DNA of 26,542 nt from a virus (lineage: Duplodnaviria > Caudoviricetes): IMG/VR virus record IMGVR_UViG_3300033067_001613, positions 1 to 26,542 of that record. One strand, written 5' to 3'. Within the stretch, counting starts at the first letter, position 1; each line of letters starts with the position of its first letter. Below the pieces are notes generated by a model. It did not search any database and was not told the DNA's origin. It was given only the letters and a program-made list of their open reading frames with translations. Of the stretch, positions 1-26,542 are shown in pieces. The translations under genes were made by a program, and so were the position numbers.

Positions 1-41
1 ATTATTATGGCAATATTATATGGGTCAGTTAATAAAAACAC

Positions 42-139
42 GGCCAGCGGCTGGGATTCACACCCGCGACATTCCTCTTGCGAGGCTACTCTGGATTCTA
101 TCCTTGCGGATTAGTTGCTTGCGCCTGAGTTACGCTGGA
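42..139 (-). ncRNA. tRNA-like structured RNA without an anticodon (three GCAA tetraloops)
   Basis: Minus strand reads U-CCAGCG-UA-ACUC-AG[GC-GCAA-GC]AA[CUAAUCC-GCAA-GGAUAG]AAUCCA-GAGU-A-G[CCUC-GCAA-GAGG]AAUGUC-GCGGG-UGUGAAU-CCCAGC-CGCUGG-CC, followed by a U-rich run. The acceptor stem (CCAGCG/CGCUGG), U8-A9, D-stem (ACUC/GAGU) and T-arm lie in tRNA order. Confidence 0.75.
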
Positions 140-197
140 TGGCAGCCCATTAAAGGGTAACCATACTACCGTGCATACTTAATTACGAGGAGAAACA

Positions 198-488
198 ATG
201 ACAATCACCAGAAGAGTCACTACATCATTTTTACAGGCAATCCCGCAACATATCAAACATTTTGACGCAGAAGCTTACATAGTCGTGCGCCGAAAACCAG
301 ATAAAGAAGTTCCTGACCATCCTTGGGGCACCGACGTCAGACTAGATCCATGCACATTTAATTGGAACGCCCAGACCATAACCATAACAGTCCCAGAAGA
401 TATAAATTATGGCATACACGATTGGAACGACTTAGACCCAGACTTCTATGAAATGGTTCAAGCATCATTCTTGATGCTTATGGGCTGA
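198..488 (+). CDS. hypothetical protein (96 aa)
   Basis: GAGGAG RBS just upstream of the ATG. Converges on and overlaps the 3' end of the next gene by 31 nt. Confidence 0.7.
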   Translation: MTITRRVTTSFLQAIPQHIKHFDAEAYIVVRRKPDKEVPDHPWGTDVRLDPCTFNWNAQTITITVPEDINYGIHDWNDLDPDFYEMVQASFLMLMG

Positions 489-1285
489 TTCCATCGCGTG
501 CAGATCTTAAAAAACTTATAGCCTTTAGGCCCATATAGCGTCTGTTCGCCAGGTCCAGTAACGCCTGACGACGCATGGTGCAGAAAAGCCGAAGTGCAAA
601 CAATATCGCCACGTTTGGCTAAGTATAATGCGATCAACCTCTCGAACATATGCGGCGTCCACAGCCCAGTATCTCTCAACCGCAACTTCCTAGCCACTTC
701 ATATAGTTTGGGGCCGAGATAGTCCAGTGTCGATCTGGTACAGGCAAACTGATGAGCACAAATCAATGTCGGCTGGACATCCATAGCCCATTCATAGATC
801 TCTGGATCATATTCTTTAATGTAATCCCATACACGAATGCCGACACCAAACTGGCATAGAAACATGGGATCATTTTTGGGAGTCAGACACTCTCTATCAT
901 TCAAAATAAAATCACTACTGGTAACAGCATTAACAGTCAGCCCTATCGACTTATTCGGATCATGCTTTAGAATCGATCCGATCCGCTTCCATGTGAATGC
1001 CGGATTATACTTCATCCTAGTATCGGTATGCAAAAATGCTACATTATCGTTACCAATCAGCTCATCAGCATGTTCCCAAACAGTCAATATCACAGAAGTT
1101 TCAAATAGTATCGAGTTCCAAGACGCATATGTGGGGAAAAAGTCATTAGATTCTGAATAATCAACACCAGGAACCTTGGTTGTCCCACACGAAATATGGA
1201 TCGCCTTGGCATGTTTGGTGTGAAACGGCGTAGAATTTAACAATTTAGCCGATTGTGGATGGTGCAGTACAACTACCTTAAACAT
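458..1285 (-). CDS. putative glycosyltransferase, DUF4422/GT111-like
   Basis: N-S-I-L-F-E-T...W-E-H...D-N-V-A-F-L-H resembles the DUF4422 'N..ELT...WKN..D.VG..HY' pattern, and 'FERLIALYL' resembles its C-terminal ERL motif. Adjacent to another GT. Confidence 0.5.
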   Translation of the reverse strand: MFKVVVLHHPQSAKLLNSTPFHTKHAKAIHISCGTTKVPGVDYSESNDFFPTYASWNSILFETSVILTVWEHADELIGNDNVAFLHTDTRMKYNPAFTWKRIGSILKHDPNKSIGLTVNAVTSSDFILNDRECLTPKNDPMFLCQFGVGIRVWDYIKEYDPEIYEWAMDVQPTLICAHQFACTRSTLDYLGPKLYEVARKLRLRDTGLWTPHMFERLIALYLAKRGDIVCTSAFLHHASSGVTGPGEQTLYGPKGYKFFKICTRWNQPISIKNDA

Positions 1286-2132
1286 CGAATTCGACTTTCC
1301 CTAAACTGGCAGACCTAATTTCGACAACCTTTTCTCCAGATTCCAAATACATCGGAATATAACTGGTGATCTCTGGAACATCATATGTAGAACCATCATC
1401 GGCCACTTTGCTCGTAGTGCTCCAATGCATATGCGTTCCCAACAGCTCAGGAAAGAACGGAGACCACTTATAATGCAGAAAACGCAAAAATTCCCAGTAT
1501 CTCGAATCCTGCAAGCTAGATGAAAACTTCCCATAGTGAATTATCGGCAAGTCGGCAGCATATACTTGAAAGCCTGCCGATCGAGCCTGCAGACTTAAAT
1601 CAGCAGCATATTGGTGAAATCCATTGAATTGTATGTCGAACCGCAAATAGGTGGACTTTCTCAAGACGAATAAACACTCATCTACACAGTGTACCAATGT
1701 AGGGTCTTTTACACCGTCCCAATATGGCGGTTCGTGTAACGTTGAATCGTCTTCCCAAACTGACCCTACGGCTACTGTGGATACATATTCTGCTCCACCC
1801 CATTTGCCAATATCTGACCGTCCGTAGTCTAGACTTATCCCAGCAGCCCCCAATATAGCCCAGGTTGCATCCAGCATTGCAATAATGTTGCATAGCTTAT
1901 CGAACCATTGTCCCAATAACTTAATATCTTGGTGGGCAAAAATTAAAATGTCAGATTTCGCAGTGTCTATTCCAATATTCAAAGCGTTGCTTGCCGAATA
2001 TCTCCCATCTTCATTCAAGATTGGGATTATTTCGATAGAGTGATGCTTACGGCATTGTGAGATAGAGTTCAATAAGCACGATTGATATACGTCGGGCTTA
2101 GAAACACACGTGATCACAGAATAATCAGGCAT
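1278..2132 (-). CDS. GT-A fold glycosyltransferase (Glyco_tranf_2_5-like)
   Basis: SVITCV start, 'SASNALNIGIDTAKSDILIFAHQD', 'VDECLFVL', 'FD..FNGFHQYAADLSLQAR..G'. Confidence 0.85.
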   Translation of the reverse strand: MPDYSVITCVSKPDVYQSCLLNSISQCRKHHSIEIIPILNEDGRYSASNALNIGIDTAKSDILIFAHQDIKLLGQWFDKLCNIIAMLDATWAILGAAGISLDYGRSDIGKWGGAEYVSTVAVGSVWEDDSTLHEPPYWDGVKDPTLVHCVDECLFVLRKSTYLRFDIQFNGFHQYAADLSLQARSAGFQVYAADLPIIHYGKFSSSLQDSRYWEFLRFLHYKWSPFFPELLGTHMHWSTTSKVADDGSTYDVPEITSYIPMYLESGEKVVEIRSASLGKVEFDV

Positions 2133-2143
2133 CTGAGGTAACC

Positions 2144-2380
2144 ATGGCCGTCAGCATCAGCGTCACGACTATCACAAACACTTCGACTCAAGCCATTCCG
2201 GTCTTGGTCAGTGCTACAACTTCGGCCAAGGCATCAGCCAGCTCTAATTTGGCCTACAGTGTCGAGCGTCAAATATCTATCGCTCCCGGTGCGTCCCTGA
2301 CGGTAGAAACGAGTCGTCTGGACCTCGGTCAGTTAGACGCCATCCGCAAGAAAAATCTGATCAGCTATTCATCGACGTAA
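2144..2380 (+). CDS. small hypothetical protein, possibly virion-associated
   Basis: GAGGT RBS before the ATG. S/T/A-rich beta-strand-like sequence. Fills a gap between minus-strand genes. Confidence 0.7.
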   Translation: MAVSISVTTITNTSTQAIPVLVSATTSAKASASSNLAYSVERQISIAPGASLTVETSRLDLGQLDAIRKKNLISYSST

Positions 2381-2734
2381 GCTGTTCTGCATTGTCGCTT
2401 TCTGTCTAACTATAGGTCCGGCATCTCGTGGACCAATAGTGCTTATCAACCATTCCCGAAGCTGTTCTAAATAGTTCGGATCTACTAATAATATATCGAC
2501 TATTCGTGCACGCCTATCTCTCTCAAAATATGTGCATTGCAGGGAACCAATCTCATGGTCAACAATGATTATTCTATCAACAGAAATTAGACTCCATATA
2601 CCGCTAACAAATATACCATTACCATCTCTATCTATAACTCCCAATCGCATCCCAAAACCATACTGAGCAACCTCTGCGAAGGCATGATCCAGCACGGCAT
2701 AATCATATTCACTAGTAGTCATTTCCTCAGGCAC
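2369..2734 (-). CDS. hypothetical protein (121 aa)
   Basis: ORF in the tightly packed minus-strand series, overlapping its neighbours. Confidence 0.6.
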   Translation of the reverse strand: MPEEMTTSEYDYAVLDHAFAEVAQYGFGMRLGVIDRDGNGIFVSGIWSLISVDRIIIVDHEIGSLQCTYFERDRRARIVDILLVDPNYLEQLREWLISTIGPRDAGPIVRQKATMQNSLRR

Positions 2735-3198
2735 AGTATAAACCTATCATCTAGATGCGATTTTAAGATCGGATAAACATCGCGTTCATCTAAATTCCCA
2801 TTCTGGCATCCCACCATGGGAATAATAACTTTGGGTATAAAATACTCATTTCGTTTATTCAACTCGTCTACTAACATAACCAACTGCTTTGTAGAACGGA
2901 TAATCAAATCGAGAGATGAGTCGGCATTCCAAGACATCCACGGTTGGTCGGCCAGTTCTTTGGTTGGGAACAGGAAAAATAATCCTGGCTTATAAACAGT
3001 GACAGCCGTATCCTCACGGTACTTTCGACACTTGGCCCCATACCACGCTGGAAGTTCTGGGAACAATTCCGCAGCCGTTCTGGCTATCCCGGCCCCCATC
3101 GGATTAGTGCCATCTTTCTTCCAGCCTATATTCGTTGTAATCACTACCCACTGCCCCTCGCGGTGTTTCTCCCAGATATCTCCCGACCATTCAAGCAT
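2719..3198 (-). CDS. macrodomain protein, DarG/TARG1-like ADP-ribosylglycohydrolase
   Basis: 'GDIW', 'VITTN', 'MGAGIA...FPEL', 'FPTK' and 'IPMVGCQNGNL' match DarG-type macrodomain motifs (MGKGIA, FPTK, PxLGCGNGGL). Confidence 0.85.
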   Translation of the reverse strand: MLEWSGDIWEKHREGQWVVITTNIGWKKDGTNPMGAGIARTAAELFPELPAWYGAKCRKYREDTAVTVYKPGLFFLFPTKELADQPWMSWNADSSLDLIIRSTKQLVMLVDELNKRNEYFIPKVIIPMVGCQNGNLDERDVYPILKSHLDDRFILCLRK

Positions 3199-3790
3199 GA
3201 TAGTCCTTATAGAAACGTTCTACGATCGATCGCTCTGAAAACAGCACTTTTTCAGCGAGTTCTGGTGTATATTGTGCCCAATATTTGGAAGGTTTACCAT
3301 CCATGTCAGAATCATTGAGACGATGAATTGTTCGTAAGATAGCCGGATCAAACTTTTCGCCAGCCGCCTCGAGAATTGACTGCATATCGCTGACGAGGTT
3401 TTCTAGTCTTCCAACACGATCGGTATTTCTGATATAGTTTCCGCACTCAGATGTGAACCAACCCGGTTGGAATTTTAAGACATTATTTATGAATGTTTGG
3501 AAATTATTAGAGCTACAGGCGAAGTCTAACGGATGGGACATTTCCCATCCAGTCTTCATTCTGAATGTCCACCGCGATTGATACCAACTTAGTGGATGTC
3601 TAATAAATGTGAATATTAATCGCCGCTTATAAAATTCGATCGGATGATATTGTAATAATTCTGGGAAGTGGGAATGCTCATGGCCCACTTCATGGTGTGG
3701 AATATTGGCGGCTTTAAAGATTTTCCGCACCCACCACCCACCACATTTGGGAGCATGTAAAAACACACTTTTGTCTGTGATTAATGCCAT
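3191..3790 (-). CDS. sulfotransferase family protein (Sulfotransfer_2-like)
   Basis: 'FLHAPKCGG' 5'-PAPS loop, 'FTFIRHPLSWYQSRW' 3'-phosphate motif and 'VGRLENL..D'. Start placed at ATG 3790, which forms a TGATG overlap with the upstream stop. Confidence 0.8.
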   Translation of the reverse strand: MALITDKSVFLHAPKCGGWWVRKIFKAANIPHHEVGHEHSHFPELLQYHPIEFYKRRLIFTFIRHPLSWYQSRWTFRMKTGWEMSHPLDFACSSNNFQTFINNVLKFQPGWFTSECGNYIRNTDRVGRLENLVSDMQSILEAAGEKFDPAILRTIHRLNDSDMDGKPSKYWAQYTPELAEKVLFSERSIVERFYKDYHA

Positions 3791-4542
3791 CAGATTGTAT
3801 GTGGGCAAATAGTGTTATTTCTGGCTCTGCCACAATTACAATTAAAGCATAATATTTGAAAACCAGACGGCCAATTCCTTTTCTGTAACCACCATGCTAA
3901 GTTCTTACCAGTCTTAGAAATTGACCGACGCTGTTCAGCTCCATCGTTATTAATATGATCGAGCGATAAAAAGAAAACATTATCTTCACCACAACACTTA
4001 CAATATGATCCACCATATTGTTCTGTAGCAGTCTGAAACACTTCTCTATCGTATTTCCTGTTATAATATTTTTTACAATTCACTACTGGAGTTTCACCAT
4101 ACAGCCATTTGGATTGTGATTTATGTGGGCATATCCCTCCATTTCTCGCTTTGCCCATATTACAATTCCAACACAAAATTTGAAACCCTTCCGGATAGTC
4201 ATTATCAGTGAGCCACCAGACCAAATTCTTGGACGATTTGTTGTGGGTGGCTCTTTTATACTTTGGATTATTTATCCGCCACTTTACCGCACGCTCGCTG
4301 TGTTTCAGATAACAAGATTCGCATTGTTGTGCTGCAGTTTTATTCTTGCCACATCGAAAACAAATGCCATGTGCGATCCTTTCGGCTTTTAAATTTTGTT
4401 GTCGTTTATTATTTGCCGCTGCGCATTCAGCACATCTAACTCTGGAACTTGGTTCACCGCACTGCACACAAAGACCGCGCGATCGACGTAGCAAATATGT
4501 TCGACCACTCATGAATAGATCCAGATCAGTTGTCAATGCCAT
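3790..4542 (-). CDS. HNH-type endonuclease with Zn-finger repeats (homing-endonuclease-like)
   Basis: C-terminal 'CKCCGE...LSLDHINNDG...FQILCFNCN' HNH module, two N-terminal CxxC-x(8-9)-CxxC units, and a duplicated 'GFQILCxNCN...ICPH' segment. Confidence 0.75.
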   Translation of the reverse strand: MALTTDLDLFMSGRTYLLRRSRGLCVQCGEPSSRVRCAECAAANNKRQQNLKAERIAHGICFRCGKNKTAAQQCESCYLKHSERAVKWRINNPKYKRATHNKSSKNLVWWLTDNDYPEGFQILCWNCNMGKARNGGICPHKSQSKWLYGETPVVNCKKYYNRKYDREVFQTATEQYGGSYCKCCGEDNVFFLSLDHINNDGAEQRRSISKTGKNLAWWLQKRNWPSGFQILCFNCNCGRARNNTICPHTI

Positions 4543-5107
4543 ATGCCTGGATTTCGATCTTCATTGGAAACCCTTCATATTCGGCCCGCAAAACGACCAG
4601 CGGAGCCAATGGCTTACCTTTTAGAGTGACAGTAATAGTATCAATATCGTCTATTCGCTTCGTACCAATACACCACAACAAACCAGTTGGCCGAAGTTCG
4701 GTCTCTAATTTCTTGCAGGCGTCCCACATCTCTTGGTAATTCGTGGGTTTCTTTTGTATCTGTGGGTGTTGTAATGTATATTCGTAGTCGACAGTAATAA
4801 TCGAAGCCCCGAATAATTCTGATGGCGGCAGCAATTTAATGTATACTGTGTCGCCAAGAAGTTTAGTATTCTCTCTATCGATTGTTATTTTAGATGCTTC
4901 GCCATCAATCACTACTAATTCTGATTTACCAAGATCATCAAATAAAATCCGCATATACGCATTGGTATGCCGAATGTGTACTACTACCGTCCCGGCAATA
5001 ACAGATCGCGATAATTGAATGACGGCATGTGTACGGTCTACAACTTCTACGACCTCCCCACGCATTTCTTGGGCAGAATAATATGGGTCCAGTGCTGTAG
5101 TAAGCAT
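4526..5107 (-). CDS. hypothetical protein (193 aa)
   Basis: Packed ORF. Beta-rich N-terminal part ending in 'ITVDYEY'. Confidence 0.7.
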   Translation of the reverse strand: MLTTALDPYYSAQEMRGEVVEVVDRTHAVIQLSRSVIAGTVVVHIRHTNAYMRILFDDLGKSELVVIDGEASKITIDRENTKLLGDTVYIKLLPPSELFGASIITVDYEYTLQHPQIQKKPTNYQEMWDACKKLETELRPTGLLWCIGTKRIDDIDTITVTLKGKPLAPLVVLRAEYEGFPMKIEIQAYGIDN

Positions 5108-5108
5108 A

Positions 5109-5312
5109 TTATGTATCGTAGTGCTCAGAAACGGTTTGTTCAGCCATTTGCCTGTTGTATTCTTCAGCTCGCAGTGTCCGAAGCTCGCCTATCAGTTCGC
5201 TCAACGCTGCGGCACATTCCATTCTTCCGATAGCCTTCACCACACCAAGGTCGTGAACCTCAGTCAACATGGCGGCTACACGATCAAGTTCTTCAGCATA
5301 TTTATCAGACAT
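5109..5312 (-). CDS. hypothetical helical protein (67 aa)
   Basis: Abuts both neighbours with 1-2 nt gaps. Confidence 0.7.
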   Translation of the reverse strand: MSDKYAEELDRVAAMLTEVHDLGVVKAIGRMECAAALSELIGELRTLRAEEYNRQMAEQTVSEHYDT

Positions 5313-5314
5313 GG

Positions 5315-5593
5315 CTATACCGTAGATGATGGAGCGGCTGTCATTTGTCTCTTGCCAGGCACCATATACTTGTCTGGGTTTGTGAACATATCGCCAATCA
5401 TGCTTAAATCATCGCACACTAATTCGAAGCCATCTTGGCTAGTGGCTGGTGCTTTTTCCGACGCAAATCGAATTTTCACAATCTTGCTTCGATCTGTTTC
5501 GTAGACGCCGACTATTTTGACAGAATCTGGCAGATTCAATGTCTTACCAAGCATCTCGAACGTAACCAGTAACTCTGCTATGTGAATAGGCAT
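5315..5593 (-). CDS. hypothetical protein (92 aa)
   Basis: Packed ORF in the operon. Confidence 0.7.
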   Translation of the reverse strand: MPIHIAELLVTFEMLGKTLNLPDSVKIVGVYETDRSKIVKIRFASEKAPATSQDGFELVCDDLSMIGDMFTNPDKYMVPGKRQMTAAPSSTV

Positions 5594-5621
5594 ACTATCA
5601 TCCAGACTGAGTATTGTCGAT

Positions 5622-6212
5622 TTACAATCCCAAATCGGCAGTGGTCACCAGAGCCTTGAAGTCATATCCAGCCAGAGTTTCGGCGGCTCCCTGTAGCCTA
5701 TCCAGCAGAGTCACAATCTTCACGACTGTGGCTCCTTTGGCTTCCACGGCCCGCACAGCTTTCATGATAGAGCCGCCCGACGTGGCAACATCTTCAACCA
5801 CGACGGCTTTGTCTCCGGCCCTCAAATGGCCTTCGATCAAGTTGCCCATACCGTGGACTTTTGGCTCTTTGCGGACGATGAAGCCTCTGGGGACAATCAC
5901 CTTGTCCCAGATGCCGTCTGGCTTTTTCGTCTCCAGAAATAGTCCATTATGACCGGCTATCAGTCCGGCGACGATGGGATCAGCTCCCATCGTTAAACCA
6001 CCGACCGTGTCGAACTGCACGCCATCCAGCTCTTCACACATTCCCAGCAGAGTATACATCAAACCTTCTCGGTCCAATGTTACCTTGCGGCAGTCGAGGT
6101 AATACTTCGACTTCGTTCCATTGGCCAGAGTGAACTCTTCATCAGGCGCGGCGTGAATAATAGCCAGATCCTGGATCAATTTGACCAATTTGGCCTTATT
6201 GAATTCGTTCAT
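5622..6212 (-). CDS. pyrE: orotate phosphoribosyltransferase
   Basis: 'FTLANG..SKYYLDCR', 'GGLTMGADPI', 'IVRKEPK.HG...IEG' and the PRPP-binding motif 'VVVEDVATSGGS'. Confidence 0.92.
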   Translation of the reverse strand: MNEFNKAKLVKLIQDLAIIHAAPDEEFTLANGTKSKYYLDCRKVTLDREGLMYTLLGMCEELDGVQFDTVGGLTMGADPIVAGLIAGHNGLFLETKKPDGIWDKVIVPRGFIVRKEPKVHGMGNLIEGHLRAGDKAVVVEDVATSGGSIMKAVRAVEAKGATVVKIVTLLDRLQGAAETLAGYDFKALVTTADLGL

Positions 6213-7159
6213 ACCATTCTTTCAGAATCGTCTACGAAGCCCACAGACTTGAATAAAGCCGCCATCCGATGATGGTACGTGTGTGCAGAAAATACCTCGG
6301 ACTGTTGCTTTCCAGCCAGTTCAATACGCTCAGCCTCATTTTCGCCACGCGCGTAATACAGGCACATCTCCAAATATTCTGAAGGATTACGGGCGACGAT
6401 CGCTGACGGAATATATCGCTTAATCGCTGGAACCGAATCGTGAATTACAACAGTTCCACAAACAGCCACCTTAAAAGCCCTCTCAGGGATATCAATGCCA
6501 TAATCATGAGTATGTTGCTCAGCAATACACGGCCCAAGCTTACCGCTGTTGAGAAATTCGTTGGCTCGCTCATCATTAATCCCACCGCTACACAGATTAT
6601 TTGGCCACTCTCCCCACCCATGCACCCGGCACTTCAGGCCGGAATTCAAAACAGGAAATAGAAAAGCATCAATGGTCTTAGCCTTATACGGCCACCTGCC
6701 ACCTAAGTATACAACATCCAAATGCCTGTTATGGGTGCCGGTAATCTGATTAAACACAATCCTATCAGCAGCCGTTGGCATAGGCACCCATGGAATGTTA
6801 CGACGCGCTTCCCAATATGACCATAACAAACGGTCGTCTTCATCACCATAGCCAAAAACCGCATCCGGCTTTTGCTCAGTAACCCACTTGATACTATCGA
6901 CGCCTTCGTTGATGCCTGGAATATTCACAGGGCCGAATGGATTGACATGAATAGCTATCTTACATTTACCACGGCTCGCGGGGATAGGCTGTCTATGGCC
7001 GCTACAACCGATGTACAAGTCTGGGTCGAATGCATCCCACGACGCGGCATTCCCATCCCATCGTTCAACCTGGTGCCCCTTATCCTGAAGAGCATTCCGA
7101 CACCCTTCAGTAATAAACCAAAACGCACCACCGACTTTATGGGACAGAAGAACTCGCAT
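6209..7159 (-). CDS. GT-B glycosyltransferase (CgeB/Glyco_trans_1_2-like)
   Basis: 'PTAAD..VF', 'DVVYLG', 'HGWGEW', 'PERAFKVAVCG', 'HTYHHRM'. Confidence 0.85.
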   Translation of the reverse strand: MRVLLSHKVGGAFWFITEGCRNALQDKGHQVERWDGNAASWDAFDPDLYIGCSGHRQPIPASRGKCKIAIHVNPFGPVNIPGINEGVDSIKWVTEQKPDAVFGYGDEDDRLLWSYWEARRNIPWVPMPTAADRIVFNQITGTHNRHLDVVYLGGRWPYKAKTIDAFLFPVLNSGLKCRVHGWGEWPNNLCSGGINDERANEFLNSGKLGPCIAEQHTHDYGIDIPERAFKVAVCGTVVIHDSVPAIKRYIPSAIVARNPSEYLEMCLYYARGENEAERIELAGKQQSEVFSAHTYHHRMAALFKSVGFVDDSERMV

Positions 7160-7520
7160 GAATGCCCTTGTATGTTCCTGTTAAGGTAAATTGTATAATC
7201 CGCTCTGTCCCAAGCTTGGTAACACCAAGATTTGAAATGGCAGTATAATACATACCAAACACATGGCAAACACACAACCTATGTTGCACCCACGATTCTT
7301 CTCCATCCACCGGACCATACCATGCGGCAACCGGGGTACTATGCGGATTAGCAGATACATCGACTATAACATATAAAGAACATATTCCACTATCATACGA
7401 TCTAAAAGTATGCAGACGAGGATGGGAAAGCTTATATTCGTCGAGGTTATCGAACCATTTGCAAGCGGCGGCATATAGGCCACGATGAATGGCCCGATGC
7501 TGCATTGAGATATTCATCAT
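7137..7520 (-). CDS. hypothetical protein (127 aa)
   Basis: ATGA-type overlap with the upstream ORF. Confidence 0.55.
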   Translation of the reverse strand: MMNISMQHRAIHRGLYAAACKWFDNLDEYKLSHPRLHTFRSYDSGICSLYVIVDVSANPHSTPVAAWYGPVDGEESWVQHRLCVCHVFGMYYTAISNLGVTKLGTERIIQFTLTGTYKGIHASSSVP

Positions 7521-7747
7521 TCGTCCGGAAACTCATATGGGCTTGCGACTAGTTCCAATTCGGCTGGTCTAGCGTAAATGACATACCCCAGGCCAGCATC
7601 AACTAAAACACTTTCCTCTGGCACGTACTTAGACGGCTGTTGAATACACACTACTTGCCCAGTAATACCTTTTTCGCGGCACATAACTCCAGCCAGGCAG
7701 CTGACTTTGTCATTGAATCGCACAATATCAGTAACACAGAACCTCAT
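7517..7747 (-). CDS. hypothetical protein (76 aa, SH3/KOW-like beta pattern)
   Basis: ATGA overlaps at both ends. Pattern 'DIVRF...G..GQV...V.V...ELELV'. Confidence 0.65.
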   Translation of the reverse strand: MRFCVTDIVRFNDKVSCLAGVMCREKGITGQVVCIQQPSKYVPEESVLVDAGLGYVIYARPAELELVASPYEFPDE

Positions 7748-9687
7748 AGCGTAGCTCCACGCACTAGATTACCATAGCCAATTTGAGACAACTGCCGATG
7801 CTGTAACAAAACTCGTTCAGCGATCGGCAGCTTGCTTAATTCCGCTTCTAAATCGCGATTTTCCTTGTGGTGCTGCTCCCACCCACTTACACGTCCATGC
7901 CATAGATGTAAAAAATCAAATGACCTATTTTCAAGCCAATTTGAGGCCGCCGACAGTCTGGCATAAAAGTCGCAGTCCTCACATCCATATCCATAATAAT
8001 CTTCATTAAAAGCACCTACCTTCCAATAAGCCTTAGTTCTACTAGCTAATGACCCCCCTTCAAAGTATCCGATAACGCGATCGCACTTAACATTATTATC
8101 GACAACACCGCTACTATTGACCAGATCGGTAGCCTCTTTGCTAGAATAAATTACGCGGCCACCAATATGACAAGAATCATATTTAGCAAGCGTTTGAAAC
8201 ACGCTGGATGTGTAGTGCCCCTGTGCCAGCATGTCCGCATCATGCAATATGACCACATCGTGATCGGCCTTAGAAACACCGAAATTAAATGCCGCTGATT
8301 TATTGAACAGTGGACTTTGTTCGCGAAGGACCATCCAATGATCGACAGGACCTATCTTACCCAGATCGATATTATTTTTCGCATCCTGCTCAACCATAAT
8401 AATCTGAATGGCCGGAAACTTTTGCCCACGCACACCGTTTACGACAGTCCCTATAGAGTCGCTCCTGTCAATGTTCCTAAACGGAATGACATATGAGACA
8501 GATGGAACTGCTGTAGCAGGGCTTGGATCACATTTATTCTGAACTTTTCTACTCGAGAATTTTTCGCGGGCCGACCGCAGATATTCCGATTTCCCACTTA
8601 CCGATGAATCGTCGCTGTGCAGCTTGAAATATTGCACAGACCCTTCCACGTCAAAAAATCCCGGCTCTTGTAGACCGAATTCACACATCTTCTGCGACCA
8701 GTCCACATGCTCCATACCGTACAGACCATACGACTCATCAAAATACCCAATCTTACTAAAAGCCTCATTAGTAAAGGCCAAAACCGCTCCATGCGGCTTG
8801 TCATCCACTTTGTACAGTATGACCCCACCGCGTTTGACCTCATCTCCAAGTGCGGCCCCATATACACCGGGCTGTCTAAAGATGAAGTGATGCATCTTGG
8901 TACGATTCATCACATCAAAATAGAATATATCCCAGCCATAATCTAAAACTTCGACGTCATCATTCAACAGCATACCGTATCGAAATCTCTTTAAACATCG
9001 TAGCAATCTGTTGCTATTGCCCGCGACACCTAATCGCTCTTTATTGCGTATGATTACTATGTTTCTATTTGTCTGTATAGAATCTAGATATGCGACGGTA
9101 TCTTGGTCATCACTGCAATCATCTGATATGAAGATTGTTGTCTTCCGCAGATCAGTCTTTTGAATTATGGAGTTTACTAATCGCTCTAAAACTTTTCCGC
9201 GATTATACGACAATATACCAACCCCAATATTGTTGCTTATTGGGTAATTATTTTCTTCAATATTAGATCGCAGTAACGATGTGGGGTCAACATCTATCGG
9301 CCTTCCGACTATTTTATTTGATCTACTGACAGACCGTGGTTGTACTTCACGCTTCCTTGTGGTAGCCAGTCTCTTGGCCTTTTCGACCGCAGCTTTGCTT
9401 TGCAAAGTTCTCTGGAGCGGTTTGGGTGCGGCTGGTGTCGGAGTTGGGACCGATGGTGGAGGAGCTATGTGTCGCTTAGACAGATTGATCTTACCTTGCG
9501 AGACTCTCGTCTGTTGTATGGGTGGGGTCGGCTTGCCTTCGTTTATGATTCGGATGAATCCGCGTTTACAATATTTTTCATAATATTCTGGAAGCTCTAC
9601 ACTCTTGCGGCTGGCGATCTGAATAGCTTCGCCATTTGGCCCCGTTAGGTGTACAGTATATCCATGCGGATTCATGTATATTGGCAT
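7744..9687 (-). CDS. bifunctional glycosyltransferase: GT2 plus GT2/GT7C domains, with N-terminal extension
   Basis: Domain 1: 'ILSYNR', 'ISDDCSDD', 'LLNDD', 'GYFDE.YG.YG.EH.D'. Domain 2: 'YVIPFR', 'VEQD', 'FNKS..FN.G', 'HDAD', 'GAFNEDY.GYG.ED.DF..RL', 'HLWH'. Confidence 0.92.
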   Translation of the reverse strand: MPIYMNPHGYTVHLTGPNGEAIQIASRKSVELPEYYEKYCKRGFIRIINEGKPTPPIQQTRVSQGKINLSKRHIAPPPSVPTPTPAAPKPLQRTLQSKAAVEKAKRLATTRKREVQPRSVSRSNKIVGRPIDVDPTSLLRSNIEENNYPISNNIGVGILSYNRGKVLERLVNSIIQKTDLRKTTIFISDDCSDDQDTVAYLDSIQTNRNIVIIRNKERLGVAGNSNRLLRCLKRFRYGMLLNDDVEVLDYGWDIFYFDVMNRTKMHHFIFRQPGVYGAALGDEVKRGGVILYKVDDKPHGAVLAFTNEAFSKIGYFDESYGLYGMEHVDWSQKMCEFGLQEPGFFDVEGSVQYFKLHSDDSSVSGKSEYLRSAREKFSSRKVQNKCDPSPATAVPSVSYVIPFRNIDRSDSIGTVVNGVRGQKFPAIQIIMVEQDAKNNIDLGKIGPVDHWMVLREQSPLFNKSAAFNFGVSKADHDVVILHDADMLAQGHYTSSVFQTLAKYDSCHIGGRVIYSSKEATDLVNSSGVVDNNVKCDRVIGYFEGGSLASRTKAYWKVGAFNEDYYGYGCEDCDFYARLSAASNWLENRSFDFLHLWHGRVSGWEQHHKENRDLEAELSKLPIAERVLLQHRQLSQIGYGNLVRGATL

Positions 9688-10298
9688 TATCTGATCACCT
9701 GCACATACATCGGAGTATACTCATTGGTTTCCACGATGTGCTGCATTTGAAACTTGCTGGGTTTGATGACTAGATCGCCACCATAATTCCCAGACCCGTT
9801 AGTGACACACTCTAGGACACGTTCGTCGCAAGTTTCGATTTTTATCACTTCTTGCGTTCTGTACGTTTTGCCAAAAATGTCTCTGATAATACCAGGCCCA
9901 GCCAATTTATTGATGGCGACTTGCATATCAACCAGCATTGGTCCCTGTTCGTCCAGCGCAAGGAAAAACTGAGCCTGTGACAGTTTGATAATATGCATGG
10001 CAGATATGAGGCGGACTATCTCTGACTTGATAAAATTAGAGGCCGCCTCGGATATGTTGGTCTTGTTACCAACCAAGTCTATATTATTACCAGCCCAGTC
10101 GCCACAAACTACCACCACATCATCAGAATCTGTCTTCCTATACACCAAGACAGAAAACCCTGGGTTATATGCTCTAATAATGTAACAGAACTTATCACGA
10201 ATCGCAGCCTGGGACAGCGACAAAAACTTCGGATATTTCAGTACTGCAGGTAATGTTACGGCTTTAGACGTACCAGACTGGGGAATTCGTTTTGCCAT
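9687..10298 (-). CDS. hypothetical protein, possible degenerate RNA-ligase/nucleotidyltransferase fold
   Basis: ATG at 10298 chosen as start. TAATG coupling to the downstream GT. 'KYPK', 'LVD' and 'GDLVIKP' recall ligase motifs, but there is no KxDG. Confidence 0.65.
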   Translation of the reverse strand: MAKRIPQSGTSKAVTLPAVLKYPKFLSLSQAAIRDKFCYIIRAYNPGFSVLVYRKTDSDDVVVVCGDWAGNNIDLVGNKTNISEAASNFIKSEIVRLISAMHIIKLSQAQFFLALDEQGPMLVDMQVAINKLAGPGIIRDIFGKTYRTQEVIKIETCDERVLECVTNGSGNYGGDLVIKPSKFQMQHIVETNEYTPMYVQVIR

Positions 10299-10584
10299 AT
10301 TGTTGAATCGCCCAAGCACCTTTGAAGGCATTCTTAATGTCAGACAGTTTGATTTTTCTAGTCTCTTTGGCCCGTTCCGATTCAGGCATCGTAAACAGAT
10401 TAAACGGAACGGTGGCGAAAATTATCGACAATTCATCGGTTGCTGGGTTGAAGTGGGAGACGACGCCGAGCCAGTGTGTCCACCATCCCGACCACACAAC
10501 AAAATCACCAACCTCCGGAGTGTAGTCGTTCAAGTTCCCATATTGGGCCAACGAAATCGTGTGCAGTGCTCTGGCCATCGCCAT
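10264..10584 (-). CDS. hypothetical protein (106 aa)
   Basis: TAATG coupling with the upstream ORF. 'YTPEVGDFVVW' beta pattern. Confidence 0.75.
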   Translation of the reverse strand: MAMARALHTISLAQYGNLNDYTPEVGDFVVWSGWWTHWLGVVSHFNPATDELSIIFATVPFNLFTMPESERAKETRKIKLSDIKNAFKGAWAIQQYGKTNSPVWYV

Positions 10585-11081
10585 TATTCAGTTACCTTTA
10601 CCAACTTATGCTCGAAGATATTGTATTTATATACAATACCATCTAAATTCCAACAGATCATCAGACCATCTCGATACGCGCCCATCCACCGCTTGATGAA
10701 CTGGTCTACCCAAGTCACTCCCAACGCACCGTTTCCAATCTTGGCTGACGGCATGACCACGCCGTTTACCTCGATCGTCTCGTGAGAGTTTACAAGGTCT
10801 GCTGATTCAATCCTCTTCTTGACCAGCTGTAGCCCCTCGATGATGAGGTCACGCTTGCTTTTGGACTGCGTCTTCGTAGAGAGGTTGAAGGTTGTCGTAC
10901 GACCGTCCACACCAACAGGAACAGCCGCATTTACCGGCACCACTTGAGCCGCCGACTGATGTGGATCAAATTCTGCCAAAACCCTCTTGATATCGTTCAT
11001 CGTCTTGACTGTGGGAGGGTCGAATGGCGTATTAGTAGTCCTACGACTCTCCCGTTCAAAGGCACGATCCAGGGCTTCCAT
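10584..11081 (-). CDS. hypothetical protein (165 aa)
   Basis: TAATG coupling at both ends. Confidence 0.75.
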   Translation of the reverse strand: MEALDRAFERESRRTTNTPFDPPTVKTMNDIKRVLAEFDPHQSAAQVVPVNAAVPVGVDGRTTTFNLSTKTQSKSKRDLIIEGLQLVKKRIESADLVNSHETIEVNGVVMPSAKIGNGALGVTWVDQFIKRWMGAYRDGLMICWNLDGIVYKYNIFEHKLVKVTE

Positions 11082-11560
11082 TACGACCTCTTTACTACGT
11101 AGAACTTTGAGAGTTTTGACTTACGCATGATTACCGATTGGACGGTATCTAGCGTCGATTTTCCAAGATTTACTTCTAGGTCACACGCTTCCACGCGACC
11201 TTTCTTTAGCAATTGGAAAATGATATGGTACATGTTAGACAGTCTATGAACAATGATTCCAATTCCGAAGCAGTATACGGTCCAGTGCACATTAAATTCG
11301 GCAACAGTATATGGTCTGGTGATAAAACATATAATCACCGCCACCCATGCGCTAGTACAGTACCCACAACCTATCAGCTTATCGCAAAAGACTTTAAAGC
11401 TTTGGTAATATGTGACTGGCGGCGGGCCTTCAAACGTATACACCCACCGCTTGATCCGCTGCCGTACGGGATCGAATATATCAGACGTGGTTAGGATTTC
11501 CGTGACAGCTTCTGTTGCGATTACTAATAACAACAGAATCCACACAGAGGCCCAGGTCAT
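11081..11560 (-). CDS. DUF1360-like membrane protein
   Basis: Hydrophobic helices with 'IFDPVR' and 'LIGCGYCTSAWVA' (CxxCxSxW). Confidence 0.7.
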   Translation of the reverse strand: MTWASVWILLLLVIATEAVTEILTTSDIFDPVRQRIKRWVYTFEGPPPVTYYQSFKVFCDKLIGCGYCTSAWVAVIICFITRPYTVAEFNVHWTVYCFGIGIIVHRLSNMYHIIFQLLKKGRVEACDLEVNLGKSTLDTVQSVIMRKSKLSKFYVVKRS

Positions 11561-11814
11561 GCGATTTCTCTACAGTTAACATTGGAACATTGATGGCGTT
11601 CTCGCCCAGCTATATTTACGACTATCATCGGATATCCACACTTTGTACATGTCTCGCGTGGAATTCGGTATTGCCTATTGACGCTGGCGGCCTTGGCGGT
11701 TTGATTATTCCTAATCACCCGCTGGACAACCGGTTGCTTATCGGCTGGTTGCTTTTCGCCTATTTCCTGCCGTCTGGGGCTTTGGCGAGGCCCGCTGCCA
11801 CCACAACAAGCCAT
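11557..11814 (-). CDS. small Cys-rich protein with C-terminal Zn ribbon (85 aa)
   Basis: Starts MACCGG at ATG 11814 with AGGA upstream. CTKC...CSNVNC zinc ribbon. Confidence 0.75.
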   Translation of the reverse strand: MACCGGSGPRQSPRRQEIGEKQPADKQPVVQRVIRNNQTAKAASVNRQYRIPRETCTKCGYPMIVVNIAGRERHQCSNVNCREIA

Positions 11815-11815
11815 G

Positions 11816-11968
11816 TTATATCCTATGCTTATCTGGCGAATTGACTGGAACAGTCTCTTTCCGGACATTCATAGGGCGATGCACGCGAGTGGTAACCTTA
11901 GCCAATTGTGGCCGATCAGAACGAATCACCCTACCGGGCTTCGAGTTTCCACAACCGCCGCAACCCAT
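11816..11968 (-). CDS. small basic Cys-rich peptide (50 aa)
   Basis: GGAGG RBS before ATG 11968. Sequence MGCGGCGNSKPGRV... Confidence 0.7.
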   Translation of the reverse strand: MGCGGCGNSKPGRVIRSDRPQLAKVTTRVHRPMNVRKETVPVNSPDKHRI

Positions 11969-11988
11969 ATGACCTCCAACAGCCGATG

Positions 11989-12711
11989 CTATTGTAGGTT
12001 TGGCTTGTCCATAATAGTAGTCGATTTGAAGATGGATTCCGGCAGAACATTGGCTGCGAAATCTTTCCAACGGCACAGGTACAGAGGATCTAAATGCATA
12101 TTATGATAGATATAATTGGCCTTCTTCTTGGTACGTGAAATATTATGTGATATCATTCCATGCCATTCATATATGTCGAATGACATGTGTGGGAACCAGA
12201 TGTCTTTATTAAATTGTTTGCACTTTTCGTATGCCGTTGCAGCTTCTGGTTTAGGAGTAATGATGCCGTTTCTGAATGGCATCTGGGACACAGCCACCCA
12301 ATCCCAGTTTGGGTGTGGCTTAAAGAACATCAATGGATAAAAGTCGGTCTTGAACGTCTTGCTGAGCAAACTGGCATCATACGACGCTTGGTGCCACCAC
12401 ACTGTGAAGATGTTCCCAGGCACATTTCCGAGAATTCCATCTATCGAGAATCCGGCCCCAGACTTGGCCTCTACAGAGAAAATGATGGAACCTTTCACAG
12501 GGATCACATCAGCCGTAGATTCTCTTTCAATGACCGTAGATTCACGACCTTCTACCCGCCGCCTACGAAATTCTACCCCGGTCCAGTCTTGGAGCATATG
12601 GGCCACCCGGCGTTCGTGGTTTTTCGATTTAGCCACGTTTGACTTGCCGGTTTTGGATTGCTGCAACTTGCGAGCAGCTTCTTCCTCAGGCGTCAAAATC
12701 TTGGGAGCCAT
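11989..12711 (-). CDS. PD-(D/E)xK nuclease, Holliday-junction-resolvase-like
   Basis: 'KSKNHERRVA..L', 'ADVI', 'FSVEAK', 'WWHQA..DA', 'PLMFFK'. GAGGA RBS before ATG 12711. Confidence 0.75.
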   Translation of the reverse strand: MAPKILTPEEEAARKLQQSKTGKSNVAKSKNHERRVAHMLQDWTGVEFRRRRVEGRESTVIERESTADVIPVKGSIIFSVEAKSGAGFSIDGILGNVPGNIFTVWWHQASYDASLLSKTFKTDFYPLMFFKPHPNWDWVAVSQMPFRNGIITPKPEAATAYEKCKQFNKDIWFPHMSFDIYEWHGMISHNISRTKKKANYIYHNMHLDPLYLCRWKDFAANVLPESIFKSTTIMDKPNLQ

Positions 12712-12718
12712 ACATTCC

Positions 12719-13459
12719 TCAAGCAAACCATTGCACAAAGCCTATCCGTGATTTCCCATTGCTTGGGGTCACACTATGATAGCTAGGATCTGTTCTGAAA
12801 TTGCACAAAAACAATCTGTTATACGTTGGAACAATTTGATCAACCAAAACCAAATCATGCGGTCGATCGTCTGGGAATCCGCCGCCAGGTGTCTGAGTTC
12901 TAATACGCTGATGCTTGTTCAAGAAGTCCATTCTACCAGTCGGAGTGTTAACCACGACCACATTAGGATCGTGAGCTTCGTCAACTCGCCACAACTGTAA
13001 TAGACCCCCATCAGCCGCTACCCAATCCTTATTAAAATAGCAAATAGCAACTAATTTCCGAATCGTACTATCGGTGTGAATCCAGAACCCATCCGCATCC
13101 GGACGATGATATCGCAACTTAATTTCAGTGGACAGAAATTTAGGCTCAGCGCCCAACAAGAAACAACAGTATTCCTGCCACTCAGGATCATAAAACAAAT
13201 CCGCCCCAAAACTGTCACGCTGGGCGAAAACGACCGCTCCATCATATGGTAATAGTGCTTTGGTCCTAGGATCGAACCGGTCGTTTTCTTCGCTAAATTT
13301 TAATAGCTTATGATGTGCTATAAGCTCATCTAACTTAGACTCTTTGAAGAAGTTATCAAGCACAACATATTTAATAGATGGTTTAGCGACAACTGATTCG
13401 GCTATATCCCGAACAGTTTGTTCCTTCAAATAGATCGGATTTATCCAGTCATCGATCAA
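12719..13459 (-). CDS. 2OG-Fe(II) oxygenase
   Basis: 'VVLDNFF', HxD (HTD), 'YFNKDW...DGG.L.LW', 'P..NRL', distal His in 'SYHSV' and Arg in 'SRIG'. Confidence 0.88.
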   Translation of the reverse strand: MIDDWINPIYLKEQTVRDIAESVVAKPSIKYVVLDNFFKESKLDELIAHHKLLKFSEENDRFDPRTKALLPYDGAVVFAQRDSFGADLFYDPEWQEYCCFLLGAEPKFLSTEIKLRYHRPDADGFWIHTDSTIRKLVAICYFNKDWVAADGGLLQLWRVDEAHDPNVVVVNTPTGRMDFLNKHQRIRTQTPGGGFPDDRPHDLVLVDQIVPTYNRLFLCNFRTDPSYHSVTPSNGKSRIGFVQWFA

Positions 13460-13781
13460 AATGAATTGTCACAGATTTATTTCGGCCATGGATTGTCACA
13501 TCACCATTAATGTCTTTTGTACAATTTTTAATAGTAGCCTTCCATGGAACAATGACAGTAACTCCTGTTCCACCAGACTTTACAAGGACGTGATACTGCC
13601 CAGCAATAGCTTTTCCACCATCTGTTCTTGGGATGATCTTAACCTCATATCCACTAGATGGAAAAGATCCGCTAACAGTAACTGTCCCAGATTTATCCGA
13701 TTCAGCTGAATCGAACGTACCCAGCGCAAAACTTGATCCAACAAAGCAGCAGACCAAAATCATTGACAGCGCTGTTTTCAT
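13449..13781 (-). CDS. exported small protein (signal peptide), PrcB-C-like
   Basis: N-terminal MKT + hydrophobic stretch + S-F-A cleavage-like site. 'G.FPSSGYEV.I...VIVPW' recalls PrcB_C. Confidence 0.65.
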   Translation of the reverse strand: MKTALSMILVCCFVGSSFALGTFDSAESDKSGTVTVSGSFPSSGYEVKIIPRTDGGKAIAGQYHVLVKSGGTGVTVIVPWKATIKNCTKDINGDVTIHGRNKSVTIHFDR

Positions 13782-13783
13782 TA

Positions 13784-14476
13784 TCAGGTCCTGTACTTGA
13801 CGGCATCTTTCCAGTTAGTAATATGTGTATCTACTTTGTTCCCGACAGAAGTCAAGCCCTTCATATAATCTAAATCCTTTTGATAATCTGGGCGGCTTCT
13901 GCGAGCTTGCCAGTTCTCAAAACCCTCTGGATATCCGGACTGAGAATTCAAGCTAGCAGAGCCAGCGGCCCCATGGTATAAGAAGAATTGGGCTAACGGT
14001 TTCCCCTTCGGAATGAGAAATTCCCCAGGCTGATTTAACAAGAATACCAGCCCAAAATTCCCAACACTCCACCACGCTTCTATGCACGCCTCCATGCAGG
14101 TATATGGACAACTGCGCTCGTTCGCTATCCCCTTGATATACACAAAATCGCCAGGATCTTTAGTGACTGGAATGAACTTGGCTTGGACTGTAAAGCTTCC
14201 AAAAGCTGCGTGATTATCGACTTCGTAATGTGATGACTTGTCAATATGCTGAATGGTTGCGTTGGAATGCACGTCGCCATTCCACTTTACTATAAACGTA
14301 CCTGGAGACAGAATATACCAACCTAAGCTGTTCGCCATAGACAGTGGCAAGCAGTGTTTAGCGTGATTCACCGTTCTCTTATTATCATCCCACCAGTCGC
14401 GTAACTTCTTGGCCGGAATAGGAGCCAGAGACATATCAAACTCTGGAGCGAAACATAACTTTATTTCATGACCCAT
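13784..14476 (-). CDS. DUF6065-like protein
   Basis: 'HCLPLSMANSLGWYILSP' and 'IPKGKPLAQF'. Start placed at ATG 14476. Confidence 0.7.
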   Translation of the reverse strand: MGHEIKLCFAPEFDMSLAPIPAKKLRDWWDDNKRTVNHAKHCLPLSMANSLGWYILSPGTFIVKWNGDVHSNATIQHIDKSSHYEVDNHAAFGSFTVQAKFIPVTKDPGDFVYIKGIANERSCPYTCMEACIEAWWSVGNFGLVFLLNQPGEFLIPKGKPLAQFFLYHGAAGSASLNSQSGYPEGFENWQARRSRPDYQKDLDYMKGLTSVGNKVDTHITNWKDAVKYRT

Positions 14477-15236
14477 AATCGCTATCCAAAAGGTACAGCA
14501 TGCCAATCCGCCGCAATTCATCGGCGATAGCATCATAATTTACAACCCGATCAAAAACTGAATTCGGGTTCTGCTTCATCAATTTACTCTTCAGTACGTA
14601 CGTCTCACCGACCAACCATGGTAGCAATTCTGCCACTGCGGCAGTATTATGTTGATATGATTCATACGCCAATTTAGTATAGTCTAAACTATATTGTTTA
14701 GCTTTATTTAATAAATAATTCCTTTGCGATACGATAGCCTTTAAATCATCTGCCAATGTTTGAATTGGCACTTCGACTCTGGCCGTAACAATATTACCAT
14801 CCCAACACACGGGCTGATTTGTCACTCTTACTATTAAGTCAGAGATATGCTGCAGCAAGATATTATGGCGAAATATTATCACAGCCTTGACAGCGTGTTC
14901 TTTTAAATAATACCAGAAAATATTTTCTTGGCGTAGGGCGGCCACCTGATGGGCCATTATCTTGAATCCAGCCGCCAGAGTAGCAAACCTAGTAGTTTGT
15001 ATCCATGTTGGCGGCTCTTCGTCGAATAAAATATCGAGAGTTTTGGTGATGTCATTTTGCACCATCTCCTCGGGCATTAGATTGCCGAGAAGCGGTTGCA
15101 TGTGATGCGAGTGCGTCTTAGGATTAATAGGCTCTATTAACACTCGCACATTTTTATTAGAGTTTAGCAAACTGCAAAACAATGTGGACCCGGTTCTCGG
15201 CTGAGACAGAACCACAAATTTTGCACGTTCGTTCAT
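14466..15236 (-). CDS. sulfotransferase (Stf0/NodH-like)
   Basis: 'FVVLSQPRTGSTL...LLNS', 'GFKIM', 'R.N.L...IS', 'L.YE', 'KQN', 'V.NYD'. Confidence 0.85.
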   Translation of the reverse strand: MNERAKFVVLSQPRTGSTLFCSLLNSNKNVRVLIEPINPKTHSHHMQPLLGNLMPEEMVQNDITKTLDILFDEEPPTWIQTTRFATLAAGFKIMAHQVAALRQENIFWYYLKEHAVKAVIIFRHNILLQHISDLIVRVTNQPVCWDGNIVTARVEVPIQTLADDLKAIVSQRNYLLNKAKQYSLDYTKLAYESYQHNTAAVAELLPWLVGETYVLKSKLMKQNPNSVFDRVVNYDAIADELRRIGMLYLLDSDYGS

Positions 15237-16084
15237 TGCAGATCTTTAAATGGTAGTACAAGATTGGAGAATTCTTGCAGCAGTCCGTTTATTTTATATT
15301 GCATCGTACGTTTGTTGATTTCTGTTTTATCCCACACCACTGGTGCGGCCATCGTCTTGTGAATGTACCGCTTGTTGGCCAGCATCTCAGGACACAGCGA
15401 AAGATCAATGAGGGCCAGATTGCGATAGAACAGCTTGGGGTCAACTGTCCTAATAAATGTTTGAAAGTCATGCATATTGTCTAATAGTCGCTTGCCTTTG
15501 ACCGGACCGATACCGTCATATCCAGGGATACTATCAGAAGGATCGCCGACGAGCGATTTGAGCATAACCGGGCTATAGTCTGGTACCGGCTTCTCTTCCA
15601 TTTTCTTGGGATCGAACACAACCGAACTATGGAAGTTATACGGGATTTGCATCATATCCCCGTCACTAGACACTATAACCATCTTTTTGGGATGGAAGAC
15701 AGTGGCCGCAGTATAAATCAAGTCGTCGGCTTCCATAGCCTTGCGAAGGTACTGTCGAACTCCCATCACTTGGAACATTTCCATAGCGACAGTCGTAGTC
15801 GTCATCAGATCGTCCTTGATGTCTCGGACATAATCGCTCTTATCGCGATCCTTATATGTCGCCAGAATCTTTTTTCGCCATACGGTGTTTCGCGGTGAAT
15901 CCCAGAACATGTGCACCGATTCTGGCCTATAACGATTCATCCAACCAGTCAATTGCCGCAAGAAGATGACAAAATAATGATATGGGTTCTCGTGCTGGTT
16001 ATTAGACTTACCAGCGTGAATAGCACGATACATTACATTACGACCATCAATTAACATGATGGTGGGTACAGAAGCCCCAGACAT
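15233..16084 (-). CDS. 5'-3' exonuclease / T4 RNase H-like flap nuclease
   Basis: 'LIDG.N..YR', 'FWD', 'WRK.....YK..R', 'EADD', 'SSDGD..Q', H3TH motif 'GDPSDSIPG..GIG'. Confidence 0.92.
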   Translation of the reverse strand: MSGASVPTIMLIDGRNVMYRAIHAGKSNNQHENPYHYFVIFLRQLTGWMNRYRPESVHMFWDSPRNTVWRKKILATYKDRDKSDYVRDIKDDLMTTTTVAMEMFQVMGVRQYLRKAMEADDLIYTAATVFHPKKMVIVSSDGDMMQIPYNFHSSVVFDPKKMEEKPVPDYSPVMLKSLVGDPSDSIPGYDGIGPVKGKRLLDNMHDFQTFIRTVDPKLFYRNLALIDLSLCPEMLANKRYIHKTMAAPVVWDKTEINKRTMQYKINGLLQEFSNLVLPFKDLQ

Positions 16085-16111
16085 ATCGTCCCTTTGGGTG
16101 AAGTGGAGATA

Positions 16112-16144
16112 GACAGAAAGGTGGCGGATCAATGATCCGCCACC
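16112..16144 (-). terminator. Rho-independent terminator after the SSB gene
   Basis: Perfect 11-bp inverted repeat GGTGGCGGATC-(3 nt)-GATCCGCCACC (16120-16144), followed on the minus strand by TTTCTGTCT. Confidence 0.75.
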
Positions 16145-16174
16145 CGATCCCGCAAATTATGACAGCAGAATCAA

Positions 16175-17254
16175 TTAGTCGTCGTCATCCAATTGACCCA
16201 GCAGATTCCGCATCTCTTCCGAGACGGTCTCCGACGACTCTGATACCGCAGGGGCGGCTTTGGGTTTCGGCGTCACCACCTCAGGGGTCTCATTGTCTGC
16301 CGGATTGGGCTTCTGGAACTTGGGGGTAGTCTTCTTTTCAGAAGACTCATCCTCCGGCTTCTTCTTGCCGGTCGAACCAGCCGATTCAGAAACGGTCGTG
16401 GTCGTCTTCGAAGTGTTTCCGGAAGCCTTCGAAGGGGCTTCCTCGGTGGTCTCGTAGCCGCTGTTGGAATCGCTGCTATCACCATCACCATTGATGATGG
16501 CATTCGCCAGACTCTTGATCTTCTGCTTGTCCGGCACGTCGATCCGCGACCACAGATCGTGCCGATTCTTCAGCATCTCAGTGAGAGCTTCCTTGTCCGG
16601 CGACCCATCCGCCAGGGCGATCATCGGCTGAGATTTGGTCAAGAACTTGGACCGCTTGTATCCGTTGTTCTTACCATCCTTGATCACGTTCAGATCGAAC
16701 GGGAAGGCATTGTTCTCATCGAAGAACACCCCGTACGCCTTGGGGTCTTCCGGATCACCTGCATCGTCCCGCATCAGAGCGGTGGTCCACATGTCGAAGC
16801 AGGTCTTGGGAGCGTTGAACCACTTCACAGTCCCACGCAGATCCTCCGGATTCAGCTTCGAGTTGGTGAAGAGAATGTTCACCCGGAAGTACTGGGTGGG
16901 CATGAACTGCTTGACGATGTCCTTGCGTTTGTTCTCGTCCTTCTCGCCCTTGAGCAGGTCGAAGCCAAATTGGCACAGTTCACAGTGCGAATCGTCGAAG
17001 ATTCGCGGACAGGCGTGTGGTTTGTCATTGATCCAGTGGTGAGCCACCGGAACGTAAAACATCTCCATCCCCTTCTTGACGATGCCACTCGCCAGCACCT
17101 CACCGGTGATGACGGGCGGGAGGATGAAGAACCGATAGACTGTCGGCTCCTTGTCAGACGTTGCCTTGGCTGGGCGGAACTCGTTGGGGTCGTTGAACTT
17201 ACCGCCCTGGGACTGCTGGAGCTTTTTGCGGAGGGCTTCGATATCGTAGGCCAT
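16175..17254 (-). CDS. T4 gp32-like single-stranded DNA-binding protein
   Basis: 'YRFFILPP', 'HHW....HACPR......C.LC' Zn site, 'VNIL', 'F.L...K.G...Y..SKF'. Low-complexity linker and acidic C-terminus LDDDD. GAGG RBS. Confidence 0.85.
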   Translation of the reverse strand: MAYDIEALRKKLQQSQGGKFNDPNEFRPAKATSDKEPTVYRFFILPPVITGEVLASGIVKKGMEMFYVPVAHHWINDKPHACPRIFDDSHCELCQFGFDLLKGEKDENKRKDIVKQFMPTQYFRVNILFTNSKLNPEDLRGTVKWFNAPKTCFDMWTTALMRDDAGDPEDPKAYGVFFDENNAFPFDLNVIKDGKNNGYKRSKFLTKSQPMIALADGSPDKEALTEMLKNRHDLWSRIDVPDKQKIKSLANAIINGDGDSSDSNSGYETTEEAPSKASGNTSKTTTTVSESAGSTGKKKPEDESSEKKTTPKFQKPNPADNETPEVVTPKPKAAPAVSESSETVSEEMRNLLGQLDDDD

Positions 17255-17297
17255 TTTTTCCTCAGGAATTTTCGCGCTGTTGAGAAGAGTTTATCAG

Positions 17298-17825
17298 TTA
17301 ACTGTTGGCTCGTTCGGTGCGTTTGAAGCCGATAAGCGATCTCGCCAGTTCCGCTTTCATCTTTAATGCCTCGAGCATATGGTATAACTTACCAGTACGC
17401 ATCTGGGCATCCTGCAAACGCAGATCTGCTTTAACCAAATCGTCGTCAGCTTCGACGACCAATTTGGTTTGTTCACTGGTCAATTTGACATTCTCAGCGG
17501 TTGCTTTGCCTTGCACCTCCCATGTTGCTTTGCCACGGCGGATTTTCAGATTACGCTCTGCAATCCCCACGGCCAGACGAGCTTCGCTATAAATCGCGGC
17601 CCAGTACGCATACTGGGCCGGAATGTGCCGCATTTGGTCCTCGAGAATCTCCATGTCTATGTCGAGATTAGGCAGCATGTCAACGGTGACAACTTTAGCC
17701 TTATTCGTCGCTTCATCTCGAACTTGGAGAGTGACGTTAAACCTAAACAGCGTAGAGCCAGCTAGTTCGGCTGGAATGTTTTCACTAATCCACTCTGGCA
17801 AATTTTCTGCTTGAAACTCATCCAT
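17298..17825 (-). CDS. UvsY-like recombination mediator
   Basis: 'L.ID...LE......P..YAYW' followed by a long helix and 'ALKMK..L.RSL'. Located next to the SSB gene. Confidence 0.6.
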   Translation of the reverse strand: MDEFQAENLPEWISENIPAELAGSTLFRFNVTLQVRDEATNKAKVVTVDMLPNLDIDMEILEDQMRHIPAQYAYWAAIYSEARLAVGIAERNLKIRRGKATWEVQGKATAENVKLTSEQTKLVVEADDDLVKADLRLQDAQMRTGKLYHMLEALKMKAELARSLIGFKRTERANS

Positions 17826-18219
17826 TTTTCTGTACCTGCCAAGCAGAAACGTCGAACTGCCTTTTCAATACCTTCGTGTCGCCGCCAGAAAGTGGTGGAG
17901 TGTGCCCTGATTTATGTACCTCAGGAATTTGTTCAGAAGACGTTGATAAATCCTTTTGAGCAACGCTCGTCCACATTTCTCTGGAGAATCCCGAAACGAC
18001 TACGGGGCCAGCTTCAGAAGGTGCCTGTAAATCATTTTGAGAAGCACTCGCCCACATTTCTCTGGAGAATGCAGACTGAATGTTGCTAATGGCAGCCTCA
18101 AACGTCCGAGTTTCCTTCGTCGCTTGCTTCTGAGATTTCTTCTCCTTGCGGAGTTTCCGCAGAGTCTGTTTGCGCTTCGCTATCTGACGCTTCTTCTGCC
18201 GCTCGATCTTTTGTGACAT
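17818..18219 (-). CDS. hypothetical basic protein with internal repeat
   Basis: K/R-rich N-terminus, FSREMWxSxxQxDL repeated twice. Overlaps the polymerase 3' end. Confidence 0.6.
   Translation of the reverse strand: MSQKIERQKKRQIAKRKQTLRKLRKEKKSQKQATKETRTFEAAISNIQSAFSREMWASASQNDLQAPSEAGPVVVSGFSREMWTSVAQKDLSTSSEQIPEVHKSGHTPPLSGGDTKVLKRQFDVSAWQVQKNG
17947..18070. repeat. 43-bp imperfect direct repeat, 81-bp period
   Basis: 17947-17989 versus 18028-18070 with 5 mismatches. Shared core CCACATTTCTCTGGAGAAT. Confidence 0.9.
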
Positions 18220-19426
18220 TTTCAATACCGTTCTCTCTGCAGATCCGTACTAGTTTCCACTTTTTCCAACGTTTACCAATACTGATTTTGATCGGGAAGC
18301 ACGGGTTATCGGGCAATAAACCAGCAAACGGATACATCATGATTGGTGTCACAATGTCGATCACCGACTTCAATTCAGCTGGATCTGTCGAAGATGATAC
18401 CACCAGCGAGTCATGAATATCGGTTATCAGCTTGCTACCAAGCTTCTCCCACACCGATCGTACTACGTTGTGCATGCCGTGAGCCACAGACCCCTGCATC
18501 ACACCGTTCAAAACAGCCAGTGAATTTTTAGACCTGGCTACCCTGAATCGCCTCTTCAGCACCGTGTCCAGATATCCTTTGTCAGTCTGAGTAGCTGAAC
18601 GGCATTTAGCAATCCATTTTCCGAGGTCCGGATAAATCTTAGTCAGCACATCATTATCACAATCCATCGAATTAATGGCTTTTAACAGCGTTAATTTGGC
18701 TTCTTCTCTGGTCAGGTTGCCTTCCGAATCAGCATTCAGAATATCCATCATATACACATATGGATCAGATAATGCAAACGAGTCATGCAGCCTCTTATCA
18801 CCAGATAAAATAGCTGCGATTCTAATATCAGCACTAATCCAGTCAAAATGGATTAATATGTCCTTATCCAATCCGTGTTTGGGTCTGATATTATCGTGTT
18901 CGTGGTGCCCTTGAATATTAAAACCAAGCGATTTGCATCTACCAGAAAAGGTCTTCATGGACCATTCTGGTTTCACCAGTTCATAATTCAACAAAAGACC
19001 GGACATCTGCAGGTCTTGATATACCACGGCAGCATTTGATATTAGCTTTTGATATTCATGAAGAGGACGTTTACTCATCCTCTCTAAGACCATGCGAATA
19101 GCTTTAGAGTCTTCTGTTGCCGATTCTGTCGGTTTAAAGTCATCTAAATGCAGATCGTATACATTATATCGGCGATGGTCTAGTGGGAGGTTAAACGCTC
19201 TGATGATGTTCTTGAAATCAGACGTTACAATAGCATAGCCTTTATCGTTGGCTTCAATTATCAACTTAGAAATAGACTCGATGTCTTTCCGGACATCGGC
19301 CATTAGACGTCTGGTCCCCTTTCGCCACAAGTCATATGTGATTATTGTTTCACCGGCTCGTACGCCAGCACACCACGGTACGCCACCGTCCTTATTGAAG
19401 ATCACATACACATAAAGCGGACGCAT
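18098..19426 (-). CDS. reduced, divergent family-A DNA polymerase-like protein
   Basis: 'TFSGRCKS..FNIQ' (T.TGRLSS..PNLQ), motif A 'DWISADIR', motif B 'REEAK', 'NGVMQGSVA', motif C 'IHDSL'. Confidence 0.85.
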   Translation of the reverse strand: MRPLYVYVIFNKDGGVPWCAGVRAGETIITYDLWRKGTRRLMADVRKDIESISKLIIEANDKGYAIVTSDFKNIIRAFNLPLDHRRYNVYDLHLDDFKPTESATEDSKAIRMVLERMSKRPLHEYQKLISNAAVVYQDLQMSGLLLNYELVKPEWSMKTFSGRCKSLGFNIQGHHEHDNIRPKHGLDKDILIHFDWISADIRIAAILSGDKRLHDSFALSDPYVYMMDILNADSEGNLTREEAKLTLLKAINSMDCDNDVLTKIYPDLGKWIAKCRSATQTDKGYLDTVLKRRFRVARSKNSLAVLNGVMQGSVAHGMHNVVRSVWEKLGSKLITDIHDSLVVSSSTDPAELKSVIDIVTPIMMYPFAGLLPDNPCFPIKISIGKRWKKWKLVRICRENGIENVTKDRAAEEASDSEAQTDSAETPQGEEISEASDEGNSDV

Positions 19427-19478
19427 TCACCTACCCCTGAGCCTGTTCTTAAACACGGGCAGATGTGGTACGTGTAGA

Positions 19479-19949
19479 TTATTCTTGAGAAGGCTTATCA
19501 ATAGTAGCCTGAATCACAGCATCTTCCATACTGCGAATCTTAGCAACAGTATCAGTGTCTGGGATACCATATACCGTTTTGGGATTGTGGCGGCCAGTTT
19601 TAAGCAACTGGCTCTTGATATGATCGGCCTCACCCGGCTCTCGATATTCCTCGTATGGATCGTCTTCAGTAAGCTTACAGATTGTCATGTCACGTTTGGC
19701 ACCTAGCTTATCCAGGTACCCGTTTCCTTTGACATATCCGCCAATATTGTTACCGTGGTACGATCGAACGGTATTGCGTCCGTTGCATCGCGGGCATATA
19801 GTGGCCTCCTTCAACTCCTTCTTGGTAGGGTTCATGGAGTGCGAGGTTTCGAAGAGCACAAGCTCTTCATACTCTATCAAGAGAAGATCACGGCCTAATT
19901 TCTTAGCGGCCTGATCCTTACAATCCTGGCACTCATAGTTGTATAACAT
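19479..19949 (-). CDS. FmdB-like zinc-ribbon protein
   Basis: 'YNYECQDC...FE..HSM....CPRC'. Confidence 0.75.
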   Translation of the reverse strand: MLYNYECQDCKDQAAKKLGRDLLLIEYEELVLFETSHSMNPTKKELKEATICPRCNGRNTVRSYHGNNIGGYVKGNGYLDKLGAKRDMTICKLTEDDPYEEYREPGEADHIKSQLLKTGRHNPKTVYGIPDTDTVAKIRSMEDAVIQATIDKPSQE

Positions 19950-20152
19950 CAGTTGCTCAATTTGTAAACGACTTTCCAGTCATTAAACGTCGCTGGACCA
20001 GTCTTGGTTAAATCTTTGGTCATCACCGTGATGGTATCTTTGGAAGTCACAGACGTACCAACATACCATTTCGCCCCGGAAAGGAGTGAATGCAGTTTAT
20101 TAGCTGACTGATGAATGGTCAGCATATGTTGGATGCGTTTGTTGACGTCCAT
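19949..20152 (-). CDS. hypothetical protein (67 aa)
   Basis: TGATG coupling with the downstream gene. Confidence 0.65.
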   Translation of the reverse strand: MDVNKRIQHMLTIHQSANKLHSLLSGAKWYVGTSVTSKDTITVMTKDLTKTGPATFNDWKVVYKLSN

Positions 20153-20159
20153 ATATCGC

Positions 20160-20588
20160 CTACGGCTTCCACATGGTGAATTCGACCGGCGGCAGCTTGC
20201 ACAGCAAACTGCGTTCAGAAATAAGGATCACATTGCAATCCTTATACGGAGGAGTGGACATAGCCAACTCAGTAATCACGTTTCTGTCCATGAACATGAC
20301 GACATCGCCGATAGCCAACTGGCTGGGGCAACGAGTACCATCACCAGCAGCTACACCCGGCCCGATCCCGATCACAATGCCTTCGTTCTTGAATTGAACG
20401 CCATCGGGCATGGCGATCGTAGAGTGCATTTTGAATCGCAAGACAGCCACATTGTCATTGAGACACTCAACAACCTTGATGGCAATCGGCCCTGATTCGA
20501 CGGGGGCAGCAACGGCAGCCGCAAAAGGGGCTGGAGTTGGCTTCTTGGATTCTTCTTTCTTCAGCTTCGCACTCTGCGGAATAGCCAT
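20160..20588 (-). CDS. groES: co-chaperonin GroES/Cpn10-like
   Basis: 'LNDNVAV', 'IAMPD', 'EGIVIGIGPG', 'L.IGDVVMF', 'LISERSLL'. P/A-rich N-terminal extension. Confidence 0.8.
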   Translation of the reverse strand: MAIPQSAKLKKEESKKPTPAPFAAAVAAPVESGPIAIKVVECLNDNVAVLRFKMHSTIAMPDGVQFKNEGIVIGIGPGVAAGDGTRCPSQLAIGDVVMFMDRNVITELAMSTPPYKDCNVILISERSLLCKLPPVEFTMWKP

Positions 20589-20651
20589 GTAATCGCACCG
20601 ATCTAATAGGTATTGATATTGTCTGGAGTCATTCCCAGACGAGCGATTTAT

Positions 20652-20900
20652 CTACTCTGCAGCAGCCGCCTTTTGAATGTGCCCATCAGATGGAGTTCTC
20701 AGAAACTCCATAATGTTTGATAATAGCTTGATTGGCGACGATACGAATTCGATCTTTGTCTTTCGCTTGGGAATGGTTGGGGTGTTTGGGATCTTAATCT
20801 GCATCCCAGATCCATCCTGACACACTTGAAATCCGTTCCTACGCATCGTCTCCACGACCGTCTCGGAGACGTCCACCTCAATCACCACCAGCATTTTCAT
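20652..20900 (-). CDS. hypothetical protein (82 aa)
   Basis: ATGA overlap with the helicase stop gives the start MKMLVV. Confidence 0.65.
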   Translation of the reverse strand: MKMLVVIEVDVSETVVETMRRNGFQVCQDGSGMQIKIPNTPTIPKRKTKIEFVSSPIKLLSNIMEFLRTPSDGHIQKAAAAE

Positions 20901-22231
20901 AGTAATTCCCTTACCACCATCGTGTTGTAATGGATCTCGCACGTAATGATTTCGTGCTTCGGACCATTTCTGTTTTTGGCAATGAACATCTGGATTCGCG
21001 GCGGGTCATGGGCACGATCAGAATCAGACTGTTGTAATCCGATTACATAATCTAATGGAAAAATCTTACCGAAGCTTTCCGCAGATTTTGTAAGATCAAC
21101 CTGAACAGTCGAATCGGCACCGCTTCTGTTAGTCTGTGTGGCCGTGAAAACCAGAACATCTTCATTTTTGGCTAAACCTCGTATCTCGTTGGATACGTGC
21201 TTTTGCCGCGTATAATCGTCCTTATTATAGTGCTGATTGCGGCTAACCATCAAATCAAGATAATCCAGAATAATAACATCTGGGTGCCAGTTCTCAATTC
21301 GTCGTAGATTATCCAACAATGCATAAATGTGGCTAACGCTACATTCATCGGGCGGCATCTCATGGATCAGAAACCGCTTCCCATACGACCGCTGCATCTG
21401 CTCAACGTATCGCCTTAAATATTCTTCCCTATCGTGAATCTGATCAATTGGCACCCCGGTAGCAGAACCAAGGCACCGCATCGCCGTCTTAATAGTGTCT
21501 AATTCGAACGTAATCAGCAGAACATCCTGGCCAGCCAACCCATGCCTATTAATGCCCTTCAGTGACGAAATGGCAGTATTACACAATAAGATCGATTTCC
21601 CGACGTTAGTAGCCGCTAGATAGCACACAACTTCCTTTGGTGATGGGCCACCATTGTTTAAGAACCTGTCTAGCTTGGGAAAGCCGGTAGTGAGGTGCGT
21701 GATGATGTCCTTTTGGAACAGCAGCTCGAGGTTTTCAAAGAACCAAAACCCCTTATCACCGACGTCCTGAATTCGATTGGCTTGATTAACAATCCCTTCC
21801 AGGTACGCAAAATCGCCACTGTGATATGCAGCAATAGCAGTTTCATCATATAGCAAACCAAAGGCTCTATCTTTGGCCCATTTGAGCAGAGTGTCTTTAA
21901 CCATCGGAACTTCACGATGGTTAGACGGTCGATCCAAAATCGCCATGATCGATTCGTGCGGATCGTCTACCGTCAGTTCGTGCTCAATCAGGTCTCTAAG
22001 CCATTTCCTGGTGGGAACCACTTCGAACTTTTCGAAGGCATTCAAAATCTGGGCTATGAGGTAGCGGCATTCCAACCGCCCAAACATTTCTGGCTTCAGA
22101 AAATGCCCGACTCCCACGAAAAATTCGGGATGGTCCAGGGCCAGAGATATGATAGCTTCTTCTTGATATCCGCCGAAGGGCTTGGGAGTGTCAGAATCTA
22201 ATGCGTTTATTTTATCTAAAGTTGTCAGCAT
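20897..22231 (-). CDS. replicative SF4 helicase (DnaB/T4 gp41-like)
   Basis: Walker A 'AATNVGKS', 'ITFEL', 'IILDYLDLM', 'TATQTNR', 'AES', 'KNRNG'. Confidence 0.93.
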   Translation of the reverse strand: MLTTLDKINALDSDTPKPFGGYQEEAIISLALDHPEFFVGVGHFLKPEMFGRLECRYLIAQILNAFEKFEVVPTRKWLRDLIEHELTVDDPHESIMAILDRPSNHREVPMVKDTLLKWAKDRAFGLLYDETAIAAYHSGDFAYLEGIVNQANRIQDVGDKGFWFFENLELLFQKDIITHLTTGFPKLDRFLNNGGPSPKEVVCYLAATNVGKSILLCNTAISSLKGINRHGLAGQDVLLITFELDTIKTAMRCLGSATGVPIDQIHDREEYLRRYVEQMQRSYGKRFLIHEMPPDECSVSHIYALLDNLRRIENWHPDVIILDYLDLMVSRNQHYNKDDYTRQKHVSNEIRGLAKNEDVLVFTATQTNRSGADSTVQVDLTKSAESFGKIFPLDYVIGLQQSDSDRAHDPPRIQMFIAKNRNGPKHEIITCEIHYNTMVVRELL

Positions 22232-22548
22232 TAGTTTTCAGTCGTATCCGGAAACAAAGCATTTCTCTGAGCGTCAATACGCGAGGCGACCCCGATGGCG
22301 TAGTCATATGCCAAATCGAGGGCAGCCCGCAACGACACAAATTCGCTTTCCGTATAATATAATATAGCACCATTTATTAGAGATTTTCTATCGCCATAAG
22401 TAGAGTATGGCGATGAACCACCAGCGACAACCGTATACACCCATCCCAACGAGCTTTTGGAGAGTCCGCTAATTTTTAAAGGTTCCAAATATCCTATAGC
22501 TGCGGACTCTCTAAGATAGACTATATCTCCCACATCATATGTTGGCAT
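22231..22548 (-). CDS. hypothetical protein (105 aa)
   Basis: TAATG coupling on both sides. 'YDVGDIVYL' pattern. Confidence 0.75.
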   Translation of the reverse strand: MPTYDVGDIVYLRESAAIGYLEPLKISGLSKSSLGWVYTVVAGGSSPYSTYGDRKSLINGAILYYTESEFVSLRAALDLAYDYAIGVASRIDAQRNALFPDTTEN

Positions 22549-23738
22549 TATTCATCTCGGTCTTCGATGAGGCTGTCAATCTGCGAAGAGTCTGTCGTAT
22601 CTTCGCCCTCATCCTCCTCATCTTCCTCGGCCTCATCCTCATCCAAAATCGAGTCATCATCTTCAGGAACATCGCTTTCGGGTATCGTCTTTAGGTTCCC
22701 GAACAGCTTGAGATATGTCTCCTTCTGAACGGCCTCATAGATCTCAGGATGTTCCCGGAGGTACTTTCCGGCCATCGCGATACCATTGCCCAAGAACAAT
22801 TCGCCGAAACGATATACTGAGCCTTTGACGGCAAAGCTTATGACGCCGTGAGTTTTGGCTACTTCTACGAGAGACGCTCCAGTATCGATACCGACATGCG
22901 GACGCTGTGGTTGTCCCACGCAGATGTCGTATTCAGCCACCGTAAAAGGTGGAGCGACTTTATTCTTGACAATTTTCACCTTTGGCCGGAACCCAATGAC
23001 CACTTCGCCATCCGCCAACCTGTCACCCTTGCGAATATCCAAACGCAATGATGCGTAGAATTTCAACGCACGACCACCAGGGGTTACTTCTGGCGACCCA
23101 AACATCACCCCAATCTTTTCGCGTATCTGATTGATGAAGACCACAGTCGTCTTGGTCTGGTTGGCCTTGCCCTTGAGTTTGCTAAGAGCTTGCGAGATCA
23201 TGCGGGCTTGCACCCCGATGCTCTTGTCATCGAACCCACTCTCCAGTTGTGCCTTCGGAATCAGAGCGGCAACCGAGTCGACGACGATCAGATCTACCAG
23301 ACCCGATTCAGCCATATCTTGTACGATGTCGAACGCCTGTTCTCCATAATCCGGCTGAGAAAACAGCAGTTTATCGTTATCGACACCAATGTTTTTGGCC
23401 CAGTTTGAATCGTAGGCGTGTTCAGCATCGATAAATGCCGCTACCCCGAACCTATCCTTGCTTGGGAAAAAGTGCTTCTGGCAGGATGCGATGAACTGCA
23501 ATGTGGTGGTCGTTTTTCCGCTCGACTCTGTGCCAAAGAATTCGATAATTCTACCTTGCGGTAGACCACCTATCCCAGTGGCAAGATCAAGCGAGGCAAT
23601 GTTCGTTGGAAGTGTATCCACGCGAACGATGGCCCCGCCATGAATAATTGCCCCGGCACCATGCTTTTTACGAATCATCGAACGAAGAGCATCAATATCA
23701 GTCGCCGCTGCTCTGGTCGTCTTCGGTTTCTTGGCCAT
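22548..23738 (-). CDS. recA: recombinase RecA
   Basis: 'LDLATGIGGLPQGRIIE.FG.ESSGKTT', 'FIDAEHA', 'SQPDYGEQA', 'VVDSVAAL', 'FINQIREKIGVMFGSPE.TPGGRALKFYAS', 'KNKVAPPF'. Long acidic tail. Confidence 0.96.
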   Translation of the reverse strand: MAKKPKTTRAAATDIDALRSMIRKKHGAGAIIHGGAIVRVDTLPTNIASLDLATGIGGLPQGRIIEFFGTESSGKTTTTLQFIASCQKHFFPSKDRFGVAAFIDAEHAYDSNWAKNIGVDNDKLLFSQPDYGEQAFDIVQDMAESGLVDLIVVDSVAALIPKAQLESGFDDKSIGVQARMISQALSKLKGKANQTKTTVVFINQIREKIGVMFGSPEVTPGGRALKFYASLRLDIRKGDRLADGEVVIGFRPKVKIVKNKVAPPFTVAEYDICVGQPQRPHVGIDTGASLVEVAKTHGVISFAVKGSVYRFGELFLGNGIAMAGKYLREHPEIYEAVQKETYLKLFGNLKTIPESDVPEDDDSILDEDEAEEDEEDEGEDTTDSSQIDSLIEDRDE

Positions 23739-23997
23739 ATTGGGAAAGCTTTCCGAGTATTTCTAATGCCGCTGGTGTGATGTTACCTTTTATTTTCAAA
23801 ACATCCGTAGCCGGAATTCGGATGATTATATTGCTCTTAGCGAGCAACAGATCGGTCTTATCAATCGCGGATACTACTGACCATATTCCATCAGGAGTGG
23901 TGTTTGTTCCAGGCGGAGCAGATAAATATGTGACATTCCGTGTCGTACGAATTCTGACTTGGTCGAATTGTTCGATTCTTGTCGTATGATTGGCCAT
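23698..23997 (-). CDS. hypothetical protein (99 aa)
   Basis: ORF heading the minus-strand recA operon. Confidence 0.7.
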   Translation of the reverse strand: MANHTTRIEQFDQVRIRTTRNVTYLSAPPGTNTTPDGIWSVVSAIDKTDLLLAKSNIIIRIPATDVLKIKGNITPAALEILGKLSQYGQETEDDQSSGD

Positions 23998-24031
23998 ACC
24001 AATTCAAAATTACTAGAAACAGGAGGCCATT

Positions 24032-24565
24032 ATGGCTCTTAATAAAAATGAAAAGTTGTTAATCGAATCCATCAAGAACATGCTTAAGCAAGACGCTAAG
24101 TTAGGGTTGTCTATACACAACTCTGAAGATGATGGAAACTTTTCAGAGCGTGGTTATGAATATTTACATAATCAAATCGATGAGATGTATGCCATCAAGG
24201 CGGCGGAACTAGTGCACGCAGAAAGTGTGACCAGCTCATTCAATATGGTCCACTCATACAAATATCTGGACGATCCTTCCTTCCCAACAGCCGTCGAGAA
24301 GGAAATGGTAGCCAAAGCCGTACCGGCAGAAGAACGCAAACGGGCACTCGGGTTCATTCCCAAGATCATCGAAGAGCTGCGAGAAGAACAGCGATCGTGG
24401 ACCGAAAAGGATTCGGGATTCAACCCAAATCTAGACGAAATTCTGGACACGACAAGAGATCTCGGCCAGGACATGGATTTCAAAATCCACGATGCTGGCG
24501 GATACAACAAGCTCAACTTCACGAAGCCAAAGCACGGTGATGCCAGCCCCGGTCACCTGACATGA
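24032..24565 (+). CDS. hypothetical protein (177 aa)
   Basis: AGGAGG RBS. ATGA coupling to the next gene. Confidence 0.85.
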   Translation: MALNKNEKLLIESIKNMLKQDAKLGLSIHNSEDDGNFSERGYEYLHNQIDEMYAIKAAELVHAESVTSSFNMVHSYKYLDDPSFPTAVEKEMVAKAVPAEERKRALGFIPKIIEELREEQRSWTEKDSGFNPNLDEILDTTRDLGQDMDFKIHDAGGYNKLNFTKPKHGDASPGHLT

Positions 24566-24801
24566 AATTACGCCGAATAGCCGAAGGCTTCATGCTGCAG
24601 AAGATGCGAGAAGCCCTAATAGGAGTTGAAGCTCCTATAGGAGTAGGAAGCGTCTCTGATAAATTATATGAACCTGAATCTGGTCACGATTCTGGCAGCC
24701 AAGAAGCGGGTGGAACACCGTCATTGACCGGCGTCCCAACAAACCCCAGACATAGAATCTATTTTGGAATGGAAACAACGCCTAGCAATGTAACCTTATA
24801 G
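24562..24801 (+). CDS. hypothetical protein (79 aa), possible internal head protein
   Basis: ATGA coupling. N-terminus MKLRRIAE. Confidence 0.7.
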   Translation: MKLRRIAEGFMLQKMREALIGVEAPIGVGSVSDKLYEPESGHDSGSQEAGGTPSLTGVPTNPRHRIYFGMETTPSNVTL

Positions 24802-24803
24802 TA

Positions 24804-24950
24804 TTACTTCTTATTTCTTTTGCGACAGTCCTTTGCTTTACATCTCGGGCACCTAGCCCCTTCAGAAACAATGGCCATATCGCACGACCAGCACCAAAAT
24901 CTACCAGACTTCGGCATACGTTTCTTATATCTGTTGGTAATCCAGAGCAT
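24804..24950 (-). CDS. small basic Zn-finger protein (48 aa, absent from the ORF track)
   Basis: Translated by hand: MLWITNRYKKRMPKSGRFWCWSCDMAIVSEGARCPRCKAKDCRKRNKK. TAATG coupling to the upstream gene. Confidence 0.7.
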   Translation of the reverse strand: MLWITNRYKKRMPKSGRFWCWSCDMAIVSEGARCPRCKAKDCRKRNKK

Positions 24951-25741
24951 TAGTATATCGAGATAATCCCTGACCCGTTACACTTTTGACACATTTCTTC
25001 CTTCCCCTTGCCCATTCTGGTCACACAGGTTCCGTGACACATCGGGCACCTCTTCTGAACTTCATTGTAGCCGTCCTTAAAATTGGCCACATTGCCGTTC
25101 ATACTACTTGCAGCCATGTTCTTAAAACGTGTCTGCAAAGCTCCATCTGTGGACTTGATGACCTTCAATCGGGTAGTACCAGTGCCGTCTACTCGAACCT
25201 CTGGGATCATATGCTGAGACCCAGCCCGACCCTCGATAATGCTCATCTTGGCATGGCCCTTCAGAACTTCCTCAGGAAGCTTATCGACCAACCCACTCTT
25301 GTTGTAGTTAGTATATGATGGGATATTCCCATGAGCAGTTGATCCACCCACAGATGAAATGGTGCGATCCTTATCCAACCGATCGGTACTGATAACATCC
25401 TCACCCTCCAAAATCGGAGCAACCGGAGCGGCGGACGTCGGTGGTTGTCGCTGGGCGACGGGTGCGGGGGCCGGTTTGGGAGCAGCCTGAGGAATGATCA
25501 GGCCGCTAGCAGAAACTGAATACCCTTGAATATCGATCTTCAGCCCCATGCTAGCGGCCTGATCAATCAGCGCCTGAATAGCACCTTGCTTCTTCATATA
25601 CGCCACCCTAGCAGCCTTCACGGTGGCATCTTCAGAGTGTTCATCACACACGTCTACTGTTACTTTAATACCATTATCGAGAGAAATCGACAACTGGGTA
25701 TTCAGATTCTCTGAAGTATCGCAAAAGACGCATTGTGGCAT
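24950..25741 (-). CDS. hypothetical protein with N-terminal Zn site and C-terminal DnaJ-type Zn finger
   Basis: CVFC...CDEH at the N-terminus, P/A linker, C-terminal CPMCHG...CQKCNGSG. Confidence 0.8.
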   Translation of the reverse strand: MPQCVFCDTSENLNTQLSISLDNGIKVTVDVCDEHSEDATVKAARVAYMKKQGAIQALIDQAASMGLKIDIQGYSVSASGLIIPQAAPKPAPAPVAQRQPPTSAAPVAPILEGEDVISTDRLDKDRTISSVGGSTAHGNIPSYTNYNKSGLVDKLPEEVLKGHAKMSIIEGRAGSQHMIPEVRVDGTGTTRLKVIKSTDGALQTRFKNMAASSMNGNVANFKDGYNEVQKRCPMCHGTCVTRMGKGKEEMCQKCNGSGIISIY

Positions 25742-25752
25742 GGCATTTCCCT

Positions 25753-25780
25753 AAAAGGCGTAACATTATATATTTACGCC
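25753..25780 (-). promoter_or_regulatory. intergenic hairpin (terminator or attenuator, or promoter overlap)
   Basis: Minus strand GGCGTAA-ATATATAATG-TTACGCC-TTTT. The loop contains TATAAT. Confidence 0.45.
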
Positions 25781-25781
25781 A

Positions 25782-25913
25782 TCAAAACCCAGCCATCATC
25801 AGCGCCCAGACCAGATTCTCCCAGAGACCACGACTACAACCATTGGCTATATCTGTACAATATTGACCATCTGGCGTAGTTCTTCCTCTGATGATTTTGA
25901 TATCAACCGCCAA
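25782..25913 (-). CDS. possible small protein (43 aa, TTG start)
   Basis: GGAG 9 nt before TTG. Sequence (M)AVDIKIIRGRTTPDGQYCTDIANGCSRGLWENLVWALMMAGF. Fills an otherwise empty gap. Confidence 0.4.
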   Translation of the reverse strand: MAVDIKIIRGRTTPDGQYCTDIANGCSRGLWENLVWALMMAGF

Positions 25914-26277
25914 GATCGCATACTCCGATCGACTGTTTGAGAACTGGCAGCCTACCAACCAGTTCGAAGAACGTCACATCGCCCAATGAGAGAGAGTACA
26001 CCCTGTCTGGAACCCTTTGGAATTCGTGCACCCAAACAGTGCACTTCTCCTTCAAATCCCCAAACGCCTCGATATCAGCACGTAACCGTTCGATCCGCTC
26101 ATCAGACGACCTAACATTCGGATCGCCCAGGAGCTTAGCAATCGCCTCGCGTGCCTGCAATTCGCTCGCAGTATAATGCTGCAAACGATCAATAGCCGGT
26201 TGGATCAGCTCTACAGCTCTGTACTCATATTTCCACCCGTCTCGCGTCACGCTTCGAAAGTCGTTGAAAACACCCAT
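25903..26277 (-). CDS. hypothetical helical protein (124 aa)
   Basis: AGGAG RBS before ATG 26277 (MGVFNDF...). Confidence 0.75.
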   Translation of the reverse strand: MGVFNDFRSVTRDGWKYEYRAVELIQPAIDRLQHYTASELQAREAIAKLLGDPNVRSSDERIERLRADIEAFGDLKEKCTVWVHEFQRVPDRVYSLSLGDVTFFELVGRLPVLKQSIGVCDLGG

Positions 26278-26346
26278 TACACATGTCTCCTGTGAATATT
26301 GAGTTGCAGTAACATACAAAAACATCGCAAGTATTGAAAGACGATC

Positions 26347-26542
26347 ATGACAAAAATCTTCATAGTTGACATCGACATTAATCCGGCAATCCAGAGAATT
26401 ATACGTGAAGATGTCATAGAACTGACCGGGAATGCCAAAAAACAACTAACAGATGCCCTCTCGCTCGCCAAATCCATCAAGGAAACCAAAGAGAGTAATG
26501 AGGCTCTCAAGAACGCAGTAATAGATCGCACAAGTGCTGTTC
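26347..26542 (+). CDS. hypothetical protein, truncated by the window end
   Basis: Open frame MTKIFIVDIDINPAIQRIIREDVIELTGNAKKQLTDALSLAKSIKETKES... with no stop before the end. Confidence 0.7.
   Translation, partial: MTKIFIVDIDINPAIQRIIREDVIELTGNAKKQLTDALSLAKSIKETKESNEALKNAVIDRTSAV

Follow-up and report, generated by a model that had tools for sequence, protein, structure and literature searches.

Among the RNAs closest to the one described here are the stable RNAs of phages T4 (species 1 and species 2, rnaC and rnaD) and T5 (RNA1-RNA3), which are likewise phage-encoded and non-decoding and are annotated without function; several of them combine tRNA-like acceptor and T arms with extra helices, and they lie inside tRNA arrays, several ending in or near CCA. 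A tRNA-like module joined to paired ends also serves outside translation in bacterial Y RNAs (PMC4201824): Yrn1 of Deinococcus radiodurans keeps the tRNA order and has a 6-nt loop; YrlA is permuted (T arm before D arm), has a looped acceptor, bears a GNCGAAN0-1G motif and is encoded within 4 kb of Ro60; and RNase P cleaved no YrlA RNA but the one whose acceptor has 7 bp. The t-elements of plant mitochondria are intergenic tRNA-like structures with no decoding role (PMC1920247). The 19-56 face of the tRNA elbow is gripped by many proteins and RNAs (PMC4810234); among the elbow's readers are RNase P, RNase Z, CCA-adding enzymes, the L1 stalk and modification enzymes (PMC4810234, PMC4919913). The tRNA-like domain of tmRNA, finally, is a tRNA mimic that lacks an anticodon.

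The present study concerns a tRNA-like element on the minus strand of a 26,542-nt stretch of DNA from a tailed-phage record in IMG/VR (hereafter the window; Table 1). With tRNA (RF00005) it shares the helix order, a core comprising U8, A14, G15, A21, C48, U54, and A58, and the D/T elbow, but it has neither an anticodon loop nor a free NCCA, its 6-bp acceptor is closed by a three-way junction, and it carries a 35-nt D-loop, G55, and a bulge in the T-stem. None of the predicted folds of the T4 and T5 RNAs has D-loop hairpins or a cap formed by a 5' hairpin and an outer stem, and the family model R1, built as described below, found no homology in them, its matches in L182 and L183 falling on tRNA genes except for one of 14.7 bits in RNAX. 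Unlike YrlA, the element keeps the tRNA order, and neither the GNCGAAN0-1G motif (0/31 members near the 5' end) nor a neighboring Ro60 gene was found for its family. It sits between genes as t-elements do and may be co-transcribed with them; in contrast to t-elements, the places where RNase P and RNase Z would be expected to cut it are buried in covarying helices and its peripheral modules are conserved. It differs from the tmRNA domain in having a D-stem and in lacking G3-U70, CCA, and a tag frame, and both ARAGORN and Rfam were negative. By analogy, the element would do what tRNA-like modules do in Y RNAs, and among phage RNAs it is reminiscent of the stable tRNA-like ones annotated in T4 and T5. 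The family is apparently undescribed and departs from tRNA, YrlA, and tmRNA in the features compared. No description of a capped family was found in the openly accessible literature, including the available parts of PMC10690425, PMC5852040, and PMC13434031, and six supplementary files of PMC10690425 held no match for two spellings of the motif and four sample identifiers, although a model of this RNA may be among the 10,006 candidates which that paper reports.

Table 1. Features of the tRNA-like element and of the adjoining genes, in window coordinates
Feature	Position	Strand	Evidence or remark
Whole element: tRNA-shaped RNA gene capped by a three-way junction	38..174	-	112.9 bits with family model R1 (training member)
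Outer stem P1, 5' strand	169..174	-	4/5 pairs compensatory
Junction linker	165..168	-	Central AG invariant in 19 aligned members
Hairpin P0, ~10 bp, UUNAWU-type hexaloop	139..164	-	9/10 pairs compensatory; recovered in held-out members too
Acceptor-like stem, 5' strand, 6 bp	133..138	-	All cells paired (100%); 6/6 pairs compensatory
D arm: 4-bp stem and 35-nt loop	88..130	-	Loop holds hairpins 124-117 and 114-98 and an elbow-forming tail, 97-92
D-stem	130-127/91-88	-	Sequence
D-loop hairpin 1: 2 bp, GCAA cap	124-117	-	Sequence
D-loop hairpin 2: 3+3 bp, GCAA cap	114-98	-	Sequence
Anticodon-position hairpin, GCAA tetraloop, without anticodon	74..85	-	Sequence; loop varies among homologues
Short variable segment, equivalents of G46, U47, C48	68..73	-	Sequence; 15:48 pair
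T arm: 5-bp stem with bulged A; loop with G55 and U56	50..67	-	U56 matches A19
Acceptor-like stem, 3' strand	44..49	-	Pairs with 138-133
Outer stem P1, 3' strand	38..43	-	Occupies by pairing the would-be NCCA positions
U-run after P1	34..38	-	Did not score as an intrinsic terminator; many homologues have U/A-rich tails
Divergent conserved gene, 96 aa, no assigned function	198..488	+	Synteny marker only
Conserved gene, 275 aa, no assigned function	458..1285	-	Marker for retrieving relatives

By comparison with its homologues the element measures 137 nt (174-38) and is thus larger than the span 139-42 first assigned to it by a sequence-only reading, which had missed P0 and P1. Every feature named in that reading is present on the minus strand, namely the acceptor, U8-A9, the D-stem, the D-loop of about 35 nt, the hairpin at the anticodon position, the T-arm, and the U-run. 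The reading had also recorded a 1:72 mismatch and the absence of CCA; the letters are as stated, but they follow from the three-way junction that caps the 6-bp acceptor, 'position 1' being the end of the 5' hairpin P0 and 'position 72' the start of P1, so that the acceptor runs on into both instead of forming tRNA's 7 bp with a free NCCA. By eye, the tRNA core letters U8, A9, A14, G15, A21, G46, C48, U54, and A58 are all in the window copy, in which the loop at the anticodon position has 4 nt and not 7 and the segment 26-48 has 20 nt versus 23 in tRNA. Three GCAA-capped hairpins arose in 0/5000 dinucleotide shuffles and at least three GNRA-capped hairpins in 45/5000, and the folding energy taken alone is unremarkable (z = -0.85 for 42-139 and -1.70 for 38-175). 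ARAGORN reported 0 genes, hence no tRNA, in the window, which ends 37 nt past the element, and Rfam gave no match at the gathering score, its single match being at chance level (E = 0.68). Likenesses to RNase P RNA, riboswitches, and ribozymes were considered and found no support in Rfam.

Relatives were retrieved via the 275-aa neighbor gene, yielding 33 viral and 53 metagenome loci, with the 96-aa gene present in 44 of the 86; as a lone query the 96-aa ORF gave no match. At or near the same genomic slot we found 34 distinct homologues, which belong to related uncultured phages of about 350-400 kb and are 39-66% identical to the window copy; the resulting set of 35 sequences has a median folding z of -2.8. 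The RNA is missing from two near-complete relatives and is therefore dispensable in the clade; the first syntenic relative examined (L014/G001) is without the element. Nineteen distinct members were picked for alignment from the parser's matches, with duplicates and a nested pair (L186) excluded. RNAalifold placed six helices in them (P1, a 10-bp P0, the 6-bp acceptor, and the D, anticodon-position, and T stems), with compensatory changes in 31/36 pairs spread over all six. Cells were paired in 94.5% of cases, a value matched by 0/500 shuffles and compared with 33-46% for slid-partner controls; related sequences can outdo shuffles of this kind, but the two pair-count measures are the sturdier. 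When ten held-out members were folded separately, P1, P0, and the D and T stems appeared again, with 21/22 predicted pairs compensatory, but the acceptor and anticodon stems, where the alignment slipped, were not recovered. Model R1, built on the 19, scored held-out members at 122.7, 118.4, 88.3, and 65 bits and further ones, one per record, at 142.2, 137.5, and 66.4 bits, whereas real tRNAs reached at most ~43 bits; nine weaker members (29-54 bits) were admitted by eye and not by score. A pattern for the majority subtype returned 12 matches in IMG/VR, 11 of them family members, and two in GTDB, both by chance, this pattern missing the other subtypes including the window's own. The covariation sought among homologues from related phages is thus present, and with it the structure of the family is well supported by sequence comparison: the proposal of selected structure over pseudogene decay is upheld, as is that of an RNA outside Rfam. 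Pseudogene decay of a tRNA, or a fold arising by chance, would suit the weak folding z of the window copy and the absence of the RNA from some relatives, but is refuted by the covariation, the 34 homologues having kept their pairing at a conserved locus through compensatory change despite their divergence; of all the explanations considered, we give it the least credence.

The core tertiary contacts of tRNA are also kept at the level of sequence (8-14, 15-48, 19-56, and 54-58). U8-A14 and U54-A58 are present in 19/19 aligned members and the 15:48 pair in 19/19 as well, as 18 G-C and one A-U. The elbow pair 19:56 is G-C in 11 members and A-U in one, the window copy, with one unpaired and six gaps, a result equaled in 4/500 shuffles; its compensation depends on that one aligned sequence and on three read by eye, L242, L267, and L210, which are consistent with U-A; the fit is poor in L221 and L207. 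In place of tRNA's U55 with G18, G55 and A18 stand in most members. Such a G55 would let the L-shape fold without T-loop modification, and the G55/A18 combination may free the elbow from modification by TruB and TrmA, given the specificity of these enzymes.

Three builds occur among the 35 sequences: the junction is joined by two D-loop hairpins in 20, among them L188 with a shortened P0, and by a plain D-loop in 12, and three (L202, L235, and L239) have the D-loop hairpins with the closing end formed by a straight extended acceptor stem and no junction. In these last three (L202 at 4506-4638) a strong hairpin follows directly after the straight stem. The three bases after the acceptor, parsed in 33 of the 35, are CCA in 17, CCG in 8, and something else in 8; these bases stand two positions early and covary with their P1 partners. 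Loop sequences vary across members, and the loop at the anticodon position is short or shut by extra pairs in most. The three GCAA or GNRA loops that the sequence-only reading had taken as the defining trait do not carry over: three GCAA caps are confined to the window copy, the other 34 members having none (29) or one (5), and a GNRA loop is found in 4/64 cores with short anticodon arms from other phages. Rfam matched no family to the enlarged D-loop forms including the window copy, and three plain-D-loop relatives pass the RF00005 cut-off at 43.6-44.5 bits. Two members (L207 4577-4696 and L210 3543-3661) have 9-nt T-loops and anticodon-position loops of 8-9 nt. One locus (L186 3855-4090) holds two family-like RNAs, the second apparently inserted in the T-arm region of the first, with a LAGLIDADG gene after them; in L221, a close relative of this locus, a single copy stands intact.

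A gene of about 115 aa lies upstream of the RNA in 18/20 double-hairpin members, 0/12 plain-D-loop members, and 0/3 straight-stem members, at a distance of 0-22 nt in 13 of the 18 cases; the Fisher p of 4e-7 for this link is overstated, the genomes being related. It occurs in 11/25 records, every one of which has the RNA; in G018 and G008 the two are found side by side at a greater distance from the marker gene. The double-hairpin members without it upstream are the window copy and L280, and the window does not contain it at all. We considered decay of the window copy's D-loop insert and dropped the idea, since a 2-bp first hairpin and a short second one are also found in members with the small gene. 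On a tree of the marker gene, gene-bearing and gene-less states are spread over several branches with the backbone unresolved; repeated joint loss of gene and hairpins is possible, and the link may equally be one of shared history among related genomes. The protein had no Pfam or PHROG match at E 0.001; its AlphaFold model (pLDDT 75, pTM 0.48) has a long helix and short strands and no PDB match at E 0.001, with a best VIA Z of 3.9, and its Atlas neighbors are unnamed phage proteins weakly like parts of PD-(D/E)XK nucleases.

A suggested partnership with a phage Ro60 or RtcB found no support in these genomes. Ro60 (TROVE) was found in 0/17 related records, three of them near-complete and one of these, a complete genome, carrying the RNA; nor is it among the 9 window ORFs to 5.1 kb, the window covering 37 nt beyond the other side of the element. 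RtcB occurred in 1/17, the G001 record that lacks the RNA, and the YrlA motif, as noted, in none of 31 members. Neither a CCA-adding enzyme, nor SmpB, nor an Rnl2-type ligase was present in 5 RNA-bearing records each, most of these records being incomplete. The G001 record also holds a different tRNA-shaped RNA (L295, 251662-251726) with a short D-loop, an odd anticodon arm, and an extended acceptor stem.

The window encodes UvsX-like, DnaB-like, UvsY-like, SSB, polymerase, and resolvase proteins, which indicate a large phage, together with glycosyltransferases. The nearest helicase in cultured phages is less than 30% identical, so no cultured relative and no host can be assigned; in the same phages, blastn gave two 31-nt chance matches only, and neither a typical homologue nor the ~115-aa protein had a match. 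A public contig is identical to the window from 33 to 390 without a difference, though it probably comes from the source sample and is not independent. Before position 33 this contig has 121 other letters, with, by eye, an ATG-started frame a few bases past the U-run; window positions 1-32 may represent strain variation or an artefact of the contig's end. The element is intergenic and co-oriented with the downstream gene, and downstream genes are mutually unrelated across members (NAD ligase, acyl carrier protein in L184 and L229, unknowns). A sigma-70 scan of the window gave three weak sites, none just upstream of the element, and no shared promoter motif was seen by eye in 26 upstream regions of members; the stop codon upstream borders directly on the RNA in L197 and L240. 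G018, a complete 408-kb relative with the RNA, has its nearest tRNA ~3 kb upstream of the element. The same genome has a tandem pair of UCA-anticodon tRNA genes (L314 7439-7650) and two tRNA-Trp genes, possibly for opal read-through, and its intergenic DNA (L300-L319) is ~4 times denser in TATNTAC than coding DNA, a possible phage promoter, and contains a repeated motif around TGTTGCG (24 occurrences versus 2.8 expected).

Sequence comparison establishes that the RNA has these helices, the cap, and the core contacts, that it has lost the anticodon and is present in single copy, and that in relatives it is linked to the small gene. On this footing we tentatively favor, at somewhat less than even chances, a discrete, non-decoding, non-chargeable RNA that presents a tRNA elbow as decoy or scaffold. 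Such an RNA would be transcribed together with its neighbors, cut from the longer transcript, and trimmed to P1 at the A/U-rich flanks, and the resulting molecule of ~137 nt would be neither charged nor used in decoding; the D-loop hairpins may dock the ~115-aa protein, and the target would be a factor that binds the elbow or body, not an enzyme that reads the anticodon or CCA, so that an inert tRNA-shaped RNA could occupy a reader of tRNA shape without being used. The chief rival, possible but clearly the less probable of the two, is a cis element akin to a t-element, in which a tRNA-shaped mark punctuates or stabilizes polycistronic phage mRNA and, in the interval from the small gene to its downstream neighbor, would guide RNase P and RNase Z cuts or block exonucleases. 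Its intergenic position, co-orientation with the downstream gene, and start 0-22 nt past the upstream stop in 13 members all suit this rival, as do the lack of a visible promoter of its own, the retention of the elbow that RNase P and RNase Z read (PMC4919913, PMC4810234), and the precedent in plant mitochondria (PMC1920247); an RNA that abuts the upstream stop and has no promoter is equally compatible with it. Both expected cut sites, however, lie inside the covarying helices P0 and P1, and the acceptor has 6 bp where, among YrlA RNAs, RNase P cut only a 7-bp one (PMC4201824). These two points lead us to favor the discrete, P1-trimmed RNA over a mark acting in cis; the conserved junction linker, P0 loop, and D-loop hairpins would also exceed what a cut signal needs, and a purely steric role in stability is unaffected by any of these points. 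A more elaborate version of the discrete RNA, which we regard as unlikely, is a new phage ribonucleoprotein in which the ~115-aa protein would sit on the D-loop double hairpin while the bare elbow of the capped RNA would trap a host reader of tRNA shape, the window copy having lost or moved the protein gene. If so, the trapped reader could be a tRNA-targeting defence enzyme or a maturation factor, and the elbow would be independent of modification in an RNA that cannot be charged, decoded, or matured.

The remaining explanations account for less of the evidence. An adaptor like Deinococcus Yrn1, binding host Ro60 through its paired ends and displaying the tRNA-like module, would fit Yrn1's layout of tRNA order, a non-7-nt anticodon loop, and paired ends (PMC4201824) and a purine-rich motif at the 5' end of 30/31 members, but with GNCGAAN0-1G and TROVE missing from those members and phage records and no bulged C in P1 it is improbable. 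We place just behind it a cis-regulatory sensor, whether riboswitch-like or a protein-sensing leader, for the following gene. UGCAAAU-type T-loops are found in cobalamin and FMN riboswitches and the position just upstream of a co-oriented gene would be apt, yet the genes so placed are unrelated to one another, no conserved expression platform or alternative pairing was seen, and no Rfam riboswitch matched. It is quite improbable that the cap is removed and CCA added to give an anticodon-less RNA that can be charged and serves non-ribosomal transfer of amino-acyl groups: the intact tRNA core, the RF00005 scores of plain-D-loop members, the glycosyltransferases in the window, and the acyl carrier protein genes downstream in L184 and L229 would accord with such a role, but the acceptor sequences vary freely and therefore share no identity element, the CCA can be replaced and is out of register, and a CCA-adding enzyme was found in 0/5 records, though a host enzyme could serve. 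More improbable still is the leading idea of the sequence-only reading, an uncleavable decoy, when made specific to anticodon nucleases such as PrrC, RloC, or AriB. These nucleases read the identity of the anticodon loop, and although that position is short or shut by extra pairs in most members, its loop and stem sequences are widely variable, the conserved cap is left without explanation, and no tRNA array surrounds the element within the window, whose end lies beside it.

Returning to the favored discrete RNA, selection on tRNA shape with both working ends removed would narrow the target to readers of the elbow or body, and the choice between decoy and processing signal becomes directly testable. 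The phage tRNA-like RNAs of T4 and T5 are annotated as of 'unknown function' without a comparative handle, and the capped family supplies one, offering strong covariation, compensated elbow pairs, a candidate protein partner, and three natural builds of one closed tRNA body (junction with D-loop hairpins, junction alone, and straight stem). As the enlarged forms are missed by ARAGORN and Rfam and plain forms are scored as tRNA, such genes are being lost or miscounted in phage annotation.

A broader class of look-alikes was found in other phages. A narrow pattern derived from the window gave 13 matches in IMG/VR and was rejected, all being chance; a generic pattern (tRNA body, 14-nt anticodon arm, GNRA loop) matched 28 IMG/VR loci, and an any-loop control 126 loci of an estimated 400, these comprising 64 distinct cores, 42 of them with at least 4/5 stem pairs. 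A pattern for enlarged D-loops gave 13 loci, mostly real look-alikes with hairpin inserts from unrelated phages. At 56 loci of unrelated phages, RNAs without an anticodon or with an enlarged D-loop were rejected as members, scoring at most 47.3 bits with R1, about the tRNA background, and no recurring neighbor appeared among the genes beside look-alikes (92 + 104 ORFs). Among the ~400 IMG/VR stretches (L043-L168 sampled), the acceptor in many seems by eye to be extended, with a TATAAT-like box just upstream and a U-tail behind. Hairpin-enlarged D-loops (inserts of 20-61 nt) with shortened anticodon arms occur in L021 (3935-4038), L170, L171, L172, and L177-L181, some of them CCA-ended and several in tRNA arrays. 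A CCA-ended, anticodon-less look-alike lies ~120 nt upstream of a peptidyl-tRNA hydrolase (PTH2) gene in L040 (4001-4511), and in L178/L179 a D-loop-enlarged look-alike stands among tRNAs, near genes for RNA ligase, GroES, and metallophosphoesterase.
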